64,000 nt of DNA from positions 46,128,001 to 46,192,000 of the forward strand of contig OX597833.1 in assembly GCA_951406725.2 (NCBI GenBank). Direction: 5' to 3'. Positions 1-64,000 of this stretch are shown one piece after another (within the stretch, counting starts at the first letter, position 1; each line of letters starts with the position of its first letter). Both the position numbers and the translations under genes were made by a program. The notes under the pieces are model-generated. The model had not been told where the DNA came from. It saw only the letters and a list, made by a program, of their open reading frames with translations, and did no database searches. This DNA comes from Octopus vulgaris. Taxonomy: Eukaryota.

Positions 1-86
1 AAAACTTCTGGCTTTGTGCCAAAATTCGAAACCGTTATTATCACGGTTGTAGACATGATGTTCACTTATTCTATATTCTTATTCCA

Positions 87-247
87 CAGGAGTGGCTGTG
101 TGGTAAGTAGATTGCTTACCAACCACATGGTTCCGGGTTCAGTCCCACTGCGTGGCACCTTGGGCAACTGTCTTCTGCTATAGCCTCGGGCCAACCAATG
201 CCTTGTGAGTGGATTTGCTAGACGGAAACTGAAAGAAGCCTGTCGTA

Positions 248-316
<69 letters not shown>

Positions 317-525
317 ATGTGTTTGTGTGTCTGTGTTTGTCCCCCCTAGCATTGCTTGACAACCGATGCTGGTGTGTTTATGTCCCCGTTACTTAGCGGT
401 TCGGCAAAAGAGACCGATAGAATAAGTACTGGGCTTATAAAGAATAAGTCCTGGGGTCGATTTGCTCGACTAATGGCGGTGCTCCAGCATGGCCACAGTC
501 AAATGACTGAAACAAGTAAAAGTAA
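87..525 (+). mobile_element. SINE family A, full length (tRNA-like head, internal (TA)n/(TG)n tract, conserved 3' half)
   Basis: Head GGAGTGGCTGTGTGGTAAG...GGTTCAGTCCC (A/B-box-like), CCTTGGGCAA motif, central microsatellite, tail ...ATGACTGAAACAAGTAAAAG; many near-identical copies in the window. Confidence 0.9.
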
Positions 526-822
526 AGTAAAGTAAAGTAAGTATTGTTGTTAATGTTGTAATGACTACGGCGATTGTTGGAATAGTTATTTTCGATCCTT
601 TGTTTACCGTGGTTTATCGCTATTGTTGCTTTTTTTCCCCCCAAGATCAATATTAATTAAGCAGATCTAAGATCAAAAAGATTTTAGTCATGACCGTACA
701 GGTATTTGTTTTTTAGGTGAAGTGCGACAACAATGTCTAATGTAAATCTGTCTTTATATACGAGTGAACTTTTATGCGGTTACTTGACTTGCTAATTCTC
801 GCTTTCTCTCTTTCTCAATCCA

Positions 823-950
823 GTCAACGCGCTATCACCGTGATATCTGTGGTCGCCTGTACGCTTCCAGCTTTGGACTGCGGAGTCACGTGCGCTCTCA
901 TCGCTGAGAACACAGACTTTGACGTCATCGGACACCAATGGACTACCACC
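823..950 (+). mobile_element. 3' end of an RTE-clade LINE (degenerate C2H2 finger, stop, short 3' UTR)
   Basis: Translates to TRYHRDICGRLYASSFGLRSHVRSHR*, resembling the CxxCGR...GLxSHxRxH terminus of RTE ORF2. Confidence 0.6.
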
Positions 951-1180
951 ATATATACAGACATGACAGAAGTAAATATACACACTTATAATCATTAAGA
1001 TTTATTTAAATCTGATATTATACATTCAAATTGTTTATTAATTGTTATAATGTGAATGTTTGATATTTAGTAGACATGCCCATTGCATTTTTCAGTGCAA
1101 GACCCTATTGGGAATGTTACTGATCAGATGACGAATATTCTCTTGCGGAATTTCTTACCAAGCTTCATGCAGTAATCTCA

Positions 1181-1191
1181 AAAGCCCGTCG

Positions 1192-1244
<53 letters not shown>

Positions 1245-1459
1245 GTATGTGTGTGTTTGTGTGTCTGTGTTTGTCCCCCACCAACATCGCTTGACAACCG
1301 ATGCTGGTGTGTTTACGTCCCCGTAACTTAGCGGTTCGGCAAAAGAGACCGATAGAAGTACTAGGCTTACAATGAATAAGTCATGGGGTCGATTTGCTCG
1401 ACTGAAGGCGGTGCTCCAGCATGGCCTCAGTTAAATTACTGAAACAAGTAAAAGAGTAA
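1181..1459 (+). mobile_element. SINE A, 5'-truncated
   Basis: Begins at AAGCCCGTCG; microsatellite and 3' half match the 87-525 copy. Confidence 0.85.
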
Positions 1460-1548
1460 TCATTTGTTTCGTTTATCTAACGACTGTGCCCATGCTCACG
1501 TTGTTCAAAACCATAAACACGTAATCCTTTTACAATAAGACCTTAGCT

Positions 1549-1722
1549 CAGTGCTCTGCAACCAGTATGCCGCGGCACACTGGCGTGCCACGAGACGATG
1601 CCAGTGTAACCTGAATATAATTTTTTCCCCTATACTTTTAATTGTACTTTTAGTTCAGGTGTGCCGCCGAATTTTGAAAAGAATATAAGTGCACCGCAAG
1701 TGATGAAAAGGTTGCGGATGGT
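1549..1722. mobile_element. hAT (Charlie-like) MITE remnant
   Basis: CAGTG...CAACC terminus, GCCGCGGCACAC/GTGTGCCG subterminal motifs, decayed AAAAGGTTG right end. Confidence 0.5.
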
Positions 1723-1869
1723 AATAATCAGCGATGTCGAATTTCATAAATCTTCATTTATTTTCTTTTTGATGCCATTGAGACATATGATAATAGAAGC
1801 GATTTTATTCCACAGACTGAAATTCGTAGGTTATATTAACATTTCCCCCTTTTATCTCATCTTCTATTT

Positions 1870-2178
1870 TTTATCTTTTTCTTGTTTCAGTCATTGAACT
1901 GCGACTGTGCTGGGTCACCGCCTCGAAGGATTTAGTTGAACAAATGGACCCCAGTATCGGTCGCTTTCGCTGAACCATGCAAACAGACCAATACCGATTG
2001 TCAAGTAGTGGAGGGTAGAACGGGGGTACAGAGATAAACATTGATACACACACACACATACGACAGATTTCTTTCAGTTTCTGCCTACCAAATCCACTGA
2101 CAAGACCTTGGTCTGTCTGAGGCAATAGTAGAATACTCTTGCCCATGGTACCACGCAGTGGGACTGAACCTGAAACCA
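1870..2178 (-). mobile_element. SINE A, degenerate
   Basis: Reverse-strand matches to the SINE A tail, body and head. Confidence 0.75.
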
Positions 2179-2314
2179 AGTAACTCAGTTTACTTTCTTC
2201 TGGGGTCGATGAAATAAAATGCCAGTCAAGTACAAGGATTGATACTAAAGGTTTTTACCCTCCCCACAGAACACTGTGAGGTCTTATTCATCAGTCAGAA
2301 ATTTTTAACATAAA

Positions 2315-2521
2315 CGAGGGGTGCTGAAAAGTTCCTGGCTTGAAAGGTATCACGGAAGGTCTGATTGAAGGTCCACCCTTCCAAGTTCTTTTACAGGGCT
2401 TAGAAAAACTGAAGGACCGCTGCAATATATGTGTGAATCTGAGAAGGGGAATATGTTGAATAAATTATTAACTGATCCTCTTGTATTTCCTTAAAGCCAG
2501 GAATTTTTGAGCACCATCTCA
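2315..2521 (+). mobile_element. Non-autonomous mariner deletion derivative
   Basis: TIRs CGAGGGGTGCTGAAAAGTTCCTGGCTT / AAGCCAGGAATTTTTGAGCACC; interior encodes a mariner C-terminus-like GLEKLKDRCNxCVNLR..EYVE*. Confidence 0.8.
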
Positions 2522-2729
2522 TATATGAAGGCTAGGAGGTTGAGACTTTGAAGTCACTGTCACACTTTTTCTTGTAAAAGTTTAATAAAAGGTATTGTGC
2601 AATTCTTCAATTTAATGTTAAATTGTTTTCATATACAACTTAGCATAGAAACAAACATTAATATATACATATATGTAAACAGTAATTATGCATGTAATAA
2701 TATATCTTCATAACAGTGAAATGCAAACA

Positions 2730-3150
2730 AAATGCAACATATCAGGCATTGAAGCTATCCTCACAAAAAATACAGCTTAGATAGTCAGGTCATTTTTTCG
2801 TGTATGAGTGATATCAGAATTCAGAAGCAGCTTCTCTTTGGCCAATTCCCAACAGAAAGGTCAGCTGGGAGGTCACTCTTGCGCTTCAAGGACAAACTAA
2901 AAGATAATCTGAAGTGATGCAACATTCCCTTTTTTTTTCTCATGGGAAAATAAAGCATCAGAACGCAGGCCCTGACACCAGGCCTACTTCTCTTCACTTC
3001 AAAGATTTGAGCGAAGTCGACTCCAGCATTGAGACTAAGTTTGTGCTATTATGAAGAAACGCTGGCAAAACACTGCGCCTCTAAATGAAAACCTTACTTG
3101 TCATTGTGGTTTTGTGACATGAAGCAAAGCAGGCCTTGCCGTCCACTCAA
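2730..3150 (+). mobile_element. RTE-clade LINE ORF2 C-terminal relic
   Basis: QLR*SGH...MSDIRIQKQLLFGQ...GRSLLRFKDKLKDNLK followed by a decayed zinc-finger-like end; stops and frameshifts. Confidence 0.75.
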
Positions 3151-3957
3151 AACCCCCCTAAAAAAAAACACATAGTAAATGATCTACGAGCACTTGAAAA
3201 AACTGAGTCCCCAACTAGTTCCATTTGCTATAAAGGTTTACAAGGCACCAGCAGGCCCCAAGGAACACATTCGTGTCCATAGAACATGATTACCGCTTTA
3301 TTTTACTGAACGCTCATCTGACGTTCACGACAAGAGAATGCACTACATATGCACACACACACACACACACACATACACATACACACACACACACACACGC
3401 ACACACATATACACATATGCGTATATTCAGTAGAGTGCAACTTAAATTTCTTTGCAGTATTTAGCTACGTCTCTACGTCCTGCATTAAAAATCTGCGAGG
3501 GGCAGTTTATGTTTTCGTCTTTCTAGGATGGAAAAATTAGGAACTGGTCAGTATCCTTGCTCACTATAATTGATTAAACCACTAATTTATGGCATTTTGC
3601 CTACGTTAGAAACCACCAGTATCATCTAGTATTATTTGTATCTTTTATAAATACAATTTTATCTTGACGTAAAAGTCTTAAGATGTGTGGTTGAAATACC
3701 TGATCTAATTTTCTGTAGATAAAATTTGACGTTAATTTCTAAAGATTCTGCTACGATTCTGTTCTTTATAATAAAAGGATTATTAAAGTGAACAACAGCT
3801 ACGAAACAACAATCTCAATACCAGCGGTTGGCCATAGATATCTGTCTATATTCGTTACAATTACTTACAGATTCCAGAGGTAAATGCTGCCCGATAAAAA
3901 CAACACCAGACCACCGTTACGAGATAGCCAAGAATAGTTTTTGTGTTCATAGATAAG

Positions 3958-3960
<3 letters not shown>

Positions 3961-4047
<87 letters not shown>
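3961..4047. repeat. (TA)n microsatellite (one of many)
   Basis: Direct reading. Confidence 0.95.
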
Positions 4048-4050
<3 letters not shown>

Positions 4051-4694
4051 CTTATATACTTACATACACATAAACATACACACATGCATACATATTTACA
4101 TACAAGTGTGTATGTGTGTATATATGTATGTATGTTCCAAAAAGTCGCCATTACGGCGCCGTATATATTTTTATGCGTCTGGAGTAGTAATAAAAATAAT
4201 GTTTCCCAATATAAGCACAAGCCTCAAATATTGGTGGGGATGAGGTAGCGGTATTGTATATAGAGGGTGAAATGACAGAGTCGCTAGAGCGCCTTATGGA
4301 ATACAGTAGTGGGTCCGGCTCTCTGAGTTCAAATCTCACCGAGGTCAACTTTGTGTTTTATTCTTTCAGAGCCGATTTCATTTTTTCCTACTTTCTTTCC
4401 ACCTTTAATCTTTCTTTCTTTCCACCCTTCATTCTTTCCCTCCTTTCCTTCCTTCTTTCTGTCTTTATTTCTCTCCTTCTCTAGCTACCCCTCTTTTTCC
4501 TCTTCTCTCTTGGAAACGTCTACATTGCCTACAAGAAAAATCATGGAGGACCGCTTCTAGTATCCCTTTCTGTAGAAGCGGAGAAGGGGTCAACGAATAC
4601 TAGCAACCTGTTCTCACAGAAAATAAATAAATTAATAACTGTAAATTAATTAATTAATTAAAATAGCTAATAATAAATATCTAATGTACTATAC

Positions 4695-4910
4695 AAGGCA
4701 GTAGGCTAACAAAATCGTCAGTGCATCGAACAAAATGCATAGCGGCATTTCTTCCTGCTCTTTACGATCTGAGTTTAAATTCCGCTTTGGTAGACTTTAT
4801 TTTCACCCCTCTGAGGTCCATAAAATAAGAACTAGCTGAGCTCTAGAGCCGATGTAATCGATTTTCCTCTTCCATTTTAAACTGCTGGCCTAGTGCCAAA
4901 ATTTGAAACC
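4695..4910 (+). mobile_element. SINE family B, old degenerate copy
   Basis: Similar to the B head and core; ends GGCCTAGTGCCAAAATTTGAAACC (tail-1). Confidence 0.7.
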
Positions 4911-5021
4911 TTTTCTTTTTATCATATATTTTAGTAAAGTGATTTGTGTATCTGTTCATTTAAACTGTTGCTATCGTATCTGTAGTTCTTGTAATATCTA
5001 TAGCATATCGTATCTGTAGTA

Positions 5022-5283
5022 TTCCTTGCACAAGGGCCGAAATTTTGGGGGAGGGAGCCAGTCGATTAGATCGACCCCAGCACGCAACTGGTACTTAACT
5101 TATCGACCCCGAAAGGATGAAAGGCATAGTCAACCTCGGCGGAATACCTATTTCTTTACTGCCCACAAAGGGCTACACACAGAGGGGACAAACATGGACA
5201 GACAAACGAATTAAGTCGATTATATCAACCCTAGTGCGTAACTGGTACTTATTTAATCGACTCCGAAAGGCTGAAAGGCAAAG
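5022..5283 (-). mobile_element. SINE B tandem fragment (tail-2 unit joined to tail-1 unit)
   Basis: Two core motifs ATCGACCCCGAAAGGATGAAAGGC separated by the TATTTCTTTACTGCCCAC module. Confidence 0.8.
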
Positions 5284-5463
5284 TTGGGTAACATCGGTGG
5301 TGTGGAGAGGGGAGGCTGGTATACATGGGTGACTGCTGTTCTTCCATAAGACTTGTGCCTCCGAAGGTAACTTCTTAGGTACAATCATGAATCAAAATAT
5401 ATTTGTCACTAAATAAAATTATTTATAACATGAACATATAGTAATATTCCACTAAGAGTTTAA

Positions 5464-5678
5464 AGTGGCGAGTTGGCAGAATCGTTAGCACGCTGGGCAA
5501 AATGCTTAACAGCATTTCGTCCGTCTTTATGTTCTGCGTTCAAATTTCGCCGAGGACGATTTTTGCCAAGCATCCTTTCTGAGGTCGATAAAATTAGTAC
5601 TAGTAGAACACTGGAGTTAATATAATCGACTAGCCCACCTCTCTCGAAATTGCTGGCCTTGTGCCAAAATTTGAAACC
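5464..5678 (+). mobile_element. SINE B monomer (tRNA-like head, Nin/Deu-like core, tail-1)
   Basis: GGCGAGTTGGCAGAATCGTTAGC head, CATCCTTT..GGTCGATAAA..AGTAC core, GCCTTGTGCCAAAATTTGAAACC tail; core family assigned from memory of Nin/Deu-domain SINEs. Confidence 0.85.
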
Positions 5679-6217
5679 AATATTTCACAAAGAGCCAATA
5701 GCAAAGTCTAGTTTTTAAAAAGCGGTTACTATTAAGTTAAATGCTTTCATAAAAATCAGTGATCATGCGACCAGTTTGTAAGACCTATTGAGCAGTCCTT
5801 TGAAAGCTCATTGCCATGTATTTTGTTAGCAAGTCTGGTAAAATATTCTGTTCTCTTGAGAATCAGTAAGTGTGTAACTAATTTGTAAAACATTTCAAAT
5901 ACTCCACGAAAACCAGTGACTTCGTGTTCCAAATGTAAATCAGGTTAAACATTCTTTTGAGAGACGTTAATTGTATTCTTGGAGTGTAAAACAAATAAAA
6001 CTTGTAGAAATCCCAAGGAACTATAGATAATATAGAAACCATTTGTTCTATATTTCTGAAATATGTTTTTGATAAAGAAATGTTTTAAAACTGAATAAAT
6101 AGCTATTTGCGCTTCAAGTGTAAGTTTGGGAGAGCAGGAAACAAGCAGGGTAAACTAGAAATAGACCGGAAGAAGACAACAGGAATCAGAAAGAAAAAAG
6201 TATAAACTACAGATAAT

Positions 6218-6799
6218 GGTTTCAAATTTTGCCACAAGGACAGCCATTTTTGTGGGAGGGGATTAGTCGATTACATCGACTCCAGTGTTTCACTGGTACT
6301 TAATTTATCGACCCCGAATGGATGAAAGGCAAAGCTGACCTCGGAGGGATTTGAACTCAGAACGTAACGACAGACGAAATACCTATTTCTTTACTACCCT
6401 CAAGGGGCTAAACACAGAGAGGACAAACAAGGACAGACAAACGGATTAAGTCGATTACATCGACCCCAGTGCGTAACTAGTACTTAATTTATCGACCCCG
6501 AAAGGATGAAAGGCAAAGTCGACCTCGGCGGAATTTGAACTCAGAACGTAGCGGCAGATGAAATACCCATTTCTTTACTGCCCACAAGGGGCTAAACATT
6601 GAGAGGACAAACAAGGACAGACAAACGGATTAAGTCGATTACATCGACCCCAGTGCGTAACTAGTACTTAATTTATCGACCCCGAAAGGATGAAAGGCAG
6701 AGTCGACCTCGGTGGAATTTGAACTCAGAACGTAGCGGTGGACGTAATATCACAAAGCATTTCGCCCGGCGTGCTAACGTTTCTGCCAGCTCGCCGCCG
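6218..6799 (-). mobile_element. SINE B trimer (one head, three cores, ~184-bp unit)
   Basis: Tail-2 junctions at ~6384 and ~6568; three cores; single head at ~6799. Confidence 0.9.
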
Positions 6800-7444
6800 T
6801 CATAACTACAAATGATAATTATATAATATTGTTCACCCCATTTACGAAGATTGTCTGCAATCAATATAAGAATTAAATTTGGTACATGAACAATTTATTA
6901 TAACAAGTCAGAAGACTAATTTACATAGGACGTTGTCCTATATAAATTAACCATTTTATTACTGTCACTTCCTGAATTGTGTGACTCTGGAGTTTGAGGT
7001 TATTTAAAAATAAAGAAGACTGCAGCAGATTTTTAATTTAAAATACATACTGACGGAACTAGACTTTTTAAATACAGAGAGACAAGACTATATTAATTGA
7101 TATAAGTTAATCAGAGAAGGTTAAACAGAACCTTTGCCTTTGCAATATCTACAGAATTGTGAGATTAATGCAGTTAATGTCCAATATAAAATATTTTAGA
7201 TCAACGTTGGCGGGAAAATCATGGGAAGGAAAGGGAACTGGGACGGTTGCAGTACTAAAGAAGGCGAACTGAACGAAGTGTTCCGTGCGATAAGTGGGAG
7301 GAGAAACACTCTTAAGATATGATAGATCTAAGAGAGACGGGTGTGCAGTTAGGTATGCAGCTATCTATAGAAAACACTAGTTATGGACGTTTCCCTTCTT
7401 TGTCTTAGTAAGCAGTAAAAAAATGTCAATGACCATTGGCAATA

Positions 7445-8556
7445 CAGTGTCCTAGAAAGATTTACCAATAGATATTTCTTATTTATTCGAAATAAACTTA
7501 AGGTAGGATAATGAAATTTGGAATACACGTTCTAATGTAGATCGTCAATCCATTTCAAAAGATTACATTCCAAAATGACCACCTTTCGCCTTGACCATAG
7601 CCTAAAAACGAGTAGTCACTGAATTGTATGAGCGCCGTACTACCTTTTCATCTAGCTTGACCCATGAAGACAGAAGTTTTGAGTGAAGATGTAACGGTCA
7701 CCAAAGGTGTCTGTGACCCAAGGTAACACTTTCTCAGCCAATATTTCCACATAAATTTCACTCTTGCCCTTGACGCCAGCATCGATGAAAATCAAGGCAG
7801 ATCCATCTGATGGGTCCAAACCTATTTGGTGCAACTGCAGCCAACGCCATGAATGAAGATGGTTTCCGATGGCGTAAATGACTCCTACCACCTTCGGGTA
7901 AGTCTCCTGCATTATGTGCATAAAGCCTGTCATTCTGCCTGTTGGTAACTGCCTCCACAGTGAAGATTTTCTCGTCGGACCAGATCAACACTTTGATAGC
8001 GGCGCGCTTCACCTCAGCTAACATCGTCTTACCCTTGTCGAGCCGTTTCTTCTTGGAAGCTGCTGAAACTAACTTCCGGAATTGCTTCCTGTATGCAGTT
8101 AGTTTTAAATCCTCTTTAAAAATCCTGTGCACTGACGATATCGAAATATCAAGAGCTTTTACAGTTTTTCTTGCACTTCTGCGGGGATTTCAATTCATTC
8201 GCTTTTTCACAGCTTCAACTGTTCTTTTTGGTACGAATTGATGATTTCCTGCCAGGAACTGGCTTGCTAGAGATAGTAGCGGACTCCATCTATCCAAGTA
8301 TTGAACACTGTTTTACGGCACACATTCAACTGTTTTGTCATGTCCTTGTAGCTCACTCCAGCAGTTTTCAAAGCGAGAATCTGGTCACGTTTTGCATTCA
8401 ACACCATGTTTACAAACCTGTTGTAGACAAACGAAACAATAGACACACGAACAAAAGACATATGCAAATCTTTATGTAAAATGTAGATAATATTACCTGA
8501 ACCGGCATTCTTCAGATAATTTTTTAAACATGGGTAAATCTTTCTGGGACACATTG
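7445..8556 (-). mobile_element. Tc1/mariner transposon relic, maT (DD37D)-like, frameshifted transposase
   Basis: TA + imperfect TIRs CAGTGTCCTAGAAAGATTTACC / GGTAAATCTTTCTGGGACAC; HTH-like KRDQILALKTAGVSYKDMTKQLNVCRKTV, then WSDEKIFTVEAVTNRQNDRLYA and YVEILAEKVLPW...YIFTQN; third catalytic region absent. Confidence 0.9.
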
Positions 8557-8610
8557 TCTATCACTATTTTTTTATATTAGATAGTTTTCGTTTGAGGAGT
8601 ATATTTATAT

Positions 8611-8824
8611 TGGTTTCAAATTTTGGCACAGAGCCAGCAGTTTTGGGGGAAGGGGTAAGCCGTACTCATCTTATTTTACCAACTCCGTACTCATCTTATT
8701 TTACCAACCCGGAAAGATGAAAAGTAAAGTCGACCTCGGCGGAATTTGAACTCAGAACGTAAAAGCGGACGAAATACCGATAAGCATTTTCTCGGCATGC
8801 TAACGATTCTGCCAGCTCGCTGCC
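8611..8824 (-). mobile_element. SINE B monomer with small internal duplication
   Basis: Tail-1, core and head; CCGTACTCATCTTATTTTACCAAC occurs twice. Confidence 0.85.
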
Positions 8825-8996
8825 TTAGGGAGATAAATTAATATGAGAATCTAGAAGTGATATAGCCAAATGATGGAGGTATGGCTAGATTCAAATCCCA
8901 ATCTGTAAACTATCAGCTTGCCTTGTATTAGGATCTCAATTCCTTGATACAGCCCAAAGATGCTGTTCTTACGGCGTATATTTCAGATCTGGTGGA

Positions 8997-9384
8997 GGAG
9001 GCGCAATGGCCCAGTGGTTAGGGCAGCGGACTCGCGGTCGTAGGATTGCGGTTTCGATTCCCAGACCGGGCGTTGTGAGTGTTTATTGAGCAAAAACACC
9101 TAAAGCTCCACGAGGCTCCGGCAGGGATGGTGGTGATCCCTGCTGTACTCTTTCACCATAACTTTCTCTCACTCTCACTCTTACTTCCTGTTTCTTTTGT
9201 ACCTGTATTTCAAAGGGCCGGCCTTGTCACTCTCTGTGTCACGCTGAATATCCTCGAGAACTACGTTAAGGGTACACGTGTCTGTGGAGTGCTCAGCCAC
9301 TTATACGTCAATTTCACGAGCAGGCTGTTCCGTTGATCGGATCAACCGGAACCCTCATCGTCGTAACCGACGGAGTGCTTCCAC
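8997..9384 (+). mobile_element. SINE family C, full length, 17-bp TSD
   Basis: tRNA-like head GGAGGCGCAATGGCCCAGTGGTTAGG...GGTTTCGATTCCC; TSD ATTTCAGATCTGGTGGA at 8980-8996 and 9385-9401. Confidence 0.92.
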
Positions 9385-9924
9385 ATTTCAGATCTGGTGG
9401 AACCATCCTTCTATATCATACCACTAGTGAAACCCAACTGATTACGTGACCAAACGTCTAAACCAACCTATCTTTCAATACATATTTAACTTCCGGTTAG
9501 ATATATTAAACTGTTCGGCGTAAACTATTTAACAGTGGGTGCCTTTGGTCTCTTCAAGGTTACAGTGCACTGCTTAACGTCATACAGATATCTACAAACA
9601 AAATATAAGGACGAACACATTATACACTCATCAACAGAGAATGTATTATCTACGAAATGATAATGTAATCAGTAAATTGGGCATTTGCTGACGCCCATAC
9701 TTCTGAATGATAGAATCAAAGTGTCAATCGATTTAAGTACATGCGAGAAATAGGACATTCTATTCAGAGATAAATACAATAAATAGTTATACACTTTAGA
9801 ATTGTCAAAATTTTGGAACAGACATAGAGATATAAGCAAGCACCGTAAAGTGCACAGAAAGGTTCTACTTATCTAGGCCATGATTTTCAATTTCAATTTG
9901 TAGTTGAAATATTCTGTCTTCCCT

Positions 9925-10133
9925 TTCAAATTTTGGCACAAAGCCAGCAATTTCGGTGGAGGGGATGAGTCGATTAGATCGACCCCAGTGCTCAACTGGT
10001 ACTTGTTTTGCCGACCCCAAACGGATGAAAGGCAATGTCAACCGCGCGGGAATTTGAACTCAGAACGTGCAGACGGACGAAATGCTGCGAAACGTTTTGC
10101 TAGTCGTGCTAACGATTCTGCCAGTTCGCCGCC
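9925..10133 (-). mobile_element. SINE B monomer
   Basis: Tail-1, core and head, abutting (AAT)n. Confidence 0.85.
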
Positions 10134-10353
<220 letters not shown>

Positions 10354-10359
10354 CCTTTC

Positions 10360-11178
10360 TACTGGAAGTACAAGGCCTCAAATTTGGGTGAAGGGATTAA
10401 TTCGATTGCATCGACTCCAGTGCATAACTGGTACTAGTTTTATCGACCCCGAAAGGATGAAAGGCAAAGTCGGCCTCGGCGGAATTAGAACTCAGAACGT
10501 AGCGAACTGGCGAAATACCTATTTCTTTACTACCTACAAAGGGCTAAACACAGAGAGGATAAACAAGGACAGACAAACGGATTAAGTCAAATATATCGAC
10601 ACCAGTGCGTAACTGGTACTTATATAATCGACCCCGAAAGGATGAAAGGCAAAGTTGACCTCGGCGGAATTTGAACTCAGAACGTAGCGGCAGACGAAAT
10701 ACGGCTACGCATTTCGCCCGGCGTGCTAACGTTTCTGCCAGCTCGGCGCCTTAATAATGATTTCAAACTTTTGCCACTGCTCAGCCATTTTGGGGGAGAG
10801 AATGTGTCGATTACGTCGACAACAGTATTCAGCTGGTACTTTTATTGACCCCGAGAGGATGAAAGGCAAAGTTACCTCGCGGAATTTTAACTTAGAATGT
10901 GCAAAGAGACGAAATACCGCTAAGCATTTCGCCTGGTGTGCTAACGGTTCTTATTTCTTTATTGCCCATAAGGCGCTAAACATAGACAGACAAACAAGGA
11001 CAGACAAACGGATCAAGTCGATTATATCGACCCCAGTGCATAACTGGTACTTATTTAATCGACCCCAAGAGGATGAAAGCCAAGGTCGACCTCGGCGGAA
11101 TTTGAACTCAGAACGTAGAGGCAGACGAAATACTGCAAAGCATTCCGCCCAGCGTGCTAACGGTTCTGCCAGCTCGCT
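10360..11178 (-). mobile_element. Cluster of SINE B units (dimer 10360-10751, then 10760-11178 composite)
   Basis: Repeated cores; tail-2 junctions at ~10520 and ~10951. Confidence 0.85.
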
Positions 11179-11339
11179 GTCTACTTACATTACTAATAAT
11201 TACCTCCCCAGGTACAAGGCTTAATCTTAATAGCTATAGATATTCTTCATGCCTTAAAACTTTGTTCCTTGTATTCCTTTCCAATAGGACTGCTTCTCAA
11301 CCTATTATTGATCAGCGTCACCTGAGGAATGACGTTTAT

Positions 11340-11370
<31 letters not shown>

Positions 11371-11478
11371 GATAGATAGATAGAAAGATAGATATAAATA
11401 TATACATATGCATGTATATATACATACATATATGCATACACACACAAACACACAAACACACACACACACACACACACA

Positions 11479-11522
<44 letters not shown>

Positions 11523-11584
11523 TACATATATACTTGGAAAAGGATGCGTGGCGTTCAATCATATATATAAGTATATATATATAT

Positions 11585-12650
11585 ATATTGTTATATTTCG
11601 GAATGGTCATATTGCCAGTTTAGCCAATAAAAACACACGCACTATATATTTGGTGTTATTTTGCTTCAGTGATATTTATTTTTTACATTAATCTTAATCT
11701 TATTTCGGCCAAAGTTCTTTCGTCACACTCCTGTGACCGCATCAGTGGTCCTTTGTTTTCTTCTCACTTACTTGTGTCTCTCCTTACTAACCGTCAGCCA
11801 TTTTGTATTTCTATTGTATGTCTTCATTTGCGCATGCTTATATCTCTATGTGCGTCTATGTTTATTTAGTGTGTGGGGGGGGATGTCTGTAATATTTGTA
11901 TCTTCTGGTTATATACATTCTTGTAATTTGTATTTTGTTTTTGTTGTTGTTGCTTTTGTTCTAATTTTGTTCATGTGTTTACATCCACCCATTATTATCA
12001 TTACATATGCTTGTATGTATGTATAACAACAATATTAGTAATAATAATAATAAATCTAATCGAGAAAAAAAAAGAAAAAAAAAGAATATACATATACATA
12101 TATATATATATACATACATATACATATACATATATGTTATATGTATGTATATGTATATATATGTATATGTATATGTATATATGTGTGTGTATATATGTAT
12201 ATATATATACATACATATAGAACAAAAGCAACAACAACAAAAACAAAATACAAATTACAAGAATGTATATAACCAGAAGATACAAATATTACAGACATCC
12301 CCCCCACACACTAAATAAACATAGACGCACATAGAGATATAAGCATGCGCAAATGAAGAAATACAATAGAAATACAAAATGGCTGACGGTTAGTAAGGAG
12401 AGACACAAGTAAGTGAGAAGAAAACAAAGGACCACTGATGCGGTCACAGGAGTGTGACGAAAGAACTTTGGCCGAAATAAGATTAAGATTAATGTAAAAA
12501 ATAAATATCACTGAAGCAAAATAACACCAAATATATAGTGCGTGTGTTTTTATTGGCTAAACTGGCAATATGACCATTCCGAAATATAACAATATCTGTT
12601 TCAACACACGACTTCACATAAAAAATCTTGCACAACAAATATTTAAACGT
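11585..12650. mobile_element. Penelope-like element terminus in inverted (fold-back) arrangement, ~378-bp arms, hammerhead-like motif in each arm
   Basis: Arms 11585-11963 and 12218-12595 are reverse complements with about 2 differences; CCA-CTGATGC-G-GTCAC-AGGAGT-GTGAC-GAAAG-AA-CTT-TGG at ~12432-12471; minus-strand [10 protein letters not shown]...* near 11995; (TA)n flanks. Confidence 0.7.
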
Positions 12651-12734
12651 ATATATATATATATATATGCATATATACATATGTATACGTACATACTTAC
12701 ATGTATACGTATATACATATGCATATATGGGCAC

Positions 12735-13345
12735 AAGACGTCACAAAACGTAAGCAACAAAAAATACGAAGTACGAGGACATGGAATATGAACATTTTTT
12801 GCGAACAACGAAAGAAACAAATGGAAAACAAGAGAAACAACACAAAGAACGACCCTTCATTAGTCGTCGGCTGTTTTTCTAATCCGTGTTTCGGGCAATT
12901 CACAACAAGATACGTCTTCGATAAAACAGTTGCTCCTGCAAAGTAAATTAAATAAAATTTGGGATTTTGCGGAAGGTCAAAATTGGTGACAAAAACAGAA
13001 CAGTGAAAACAAACAGGAAGGGCTGCTAAGCCTAAACGAGGTTGCGGTGGTGAACACGAAGAAACAAGCTTGAAGATGAGACAGATAAGAATACGTCTTC
13101 CTTGACCAGCTGCAACAGGAAGAAAGAAAGAAACACAAGTTAGGAGAAGAAAGAAAAATGGCCGATGGTCACGTGGGAGCTATGTGAGCAAAGAAGGAAG
13201 AGTGAGGGACAGAGAGTGACAGATAGAGAACTGTGAAGGTGAGAGGAAAAGATTTTGAGGTAGAATAAGAGAGAAAAAAAGAGAGGGAAAAGAGGAGGTA
13301 AAAGAATAAGAGAAAGGAAGAAAGAAAACGAACAAACACACACAC
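12735..13345 (-). mobile_element. (TA)n-flanked non-coding element related to 45357-45680 and 18675-18805
   Basis: Shares CCTGCAAAGTAAATTAAATAAAATTTGGGATTTT with ~45564-45597; GCCGA..ACTAATGA motif shared with ~18684. Confidence 0.55.
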
Positions 13346-13347
13346 AC

Positions 13348-13435
<88 letters not shown>

Positions 13436-13987
13436 GACGGCCTTCTTTCCGTTTCCGTCTACCGAATCCACTCACAAGGCTTTTGTATGTATGTATGTAT
13501 GTATGTATGTATGTATGTATGTATGTATGTATGTACGTATGTAGCACCTATGTATGACTGGACCCAAAAACCATGTAGTTGGGAAGCATGCCTTTTTCAC
13601 CTATAGCATCAATACAACATCAAAGAAAGCACAAACTGGACATTAATTGAGAATTCAGTCCACATACTTCCTTAATAACTCTTCTTTAATTCTGACTTCC
13701 TAAGCTCGGCTCGCTCATACACTAAAGATTATTTAAACCCCTACTAAAACACTAGCAGCTAAGATTAACTTTCGGAGCTTTCTTTTCAAGTTCGTATAAA
13801 TCCCTTGCGAGTTGACACTGACTGGTAACTAGTATTGATTGCTTCTAGGCAACCACTGTTATGCCACCGTTTCTGCCATCATCTCCTACTCTAAGACCTA
13901 AGTCAACTATGTGCTATTAATTTTGGCACAAAGTCAAACTATATGTGTGTGTATGTATATATATATATGTATGTATGTGTGTGTGAG

Positions 13988-14036
<49 letters not shown>

Positions 14037-14339
14037 ATGTATGTATGTATGTATGTATGTATGTATGTATGTATGTATGTATGCATGCATGCATGTATGT
14101 ATGTATGTATGTATGTATGTATGTATGTATGTATGTATGTATAGCGAAGGCGTATGGACCAGTGGTTAGGATTTTGGACTCTAAACGAGGGGATAATAGA
14201 AGTTCAACTTGTCCAAGGTGCCATGTAATGCGGGACTGAACCCGGAACTATGTGGTAAGCAAGCTACTTACCACACAACCACGCCTGCGCCTATGTATGT
14301 ATGTATGTATGTATGTATATATGTATGTATGTATGTATG

Positions 14340-14374
<35 letters not shown>

Positions 14375-15178
14375 TTATATCTTTCTTTATCCCTTCTTGT
14401 TTCTCTTCAATAATCCATATTGACGGTTGGATTTCCGAATCTTATATTTGTTTTATATATGCCATTGTATGATGCCTGTTTTAGCCACGGGGCGCTGTTT
14501 CAATCCCACTTCAGCTACACCCACCCCTGTCACTAACCCCACTAAAACCATTACTGACTGGCACACTGTTTGTTTGTTTGTTTGTTTGTTTGTTTGTTTG
14601 TTCGTTTGTTTTTCTCCCCTTCCCCACTTGTCCCTTCTCCGTTGATCAGGCAACTGATATAGCCTCGGCTCTGTTTATTTTTGTACATAACTGGTTAAGA
14701 ATAGAGATAAGGTGAAAGAAGAAACTTTGATGATGGAAGTAACAGTGAATGAACTGTTAGCGATTAGATAAATGTAGTGGATTGGCAGAATCACGAGCGA
14801 GCATCGGTGAAAATGCCTTCCGGTATTTAGCAATGTACCTTTAAGTTCTGAGTTCAAATCACGCCGATGACAACTTTGCTTGTTTTTTTTTCTTTTTCTT
14901 CTTCTTTCAAATAAAAAAGAGTAACAGTCATTTACCAGGATAGATGTCATCAACTGTATCTCCTTCCTCAAATTTCAGGTCTTGCGTCTATGTAAGAAAT
15001 CGACATTAATGAATCGATAAGCGGTTTATTCTTTTTTTATTTTTAGTGTGTATGTATGTATGTATGTATGTATGTATGTATGTATGTATGTATGTATGTA
15101 TGTATGTATGTATGTATGTATGTATGTATGTATGTATGTTAGAACACTGGCTGAAATGCTTGGCAGTATTTATCGATA

Positions 15179-15369
15179 GGCGTAGGAGTGGCTATGTGGT
15201 AAGTAGCTTGCTTACGAACAACATGGTTCCGGGTTCAGTCCCACTGAGTGGCACCTTGGGTAAATGTCTTCTACTAGAGCCTCGAGCCGACCAAAGCTTT
15301 CTGAGTGGATTTGGTAGATGGAAACTGAAAGAAGCCCGTCGTTTGTCTGTCTGTCTGTCTGTATGTATG

Positions 15370-15417
<48 letters not shown>

Positions 15418-15592
15418 TATATAGAAGGAGCTTCTACAGGACTAGTACTGTTTCATTCAAGAGAAAGAAGATTTCTCTTGAATGAAACAGTACTAGTCCT
15501 GTAGAAGCTCCTTCTATATAATAAATTAATTTTACTCTGCTATGTATTGAGTACCTTACTTACTGTGGTTAACCCCGAATCAACCCGGGACC

Positions 15593-15658
<66 letters not shown>

Positions 15659-15876
15659 TATATGTGTATGTGTGTGTGTGTGTGTGTATTTGTCCCCCAA
15701 CATCGCTTGACAGCCGATCCTGGTGTGTTTACGTCCCCGTAACTTAGCGGTTCGGCAAAAGATATCGATAGAATAAGTACTAGGCTTCCAAAGAATAAGT
15801 CCTGGGGTCGATTTGCTCGACTAAAGACGGTGCTCCAGTATGGCCGCAGTCAAATGACTGAACCAAGTAAAAGAGT
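15179..15876 (+). mobile_element. SINE A carrying a fold-back insert in its internal (TA)n
   Basis: SINE A head and tail intact, with a foreign 15412-15595 segment inside the microsatellite. Confidence 0.85.
15412..15526. repeat. Perfect hairpin, 55-bp arms and 5-nt loop
   Basis: 15412-15466 is the exact reverse complement of 15472-15526; loop GAAGA. Confidence 0.95.
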
Positions 15877-16869
15877 ATGTATGTATGTATGTAAGTATGT
15901 AGGTATTTTACAACTAATTGAATTTTCGTGGGGATTCTTGCATGCTGTTTATAGTCACTACACTTTTGATAGGTATCTGAGACGCAATTTTAATCAAACA
16001 ACTATGACTAACTTTCACGAATTTTTATTAAAAACTTTGTCATCTCTGTGATTAGTGTGCATACGCAAGCATATGCATATAAAAATTTATATATGTGAAC
16101 GTAGGGCTGTGTAAATACAAGGACACACACATTTGAAATGCAAAATTCTATTATTAAAGTTCGAAATGTCTTTATCAAGTAGCATACAATGTAGAAACTT
16201 TTTTTTTTACTATGTAAGCAACATAGTTTCTAATCATAATTGAGAAAAAATATTTCGCCTTTCACACCTACAGCCAATGGCCTCGACCGTTAGGAACATA
16301 TGAAGCTTAACCAACGACCTATCATATTCTCGTGGGCAAACCTGAGTCATCGTAACTTGTTTGTAAATTCTTGTAACTTCGTTTTTTTTTCTCTACAATT
16401 TATTTATTTATTTTTTTTTTTGTGTTTGGTACATTCTCATCGACCCCTGGAATTATGAAAGACAAAGTTGACCACGATGGGATTTGATGTCAGACCTGAA
16501 AGATTTTGAAGCAATTCGGAATCTGTCTATTCGGCAGCATAAGAAAACGATACCATCCGACGAACGGTTTCTACTAGAAACGTTAGACATACAGTTTTCG
16601 AACTTTTTCGCTCCATGTCACTTCGAATAAGGGGCTAAAAATGTTGTGGATTCCCATTAGATTACTTTCACCTTTAAAATGTGTTATTCTGCAAAAACGA
16701 AAAAAAAAAATAAATAAAAACAGAAGACAATATTAAAATCGTTTTAAAATAGAAATCAGTGTACACGTTGTATCATATCTCTTGTTGTGCCCAATCCTTC
16801 CACAACAGTACTTCATTCCAAGATCGTCAATCATTTAGTATTGACTTACAAAGATTCAAAAGAAATATT

Positions 16870-17073
16870 GGTTTCAAATTTTGGCACAAGACCAGCAATT
16901 TCAGGGAAAGGGTAAGTCGATTACATCGACTCCTCAGGTGCTTATTTAATCGATCTCGAAAGGATGAAAGCTAAAGTTGACCTCGGCGGAATTCGAACTC
17001 AGAGCGCAAAATCCGACGAAATGTTGCTAAGCATTTTGTCCAGTCTGCTAACGATTCTGCCAACTCGCTGCCT
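16870..17073 (-). mobile_element. SINE B monomer
   Basis: Tail-1, core and head. Confidence 0.8.
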
Positions 17074-17449
17074 CAGATTCCAAAGAAATATCAACAGCAC
17101 CAGTTACACCAGTCTAGGAGAGTCTGGAAGGGCAATGGGCGCAGCACATTCCATCAGACGCACCAAATAAAGGAAATCGCCGCTCGTTTTCCAAATAAAC
17201 CATTCTAAGTTTCTTCCCAAGCCGTATAGGTTACCCATTATAACTTAGACAGATTGTGTAGTCAACCACTGCATTATAATTTCATTCCATCTCTTCACAA
17301 TTTATATACTCATATATAAATGGTTCTACTATTTATCTATCTTTAATTTTCGCCTCGCCTTTTCTACGAAAAATGTTTCATTGGTGGAGGAAATGACTGT
17401 GAAATATCTAAGAACCGTCACTACATACAAGGTCTATATTGTCCTTAAG

Positions 17450-17931
17450 ATGATGACGACGATAATGATGGTGGTGGTGGTGGTGGTGGTGGTGGTGGTG
17501 GTGGTGGTGGTGGTGGTGGTAATGATGTATGAGGCTAACGGTAATGAGTAAATACTGGTTGTGGTGGTGGTGGTGGTGGTGCTTCTGCCAGCAGTGCTGG
17601 TGTTAGCGGTGTTAGTAGTGGTGGTGGTGTGGTAGTGTAGTAGTGCTGGTAGTGGTAGTGGTGGAGGTGGTAGTGGTGGTACTGATAGGATGGTGATGGC
17701 GAGGCTACCAGTAATGATGGTGGGGGTAGATGCTGATTGTTGTGGTTGTGGTTGTGGTTGTGGTTGTGGTCGTGGTTGTGGTTGTGGTTATGGTGGTGTC
17801 CATGGGGTGATGATGATGATGACGGCGGCGGCGGCGGCGGTGTGGTGGTATCGTTGTAGCGATGATGATATTAACGAAGCCGACTAGAAGAGTAGCTGTC
17901 GACCTGCAGCAACAACAACAAAACAACAACA

Positions 17932-17975
<44 letters not shown>

Positions 17976-18013
17976 TACGAGTACTATTGCTACTGTTGCT
18001 GCTGTGGCTGCTG

Positions 18014-18049
<36 letters not shown>

Positions 18050-18142
18050 AAACTGCTACTACTACTAAAACTGCTACTGCTGTTGTTGCTGCTGTTGCTG
18101 TGGCTACTACAATACTGCTACTGCTGCTACTACCATCGTTAG

Positions 18143-18174
<32 letters not shown>

Positions 18175-18192
18175 GTTGTTGTTGTTGTTGCT
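17450..18192. repeat. Compound trinucleotide repeats (GGT, GAT, TAC, TAT, GTT)
   Basis: Direct reading. Confidence 0.9.
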
Positions 18193-18366
18193 TTTTCTGG
18201 TGCCTCAGGCAGGACAGATCAAAACAGCAGTGAATTCTTCAAGGAATAAAGCCGCGTTTCTTCGAAATAAGCAGTGTTGGAGCGCCAAAGACCGCGATTG
18301 GTACATACAATATATACATATATTTATATGCACATACATGTATATATATATATATATAGAGTGTAT

Positions 18367-18403
<37 letters not shown>

Positions 18404-18426
18404 TGTGTGTATATATATATATAGTG

Positions 18427-18508
<82 letters not shown>

Positions 18509-18618
18509 TATATACATATATGTATATGCATATATACACATATATATTTATAATATATATGTAGCATGTATTTATATGTAATGTCCACATATATGTGTAT
18601 GTATCTCTCTCTCTCTCC

Positions 18619-18662
<44 letters not shown>

Positions 18663-19248
18663 TACATGCATATAGACCCTCTGGCCGATAACTAATGAGG
18701 ATTTGGTAACCTTTTGTGTCTGTTTCCTGTTTGTACATTTATTATAGATTTTTAACTTATTTAACGGAACGCTACGTAGTTATTTTGTTCACAAATACGA
18801 ATTATATATATGGAATGAGTGAGAAAGAGGAAAACAGTAACGAGCCAAGAGATGTAACTGAGATTGACCAGTAATTTGAATTAACAATGATAAGGAAAGT
18901 TATATTAAATACGATATACGATAAAGCTTTGATTTATTGATATTATCTTCGCTTTGAGAGAAAGTAAGCAAACCTCTTTCTAGCGGCAATTGTAACCGAC
19001 TTTGAATTAGAAAGGGAGATAATAACAAAGCATCAACAATACCCTGCAATTAATATGCTGTTAATGAAAAGAAACTCTGAAATATTTGGAGTACGTGTTT
19101 CTACTTCAATGAGCGTCGTCAGCACTTGCGTTCACCTACCTGGACACTAGCCAGACGTTTGTACCGATGTGTCTGAGTGTGTCTTTTATGTTCCATCTCC
19201 TGATGCTCCATGGAATCCCTGGGCGTGTGTATGTGTATGTGTGTGTAT

Positions 19249-19289
<41 letters not shown>

Positions 19290-20272
19290 ACTCCCGTCTG
19301 TAGCTGTGACATTCATGTTTACACATATATACCTGTTCATAACCCCCACTATACACTCATTCACGCACATACACACCATGTATGTACACATACACTCATA
19401 TACATAGATATATATATATACATACATACACGCATACACACATACATACACACATATATATAACACATGCATATATCACACATACAAGGATACCTACCTG
19501 CAAATGTGCGCTTGTGTATGTATGTATTCGTGTGTGTGTGTGTCCTTAAGTGTACTTGCTACCATATCATCCAATGAATATTCTACGTAACCTTTAACAT
19601 CAATTACAAAACCTACATGCTTAACCGAGTCAGATGCATCAGCTGCCAACATGGTATTTATGCTTTGAGCGAATTTGAGGTGGAACAGAGTTTTGCACGG
19701 AATAATAATGATATAAAAATAATTATTTCATTATTAGCCACAACGACCTAAGTTTATAATGCAAAATATGTCAAAGAAAGGCTACAAAATATGAAGACGT
19801 ACATGCATGCATACATAAATATGTGTGTGTTTGTGTGTGAGTATTGTAAACGGAAAGGTGGGAGCAAAAATGTAATTCTATGTGTTAAAGTAGGTTAAAA
19901 ACCTTTGTGATATGAACATTGTAATATGAATATAATCCACCCCAACAATGTAAGAAGCCACCGCCCAAACTGAATCAGAGTACCTGTGACCATGACTTCA
20001 TTCTCCTTCGGTTTTAGGAAATCTTTATCGTCTCACCGAAATCTGGGTCGTACGAATTCAAATGGCAACATCAGTAGCTCTGGCCAAACCGTGAAAAGTC
20101 CCACATCTTCAAAAAAAAAACGAAAAAACCGTTTTTTAGTTCTAGATGTTTTGTTTGATTTTTTTCTCCAAATTGTTTCCGCCAAACCGTTTTGTGGTTC
20201 TTTGTATTTGTCCTGAAATATCTTCATCAACCAGCACAGTATTTTTTATTTCAGTTTCTTTACCAGATTATA

Positions 20273-20660
20273 GGTGCAGGAGTGGCTGTGTGGTAAGTAG
20301 CTTGCTAAACAACCACATGGTTCCGGGTTCAGTCCCACTGCGTGGCATCTTGGGCAAGTGTCTTCTGCTATAGCCCCGGGCCGACCAATGCCTTGTGAGT
20401 GGATTTGGTAGACGGAAACTGAAAGAAGCCTGTCGTATATATATATATATATGTGTGTTTGTGTGTCTGTGTTTGTCCCCCTAGCATTGCTTGACAACCG
20501 ATGCTGGTGTGTTTACGTCCCCGTCACTTAGCGGTTCGGCAAAAGAGACTGATAGAATAAGTACTGGGCTTACAAAGAATAAGTCCCGGGGTCGATTTGC
20601 TCGACTAAAGGTGGTGCTCCAGCATGGCCGCAGTCAAATGACTGAAACAAGTAAAAGAAT
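20273..20660 (+). mobile_element. SINE A, full length
   Basis: Matches the family along its whole length. Confidence 0.9.
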
Positions 20661-21639
20661 AAAAGAAAAAAAAAAGATTCATATTTCACTCACTCTTCTT
20701 TCAGACAGATGAGGACTGCATACACTCCAGGAGCATTAGCGAACCTTCGTAAGCAACTTCCATTATCTTATTTGTCTTTAACGTGGACTCATTTTTGTTT
20801 TGTCACTTCACTTCTTAATTCCTTCCATAGCGTTTTCCCCATTTTCTTTGTAATTTCTCACATCCCTGCATGGCCGTGTATTGAAAATTCTCCCGCCAAC
20901 GTTACCCACTTCATTTGAAAGGAAGAAAATCATTGATTCCTTGAATTCAAAAGGTTTATTGAATCTATTTTAAGGAATCTATTCACACGTCCATTACATT
21001 TGACAGATGCAGTGTCGCTAGAAGAAAAATTTCTGTTGTAACAAGGAACACGTGTTTTTTTTTTTATAACTTATGTTTAATGAAACCTCACTAAACTCAA
21101 GAATTTCATTTTTACCCTACTTGGGGTAATTTAACCCGGTTCGTCGACCCCTGGTTTAGAGTCTCTGACTGGTTCTGTGTGGATGAGAGAAGCAATCGAT
21201 AGCTTGGTAACCTACCCCGTCGGCTACTTGAATTGATATTACTGAGGATGGGGCAATCATTCTCTGCCTCTGTGAATGCTATGGCCGAGGTTGGAACAGC
21301 GACACAGTGGTCCCGTGGGAACAGCTACAGCAGTAGCAGCCATCCACTTTCTGCCCATCTTTCGACAAATTTAATCTAACAAAGGCACAATGCCACAGCT
21401 TTGCAGACGAGGGTGCAATAGATTATGTAATCCGGAGTATTTGACAGGTATTTTATTTTATCAACCTCTGAAGGATGAATGACAAAATCTACATCGATGA
21501 AATTTGAAAACAGAAGAAAAAGTATCGTAACTAAATACCGTTAAGATTTTGCTCACCGTTCTGTATGTATGTATGTATGTATGTATGTATGTATGTATGT
21601 ATGTATGTATGTATGTATGTATGTATGTATGCATGCATG

Positions 21640-22170
<531 letters not shown>

Positions 22171-22207
22171 AGAAAAAAGAGAAGAAACTGATTATGTACA
22201 TAAGTAA

Positions 22208-22263
<56 letters not shown>

Positions 22264-23081
22264 CTGATATTTATGTAAGTGTGACTAAGTGAATGTCAAT
22301 GAAAATTATGAACAAATTAATTAATTAGCACTGTGAACACTGCTCTTTAGTTTTTAGGGCGTGGCCTACAAACCGAGTGATTTACGGTTCGTGCTGCGTC
22401 ACAGGTGATTTTGCGGTTTTCAAGTCCATTAAAAATGGTTCTTAATTAAGATGTCAATTTAGTGGTATTACTCCTTTATGACATTTAATGACAATGATAA
22501 TAATGAAGTAACATATAGTAGTTTGAGCACTCCTGGCAGTCTTTATAGTATTGTAAACCAAAATAAAAATAACTGTAATGGCAATGATATTTATATGAGT
22601 AGCGAACAGCCGTGCCCAGATTTGGATGAGTTTATGAGTGCCGAAAATATAAACATGATCATATAAACTTTGTATATTCTTTCAATTAATTGTTTCAGTC
22701 ATTGGACTGCGGCCATGCTAGAGCATCGCCTTGAACGGTTAAGACGAATAAATCAACGACGGGACTTTTTTTTCTAAAATTATGATACTTATTCTATGAA
22801 TCGTTTTTTTTTGTTTGGTGTGTGTGTGTGTGTGTGTGGAGGGGGTACCGAACCGATTTATTGCAGGGAAAAGCAACGGCGATTGTCAAGCAATGGCAGG
22901 AAGGCAAGCTTAGGCATAAATACACATACACACACATTCTATCGGCTTCTTATGTTGAACCGATACATTACGAGGACGTAAACAAACCAACACTAACTGT
23001 CAAGCAGTGGAGTGACACACTCACATACATGCACAAACGTCTACTCCTACACGGTATATATACCACTTTTTATCTTCAATA

Positions 23082-23520
23082 TATTTCTTTATTGCCCTCA
23101 GGGGGCTAAACATAGAGGGAACAAACAAGGACAGACAAACGGATTAAATCGATTACATCGACCCCACTGCGTAACTGGTACATATTTAATCGACCCCGAA
23201 AGGATGAAAGGTAAAGTCGACCTCGGTGGAATTTGAACTCAGAACGTAACAGCAGACGAAATATTTATGTCTTTACTACCCACAAGGGGCTAAACACAGA
23301 GAGGACAAACAAGGACAGACAAAGGGATTAAGTCGATTATATCGACCCCAGTGCGTAACTGGTACGTAATTTATCGACCCCGAAAGGATGAAAGACAAAG
23401 TCGACCTCGGGGGAAATTGAACTCAGAACGTAACTTCAGTGGTATACTATTCATCAACACCGAGAGGACGAAAGGCAAAGTCGACGTGTAAGGGTTTAGA
23501 ACCTAGAGCGAAGAGAGCAA
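23082..23520 (-). mobile_element. SINE B multimer ending in tail-2
   Basis: Two tail-2 units plus a decayed third core. Confidence 0.85.
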
Positions 23521-23589
23521 GAACGAACACGGCAATGTAATTTAGCAGACGTTTACAGACAAGAAAAATTAAGTTACCATCATAGAGGT

Positions 23590-24148
23590 CAGCTGTCCGG
23601 CTGGCGAAATCTTTTTTTTTTGCCCACGTGAGTTCCGGACTCCAGTAATGGACTCATTTGCATACAGCCAATCAGAACTCACCTCGGCCGTGTTCTCAAG
23701 TTAACAAACACACTGACGAAGAACGGTGTTGTAAGTCGATCGATCGCCAGGTTAGGTCTGATTTTAGGAGACAAGTAATTAGATAGATTTGCGTCTATAC
23801 TTATTATTGGATTTTGTTAAGGCCCCATATGGTAAAGATGTGGATGGGAAAACTGTGGATAGAGGGTGATGATCTAGTAACCACCTCCCCTTACTATTAT
23901 ACAAAGTAAGCAACAGCATAACTACGCAGAGGCAGCCCATGGTGGAAAGAAGAACAAGAACAACAGGTATTATTAAAAGAGAAAAGAAGAATGGTCATTC
24001 CTTACCCAAGTGACCTTATCTTATTGCCCATCACTTGTTATGAGCTCATAAATTATTTTGATAGTTGAGCTCTGATTGGCTGTATGCAAATGAATTCATA
24101 ACTGGGATCTGGAACTCTCGTAGGGAAAAAAATTTCGCATCTGGCTGG
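23590..24148. mobile_element. MITE-like element with ~75-bp imperfect terminal inverted repeats
   Basis: 23604-23680 vs 24066-24138 inverted, sharing CATTTGCATACAGCCAATCAGA. Confidence 0.65.
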
Positions 24149-24305
24149 TGTGAATATTTTTTTTCCAAAATCAAAGAGAAAACGGAAAACTAGGAACAAC
24201 TGTTTCGAGACTTCCGGCTTCCATACCAATGTTATAAATTCCCATTTCTACCAATAATAGTTCATATTTATACCAATAGTAACTGGTGCACTTGGTTTTG
24301 TGAGT

Positions 24306-24587
24306 TAACAGAAACAACTTCATATTTTAAACTTGAGAAAAGTATTACATATTTTAAACGTTCTGATTACAGATTACATCTGTAATGTGTTTAGTTTCTT
24401 TTTCTTAAAATCCCAGCTTATCAAAATTGTCGTTTAGGTTTTGTGAGTAAAATACCTAAACGACAATTTTGATAAGCTGGGATTTTAAGAAAATGAAACC
24501 ACACACGTTATAGATGCAATCTGTAAGCAGAACAGTTAAAATATGTAATACTTTTCTCAAGTTTAAAATGTGAAGTTGTTTCTGTTA
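24306..24587. repeat. Long imperfect palindrome (~134-bp arms, ~14-nt loop)
   Basis: Inner arm TTTTCTTAAAATCCCAGCTTATCAAAATTGTCGTTTAGGT is perfectly mirrored; scattered mismatches further out. Confidence 0.9.
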
Positions 24588-24761
24588 TCCACATGTCAAT
24601 GATGGAGTGGGGTATATCTTTGTTAGAAGCCAGCTCCTTCCAGAAAAGAAGATTTCAAATAATTAAAAATAGAAGAGAACATCATACACTTTAAGACACA
24701 TTAACACACATTAAAAAAGAAAAAAAATGTGTGTGTATGTGCGTGTGTATGTGTGCGTGCG

Positions 24762-24793
<32 letters not shown>

Positions 24794-24973
24794 TGTATGT
24801 ATGTATGTATGTATGTATGTATAAATCTATGTATAAATCTATGTTTGTGTGTGTATGTATGTAGCCCGATCTATATTTGTAAAACGTATATATTGTTACG
24901 AAGGTATATGCATACGTATATGTAAGATACAGATATATATATATATACACGTGTGTATGAGTTAACGTAAGTC

Positions 24974-25007
<34 letters not shown>

Positions 25008-25039
25008 TGTATGTATGTATGTATGTATGTATGTATGTA

Positions 25040-25074
<35 letters not shown>

Positions 25075-25112
25075 GTGTGTATGTATGTATGTATGTATGT
25101 ATGTATGTATGT

Positions 25113-25152
<40 letters not shown>

Positions 25153-25329
25153 ATGTATGTATGCATGTATGTATGTATGTATGTATGTATGTATGTATGT
25201 ATGTATGTATGTATGCATGTGTCAGAATATGCTTGGCATCTGTTCTCGCTCCTTATCAAACAATGTGACCAGACGATTTCAAGGTTATTTCACAAACCAA
25301 AGATAGGAGAGAGGGATTAATAAGCTATG

Positions 25330-25835
25330 GCAGTTATGGATGATGATCATGATGATGATGACGTCGACGGCGACGACGATGACGATGACGATGATGAGGA
25401 TGATGATGTGCTGTTTGGTGGTGGAGGTGGTGGCGGTGGTGGCGGCAGAAGTTATGTTCATGTTGCCGCTGTTGTTGTTGTTGGTGGTGGTAGATGTTGT
25501 TTATGGTGGTGATGACAGTGGTGGTGGTGGTGCTGCTGCTGCTGGTGGTGGTGGTGGTACTGGTGCTGCTGGTGCTGGTGCTACTGGTGCTGGTGGTGGT
25601 GGTGCTGGTGCTGGTAATGACAATGACGACGGCGATGATGATGATGATGATGATCATCATCATCATGTTCAATCATGATCATCATGATAATGATGACGAT
25701 GATGGTTATTATGCTTACCTTCATGATCATCATCATCACCACCACCACCATCATCACCACAACCACCATCATCACCACAACCACCATCATCACCACCACC
25801 ACCACCATCACCACCACCAACAACAACAACATGAT
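25330..25835. repeat. Compound trinucleotide repeats (GAT/GGT/GCT/CAC)
   Basis: Direct reading. Confidence 0.9.
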
Positions 25836-26026
25836 GCTCATGAAGTGAGGAAAAACCCAGATCGTCGACCCGAGCCTCACCTCCTCCCACACAATGCACA
25901 TATCTCAGCTAAATCTGTTGGCACGAGACAAAGCATCAAAGAAGGAAGGAAAATCTCTTTGGCCTTTAAATTAAATCCTTTCTCAACCAGCCGTAAGCCT
26001 CTTCTTGCTCGGCCTAAATCCAACTC

Positions 26027-26090
<64 letters not shown>

Positions 26091-26209
26091 ACATTAAATA
26101 TCTACTCGCAAATATACATATACACGCATTATATATATATATATCAGCATACGCAGATATATGTATGTATACACATACACATATATATCAAAGCATACAC
26201 ACACACATA

Positions 26210-26271
<62 letters not shown>

Positions 26272-26272
26272 A

Positions 26273-26315
<43 letters not shown>

Positions 26316-26319
26316 TTCA

Positions 26320-26366
<47 letters not shown>

Positions 26367-26942
26367 GTATACATATACGTTCATGTATAAATATATGATT
26401 GTATGTGGGAAGGTGTATATGTATGTGTGTGTATATGTAAGTATAGACATGTCTGTTAAGATATATATATGTACACGCTTACACACACACACACACACAC
26501 GCACACACATACACACACACACATAAACAAGTATAAATAGTAGCTCTTTCGGTTGTATATTTAATTTGATGTGTATGTGTGTATATGTACACACGTACAT
26601 ATATACGCATACACACTGAAAACAGCTTCTTTTATCACTAATGGTGCCTTTTAAATTACAATAACACAATAACATTGACCGTGATAATAATAAGCGGCTT
26701 TCATAAGCATATATGTATGTTGTCGTTTAACCCGGCGTCAACCCAGATCGATTGTATGCATAATGCTTAATGACAGGCTTTCCAACCGAGGCCATCCCGT
26801 CTATTTTTTCCTGTGCAGGAAACTAGGACCACAAAATCTACTGTATTCTTGTTTTCTGAGAAGATAGAGTTTGATTCAGCAGGCATTTGTTTGCTATTTC
26901 TGGCAGGTCGAGCAACCAGGTGTAATCTCCCTCGTAAGGAAG

Positions 26943-26998
<56 letters not shown>

Positions 26999-27034
26999 TG
27001 CACGAACACGCAAATACACGCATATTCTTTTCTT

Positions 27035-27243
27035 TTCTACTCTAGGCACAAGGCCTGATATTTGTGGGAGGGGAATAGTCGATTTCATCGACCGCAGTGC
27101 GTAACTGGTACTTATTTAATCGACCCCAAAAGGATGAAAGGCAAAGTTGACCACGGCGGAATTTGAACTCCGAACGTAGCGACGGGCGAAATACCGCCAA
27201 GCATTTCGCCCAGCGTACTAACGATTCTGCCAGCTCACAGCCT
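27035..27243 (-). mobile_element. SINE B monomer
   Basis: Tail, core and head. Confidence 0.85.
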
Positions 27244-27269
27244 TCGCAAACACACACATTACATATGTA

Positions 27270-27319
<50 letters not shown>

Positions 27320-27339
27320 TGTGTGTGCGTGAGTGAGTT

Positions 27340-27395
<56 letters not shown>

Positions 27396-27686
27396 AATGG
27401 GAGAGAGAGAGAGAGAATGAGAGAGAGGGAGAGAAGGAGAAACACACAGAAAGACAGACAGCAAGGGACGTCTGTTGAACATATCGACGCCGGGACGATT
27501 TTTTAAGCGTAGTATTTATTCTATCGATTTCTATCGATACCTGCATCGGTTGTCAAGCGGTGATGGGAGAAAACACAGACACAAAGACACACATACATCA
27601 TATATATATATGTGATCTCTCGAGCACCACCAGCAAAAAAATTTTTTTGCTCTGTCTTCCCTTCTCTGGATCTTTCCTTCTCCTTT

Positions 27687-27721
27687 GTTTCCGACGAAGA
27701 GCTCCGCTCGAAACGTTAAAC
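27687..27721 (+). ncRNA. Minimal hammerhead-ribozyme-like motif in a (TA)n-flanked element (~27612-27818)
   Basis: GTTT-CCGACGA-A-GAGC-TCC-GCTC-GAAACGTT-AAAC; palindromic stem III; core position 4 deviates (C for U). Confidence 0.6.
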
Positions 27722-27814
27722 CCTCCTTCCCTTCTTTCCTGAGCGTCAAATAATACTTTAATTGTTCCACGTCCTCGCGCTGCTGTGTTTTTTTCTGTGT
27801 TTTCTTGTTTGGAT

Positions 27815-27849
<35 letters not shown>

Positions 27850-27936
27850 AGAATTCATGGAAAAAACAAAAGAGGAAGACAGGTGGTGTAGACAACAAAC
27901 AGATGTATTAGTATAACGCTCGGGAAGTGAAAAAGC

Positions 27937-27972
27937 CTTTAACGTTTCGAGCCTACGCTCTTCCACAGAAAG
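27937..27972 (-). ncRNA. Minimal hammerhead-ribozyme-like motif in a (TA)n-flanked element (~27847-28040)
   Basis: Minus strand CTTT-CTGTGGA-A-GAGC-GTAG-GCTC-GAAACGTT-AAAG; core position 6 deviates. Confidence 0.6.
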
Positions 27973-28040
27973 AAACATAGAAAGAAACAAGGAGAGAAAA
28001 TAAAGAATGTGTTGTGGCTAGCGATCCATCATGGCGAATG

Positions 28041-28200
<160 letters not shown>

Positions 28201-28229
28201 TATAACATATATATATACATAGATACACA

Positions 28230-28263
<34 letters not shown>

Positions 28264-28730
28264 ACCGATGTTGACAACTGATGGTTGTATGTTTTTTACG
28301 TCCACTTAACTTAGTGGTTCGGCAAAGAGACCGATAGTATAAGTACTAGGCTTACAAAGAATAAGTCCACGGTCCATTTGTTCGACAAAAGGCGGTGCTC
28401 CAGCATGGTCGCTGTCAAATGACTGAAAGCAGTAGAAGAATATACGAGAGGCTTCTTTCAGTTACCGTCTACTAATTTTGATCGATGCACGCTATGGATT
28501 ACTGTCAATAAATAAACACTGCTGCAGTGTTGTTGCTGTTGATGGTGTGGTCGTTGTTGTTGTTGTTGCTGTTGTTTTAGTTGACGTTATTTCCGATATC
28601 TATTTATAGAGACACGAGTTGATTACCGCGAATCAATCCTTTCCTATGCGGACAGACGATGTTACTGAAACATAATCTGCTCAATAAGTGCATGTGTGTA
28701 ACGCCGTGTATGTGAGGGTAGTGCATGCGT

Positions 28731-28777
<47 letters not shown>

Positions 28778-28956
28778 AGAGAGAAGGAGGGAGTATAGAG
28801 TGTGAGTGAGTGTGCGTGCACGCGTGTCGATTTGTATTTATACATGAATACATTCCAGATGCAACTCTGACTCATATGCACACACACGTGCACTCACACA
28901 TATGCACGCAAATAATATCAGCTATCACAGCTAAGGGCTTACAAGAGCACCACCTT

Positions 28957-28994
<38 letters not shown>

Positions 28995-28996
<2 letters not shown>

Positions 28997-29157
28997 CGCA
29001 GGAGTGGCTGTGTGGTAAGTAGCTTGCTTACCAACCACATGGTTCCGGGTTCAGTCCCACTGCATGGCATCTTGGGCAAGTGTCTTCTGCTATAGCCCCG
29101 GGCCGACCAATGCCTTGTGAGTGGATTTGGTAGACGGAAACTGAAAGAAGCCTGTCG

Positions 29158-29224
<67 letters not shown>

Positions 29225-29455
29225 ATGTATGTGTGTGTTTGTGTATGTGTGTTTCTCCCACTAGCATTGCTTCACAACTGATGCTGGTGTGTTTACGTCC
29301 CCGTCACTTAGCTGTTCGGCAAAAGAGACCGATAGAATAAGTACTGGGCTTACAAAGAATAAGTCCCGGGGTCGATTTGCTCGACTAAAGGCGGTGCTCC
29401 AGCATGGCCGCAGTCAAATGACTGAAACAAGTAAAAGAGTAAAGAGTAAAAGAGT
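28995..29455 (+). mobile_element. SINE A, full length
   Basis: Matches the family. Confidence 0.9.
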
Positions 29456-29489
29456 ATACATACATACATACATATATAATATATATATA

Positions 29490-29885
29490 TATTCTTTTAC
29501 TTGTTTCAGATATTTGATTGCGGCCACGCTGGAGCACCGCCTTTAGTCGAACAATTCGACCCCTGGACTTTCTCTTTGTAAGTCTAGTACTTATTCTATC
29601 GTTCTCTTTTGCCAAACTGCTAAGTTACGGGGACGTAAACACACCGACATCGGTGGTCAAGCGGTGGTGGAGCGACAAACATAGACACACAAACACACAC
29701 ACACACACACACACACATACACATACATATACGACGGGCTTCTTTCAGTTTCCGTCTACCAAATCCACTCACAAGGCTTTAGTCGGCCCGAGGCTATAAT
29801 AGAAGACACTGGCCCAAGGTGCCACGCAGTGGGACTGAACCCGTAACCATGTGGTTAGGAAGCAAGTTTCTTACCACACAACCAC
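29490..29885 (-). mobile_element. SINE A, full length, tail-to-tail with the previous copy
   Basis: Reverse-complement match. Confidence 0.9.
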
Positions 29886-29928
29886 GGAAAAAGAAAATCG
29901 AGAAATCGACAAATTGACATCAATTTAT

Positions 29929-30009
<81 letters not shown>

Positions 30010-30480
30010 TGTACGCTGGCGAAAATAAATTTTAGACCGATGATAGAAGTTCTATTTCTTACAAAATATTTTGTTACTAACACCATACAAATTATTTTTA
30101 TCTTTTACACCTTATGCAGAATTTGTTTCTTTTTTGAATGATGCTGACAATAACTATTTTTATACAACTTGAATAATTCTAATGCTAATATAAACGTTTC
30201 AAATTTACCGGCAAAATTAGAATGAAAGTTGAATACTTCCTCATCGAAGGTGGTTTAGGTTTAGGTCTAGGATGTCCTCTACCCAAGAGATCTACTAAAA
30301 TAAACAAATTGTACCGAATGCAAAACTTCAAAGCAAGTCATTTAAAAACAGAATTTAGTTACATATCACCTGTGATTTCGCAATCAATGCAGAATATACA
30401 TTCTATGCTCTTCAGTGCAACGAACTCAAGACATGTAAGGAAAAAACACAATATAGCATACCCGGAATTATAATATAAAC

Positions 30481-30531
<51 letters not shown>

Positions 30532-30899
30532 CTTTTTAAAATTGCTCTCTTTTAAACCCTTTTGTTTTTGTTTTTTCGCGAAGTCTACTCAACTCCTTCG
30601 TTCTTCGATGTATTTTTACTTTTCTTCCTATCTTCATTCAAAAGTTGATAAACTATACCGGTGTAAGGGGAATTTTCGTTTCCCATTCTTGCTGCTATTG
30701 TTGTACATAACACTCTCTATTTGTTTCCTCTACAAATGATGGCTGAGAGAGAGAAAATCTTCTAGAGTCTCCTGATTAACTACTGAAAACAAGGAGGACG
30801 CGATTCTAGGCTAATGCTAACTCATGCCCTAGTTCTACGTTAGGAACAACAGCCCGTATCGTTGGTTGTCGTCGTTTCTTTCAGGTTTTCTGGGCTTGG

Positions 30900-31615
30900 T
30901 CAAGGAATCTTTAAATGGCTTTTACAATCATTTGTACAACGGTTGAGCTTTCTGCTTTGGATGCATTGTCTTAAGTAGTTCCTTTCAGTACTCACTACGG
31001 GGAATAACTCTGGAATTGGGATTGTTTTGTGGTCTTACAGAATCATGAAAACTCGTATATCTATTGTGACCCTACTCGATCACATACCTCCGAAGGTTAG
31101 ATCGGTGCTGAGGATTGCACCACAAAAGTGACCATGAACCAAGTGTCAACGTCGTCATCTAAGGCCTTGATCGTGATCCCCGTGTTCCTTCTTCCTAAAT
31201 GTGAAACAGTAGTGAGTGGTGAGGTGGCAGTCCAACCCGGGTAGACGCTTTTAAGGGGCAACTCTTTAGATGTGCTGTATAAGCCTGCGTCGTCTTGGGG
31301 GACCGTCAAAGGTGAAAAATATCAAGGTCTACCCCGATTGGTACGCGCTTTAGCTCTGCCACTGTGTGCCACCAGTTTATGAGCAGCTGTGACTCTAGTA
31401 TTTGGGCTTGTCTTTTCGCCTGACCCCGGCCTTGTTTTCTATTTTGAATAAAATGCATGCGGTGCCGTAGACTCTCTCCCCCTCCTCTTTCCTCTCCTCC
31501 CCTCCTCTCTCTCTCTCTCTCTATTTCTCTCTCTTTCTCTCTCTGTGAATCAAGGAGATTTCGTGCTCCTTGGATGAAACAATAAAAGTCCCTGCGACCT
31601 TGGTATGACACAGCT
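30900..31615 (-). mobile_element. Possible decayed LINE 5' region or ORF1 fragment
   Basis: GC-richer non-repetitive block with a broken ORF (SHLGRRNTGITIKALDDDVDTWF); assignment is a weak impression. Confidence 0.25.
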
Positions 31616-32142
31616 ACGTTACTCTTCTCATTCTGAAGTGCCTAAATAACAAATTCTGACAGAAAGGTGCCTTGTCGTATAAGCAAAATCCCCATCCAGA
31701 AGTTTTTTCTATCTGTGAAACGAAACATGTTAAGGGATTTCGTAGAGAAAAGTACATATACACAAACAATAAGGTCTGGTTTATATTTACAACCATTTCA
31801 CCCAACAGAGTACGTATGTACGGACGAATATTTCGTTTTTATGGTGAGTGAGTGAGTTTTCGAAACCAGTTAAATTACTGCTGCTCTGTTTGTTTTTCTT
31901 CTGTCCGTGTGTCTGTAGGTTGTGTGCTATTAAGCCTTCATTTTGACTGTTTTTCTTTTCACAAATCTGCACTAACACACGCACGATCTCACGCGCGCGC
32001 GCGCACACACACACACATACACACATATAATGGTGTGGGGTGTGTCAATCTGTTTGTTTCAAAGGGGCGTATTTGTTATTCTTTGTGCTTCTCAACACTA
32101 AAGCACATTGCGTAACTCAGAAAAACACTTACGAGCCACATT

Positions 32143-32292
32143 CACCCCCATCCACCCCATCCACCCCACCTACCCCATCTACCCCATTCACCCCATCCAC
32201 CCCATCCACCCCATCCACCCCATCCACCCCATCCACCCCATCTACCCCATCCACCCCATCCACCCCATCTACCCCATCTACCCCATCCACCC
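32143..32292. repeat. 9-bp minisatellite (ACCCCATCY)n, ~16 units
   Basis: Direct reading. Confidence 0.92.
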
Positions 32293-32517
32293 AGCAAAAT
32301 AACAATTCTCATTTAAACTTATTCTACAAATCAAAACAGAACAAACACTGAAGCCACATCAGAAACAACAAACCAAAATCCCAGAACAAAGGCAAAATGG
32401 TTGTTGTATATATATATATTACACACGCAATTCTACACCATCGAAAGAAAATGTTGCATTACATCTCACGAACACCCGAACACAGAGTTGCACCCGGTGG
32501 CGCAGTAGAAATTCACT

Positions 32518-33195
32518 GCCGTCGTCGTCGTCGTCGTTGTTGTTGCTGATGATGATGGTGATGATGGTGATGATGTTGATGATGATGACGACGACGGACG
32601 ACGGCAACACTGCTGACGGTGGTGGTGGTGGTGGTGGTGGTGTTGATGATAATGATGACGATGACGACGACGATGATGATGTGGATGATGTTGATGATAA
32701 CGACGACGGATGACGACGATGGTAACACTGCTGACGGTGGTGGTGGTGGTGGTGGTGGTGGTGGTGGTCGTCGTCGTCGTCGTGTAGGCGGCGGCGGTGG
32801 TGGTGGTGATGATGACGACGACGGTAACAGTGCTGACGGTGGTGGTGGTGGTGGTGGTGGTGGTGGGGATGTAGGCGGCGGCGGCGGTGGTGGTGGTGAT
32901 GATGATGACGACGACGACGACGACGATGACGATGATGATGACGACGGATGACGACGACGGTAACACTGATGACGGTGGTGGTGGTGGTGGTGGTGGTGGT
33001 GGTGGTGGAAGTGGTGGCGGCGGTGGTGGAGGTGGTGGTGATGATAATGACGACGACGATGACGACGACGACGATGATGATGATGTGGATGATATTGATG
33101 ATGATGACGACGACGGGCGACGACGATGGTAACACTGCTGCCGGTGATGGTAGTGGCGGTGGTGGTGGTGGTGGTGTTGATGATTACGACGACGT
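32518..33195. repeat. Higher-order repeat built from GAT/GAC/GGT triplets
   Basis: Anchor GGTAACACTGCTGACGGTGG recurs with variants at ~32603, 32721, 32823, 32959 and 33128. Confidence 0.85.
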
Positions 33196-33352
33196 TAAAG
33201 AAAGACAATGGGGTTTTGCAGTATGTATGACGGCTACACGGACGAAGTTATGTAAAAACGTGGGAGAAAATGGAAGCAAGAGACAATTTTAAAAATTTAA
33301 TAAAATTCAAACTAAATATAAATATAACATAAAACAACATTACATAATAATA

Positions 33353-33493
33353 TTAGGTTGTCCCAAAAGTTCGTAAACACTTGCGAAAATTGAATTTTTA
33401 CTCGTCAAGTACTAACAAAAACAACAAAAAATAATCCTCAAAATAAAGACCATTATTTTCCAAGACTTTCTACGAACTTTTGGGACAACCTTA
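33353..33493. mobile_element. Mariner-type MITE (~140 bp)
   Basis: TIRs AGGTTGTCCCAAAAGTTCGTA / TACGAACTTTTGGGACAACCT with TA flanks. Confidence 0.85.
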
Positions 33494-34472
33494 TAGATAA
33501 TAACACGCAGTAAAACATTTAGGGTTACCCGCCCATACATGGCTAGAAACACATTGGCTACGTTAGTCTGCAACACTCCATTACTCTGCCTTCCTGCCGT
33601 TCCTTGTACTGAGTTCTGGTGCACCCAAAGGTGCATTTTGAGGTTAGAACGGATTAGTAATAATCTCAATGTGTTCGTGTTCACTTTTTCTCATGTACTT
33701 ATAAGCTCACAGCGATAACTTTATTAACGTTCTGTCGTTCGAAAACCTAAAACTGTCTTCTGAAAATATTTCACTTATAAAATTGCAAGATGTTTTGATC
33801 AACGCCTTTGTTTTCCTGTCGCTCCAGTAGGAACTCAATATCTTCCTGAGAAAGTCAAGACCCCCTCAAACATTTTCGTCTCTTTTTTTTTCGAGGGGGA
33901 AGATGAGTTACTCTTCTTTTTGAGCTGTTCCTTTATTTTTAATATGTCTATATTTACAGTGTACACCCTTATATTTCTCTTTCCTGTATACTGGGGTACA
34001 AATATATGGACGGACGTATGCCTATTTCAGCTTGCATTTTGTTTGAGTCTCCGGTCTGGATGTACAGTAAACAGTATCATAAGTGTTAACTATCTTGTTT
34101 GAGAGAGAATATTGCCAAATATTTTGTGTAGTGGTTTCTTCTTTTTCAAGTTGCTGTTTCAAAGAGTGGAACTTCCACGCTATCCTTTTTAAAACACAAA
34201 TGTCATTTTTTTTTTTTGCTCTTTCTTCTTGGATTACAACATGGGAGACTGGGACAAAGATTCTGACTTCTGCCAGTTAATTCTTTTTCTGTGAATTTGG
34301 TCAAATCTAAAACTCTTCAGAGAAACACTAGGCGCGGAATAAAAAGTGGGATGGTCTCGGCTTGAACGTCTTTAATTATAGATTTGCTCAAACTGAGATA
34401 ACATTGTTTTTATACAATAAAAAAAACAAAAAAAACAATGTCTTCAATAACTACAATAACACTAATATATTT

Positions 34473-34854
34473 GGAAGCACTCCGTCGGTTACGACGACGA
34501 GGGTTCCGGTTGAACCGAATCAACGGAACAGCCTGCTCGTGAAATTAACGTGTAAGTGGCTGAGCACTCCACAGACACGTGTACCCTTAACGTAGTTCTC
34601 GGGGATATTCAGCGTGACACAGAGAGTGACAAGGTCGGCCCTTTGAAATACAGGTACAACAGAAACAGGAAGTAAGAGTGAGAGAAAGTTGTGGTGAAAG
34701 AGTACAGCAGGGATCACCACCATCCCCTGCCGGAGCCTCGTGGAGCTTTTGGTGTTTTCGCTCAATAAACACTCACAACGCCCGGTCTGGGAATCGAAAC
34801 CGCGATCCTATGACCGCGAGTCCGCTGCCCTAACCACTGGGCCATTGCGCCTCC
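34473..34854 (-). mobile_element. SINE C, full length, ~14-bp TSD
   Basis: Reverse complement of the 8997-9384 family; ACACTAATATATTT at 34459-34472 and 34855-34868. Confidence 0.92.
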
Positions 34855-35610
34855 ACACTAATATATTTATATCCTATTTAAACTTTACAATGTTTCTGTT
34901 CTGTTTATCTGAAATGCACCCACAGTATATCTAGGCCGTCATGCTTCAAATATTTCCTTTCAAATCCTAAATACTGAGAGCTGCAACTGCAGCAACAACT
35001 ACGACCTCTGAACCTGATGAAAGGCTTAGTCAGAAAAACAAAGCAACTAAGAAATAGACTGGCACACCCACAGGTATATCAAGCTCAAACAACGGACTTT
35101 CTACAACATAGTTTACCAACTTAGGGAGCTAGCAACTCTGGTTCTGCTCAAATTAACTTCAGTGGGCTGAAGACATTTGAATCAAACTGACTACCACTAG
35201 AAGAAATTTAAACTCGGGATCTGGCTACATCCACAGATTCCCTGACGTGCGTTTCTGGTTTAGCTTTCCTCAGTGGGAAACGCTGAAGAGGGAAGCACTG
35301 GGCAGATATAATGTTTTTATAACTTTTACCATAAGAAAGAATGTTCTCTCCACAACAGCTGCAGTGAACTTGCCTTTAAAAGTTTGAATATGTCACGAAC
35401 GTATTTTAACTAACATAAAGTTCGAATATATATATATATATATATATAATTTGTTCACGGGAAACGTAGGTTCTATACCATTATGCAGGCTACAGTCTAA
35501 TGAGGCTTAAGAAATATGTGATTTGTGGAAACGCGCGTAGCCATGTATTAAATGTTTGTAAATTCCATCCAAGGATTGTTGTTATTACTATATACATACA
35601 TACATACATA

Positions 35611-35659
<49 letters not shown>

Positions 35660-35698
35660 GAATACATACGCATACATATATACATACATACATACATG

Positions 35699-35731
<33 letters not shown>

Positions 35732-36369
35732 CTATATATGTGCGTTTGTCATAATCTTTGCCTCCCCATCTGCTTGACAACCGGGGTTGGTTTGTTTACG
35801 TTCCCGTAACTTAGCAGTTCGGCAAGAAAGTCTGACAGTTTAAGTACCAAACTTAAAAATAAATAATAAATAATAATAATAAATAGATAAATTAATTAAT
35901 TAATTAATTAATTGATTAATTAATAAAGCATGAACTAGAGTCGATTTGATTTGATTGATCTGCAAAAGTACTTGAAGACGCTGCTACAGCATGGTCGCAA
36001 TTCAATAATTGAAATAAGTAAAAGAATAACGTATATGCTTTTAGTATTTTGTCGTTCCAATGATTAACTGAATACTTTAAATTTTTGTACCTTGTGTTTT
36101 TTTAATACCTGATCAGGTCATGCCCTTGCGCTAAACAAGGAAGATATCTGCAATACTAATAACAATAGCAATTGCACAACTGAAACAGCCGCAGCTGCAT
36201 TAACCTTTAGAGCTCGGTGAAATGTAAACCAGCAATCACAGGGTCAGCCAATCGCGGAGTATCAAGAAGATCCGGTTTGAATTGCAGTAAGACTATATGC
36301 AAAGAAAATCTATTGAAAAAGCGAAAAATACCAAGAAAAGCTATGTTGCTACCTATGTTAAAGCCCACG

Positions 36370-36508
36370 CAACTACTACTACTACTACTACAACCACCGC
36401 CACCACTACTAGTACTACAACCACCACCAACAAAACCAACACCACTACTACAACTACTACCACCACGATCACGACCACCACCAACACCACCACCACCACG
36501 ACCACCAA

Positions 36509-36553
<45 letters not shown>

Positions 36554-36584
36554 AATCACCACCACCACCACCACCACCACCACC

Positions 36585-36618
<34 letters not shown>

Positions 36619-36682
36619 TAAAATGTAAAATATTTGGCGGTTGTTGTTGCTGCTGCTTCTGCTGCTGGTGCTGCTGCTGCCA
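36370..36682. repeat. Compound (ACT/ACC/GCT)n repeats
   Basis: Direct reading. Confidence 0.9.
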
Positions 36683-36918
36683 GCCAATGAAGAAACCTCT
36701 AAGCAGTCGGTTACCCGGTTTAATAAAAATGGCAACCAAATTTCTATAAAAGTCACTCTTTGATAAAGAAGGGCATACATTGATTACAGGAAAGTCTTGC
36801 TAGTACAAGATTAAAAGCGGGATGGTCATGATTGGGATACCTTTAGCTATAGTGTCCTGAGGATAAACAATAACAGCAACAACAACAACAACTACTACTA
36901 CTACTACTACTACTACTG

Positions 36919-36956
<38 letters not shown>

Positions 36957-37708
36957 ATTAAATGTAAAATATTTGGCGGCTGATCCAATTTTTGACGGTT
37001 TGTCTTATCATATTTCACCTACGCAGAAGCATGGCTAATTAAAATACATGCCTTTAGAGTCTATCTCGAGTTGTTAGTAAATTTTAATGGCTAAATTATG
37101 CTGTTGATTTTTTCCTAGGGAGAAAGATACGTTATAGTTTTTTTTTGTAAAATATCTCTTAACGAAAGATTGGCCGATCATTTGGTTTCCTCTCTAGTCA
37201 TCGAGCCACGTGAGTGAGGAATTTGGTGAAAATGAGAAAATTAAAATTAAAATAAATATCGAAGTAGAAGGACAAGATTGAATTGGATAAGTGTTAGCCG
37301 ATATGAAAGTGCGTTGAAGAAAAATTTCTTCGGAGATTTTAATGTCATCAAACGGCAATCTGAATTGAGATGCTACTTGGGTGTACTTTTCTTTTCCTCT
37401 TCAAAGAGAAACACACAGAGGCAAAACAAAAACTATCATCAATAATATAATATAGTGCTTAAGTTTAATTGAACTCCTCAACTGTGAAAATAATTACGCT
37501 TGTGTACAGAACTACATCTATTCTCGTTTTTCACGAGGGGATGGTTCCTAAAAAACAGTGATATATGTATCAGTGATAAATGAATAATCTCTACACAGCT
37601 TATAAATGGAATAAACGGTAGATTCATTGATATCAAGCCCGCAGCCCACAACAGTGTGGCTTCCATCATCACGTATTTTTTTTATCAACCCTAACTTTTT
37701 CTCTAGAG

Positions 37709-37829
37709 CAAGGGTTCTCAACCGTTTTTTAAATCCATGGAATCTACAAAATATTGTAGATTCTCAGTTTACTATTTTGCAGAGTGAACCCTCCCCGAAC
37801 CCTATATAGACCCCGGTTGAGAACCACTG
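37709..37829. mobile_element. hAT-Charlie-type MITE, 121 bp, 8-bp TSD
   Basis: TIRs CAAGGGTTCTCAACC / GGTTGAGAACCACTG; TSD CTCTAGAG at 37701-37708 and 37830-37837. Confidence 0.92.
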
Positions 37830-38136
37830 CTCTAGAGAATACACTCTTTTGCGTCGTTTGTTAGGATCAAGCACCTTCGTATTTTTTTTTGTTCACTGGT
37901 CTCATGTTGATTGGTGCGAATACGCAAATCCGTACAAGAAATACGCAGCCTCACACCATAGGAATATAAACACAAGCAATGGTCAGAGTGTTCTGGCTAG
38001 CTGAGAATTGCAGACTGTCGCTGGGGATCGCTTTCGCAGAATATTCGACTGATTGCCGACCCGTGTTATCTCAGATTTATTCGTGATAAGCGTAACCTGG
38101 TTTACAATATATAGTTTGCACCTATAGATAGATAGA

Positions 38137-38482
38137 TATGTTTCTTTATTAGCCACACAGGGCTGCACACAGACAGAACAAATTACAAGGTAGAGCTTTT
38201 CTTTTGGGGGTAAAAAAAAGGGGGGTTGGTTTTCGATCAAAAGGGATCGTAAAAGGAAAGAAAGAGGACAAAAAAAGGGGGAGAGGGAAAAGAAAAAAAG
38301 AAAAGGGGAGAGGAAAAAAAGTTGATCAATAGGGATCGTAATCACAGAAATGTCAATATGAAGTGTAAAGGGGAGGACAGGTGAGGTTTACCCGTGGAAA
38401 GAAAAGCCTACGGAAAATACCACGGTAACCTCGGTCAATGAAGTCACATGTTATATTTCTTTCTTTTAATTTTTTTTTTTGC

Positions 38483-38484
<2 letters not shown>
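38137..38484 (-). mobile_element. Retroelement 3' end within (TAGA)n, tail similar to SINE B tail-2
   Basis: Minus strand ends TGTGTGCAGCCCTGTGTGGCTAATAAAGAAACATA then (TCTA)n; TAGA repeats on both sides. Confidence 0.55.
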
Positions 38485-38574
<90 letters not shown>

Positions 38575-38946
38575 GAAGATAGATACACACACACCTGTGT
38601 GTGCGTGTCATTCTATCATTATATTACGTCTTTCGAAATTTATAACCATTCTTATGACGTCAACAACATACAATTTTCGTAGGTAAGAATAGGCTGTCCA
38701 CCATGTTTACATAGACGTCATATCGCCATTACCACGAAGAATGTGTTCTCAAGAAAGATCTCAGCAAAAAACCAAAATGTGACGTCTATGCTTAGCATAT
38801 AGGCTTTCCACTTTAATGGTCAGTCCTCTAAATTTTGTATGTAACACAATTTTTAATCTTCGGATTTTTTAAATACGCTAAGCCACTGGTTTTAATTGAT
38901 TAATATCAATTTCTACCCTTATTATTTAATTATATATATATATATG

Positions 38947-38984
<38 letters not shown>

Positions 38985-39218
38985 AAACAACACACGATGA
39001 GGGATTTAAGATACGTCGTACACCCTGGAGTATACCAGCAACGTACAATCAACGTAACGTGTGCTTCGGACCAGCCCCTAGACGCTAAATACTCATAGGG
39101 TTGGTTTTCTCTGTGTACAGAACCTGAATATCCTATTTGATATTTATCCAACCCTACTTGGTGCATATCTTTTCAAGGAACCGATTCAATCGAAATCATC
39201 ATCATCATCATCATCATA

Positions 39219-39293
<75 letters not shown>

Positions 39294-39601
39294 GTTGTTG
39301 TTATTGTTATTATGTAGTTGTTTTTCTCTTTACGAGATCAGCGACTGTGTGCTGCTTTAAAAATATATACTCTGAGCAAGGTCGAGCGGCTGCCTTCTCT
39401 AGCCAGCGATTGTCCTGTACCGAGGAAAAGAAATAACCCAGAAAACATTGGTCTACAGGTATAGCTAGGGCTAGAAAGGGAGCGATAAACTCACTTGCTC
39501 ACAGTATAGGGACACAGAACATGTGTGAGTAGCCAGCTGGAAAAGATGCGTTCCTGTGGCTAATGTATGTGTGTGTGTGTATGGTAAAGTCTACTAAAGT
39601 T

Positions 39602-39640
<39 letters not shown>

Positions 39641-39642
<2 letters not shown>

Positions 39643-40030
39643 CGCAGGAGTGGCTGTGTGGTAAGTAGCTTGCTTACCAACCACATGGTTCCGGGTTCAG
39701 TCCCACTGCGTGGCATCTTGGGCAAGTGTCTTCTGCTATAGCCCCAGGCCGACCAATGCCTTGTGAGTGGATTTGGTAGACGGAAACTGAAAGAAACCTG
39801 TCGTATATATATGTATGTGTGTGTATATATTTGTGTGTCTGTGTTTGTCCCCCTAGCATTGCTTGACAACCGATGCTGGTGTGTTTATGTCCCCGTCACT
39901 TAGCGGTTCGGCAAAAGAGACCGATAGAATAGTACTGGGCTTACAAAGAATAAGTCCCGGGGTCGATCTGCTCGTCTAAAGGAGGCGCTCTAGCATGGCC
40001 GCAGTCAAATGACTGAAACAAGTAAAAGAG
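39641..40030 (+). mobile_element. SINE A, full length
   Basis: Matches the family. Confidence 0.9.
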
Positions 40031-40344
40031 AGATAACAGAGAGATATATAGCTATGTCACGAGTAATTTTGCTTGTGTGCGTCTGTGTTTGTGTGTATGT
40101 GTACATTTGTTTATGTATGTCATTTTGCGTAGATAAACAGACTGACATATATGTGTGTATGCCTAACAGACCGTGTTATTGCTTCTATATTTGTGTTATT
40201 TACATATCAGACGCGCGGTGAATTTAGATTGTGTCAGCCATCTTTCTTTGTAGCTTTACTAACTAGAGGAGTGTCACTGTGTATAACTAGTGCACAGCTC
40301 GACTCAGATCGAGACTGACCGATGTGGGTGGTGTGATATACTCC

Positions 40345-41045
40345 TTTCTTTTACTCGTTTCAGTCATTGGACTGCAGCCAGGCTGGAGTCCCGCCATGCT
40401 GGAGCATCGTCATGCTGTAGCACCGCTTTAAAGGGTTTTTTAGTCGAAGAAATCGACTCTAGGACTTATTCTATGTAAGCCTACATACATATGTTCCACT
40501 TACAAGGCTTGGCCGACCCGAGGCTATAGTAGAAGACACTTGCCCAAGGTGTCACGCAGTGGGACTGAGCCCGATACCATGTAGTTGGTAAGCAAGCTTC
40601 TTATCACACAGCCATTCCTGCGCCTATGTATGTATGCATTAATCATATATTACGTTATATATTTTATGGTCTTGCTTTCCGTTGTTTTATTTGTTTCTAT
40701 TATTGCACTGTGGCCAGGGAGGTTTAGTCGAAAGAAATCGGCTCCAGTACTTATTGCTTAAGTCTGGAACTAATTCTATTATCCTTTTGCCGAACCGCTA
40801 AGTCACGGGGACGTAAACAAACCGACAGCATCGGATACCGAGCGGTGGCATGACAAAGACGGATACACACACATGCTCATATGTGTGTATGTGAGAGAGA
40901 GAGTGTGTGTGTGTGTGTGAATGCGCACACACACACACACACACACACTTGATGGGTCTCCACACAGTTTCCGTCGCCCAAATTCACTTACAAGGCATTG
41001 GTTGGCCCGAGGCCATAACCGAAGACGCTTGCCCAGGGTGCCGAA
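40345..41045 (-). mobile_element. Two degenerate SINE A copies
   Basis: Tail and head segments at ~40345-40625 and ~40700-41045. Confidence 0.7.
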
Positions 41046-41727
41046 AACTGAATACTGTCTCTTATTGCAGCATATTATATAAGAATACCTTTGTCCAATG
41101 TGCTATAGCTTCTTCTTTCCTATTTTTACGGTGACATAATATTTGATTTTAAGGATATTTGGTTATTATTTTTAGCATAATCGTGCCACCATGCAAAAGC
41201 TCTTTTGGTGATTTTTAGAAGATATATTTGTGGTCTGAAAGGCATTCCAAAACGTGACTATCCCATTCCTTCTCCAGCCACACTGTATATAAAATCAAGT
41301 CATCCAATGAATCCTTTTTTTTTCATAACAGTAGGATGTATGATTTGAGGGAAATTTAGCTGCTATTTCTAATAGGTCGAATGATAGCGTTGTGGCTCCA
41401 TAATTGACTCAGTCAATCTATTTACCATATTTTTCGACATACAAGTCAAATATTTCAGACCAAAATTTACAACCAAAATATCAAAAAATGACGTAGGTCG
41501 ACTTATACGCCAAGACGACTTTGGAGGACCAAAAATTCCATATGAAATATAACAGGATTTGGAAAGATAGTGACGACTATGTTCACTCTACGTGTTTGAA
41601 TGCTCACCTTACATGTTTATACTATATGTTTGCACTATATACATCATCGACTTGCATACCAAAACATACGGTATTATTGAATGACACAACTGGCAAAATG
41701 GCGGATGAAATGCTTTGCTTTTTGATA

Positions 41728-42154
41728 TTTACTCTTTTACTCTTTACTCTTTTAGTTGTTTCAGTCATTTGACTGCGGCGATGCTGGAGCACCGCCTTTA
41801 GTCGAGCAAATCGATCCCAGGACTTATTCTTTGTAAGCCCAGTACTTATTCTATCGGTCTCTTTTGCCGAACCGCTAAGTGACGGGGACGTAAACACACC
41901 AGCATCGGTTGTCAAGCAATGCTAGAGGGACAAACACAGACACACAAACATATACACACACATACATACGTATATATATATACATATATACGACAGGCTT
42001 CTTTCAGTTTCCGTCTACCAAATCCACTCACAAGGCTTTGGTCGGCCCGAGGCTATGGCAGAGGACACTTTCCCAAGATGCCACGCAGTGGGACTGAATC
42101 CAGAACCATGTGGTTGGTAGGCAAGCTACTTACCACACAGCCACTCCTGCGCCT
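41728..42154 (-). mobile_element. SINE A, full length
   Basis: Matches the family. Confidence 0.9.
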
Positions 42155-42652
42155 ATAGTTACTGTGCTGTATGTTGTATGTTCAAATTCTGTCCAGTAAG
42201 AATTTGCTTTCTATTCCTCCAGGAATGATAAAAATAATGTACCAGTCGCGTACTGGGGTTGATTATATGAGCTATATGTGTATAGCAATAGCGAAAAGCA
42301 AATCCTAATGTGACCTTGTGGCGAAGTTAGATACAATATTAAACAGTTTATTTACATTTTATATTCATTTTCTGATTAAACAGCAACAAAGAATTTGTTT
42401 GTTATGTAATTAACATATGTTAATGATTTTCCCCTCCTCGCCTACTTTCTTTTCTTTTTTTCTCCATTTCCTTTTATTTAGTTTTTATCTTTTTTATGTT
42501 TGTTTTGTTTTTATTTATTTGTGTGTTTGTTTGTTTGTTTGTTTGTTTGTTTGTTTGTTTGTTTGTTTGTTTGTTTGTTTGTTTGTTTGTTTTTACAAAT
42601 GTTGGGAGATTAGTAAAAACAGTTTTGTTTTTTTTCTCTACAGAAAATAGGA

Positions 42653-42699
<47 letters not shown>

Positions 42700-42796
42700 G
42701 GAGAGAGTGGGAAAGAAAGAAAATAAGGAAGAAAGAAAGAAAGAAACAAACAAACAAACAAACAAACAACTTGTACGAGGGGAAGGGAGGAGGTGG

Positions 42797-42958
42797 AAGA
42801 AGAAGAAGAAGAAGAAGAAGAAGAAGAAGAAGAAGAGGAGGAAGAAGAAGAGGAGGAGGAAGAAGAAGAAGAAGAAGAAGAAGAAGAAGAAGAAGAAGAA
42901 GAAGAAGAAGAAGAAGAAGAAGAAGAAGAAGAAGAAGAAGAAGAAGAAGAAGAAGAAG
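42797..42958. repeat. (GAA)n tract within a long purine-rich stretch
   Basis: Direct reading. Confidence 0.95.
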
Positions 42959-43676
42959 GGCAATTTGCTAGAGAATGGAAGAGATACAAGAAAGAGTGAC
43001 AGAAACAGTTAGAAAAGAGAGAGAGAGAGAGGGGGGAGTGAGAGAGAGAAGGTGGAGTGAGATGGTAGAAATAAGAAGTAAAAGCGGGGTAAAGTGAGAT
43101 AGATATTTATATATTGAAAGAGAGAAAAAGAGGGGGAAAAAAAGAGAAGATGAGACAGACCTACTTCAGATACAAAGAAACCATGACGGCGTGGACTTTA
43201 AGATGAAAATATTGACGAAAGAGAGAGAGAGAGGAAGCGAGACGGTGATGAAGATGGTAAACAAGAGAGGTCTTTATATTAGTTGAAATGTAAGAGGGAT
43301 AAGGATAAATACACAAAAAAGATAGAATCATATTTATAAGGAGTAGGAATGAGAGAGACAGAAAGAGAGAGAGAGGGGGGGAGAAGAGGGAAAGACGGAT
43401 AGAGAAAGAAACACTGATAGAAAGACAAAATGGTTCCCGCTCAGACAGAATGGGTGAAAGGTAGAGGAAGAAAGGAATAGACGGACAAAAGCTTAAGCGT
43501 TATTAACACACTCCTGAGTCGAAAGTGTATAGATTCTCTAATATATGTTAATATATGTAAAGAAGAACAGAGGAAAAGAAAACTCACAACGGTGTATTTG
43601 AAATAAGTTATCTTGAGTGTTATGTTCTCTAATGTTCAGTGTAATTGTTGTTTAATGTTAGATTAATCCTGGTCGA

Positions 43677-44165
43677 GTGGAGGCGCAATGGCTCAGTGGT
43701 TAGGGCAACGGACTCGCGGTCGTTGGATAGCGGTTTCGATTCCCAGACCGGGCGTTGTGAGTGTTTATTGATCGAAAACACCTAAAGCTCCACGAGGCTC
43801 CGGCAGGGGGTGCTAGTGAATCCTGCTGTACTCTTTCGCCACAACATTCTCCCACTTTTTCTTCTTGTTTCTGTTGTACCTGTATTTCAAAGGGCCAGCC
43901 TTGTCACACTCTGTGTCACGCTGAATCTCCCTGAGAACTACGTTAAGGATGTACTCAGCACGTTAATAAACGAGCTGCGACGTCACTAGTGCCAAACTGT
44001 ATCGGCCTTTACCTTTCCCTTGGATAACATCGGTGGCATGGAGAGGGGAAGCTGGTATGCGTGGGTGACTGCTGGTCTTCCATAAACAACTTTGCCCAGA
44101 CTTGTGCCTCGGAGGGTAACTCTCTAGGTGCAATCCCATGGTCATTCATAACCGAAGGGGGTCAC
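43677..44165 (+). mobile_element. SINE C head and body with an alternative 3' module
   Basis: Matches SINE C up to ...GAGAACTACGTTAAGG (~43948), then a different module also seen at ~5286-5388. Confidence 0.8.
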
Positions 44166-44662
44166 AGCAACAAGTCCTGGCCGAGCAGATCTATCAACGA
44201 AATCACGCTAGCCGTGACCATCTTGTTCTGTTTTTTTTTCTTTAAAGTACAAAGCATGCAGTACTATATCATACAATATATCCTGTCATGTTTTCAAATG
44301 GTTAGATGTGATTTGACAGAGATTTAGCTACTATTTCTAACATATCGAGTGGCGCTATAGAGGTATCCTCGAAAAAGAAACTACCCCAAGGTTGCGCTAA
44401 GGAGTACGAGTATTTGTTAAAACAACCTCCTGTACAGTCTGATATACGTTTATTTATGCGCAGAATGAAGAAAGATCGTGCATTTCCATATCATGGCTCC
44501 GTAAACAAGGAATACACCTTCCTCCTTCCTGGATCGTCGTTTCATTGAATCGATCCACTGACTTACATCAATGAATCAGAAATAAATAAACCGTATCTTT
44601 TCACCTTGCTAATAAGTATAATGTCAAGCAAAATAACAGAGCATCGAACAAAATACATACAT

Positions 44663-44743
<81 letters not shown>

Positions 44744-44877
44744 AAAAAAATACAAACTGGGACAAGAACGCAAAACATTTAGAAGACGATACAAAAAACA
44801 CGGACGGGACATTCGAAGCCTTCAATCTTCAGTCAAGAACCGGATCATCCTAGATAATTTCGGCATATAGATAGATT

Positions 44878-44922
<45 letters not shown>

Positions 44923-45094
44923 CTAGATAGATAGACAGACAGACAACTTACTTGGAAAAGGATGAGTGGCGTTCGATCATATATAATATAAATAATATAT
45001 AAATATATGTATATATACATACATATATATACATACCTACATATATATATATATTTAAAAAAGGAGATGTGGAACACGAGTTGTGATATATAAA

Positions 45095-45296
45095 AAGGAA
45101 ATGAAGAAAGGCTGACAAAATAATTTAAGTAAGGAGAGTGTATTTAATAAGAGAAAAAACTATCAGAAAGGAACTCTATCTCTCTTAAAAATATCTTTTG
45201 ATAAGCATAACAAATGCGCAACCGGTAAAAAGAACTTTCACCTAATTAAATACACTCTCCTTACTTAAATTATTTTGTATTTTCTTCATTTCCTTA
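45095..45296 (+). mobile_element. (TA)n-flanked fold-back element with hammerhead-like motif
   Basis: 34-bp perfect inverted arms 45115-45148 / 45245-45278; TTGATAA-GCAT-AACAA-ATGC-GCAACCGGTA at ~45198-45227. Confidence 0.55.
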
Positions 45297-45298
45297 TA

Positions 45299-45356
<58 letters not shown>

Positions 45357-45357
<1 letters not shown>

Positions 45358-45680
45358 ACGCAGGACATCAAAAAAACCTTGAATACAATGAGAAACGAAA
45401 ACATAAAAGCAAAAACATGGAAACCAACTATTTTTCAAACAACGAAAAAACAGAGTACAAGACATACAACACAAGGAATATTCCCCTTCTTCAGTTGTCC
45501 CTGTTTCGTCTACTCCGCGTTACGAAGGTAGGGTCAAGAAGCGACTTCGTTGAAACAATCCTTCCTGCAAAGTAAATTAAATAAAATTTGGGATTTTTTG
45601 TGGAGGGGTAAAAGTGGTAACAAGAACAGGACAGTAAGAACAAAACAGGAGAGTAAAAGCAATACAAGTAAAAACAGGAA
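45357..45680 (-). mobile_element. (TA)n-flanked element related to 12735-13345
   Basis: Shared ~34-bp block and the same overall layout; CTGAAGA motif on the minus strand. Confidence 0.55.
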
Positions 45681-45776
45681 AAGGCACTTACCGAAAATGC
45701 TGCACAACAGGATCGAACCCATGATCATGTAATTTCGAACGAAAATTATAGCAACACGGCACTCATATACCCACAA

Positions 45777-45834
<58 letters not shown>

Positions 45835-46467
45835 GCACGCACACTTATATATCGTACCTTTCTCTGACATGTTGATTAGAAAATGAAACTAATTTAATAT
45901 CGAAAATTAGAAGCGCAAAGAGTAGCTGCACTTGTATGTGTATGTTTGTATGTATGACTGAATATATATAGATAGATAGATATATAGATAGATAGATACA
46001 TACATAGATAGATAGATAGATAGGTATTATATAGGTATGTATATATTTACGTGTAAATGTCTGTACGAGTGAGTGTGTGCATATGTGCACGTATGTGTGC
46101 GTTTGGGAGATATACATACATACATAACGTAGACATACATAAGAGAGAGGGGGGAGGAAGCGAGACAGAGAGAGAATACAGTAAAGAGTTTGCGAATGGT
46201 TTCCTTAATTGGATAACCGATATTATATGACAGTATATATCACCGAGGTCATCCAACGGTGTGATAAATCAATTCGTCATTGGTCGGGGAGGTGAAGATA
46301 CACCTGTGTTATTACATCCAGTAAATTGATAATACCCATGAACGTGTGTCTGTGGTGTGTATTTGTGTGCATGAGTGTATATACATATATACATATATAC
46401 ATATAAACCACATACATAAATATACAAATACGAATGTATACACAAACACACACACATACACACATAA

Positions 46468-46502
<35 letters not shown>

Positions 46503-46539
46503 TGTATGTATGTATGTATGTATGTATGTATGTATGTGG

Positions 46540-46851
46540 TGGAGGTGATATGGCCCAGTAGTTAGGGCAGCGGACTCGCGGTCGGAGGATCGCGGTTTCG
46601 ATTCCCAGACAGGGCGTTGTGAGTCTTTATTGAGTGAAAACTACTAAAGCTCCACGATGCTCCGGCAGGGGGTGGTGGCGATCCCTGCTGTACTCTTTCG
46701 CCACAACTTTCTCTCACTCTTTCTTCTGTTAGCCTGCTCGCTTAGCCAGCGGGGTGGCGTCATTTGAAGGCTAAATCAATGCGAAGCGCATTGTGAAAAG
46801 CGATGTATAGCAACATCTGATAGACTGGTCGGTCACGGAGATCACGGTGAT
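46540..46851 (+). mobile_element. SINE C head with a third type of 3' module
   Basis: Matches SINE C to ~46729, then AGCCTGCTCGCTTAGCCAGCGGGGTGGCG...GGTCACGG. Confidence 0.8.
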
Positions 46852-47536
46852 ATGTATGTATTTATATGAATTTAGTAGTTAGGGTATTCGGCTCACAATC
46901 GTAAGATGGTGAGTTCGATTCCCAGCGTTAAGTCCTTCAGCAAAACACTTTCTTTCTTTCGCGTTGCTCCGGTTCTCTCAGTTGGCAAAAAGGACCGTGC
47001 TTACCACATTCTGTGCCACGCTGAATCTCCTTGAGATTAAGGTACGCGTTAAGGGTACGCGTATCCGTGGAGTGCTCAACCACTTGCACGTTAATTTCTC
47101 CTATGGGTGGGACCTGATTCTTTCTGAAAACAACATTCAATACCGAAAACAGTGGATATTCATTTGAATATAAAGCAGACACTCGTATATAGGTATGTAT
47201 ATATAGTCGTACAAACAAACATACATACATACATACATACATACATACATACATACATACATACATACATACATACATACATACATACATTCATATGTAC
47301 GTACGTACATACGTACTTATGTACGTACGTAAGGTATTGAATGTTTCTATTCAGAAAGAATCAGCTCCCATCCACAGGAGAATCTAAAATATTTCTTTGC
47401 TTCTAGGTTAGAGACGAGATCTTTGTCCTTTAGTTTGCAATTCAAAGTGAATAAATAAATGAATGAATAAAAACAGAAAAATGTGTGCACGAGTGCGCCT
47501 GTGTATGTGTCTATGTGTGTGTTTGTGTGTGTGTGG

Positions 47537-47575
<39 letters not shown>

Positions 47576-47632
47576 TATGTGTATACATTCATATATACAT
47601 ACATGCATAGATCCATAGATGCAGAGAAAAGA

Positions 47633-47663
<31 letters not shown>

Positions 47664-47782
47664 TAGAGTATGTGTATACATTCATATATACACACATGCA
47701 TAGATGCATAGATACAGAGAAAAGAAGAGAGAACGAAAGAGAGAAAGAGGGGGAGAGAGAGGAGAGAGAGGGAGAGAGGTAG

Positions 47783-47827
<45 letters not shown>

Positions 47828-48591
47828 CGCGTTCTTGAAGAAAACAGAACTTTTGTAGTATACCTTTGCTGAATTTCATGACAAGTGTGGACATGATGAA
47901 ATCAAAATACCAAGGCTCCTTTTTATTTATTTCTTTATTTTTTCAATTATCTTTTGTGCGCGCGCGCGTATTTGTGTGTGGGAGTGAGTGAGTGAGTGAG
48001 TGGTGTATTTTTCGAATTCTTTTCGTCTCATACAATGGTGGGGGCAAAAAAAAAAAACTGAATAAAAATCTGAAATGAGATAACCAAATACAGAGCCGAG
48101 ATAATTTTCCGAAATAAATATGCAATAAATTACACCCTCACTACGTTTCAATCGCTTTGATCTCCGTTTCCCATAAGGTATCTAATTCTTGGATGTGTGC
48201 ACAGCAATGGATCAAATTCTAATTTGGAATCTTTATTTCTAAACCTTAGGATCTTAATACTCTTATCCTGCCCGTATGTATTCCTATTAACAACGCTGGA
48301 TAAATTTTATTTCAAAAGACGAAGACTGTCAAAAGAACAGAAAGAACGACTTTACATTTTCTGGCATACAGTCCAGTGTCTCACCGTTCTAATCTGACTT
48401 AGGTCTTCGCCGTTCTTTAGTTTATATGACGTAACTGTCAGTAAATGCTGTTATGATATGAAAGTATTCCATGTGTTTTAAGCATTGTTGAGAATTGTTA
48501 TATTATTTTACAAGTAAAATAAACAATAGGAAGAGGAAATGGATAGATTGTTACATGTACTTGGTTTGTATATCATTATACATGATTTGAA

Positions 48592-48963
48592 AAGCGGTGA
48601 ACTGGTAGGATCATTAGCACGCCAGGCGAAATGCTTAGCGGTATTCCGTCGGCTGTTACGTTATGAGTTCAAATTCCGCCGAGGTCGACTTTGCCTTTCA
48701 TCATTTCGAGGTCAATAAATTAAGTACCAGTTACGCACTGATGTCGATATAATCGACTTAATCCGTTTGTCTGTCCTTGTTTGTCCTCTACTAATAAAGG
48801 CGGCGAGCTGGCAGAATCGTTTACACGCCGGGCGAAATGCTTAGCGGTATTTCGTATGCCGTTACGTTCTGAGTCTAAATTCCACCGAGGTCGACTTTGC
48901 CTTTCATCCTTTCGAGGTCGATTAAATAAGTACCAGTTACGCACTATATAATCGACTTAATCC
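48592..48963 (+). mobile_element. Two adjacent SINE B copies
   Basis: Heads at ~48592 and ~48799, each followed by a core. Confidence 0.85.
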
Positions 48964-49199
48964 AATTTTAGCAGGATTTAGTAAGGAAGGTATGGTACTA
49001 ACCTTTCTAGGAAACTGGAACCAATTTTTCTAAGAAATGATAGTTGCGATAAACACATCTTATTCATAGAAATTTTTAATATCACATTCTACTACAAGCA
49101 CAAGACCTGAAATTTGGGTGGGGCCTAAGTCGATTACATTTACCCAAGTGCTCAACTGGTACTTATTTTATCGACTCCGAAAGGACGAAATGCACTACA

Positions 49200-50108
49200 C
49201 AGGGTGTTCGAGCTAAATTTGACAGTCCGCATAAAAGGAAAAGAAAGCACAACGTCCCATCTAAAACTGAAAGGATTTTAAAAAATCAAAGAAATACCTA
49301 CTAGATTATGGCTGAGAAATAACAGTTGACTGAAAGTAGCCACCCTTAGCTTCTACCATGGCCTCAAGACGGCTCCGGAACCTGACGCATGCGTTCCTCA
49401 CTGTGTTCCTGCGAAGATCTTAGAACACTTCTTCCATTTTGGCTACCAGCTCGGCTTTGGTGTTTCAGGCAAAGTGTTTGGGGTCTTTCTCAATTGCGCC
49501 CCATACAGTAATCCATGGGATTATAATCGGTGAGGATTAGAAGATCAGAAATTACAATCGGTGAAATATAGAAGGTGCTGAAGTCATAGAAATTCTCCAA
49601 CAACCACTTCTGACTCTTTCCAAAGATTTGGTATGGAGCCGAATCCCACTGCCATATATATGGCTTTCCAGTAGCAACCTTTTCCAACCAGGGATTGCCC
49701 GCAGTCTCCAGTAAATTTCACGTAGTCGCCTGAATCGAACCTAAAGCCCTGTTCAGAGAGGCGGGGGATGCATGGTGTCACTTTCACTGGAGTCACTCTC
49801 AGAGGCCTCCACAGCTTAGGGAAACTTGGTTTTCCTAATGTACATGTCATGCTTTACAGCCTTTACAGTGTTCACAGAGCATTGAGCAGAAGTCATGATG
49901 TCGGCATTTTGATACCCGGCGCGAATTATGATACGGGTATCACTTTTCCAGTATTCTGATGGCTTCCAGCCCTCCATGTAAGCTAACTTTTTCTCAACTT
50001 CAAGTTTAAACATTATGCTCTCTAACTCCGTAGACTGTTCGCCAGTGCATCAAGCTCTTCCTGGAAAATGGATTCATAAAAAATGGTTAAATTTAGCCCG
50101 AATATCGA
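49200..50108 (-). mobile_element. Second maT/DD37D-like Tc1/mariner relic, internally deleted
   Basis: Imperfect TIRs CAGGGTGTTCGAGCTAAATTTGAC / GTTAAATTTAGCCCGAATATC; peptides PYIWQWDSAP...SQKWLLENFYDF...DYNPMDY and an HTH-like IRAGYQNADIMTSAQCSVNTVK. Confidence 0.85.
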
Positions 50109-51162
50109 GTAAAATGGACAAAAAATATGAGTGCTTTTCGCATAGAAAGTTAGAAACGACTAGCGTATTTCGAACACAAATTTGGGCGGGGGGGAAACAT
50201 TAAAAATTTAGAAAATATATATAAACTTGCTTATTTTTCAATATTAGTCATAGTTGCGTGCCACACAATTATGAATAACAATTTTTCAAGGCCTTCACTC
50301 GTTAGTATAGATTTTAAAGCTTTAAGTTTCATTTTAAAAAATCCGTAGCGTCACTATCCACCTCTCGCGTCCTTCAAGTGAAAGGTGTGTTTTTTTATTT
50401 TTATTTTTAAAAACGTTAAGATATTATTCTGCTACTTTTTGCATATCGAGAGTCTGCGAAAAGACATCCATCGTTGGCACAAGAAAGATATTTTACTTCA
50501 AAGCCAACGTACACAAAGAAGTAGAGATGAAAACCCGCAACTAGAGAGGCATGCAGTGCGGTTTCGATTTCTACATCAACTCGGGTCATATCATTTCACT
50601 TGAGTACGTACTTAGCAACTTTGGGAAAGGTATGAATGCTATTTCTTCCCCACTACACACACACACACAAATACACACACACACACGCACAATTTGCACA
50701 CAACGCCTACACAACGACATCTATACACCTCACTTTATCTCATATTCAAGAAATACAGAGCCTTTGTGTCTAATCAAAAGAGATCTTTACAATTCAATTG
50801 CCCTTTGAAAGAAGAGGGCAAGGGGTGACACACACACACACACACACATACGCTCACATGTATGTATGTATATATGTATCAATGAAAAAGGATTCAGAAA
50901 ATATCTCCGAGGTGGGGTAGTATTTATAGAGTAGCTTTCAGGTAGACAAAGGAAACATTTGGCTTGTGTTGAATTGTTGTTAAGAAAGTCATTGTTCTCC
51001 ATGGTTAAAGAGAAGGGGTAAACATGCGCCGTCAACTGACATTTTCAGACAGATGTATGTGCCAGGGCGAACTTCTCTGCTCAACACCAAATACTTTGCG
51101 ATTCATATCAATGCATTTACAGAAACAAAGGGCTGTTTGGTGATGAAACAAAGACCTCCTCC

Positions 51163-51193
<31 letters not shown>

Positions 51194-51283
51194 CTTCTTC
51201 TTCTTCTTCTTCTTCTTCTTCTTCTTCTTCTTCTTCTTCTTCTTCTTCTTCTTCTTCTTCTTCTTCTTCTTCTTCTTCTTCTT
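51163..51283. repeat. (TTC)n tract
   Basis: Direct reading. Confidence 0.95.
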
Positions 51284-51364
51284 TCGGTCTTTCTTTCTCC
51301 CCTTTAACATTATTGTTATAAATAATCATATTATTAATAATAATAATAATAACAACAACAATAA

Positions 51365-51409
<45 letters not shown>

Positions 51410-51494
51410 GTGTTCTTATAAATGATGATTTTTATATTATACCTTTTACAATGGTGTCATTTATGGCAGCGGCTGCAGCAGCAACAGCAGCAGC

Positions 51495-51547
<53 letters not shown>

Positions 51548-51653
51548 ATTTAGCAGTAGTAGTAGTGGTGGTGGTGGTGGTGGTGCCGCCGCCGCCTCTG
51601 CTGCTGTTGATGACGATGATGACGACGATAATGACGACGACGACGACGACGAC

Positions 51654-51684
<31 letters not shown>

Positions 51685-51908
51685 GCTAGGTGGATAACAA
51701 TAAAAATAACTTTGCACAAAAGGGTCAGAATGGCAGTTGTTGGCGTAAAGTCAACATTCCCTCTGAAAATAATGGACTACATTTATAGACAGGATTAGCC
51801 GGGAACCTGTCGGAATTCCAAAGCCAAAACCACTAGCCACGTGCATGGGACACTGTTGAACCTCTGAACTATACAACAAATTCTAAACTATTAAGCCTAT
51901 TCATTTTC

Positions 51909-52333
<425 letters not shown>

Positions 52334-52630
52334 GCCGCTAAGCTGCCAAAACACTGAATTAATACTCAAAGTCAAGAATACGGCTTCCTTTTCGTGTTTA
52401 GAACTAAGGACAATTGACGCAAATTGTTTAAACGAGTATATATAAAATGAATATAAAAGTATTCTTGTTTTTTTTTTTATCGTATGGAATTTCCCATAAA
52501 TTGAATGATAGCTAACTTGAGGCTGTTGAAAATTGTTGTATTATTTTACAAGTATAATAAACAATAGGAAGAGGAAATGGATAGATTGTTACATGTACTT
52601 AACTTGTATATCATTATACATGATTTGAAA

Positions 52631-53273
52631 GGCGGCGAGCTGGTTGAATCGTCAGCACGCCGCGCGAAATACTTAGCGGTATTTCGTCTGCCGTTACGTT
52701 CTGAGTTCAAATTCCGCCGAGATCGACTTTGCCTTTCATCCTTTCGGGGTCGATTAAATAAGTACCTATTTCTTTACTACCCACAAGGGGCTAAACATAG
52801 AGGGGACAAACAAGGACAGACAAACGGATTAAGTCGATTACATCGATCCCCAGTGCGTAACTGGTACTTAATTTATCGACCCCGAAAGGATGAAAGGCAA
52901 AGTCAACCTCGGCGGAATTTGAACTCAGAACTTAACGGCAGACGAAATACGGCTACACATTTCGCCCGGCCTGCTAACGATTCTGCCAGCTCACCGCCCT
53001 AGATTAAATAAGTACCAGTTACGCACTGGGTTCGATATCATCGACTTAATCCGTTTGTCTATCCTTGTTCGTCCCCTCTGTGTTTAGCCCCTTGTGGGTA
53101 GTAAAGAAATAGGTATTTCGTCTGCCATTACGTTCTGAGTTCAAATTCCGCCGAGGTCGATTTTGCCTTTCATCCTTTCGGGGTCGATAAATTAAGTACC
53201 AGTTGTGTACTGAGGTCGATCTAATCGACTGGCCCTGCCACCAAAATTTCGGGCCTTGTGTCTAGAGTAGAAA
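52631..53273 (+). mobile_element. SINE B dimer with an antisense SINE B (52767-52998) nested in it
   Basis: TSD GATTAAATAAGTACC at 52752-52766 and 53002-53016. Confidence 0.92.
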
Positions 53274-53279
53274 AGTTAC

Positions 53280-53462
53280 TAGACTGCGGCCATACTGTGG
53301 CATTCATTGATCCTAGTATTTTTATTTTTTTAACATGGTATTTATTCTATCTGTCTTTTAATGCCGAACCGCTAGAATTACGGGGACGTAAACATATCAA
53401 CACCGATTGTCAAGCGGTGGTGGGGAGGTGCACAAACATACACAGACACAGGCGTACGCACG

Positions 53463-53512
<50 letters not shown>

Positions 53513-53673
53513 TATACACGATGGGTTTCTTTCAGTTTCCGTGTACCAAGTCTATTCACAAGGCTTTGGCCGGCCCGAACCATAGTAAAAGATATTTGCT
53601 TAAAGTGCCATGCTGTAGAACTGAACCTGCAACCATGTAGTTGGGAAGCAAACTTTTTACCACACAGCCACTC

Positions 53674-53680
<7 letters not shown>
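53280..53680 (-). mobile_element. SINE A, degenerate
   Basis: Tail, body and head recognisable. Confidence 0.75.
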
Positions 53681-53714
<34 letters not shown>

Positions 53715-54106
53715 TGTATTCACACACAAGCCTATGTTTCACTGTGTGTGTGTGATTGAATACGTCTGTTAATCGAAGTCTCTAGAGGAAATTAATAAAC
53801 GCTATCGACTGGAATGCACCCCAAACGGATCGATGACGTGAGCATGTATTAAGGACATTTTAGTTACGACAAGCCTTACACTCTACCAATTATTTCACCA
53901 TCACCCAGAGGCCCCCCGAATATCGCCGAACACGACTATATCCCAAATGCTAATGTTAATCATAATGCTGAGCTCTTTTTGGAGATGATTTTAGGCAGTC
54001 CTTCAACCCATTCTTTCGCCAACCCACTCTACCCTCGAAAATTCACTGGCATAATGCATCTGGAACGACACACTACCCTTTTTAGTTTTTTTTCTTAAGA
54101 AAGCAG

Positions 54107-54537
54107 GGATCTTTTCGGTTTGAACGGCAGTTTTTTCTAGCGGTATCATATGAAATTGTCACCCATAATTATGACCCTAGAATCGATCTATTGCATTTCA
54201 ATCTCTTTTAGGGTTAGGGTTAGTTAGGGTTAGTTAGGGTTAGGGTTAGGGTATCTTTTATTCTTCACAAATGTAAATAAACTCAATCTGTTTCTTAAAC
54301 AAGGGACATATTCATACGGCACAGAATGCTTTTTAACTCAATAGACGTCACTGATTGATTGACATTGCAGAAATTGAAGAAAAAAAAACAACAAATATCT
54401 TACAAACTATAGAATTTTCTCAATAAAGCCAAGAGAAAAATATATTTTATAAACACATTCTACCAGTATAGGAAGTTTCAAATTTTTTAGTTACCTAGAA
54501 ATTATGTTAAAAACTGCCGTTCAAACCGAAAAGATCC
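54107..54537. mobile_element. MITE with 29-bp perfect TIRs, 8-bp TSD and internal TTAGGG repeats (Merlin-like)
   Basis: GGATCTTTTCGGTTTGAACGGCAGTTTTT / AAAAACTGCCGTTCAAACCGAAAAGATCC; TSD GAAAGCAG at 54099-54106 and 54538-54545; superfamily inferred from GG ends and 8-bp TSD. Confidence 0.88.
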
Positions 54538-55499
54538 GAAAGCAGCAGTGTACAAATTGAGGAGAATATGGCTGCTATTTCGAGCAATTTAAGTGATCAG
54601 ATAGAGACGACACCCCATGCTCGTTCGTAAGGCATTCAAGAACCTTTTACTTTTGTTTAATGTTTCTTTATCAAGAGTATCAGTGACACCAGCTTAAAAG
54701 AAAACTAATGTAACAAGGACTCGGAAATGAATTGTGCTGGCTCGGGTTCACCGGGAGCTATAATAATCAAGTCCAGCGTTTCATGTATTGTATAAACTAT
54801 AACACTGCCACCACTACTACCATCGCCCTACAATCACCATAACAATAACATCAACACCACAACCACCACAACCACGACGACGACCACCACCACTACCATC
54901 ACCACTACCACCACCACAACCACTACCGCCAACATACGACCATCACAACCACCGACACCAACAATAACACCACAATCACTACTACCGCCAACACACAATC
55001 ATCACAACCACCACCACCACCACCACTACCACTACCACCACTACTACTACCACCACCATCATCATCATCATCATCGAACAATCGAAAGTGCTGTAGTGCA
55101 GCCGTTCAACCTGCTAGGAAGAAACAGCCAAATCGCCCTCAAATCACTCAGCCATATCGTCTTAGAAAATGACCCGCTGTTGGTGGCCCTCGGTTCACTG
55201 GGCATAGGAGAAAGACGGTGTGGTCACGATAGGAATGTCTTTGATCAGTGCTGATCCTGGGACTAAACAACAATCAAAATGACAAAGACAAAGATATTGT
55301 CATCACGTCAACGAGGGAGCTGCTACACTAGATCTGCTAGAAATAGCAACCGGATTGCCTTCAAATCTACCGCTGCCGTCTCAAATTTAGAAACGTCGGA
55401 CATACTAAGCAATGACTTGCAAAGAGACGGGATGGTCACGGTTGACCATAATTTGATCATGCTCAATCAGGGCTAACCCGGGTGGGGATGGGGGTGGTA

Positions 55500-55661
55500 A
55501 ATAACATCATCATTGTTTATGCCTCCACCACCACCACCACCACCACCATCATCATTATCATCATAACTATCCTCATCACCACCGTCGTCGTCGTCATCAT
55601 CATCATCATCATCATCATCATCAGCATCATCATCAATACCTCCTCCACCACCACCACCACC

Positions 55662-55713
<52 letters not shown>

Positions 55714-56071
55714 CTGTTAATGCGACCAGCAACATCCACATCACTACCACCATCATCATCATCATCATCATCACCACAACCATCACCATCACCATCATGG
55801 CCGTCGTCTTCATCATTATGTCAATGCCCCCACCACCACCACCACCACCACCGCCACCACCATCACCACTGCCATCATCATTATGATGATGATCATCATC
55901 AACATCGTCATTGTTAATGCCTCTGTCGCCACCACCATCCCCCTTCATCATAATCATAATCATCATCACCATCGTCTTCCACGCTTTACACCTCTTCCTC
56001 CTCACCATCATCATCACCACCACCACCACCACCACCACCACCACCACCACCACCACCATCATCATCATTAC

Positions 56072-56106
<35 letters not shown>

Positions 56107-56180
56107 CCATCAACATCACCATCTTCATCACTATCATCATCATCATTACCATCACCACCATCATCAATCATCCTCATCAT
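55500..56180. repeat. Compound (CAT/CAC)n repeats
   Basis: Direct reading; similar tracts at 54800-55075 and 56465-56810. Confidence 0.9.
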
Positions 56181-56269
56181 TTACTTGCCCTGTTTTCTTT
56201 GATTTCTCTTTGTTTTCATTCTGTACAACACTGACACCCTCCCTCCCTCCCTCCTTCTCTCTTTCTCTC

Positions 56270-56309
<40 letters not shown>

Positions 56310-57514
56310 TCTGTCCTTTCCTCCCTCCGTTCACTACCCACCCGTTACTATTGACACGGGACTCCACGTGCATTTACTCTAATGCCATCGGAATGTCAAT
56401 TATTTGGCTTTCCATTAAATATCCACCGTAGCAGACCTTTCTTTCCATATTTCATTAACCCCAGGCCGCCGCCATCGCCACCACCACCACCACCACCACC
56501 ACCACCGCCGCCGGCGCCACCCCCACCGCCACCACCACTGCCTCCACCACCACCAACGCCACCATCACCACCACGCCGCCACCATCACCACCAACACGCC
56601 GCCGCCATCACCCCTGCCATCGCCGTCGCCACTGCCATCACCGCCGCCAATGACCACCACCACCACCAACAACAACAACAACGGTGTCGCTGTCACTGCC
56701 GCCGCCGCCCCCACCTTCACCCAAACAACCACCTGCCTCGCCACCAATCTCCCCAAACCACCCAATTTGCATTTATCATCTCCTCCTCCTACTGCCTCCT
56801 CCTCCTATGACGTTTCGCTTTTTTTATGTTTATTTTCCTTTATCTTCGTCTTTCACCTTTCCTTCGTTCTCTCTTTCGTTCTTCTTTCCTTTTTTTTGTC
56901 TTTGTTTCTCATTTGTCGTTTTGCGACGAACGACGTAGAGCAATAAGCAATAAGCAATAAGTGTGGCAGGGAAATTGGCGAAAATTTCCCCCCGAACCAA
57001 CAGCGCCATCTAGTTTCCGTTCACGTCTTCAGATACCTTACGATACTAAATGCCTTAAGAAAAGTTATAAAATTCACACTTTTCTCCTAAATTATCGTCC
57101 ACAGCCCTTTCGATTATTTTCTTTTTTTCTTTCTTTTTTTTCGCGAGGCCCAGGCTTCATAAGGCCAGGACTTCACCCGGTTTGCATGGCGGATAAGTGG
57201 CTGAGATTGCAACACTCCCCCCTGATCAGGACACCGATTGGATCTTTTCTGTTTGGCGGCACCTGTGGAAATTTTGAAGTTTAGTGAAAATTTTAAAATT
57301 TGGTGCATTGATGTAATTTTCCACGCTGAATCTCGGGGGGATATTTATCCTTTTCCAAAAATTTTCTTAAAATTTAAAGTTTGATCATTTTTACCCATTC
57401 AGGAAACAGAATTTGGAAGCTGTCATTTTGTGCGTGGCTGCGCGTGTTATCAAATTTAGACAAATAAAATATTCTTTTCTACTCTAGGCACAAGGTCCTA
57501 AATTTTACTATTTT

Positions 57515-57701
57515 ACTCTTTTACTTGTTTCAGACATTTGACTGCGGCCACGCTGGAGCACCGCCTTTAGTCGAGCAAATTGAACTCAGGACTTATTCTT
57601 TGTAAGCATAGTACGTATTCTACCGGTCTCTTATGCCGAACCGCTAAGTTACGGGGAGGTAAACACACCAGCATCGGTTGTCAAGCGACAAACAGAGACA
57701 C

Positions 57702-57771
<70 letters not shown>

Positions 57772-57942
57772 ATATATATGACAGGCTTCTTTCAGTTTCT
57801 GTCTACCAAATCCACTCACAAGGCTTTGGTCGGCCCGAGGCTATAGTAGAAGACACTTGCCCAAGGTGCCACTCAGTGGGACTGAACCCAGAACCATGTG
57901 GTTGATAAGCAAGCTACTTACCACAATGCCACTCCTGCACCT
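57515..57942 (-). mobile_element. SINE A, full length
   Basis: Matches the family. Confidence 0.88.
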
Positions 57943-58222
57943 AAATTTTAAAGACAAAATCTAATATGGAACCTAAGGGTTATATAGACTGGACCCTAGT
58001 TGAAAACCACTAAACTAAAGTATCCGACAATGACAGTTAAGTACCGTAAGGTCCATAATAAGATGCCAGTTAGATACTGTAATGCATCCAATAGGATAAA
58101 AACGTGTTAAATTGATGTGGGCTTGAGCAAAAGAAAAGATAAATAAATAACGGTAAACTAGAAAAAAAATCCAATATATGATATCTATGCATTCTGTTTC
58201 TTATACTTGTTTTATTCTTATA

Positions 58223-58609
58223 CTAGCAGTATCGCCCGGCGTTGCTCGGGTTTGTAACTATATAAGCATTTTTAGAGAGTTATAGCCAAAAAATAGCAAA
58301 AAAATGCATTAAAAATGGAAAAAAAAGTATGGTAAATTTTTTTTTAAATCGTTGACTCATCGTAGACATTTTAGAGAGTTACTTCCCTTATATAATAGCG
58401 AAAAAATGCATTAAAATGGAAAACAATGATGGTAAATTTTTTTTAAATCGTAGACTCATCGTAGACGCGCGCTAATACCCAGAAGGGCTCGATATGAATC
58501 ACGACTATAAGATACCCGGTTTTGGTTAAACTGCACCGCAAAATGTGGGAGTAGTTAGGAATCTAAATCGTAGGAGACAGACACACAACTTCTCTTTTAT
58601 ATATAAAGA
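58223..58609 (-). mobile_element. Non-autonomous Helitron
   Basis: Minus strand A|TCTTTATATATAAAAG...CCCGAGCAACGCCGGG hairpin...CTAG|T; internal ~100-bp tandem duplication. Confidence 0.88.
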
Positions 58610-59305
58610 TAAATTCAAATTTCTGATCCCACCAGATAACGAGAAGAAAAGATTATCTCCCTTCTAAGAACTACGGCCGCTACAGTGAAACACGAATATG
58701 TCTATTTACTTGAATTTTTGTGATGTTACACACTTCCTGGTTTGAATCATAAATGAAAGATAATAGAGTCGTTTATAATTTGTAATACATAATGACAGAT
58801 TTGATTAACTATTTCCAGATAGTACGTTGATTTATTCTGTAGATATAAATTTGTATTTTTTTTTTAAAAATGTAAATAAACTTTCCTTTTAGCTCGGAAA
58901 ACACTAAATTTATTACTGAGGAAAATACTTTCATATTATGTCTTGGAAAACACTTAAACTATTGTTGACTAAGGAAAATACTTTCACATTTTTTTGTTTT
59001 TATCGAGAAAATCATATTTTCACTTTTCATCGAAGGAAATGGCCTCATTCCTTTGCCAAAAAGAGCATTTTCATTTTTTTTTTTCACTCTTTGACGTATA
59101 ATAGACAAAAACATGTAGTGTTGAATAGAATAATATTAAAGATTTTCTGCTCCATGTATTGTGGTTCTTTCGGATGGAGGTGGTGGTGGTGCTTGTAAAC
59201 ACAGTCATAGCCATGCTATGAATGAAGTTCGTTTTCCAATAATTAGTTCAGAGTTCGATCCCAAAGCGCAGCACTTTTGCCAAAATTATTCTCCCGTGGT
59301 CTCAG

Positions 59306-59377
<72 letters not shown>

Positions 59378-59404
59378 ATATATGTATGTACATACACACA
59401 CACC

Positions 59405-59590
59405 TGAGGGGGTGCTGAAAAGTTCCTGACTTTAAGGGCATTGCAAAGGGCCTGGATGGAGGCCCAACCTTCCAAGTTCTTTTATAGGGCTTAGAAAAAC
59501 TGAAGGACCACTGCAATAAGCGTGTGAATCTGAGAGGGGAATATGTTGAATAAAATCATAATTAACTGTATTTTCTTTTATCCCTCATAC
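59405..59590 (+). mobile_element. Second copy of the 2315-2521 mariner derivative, right TIR eroded
   Basis: Same left TIR and the same GLEKLKD...LRGEYVE* interior. Confidence 0.8.
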
Positions 59591-59592
59591 AT

Positions 59593-59630
<38 letters not shown>

Positions 59631-60344
59631 CGGTGCGTGCGTGTGTGTGTGTGTTGAGTATGACATTAAATGGAATCCGGTGATGGGGTTCTAGTTCGGG
59701 AGTTCCAAGGATTAAGGAATATGGAACCAATACTTACTCATTATTGTTCCCAAGTCTACTCTAACCCACATTTGTAACACCTGTCAAGGTCCCAGCTATG
59801 GCCTATGTAGCATATGTGATGACAATCTATCCGAACGAGGAAACACAGAATTACACTTGCTTTGTGTCAGGTCGCGCAGTAAAACCATCAGGAGTAACGG
59901 ACCCCTAGCTGTTGTAACAACATCCTTCTAGGAGAGGAGCTCTTTCATGTCAAACCTGCGGTTTCATGTAATTGCTGGTCATCTCCCTTCGATCTGTCCC
60001 TAGGTACTAATCATAAGAGTGGTATTCGTGTTGTACAAGCGTTTACACACGTCTTAACGGTGACTTTATTTGTCATTCCATTTACTGAAGGTCATATGAC
60101 GATGGAAGAGCGGCGAAGTATACAGACTTTGCAAGTTGGAAGCGATCGGTAAGTTAAAACTTTGGTTTGTCCCCTATGTTTTGATGTCAAACATGCGGTT
60201 TCATGTGATTAGTGGTCATTTTGCTATGACCTATCCCTAGGTACTAGTCATGGACATACAGAGAATGGTACTCGTGTTGTACAAGCGTTTATCACTATAA
60301 TTCAATGCCGTACAAATGTTTAGAGTAATCTTATTCATCCTATG

Positions 60345-60505
60345 TAGGAGTGACTGTGTGATAAGTAGCTTGCTTACGAACTACATAGTTCCGTGTTCGG
60401 TCCCACTGCGTGGCACCTTGGGCAACTGTCTTCTACTATAGCCTCGGGCCAATCAAAGCCTTGTGAGTGGATTTGGTAGACGGAAACTGAAAGAAGCCCT
60501 TCATA

Positions 60506-60555
<50 letters not shown>

Positions 60556-60842
60556 TATACATATATATTTATGTATGTATGTATGTATGTATGTATGTAT
60601 GTATGTATGTATGTATGTGTGTGTGTATATGTATGTATGTCTGTGTTTGTCCCACCAACATCGCTTGACAACCGAAGCTGGTGTGTTTATGCCCCCGTAA
60701 CTTAACGGTTCAGCAAAAGAGACCGATAGAATAAGTACTAGGCTTACGAAAAATAAGTCCTGGGGTCGATTTGCTCGACTAATGGCGGTGCTCCAACACG
60801 GCCACAGTCAAATGACTGAAACAAGTAAAATAGTAAAAGAGT
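60345..60842 (+). mobile_element. SINE A, full length
   Basis: Matches the family. Confidence 0.88.
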
Positions 60843-61292
60843 ATACCATCTACTGGAAGTGTTATGACAATGGAAAAGTGGTCACAAAAAGTGCAGACCT
60901 AATCAGTTGGTGGAGTACGGTAAGTTGCAACTTTCGTTTATCACCTATGTTCCAAATCATTCAGATCTGCAACGGGACTCAATAGTCATCTGAGAGGTCA
61001 AAGGTGAAAAGTCAGAAATGCTATTGACAAGGAAATAGCTATCAAGTGTGAATATGTATAATATGGTTTTAAAGCAATTGGAAACTGAATATCATCCAGC
61101 AGTGCGCTATCACAGCTCCTCACCTGATGACGTGCCAGGATACAACTACTGCAGGGCAATATTTATAATATATAGATGGAAAATTCAGCAACTAACAAGT
61201 GTTACCAATGCACAGAAACAATTGTGATGTTTTGTGGTTAAAGCCTGTTCACACGCAAAAACAAACACACACACAAATATATTGATATATGC

Positions 61293-61339
<47 letters not shown>

Positions 61340-61376
61340 TATATGTATATAGGAACTCATATACGCATACACACAC

Positions 61377-61461
<85 letters not shown>

Positions 61462-61798
61462 TTTGGTGTAGTGGCTGATTGGATAGATAGTGGGGAAAAA
61501 CTATTGCGACGTGGGCCCAAATAAGTCGGACGTCCCATTAGAAACAACAATGCATCTGGGTGCCAGAGGAAAGAAAGTAGCTGTGAGAAGGCGAGGTCGT
61601 GCAAGTCTCCAGCGCCATCTGTTGAAAGTAGTGTCTGGCAGTGCAAGTTGTATTTACATTGATGTGTGTTTGACTGTCCACATGACTGTGTATGTATGCG
61701 CGCGCGTGTGTGTGTCTGTCTGTTTGTCTGGCTGTCTGGCTGTCTGTCTGTGTATGCGTGTTCGTGTGAGTGCATGTACGCATGTAAGAATGTATATA

Positions 61799-61839
<41 letters not shown>

Positions 61840-61871
61840 GTTATTGTATACACACACATGTGTATACATAC

Positions 61872-61910
<39 letters not shown>

Positions 61911-62214
61911 AATTATATACGCCTTTGTGTGCTCGTGCGCATGTGTATCTGTGTGTATATGTAGTATGTTTGTGTGTGTGTATATGTAGTGTGTGTGTGT
62001 GTGTGTGTATATAGATATATATATATTTATATAAATTATATACGGCTTTTTGTGCTCGTGCCCATGTCTATCTGTGCGTATATGTAGTGTTTCTGTGTGT
62101 GTGTATATGTAGTGTGTCTCTCTGTGTGTGTGTTTGTGTGTATATATATATATATAAACGCATACACACAATACTACTATATGCGTATGTGTGTGTAATT
62201 GTGTATATATTTAT

Positions 62215-62254
<40 letters not shown>

Positions 62255-62894
62255 ACGCGCACACACACAACACATACACACAAAGAAACCCATACACAGA
62301 CTTTGCCTGTGTTGATAGACTGGTTTGGGTCATTATTTGTTTTGTAAATTTTGTAGACGCGTTAATCTTTTATGCATTTTTTTTGTTTTTACCTTTTATT
62401 TTCGTTTTAGTTTTTTTTTCTATTTATTCATTTTTACTTGTGTTTTTATGCTTCAATGTTATAAATAGTGTACGTTACTGTTGCATCATCATACTTTACT
62501 TACTGTAATAGTATTGAGTGGAGAGTTGGCAAATGAATACATGACAGTAAATGAAAAGGAGGCGCAGGTCATTGCCACTAAGAAAGAGAGAGGGGCAGAG
62601 GGAGTATGCGATATAAAGGGGGGGAAACGAGAGATAAATAGAAAGAGAAAGCGGACTAGAGGGAGGGAGAGAAAGAGAAGAGTAGAAGAGAGCAGAAGGA
62701 GTTGAATCGGGAAGTTATGTACATATATATATCGAGCCAGTGCGGCAGGAGTAGGCTCACCAAAACCAGTATGACCTCAAATTCAAATTCAAATTCACGA
62801 CCTCCACAATCAGACCGTGATTGGTGGAGTGAACATGCTGAGGCCCTCGTTCCGCAGAGGGCTAAACCAATCCAATCCAATATATATATTTATT

Positions 62895-63300
62895 TTATTC
62901 TTTTACTTGTTTCAGTCATTTGACTGCGGCCATGCTGGGGCAGAGCCTTGAAGGGTTTCTTTTTTAGTTGAACAAATCGACTCCAGGACTTATTCTTTGT
63001 AAACCTATTACTTATTTTATCGGTCTCTTATGCCGAGCTGCTAAGTCACGGGGACGTAAACACACCAACATCGGTTGTCAAGCGACAATGGGGTGGGGGA
63101 CAAAAATAGACACAAAGACACACACACATGCACACACACCACACACACACACACATATACACAACGGGCTTCTTTTCGTCTGCCATAGCCACTCACAAGG
63201 CTTTAGTCAGCTGAGGCTATAGTAGAAGACACTTACGCAAGGTGCCATGCAGTGGGACCGAACCCGGAACCATGTGGTTGGGAAGCAAACTTCTTATCTC
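62895..63300 (-). mobile_element. SINE A, degenerate
   Basis: Tail, body and head recognisable. Confidence 0.8.
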
Positions 63301-63415
63301 ACATCTAGGACTTTCCAACTTGTGTCCCGGGACCAGGAAGATCATCTGTACCTCGAGATCCAGAACTTTCCTAAACAGCACTGCCACCCCACCTCCCATT
63401 CCCGGCCGACTAAGG
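63300..63415 (-). mobile_element. L1/Tx1-type APE endonuclease fragment
   Basis: GMGGGVAVLFRKVLDLEVQMIF resembles the GGVAILF motif region of APE domains. Confidence 0.5.
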
Positions 63416-64000
63416 GATGCTTAGATCTCAAAATCTCAATTTTATTCGTTGTAGTGGTGATGATTATAGTCGTGTTCGTAGTCTTGATATTGCAGCTAAC
63501 TGCTGTCTTCGGTATTGGCAAATGATTGTGGGGAATTCAAGCTCATAATTTGAATTATGTCTTTGCGTTGTAAAATCAATGAATCTGCTGTCTATTGGTT
63601 GGCTTAGTAGTAATTTCATCCACTGGGCTTTGGAATTGCTGGATGCTCGCCTCCCCTTCTATTAGTAGGTAGCAGGCAGAGACTACTATGGCATCTTGCA
63701 CCTCTCTACCTGAATCACTTCTCACCTCTTCTTACACGTCCTTCAACGAGGTTGGCTTCGCCATGTTTATTTGTCTTTTTTTTTCTTAAAGTTAAGTTTT
63801 GGAAACAAACTGGATGTTATTTTTTGAGATTTCAGCCCCACACAGGAGCACAAACAACGAGAACAAGCAAACCTTTGCAAAGGTGATGGTTTGACAAACG
63901 TTTTGTAACAAAATAAGCAATGAACAACTTTTGGAAACAAAATGAAGAACGAAACACGAACGAACGAACACGTGCATCCCGTCAGAACAACAACAACAAC

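Follow-up and report, generated by a model that had tools for sequence, protein, structure and literature searches.

A non-LTR element has been regarded as target-specific when more than 20% of its flanks fall in one repeat type (PMC4494074), and the accessible text of that source describes several target-specific APE-type LINEs that, like the octopus elements described here, are aimed at repeats (Tx1L in Tx1D, Keno, Kibi, and Koshi). The closest known system, SINEU-3 and Tx1-Mar of crocodilians (Kojima 2015, PMC4494074), resembles ours in that a SINE and Tx1 LINEs have a common target in another repeat, with a duplication of about 16 bp, tandem SINEs formed by sequential insertion, and a preference that is weaker in the SINE than in the LINE. 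The octopus SINEs OR1 and OR2, which the accessible text of two papers names as CORE-SINEs (PMC4824008, PMC4758252), are tRNA-derived octopod SINEs, as the present family probably is. The octopus repeat annotation reports active L1-Tx1 families, and its main text contains neither "target" nor "nested" (PMC13282606).

The locus studied here (52631-53275) lies in a 64-kb window of Octopus vulgaris contig OX597833.1 (46,128,001-46,192,000) and belongs to a SINE family with three tail types on one body. The sequence-only reading had described a complete SINE with the second tail type (tail-2), lying antisense within another copy of the family, flanked by a perfect 15-bp duplication and adjoining GGTACTT, and our inspection confirms each of these points. 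The outer SINE begins with its head (52631..52677, plus strand), which may be a tRNA-derived Pol III head, as it contains motifs that by eye look like A and B boxes; ARAGORN and Rfam each gave 0 hits. Twitch is another tRNA-derived SINE of octopods to which the family may be comparable, and the family may also resemble the Meta domain, the conserved central domain of the MetaSINE or CORE-SINE superfamily. Behind the head, the 5′ part of an outer tail-2 unit starts at the sense target site GGTATTT (52678..52766, plus strand) and contains the first copy of the 15-bp target-site duplication (52752..52766, plus strand). The inner tail-2 SINE is a full-length element of 233 bp with the CCGT head variant, inserted antisense at GGTACTT (52767-52999, minus strand), and two extra bases (53000..53001, minus strand) separate its 5′ end from the second copy of the duplication (53002..53016, plus strand). 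The duplicated 15-mer is identical at both flanks, GATTAAATAAGTACC, and reads GGTACTTATTTAATC on the strand of the inner element. The 3′ part of the outer tail-2 unit follows (53017..53111, plus strand), including a tail-2 at 53046-53111 that is similar to the 3′ ends of Tx1-type LINEs, and the locus ends with the body and tail of an older SINE of type tail-1b (53112..53275, plus strand), which was entered at GGTATTT and appears to be the original host. The simplest order of events would be a tail-1b insertion first, a sense tail-2 insertion second, and the antisense tail-2 insertion last.

A look-alike at 48486-48789 was considered as an empty site and rejected, as its SINE part (116/136 identical) is no closer than unrelated copies. 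A 107-bp unique flank occurs twice, 4 kb apart (48486-48592 and 52524-52630, 101/107 identical), and both flanks run into a SINE head at the same point, with the two SINE parts being no closer than unrelated copies. None of the contigs of four public runs spans the locus, other SINE copies swamping them, and an empty allele was not seen. A short TTAGGG-like repeat run was also seen nearby, within another repeat element (54200-54255).

Nine complete tail-2 ends are present in the window, and six of them adjoin the sense GGTATTT site: at 5149 (where a deletion follows), 6384, 6569, 10520, 23266 (mutated), and 53111. The remaining three adjoin the antisense GGTACTT (52767), the sequence AGAA(C)CG, which is a second self-site located in the SINE head (10952), and unique DNA (23082). 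Both exceptions that had been listed, at about 10951 and 23082, have the tail variant CAAT in place of TAGT. On the minus strand, a one-headed array at 6215..6798 (left end approximate) consists of a head, two tail-2 units, and an older tail-3 host body, and a head, one tail-2 unit, and an older tail-1 host body make up 10357..10753 (left end approximate). Also on the minus strand are a 5′-truncated tail-2 unit joined to a tail-1 host (5029..5284), a CAAT-variant copy that meets the second self-site within a tail-3 host's head (10806..11177), and two tail-2 units, the last a CAAT variant that ends in unique TA-class DNA (23082..23434).

Across the whole 2.8-Gb genome, we found 51,481 exact 28-base tail-2 ends, and GGTATTT directly follows 22,349 of them (43%), far above chance. 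In loci not chosen for tail-2, 73/79 GGTATTT junctions sit in a sense SINE, so that roughly nine in ten of the 22,349 junctions lie inside one, and the self-targeting proposed from the window alone is real. About 40% of all tail-2 flanks therefore fall in one repeat (22,349/51,481 × 73/79), placing tail-2 among target-specific elements. The next base is not G after 13,219 ends (mostly T among 100 matches listed); G is followed by another base than G at 4,527, GG by another than T at 1,609, GGT by another than A at 2,118, GGTA by another than T at 2,632, GGTAT by another than T at 3,156, and GGTATT by another than T, by subtraction, at 1,871. Approximately 55-60% of tail-2 ends are located outside the SINE, one quarter being at TA-rich sites, which indicates that the targeting is relaxed. 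The preference for GGTATTT holds outside SINEs: with site numbers scaled from 100 stretches of 10 kb (1 Mb) at hand-picked round coordinates, which makes the rates rough, and with exact tails only, some mutated sense junctions being included in the low-match classes, use per 1000 non-SINE sites climbs through 0.011, 0.044, 0.25, 1.4, 2.7, and 3.1 for sites matching the self-site in 2-7 bases. The sense self-site itself is used at about 70 per 1000 sites, a figure inflated by array growth.

The tail-2 element is short, non-coding, and present in very high copy number, with variable-length duplications and 5′ truncations, as is the case for a SINE mobilized by target-primed reverse transcription. 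An exact duplication of at least 9 bases was found for 81 of 166 headed tail-2 elements; in 58/81 it begins exactly at +1, right after AAAGAAATA, while a single mismatch between the duplication copies or a short slip is seen in most of the remaining 23. The median length of the duplication is 14.5 bp (n = 54). The 5′ duplication copy itself starts with (G/T)(G/A)TA in 25 copies from unselected loci; the preference for GGTATTT thus belongs to the target, and the idea that GGTATT is merely copied from the RNA can be ruled out. The junction GAAATA-GG-TATTTC forms a short inverted repeat. The fold of the whole SINE is unremarkable (z -1.3), although a local hairpin places the target site at its tip.

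We consider it probable that a young, LINE-tailed SINE subfamily inserts at a fixed nucleotide in its older relatives, likely through the endonuclease of a Tx1-type LINE, the antisense copy likely being off-target. What we observe is the fixed end AAAGAAATA, a target that starts with the motif, duplications of about 15 bp, hosts older than the inserted units, and a LINE with endonuclease and reverse transcriptase remnants at the same site. A LINE protein would bind the SINE tail, nick before GGTATTT, and start reverse transcription at the fixed end of the tail. Where the host lies in the sense orientation, the cDNA made in this way would match, anneal to, and replace the host head, yielding a head, a 184-bp unit, and the old body, without a visible duplication. 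Precise 5′ joining via a heteroduplex of cDNA and target with upstream homology has been proposed for R2 and R1 in the accessible text of two studies (PMC3774820, PMC2718515). Annealing of this kind to the host head would fit the sense events that we counted, where one head is seen in 91/95 and the host head, duplication, and new head are all kept in 4/95. Every sense event would leave two usable sites, and local duplication would then also enlarge the arrays. In an antisense host or in unique DNA, such annealing is impossible, and the whole copy and its duplication would therefore remain, as at 52767-52999; the flagged antisense copy is an exception in which the duplication stays visible. Read-through transcripts into the next unit might also pair with the nicked strand and bias the choice of nick, a step that we hold more loosely than the others.

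The sequence-only reading had suggested searching for an autonomous LINE with the same tail and insertion site, and a LINE with endonuclease and reverse transcriptase, which we call LINE-S, does occur at the same nucleotide. LINE-S was located by searching for foreign tails at the SINE target site; its tail has 112 matches, and among the first 100 listed, 85 are on the SINE site, 3 are unclear, and 12 are off it, judged by eye, with the last letter of the pattern missing some off-target ends and 10 rows possibly being SINE variants. These 85/100 listed flanks are well over 20% in one repeat. A full-length but broken copy (L441), flanked by a 15-bp duplication, occupies the junction of an array; in Pfam, its reverse transcriptase scores above the cut-off and its endonuclease just below, and it is 46-60% identical to a sister LINE family associated with (TATC)n. 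We assign LINE-S and its sisters to the L1/Tx1 type, from the domain order, the lack of poly(A), and the target specificity, although a named Tx1 reference was absent among 37 homolog matches and a homolog search with a fragment of L441 gave no match. Among named proteins, one from Argonauta comes closest to a LINE of this genome (55% identity).

LINE-S may mobilize tail-2, given that the two share the insertion nucleotide and the length of the duplication and are 85% identical in their last 34 bases (38/62 aligned positions agree overall). Several observations count against this partnership. The resemblance is limited to about 35 bases, and another element, LINE-B, is closer to tail-2 (51/63); the CAAT variant, whose tail is nearest to that of LINE-S, is rarely at the LINE-S site (0/20); LINE-S is far stricter in its site than the SINE; and CGTATTT is found at 46/85 on-target LINE-S junctions versus 219/~22,500 for tail-2. 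The (TATC)n-associated family, with 2,129 exact ORF2-end matches and a (TATC)n end in most of 30 loci, has an ORF1 and an ORF2 with Pfam Exo_endo_phos, RVT_1, and zf-RVT, its best solved match being L1 ORF2p, and its tail agrees with tail-2 at 39/64 positions. This family is young, with long open reading frames (L348, L361, L372, L214), and a 3′ UTR fragment from a Tx1-type LINE associated with (TATC)n, with an end that resembles tail-2, is present in the window (38140..38490, minus strand, limits approximate). Further L1/Tx1-type elements with tail-2-like ends were also seen, among which the L277 sister family showed no clear target.

LINE-B targets GAG, the coding part found for it is unlike ORF2, and it forms arrays of 143-144 bp at a GAG site within its own 3′ UTR (L426-L439; G000:C1:195532743-195533064, G000:C21:42753798-42754984). 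Matches to an exclusion pattern, used in search of the exact donor of tail-2, were for the most part LINE-B and SINE copies with mutations or truncations. No element other than tail-2 was evident at the SINE head site among 100 listed of 190 matches, and a LINE for that site was accordingly not found. LINEs from a reverse transcriptase family search that we assume to be CR1-like and RTE-like were rejected as donors, their ends matching no SINE tail; a very young family with 949-aa open frames and an (ATT)n end (L312-L340), presumably CR1-like, is unrelated to the SINE tails. At one LINE-S end (L446:1523-1540, G000:C1:130171051), only about 15 bases of SINE target sequence precede unrelated DNA; these bases could have been copied from read-through RNA, or they could be a duplication caught ahead of a further long insertion.

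Tail variants that are 1-2 bases apart prefer different sites, each of which is the junction of its own array: CAAT uses AG(AAA) sites, whether in the head of the SINE or in unique sequence, and rarely uses GGTA, which is the site of TAAT and TAGT. This raises the alternative, which we consider unlikely, that nicking is loose and that the site is set mainly by an inherited 3′ read-through extension of the RNA pairing with the nicked strand, so that a lineage targets whatever sequence lies behind its master, and landing in its own family starts a self-amplifying loop. In agreement with it, AG(AAA) adjoins 9/20 CAAT ends versus 3/93 TAGT ends (p = 5e-6), GGTA adjoins 0/20 versus 64/93, and the 5′ duplication copy itself starts with AG in 8/20 fetched CAAT loci with an exact match. 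Similarly, TA-class copies have a distinct haplotype (14/31 vs. 5/90, p = 2e-6), free LINE-B copies with the array-type last base are at GAG in 20/27 cases versus 8/39 (by eye), and one LINE-S copy (L447) shows C at +1 where the consensus of its tail-1b-type host reads G; there is also precedent in the accessible text on R1Bm and SART1 (PMC7265360). However, CAAT copies are older (0.049 vs. 0.031, p = 9e-4), so that successive LINE partners could explain the shift in site, and extension bases are seldom copied into the genome, with few clear cases among 23, and among 19 none was a free tail-2 copy carrying a long stretch of such bases. We rank targeting by an endonuclease first, given that LINE-S keeps strictly to its site and that copied extension bases are rare, with RNA guidance as a probable modifier of target choice. 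The broader idea that target choice is written in RNA and inherited, such that any element with this Tx1-type tail homes on the sequence behind its master, is possible but doubtful. If true, self-insertion would run away, the two SINE self-sites, the LINE-B self-site, and the microsatellite classes would all be explained, and the system would be a natural reprogrammable insertion tool. CAAT tail-2 ends also repeatedly adjoin AGAAACTGAAAG in another repeat family (G000:C1:21176709, 22150041, 22287864, 22301955), some of these loci probably being duplicated ones.

The second alternative, that the arrays are mostly derived from one or a few multimeric masters or from tandem duplication of DNA, with self-targeting being minor, appears very improbable. 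The prediction that the multimers might prove to be one fixed dimeric master was examined through the ages of their parts, and both the hosts and the flanking duplications turned out to be older than the tail-2 unit. Non-CpG divergence from the respective consensus is 0.038 for tail-2, about 0.085 for tail-1b, 0.133 for tail-1a, and about 0.134 for tail-3. In tail-2/tail-1b composites, the host body is the older part in 31/40 pairs (0.083 vs. 0.046, p = 4e-4), the divergences of host and tail-2 unit are uncorrelated (r = -0.11), the hosts show private mutations, and their bodies have diverged to the same degree as free tail-1b copies (0.082, n = 47 vs. 0.086, n = 15; p = 0.53). The duplications that flank these composites start with AATAT, as do those of tail-1b itself, and with a filter of at most 3 mismatches in 12, which about 9% of shuffled pairs also pass, their mismatch is 0.132 in composites (19/32), 0.139 in free tail-1b copies (6/15), and 0.051 in tail-2 monomers (75/128). 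The age and duplication data thus contradict, and largely refute, a master or duplication origin for the tail-2/tail-1 composites; that free tail-2 copies favor the same motif and that a LINE uses the same nucleotide also speak against it. Hosts older than the upstream unit, together with the old duplications that are kept, indicate insertion in place, with the host head usually replaced (91/95); the heads of composites are mostly of the tail-2 type. A search where the first unit begins revealed no concealed duplication of the host. A tail-2 unit is present in 16/27 tail-1b copies, with GGTATTT, versus 8/77 tail-1a and tail-3 copies, with GGCATTT as the consensus site (p = 1e-6), a contrast that is confounded with age. 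An earlier notion that CCGT heads are immune was dropped, as the +1 junction base may derive from the RNA and the insertions overwrite the heads of their hosts.

What does favor multimeric masters or duplication is found in arrays composed of tail-2 only, where neighboring units share variants over the whole unit above the level of shuffles, the duplications are young (0.070), and long regular arrays occur (10 units at ~185 bp). The sharing of variants indicates that local duplication, or movement of whole multimers, also contributes to these arrays, alongside the insertion in place that we prefer. At G000:C1:7184656-7185976 (L100-L103), a 264-bp tandem array of the whole SINE with its flank reflects duplication at the DNA level and is unlike the 184-bp arrays. 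Antisense self-insertions at four loci (L044, L045, L057, L060) have inverted structures resembling twin priming, with an inverted piece of host sequence attached to the new copy.

The third alternative, the sequence-only model taken verbatim, in which a single endonuclease for GGTAYTT uses both SINE sites alike, is hardly credible: 25/30 GGTACTTA junctions, the class of the flagged locus, do lie within an antisense SINE, most with a duplication beginning at the same base, but this share is near expectation because SINEs are the most common supplier of that 8-mer (150/205 sites in the sampled stretches), and the sense self-site is used about 100-fold more per site than the antisense one. The target preference put forward in that model therefore stands, and its GGTAYTT motif does not, since a C at the fifth position is strongly disfavored (GGTACTTA follows 332 of the 51,481 exact tail-2 ends, vs. 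22,349 for GGTATTT), and the per-site rates, though rough, exclude a symmetric motif; these rates refute the model as a whole unless the site counts are wrong by some 100-fold. The antisense SINE site is used at 0.66 per 1000, barely above the 0.36 per 1000 for the same 8-mer outside SINEs, and the flagged antisense copy is thus likely an off-target event, cut at a similar sequence.

A LINE aimed at its own passenger SINE closes a loop in which the passenger makes the landing sites, and this explains tens of thousands of one-headed SINE arrays. As young heads overwrite old ones, the dating of SINEs and their subfamily trees are blurred, and tens of thousands of natural insertions can be used to separate endonuclease recognition from RNA-DNA pairing. 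In the literature searched, whose coverage left out Repbase reports and subscription journals, we found neither a SINE-targeting LINE nor self-targeting of this kind. Tandem arrays of SINE parts are found in the SINE-derived satellites of squamates (PMC10702118) and the tandem SINEs of bivalves (PMC11481361); however, recombination between neighboring copies is invoked for these, and the accessible text describes neither a fixed insertion nucleotide nor a targeting LINE. R1 arrays, too, arise by repeated insertion at one site, and in R1 and R2, upstream homology of the cDNA gives mostly precise 5′ joints, with duplications in a minority (PMC2718515, PMC3774820, as far as their accessible text goes), but their target is rDNA and the elements are autonomous, whereas in octopus the homology is supplied by the SINE's own head. 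As with Tx1L, Keno, Kibi, and Koshi, there is a (TATC)n-associated sister family in the octopus genome; in contrast to them, the octopus target is a passenger SINE, and the passengers show several classes of site (PMC4494074, accessible text). In SINEU-3/Tx1-Mar, the target is a Mariner DNA transposon (PMC4494074), while in octopus it is the SINE itself, so that new targets arise with every insertion, and the duplication is usually lost in sense events because the host head is replaced. The system is real, genome-wide, and mechanistically coherent, and it extends Tx1-linked target specificity to a case where the passenger serves as the target.
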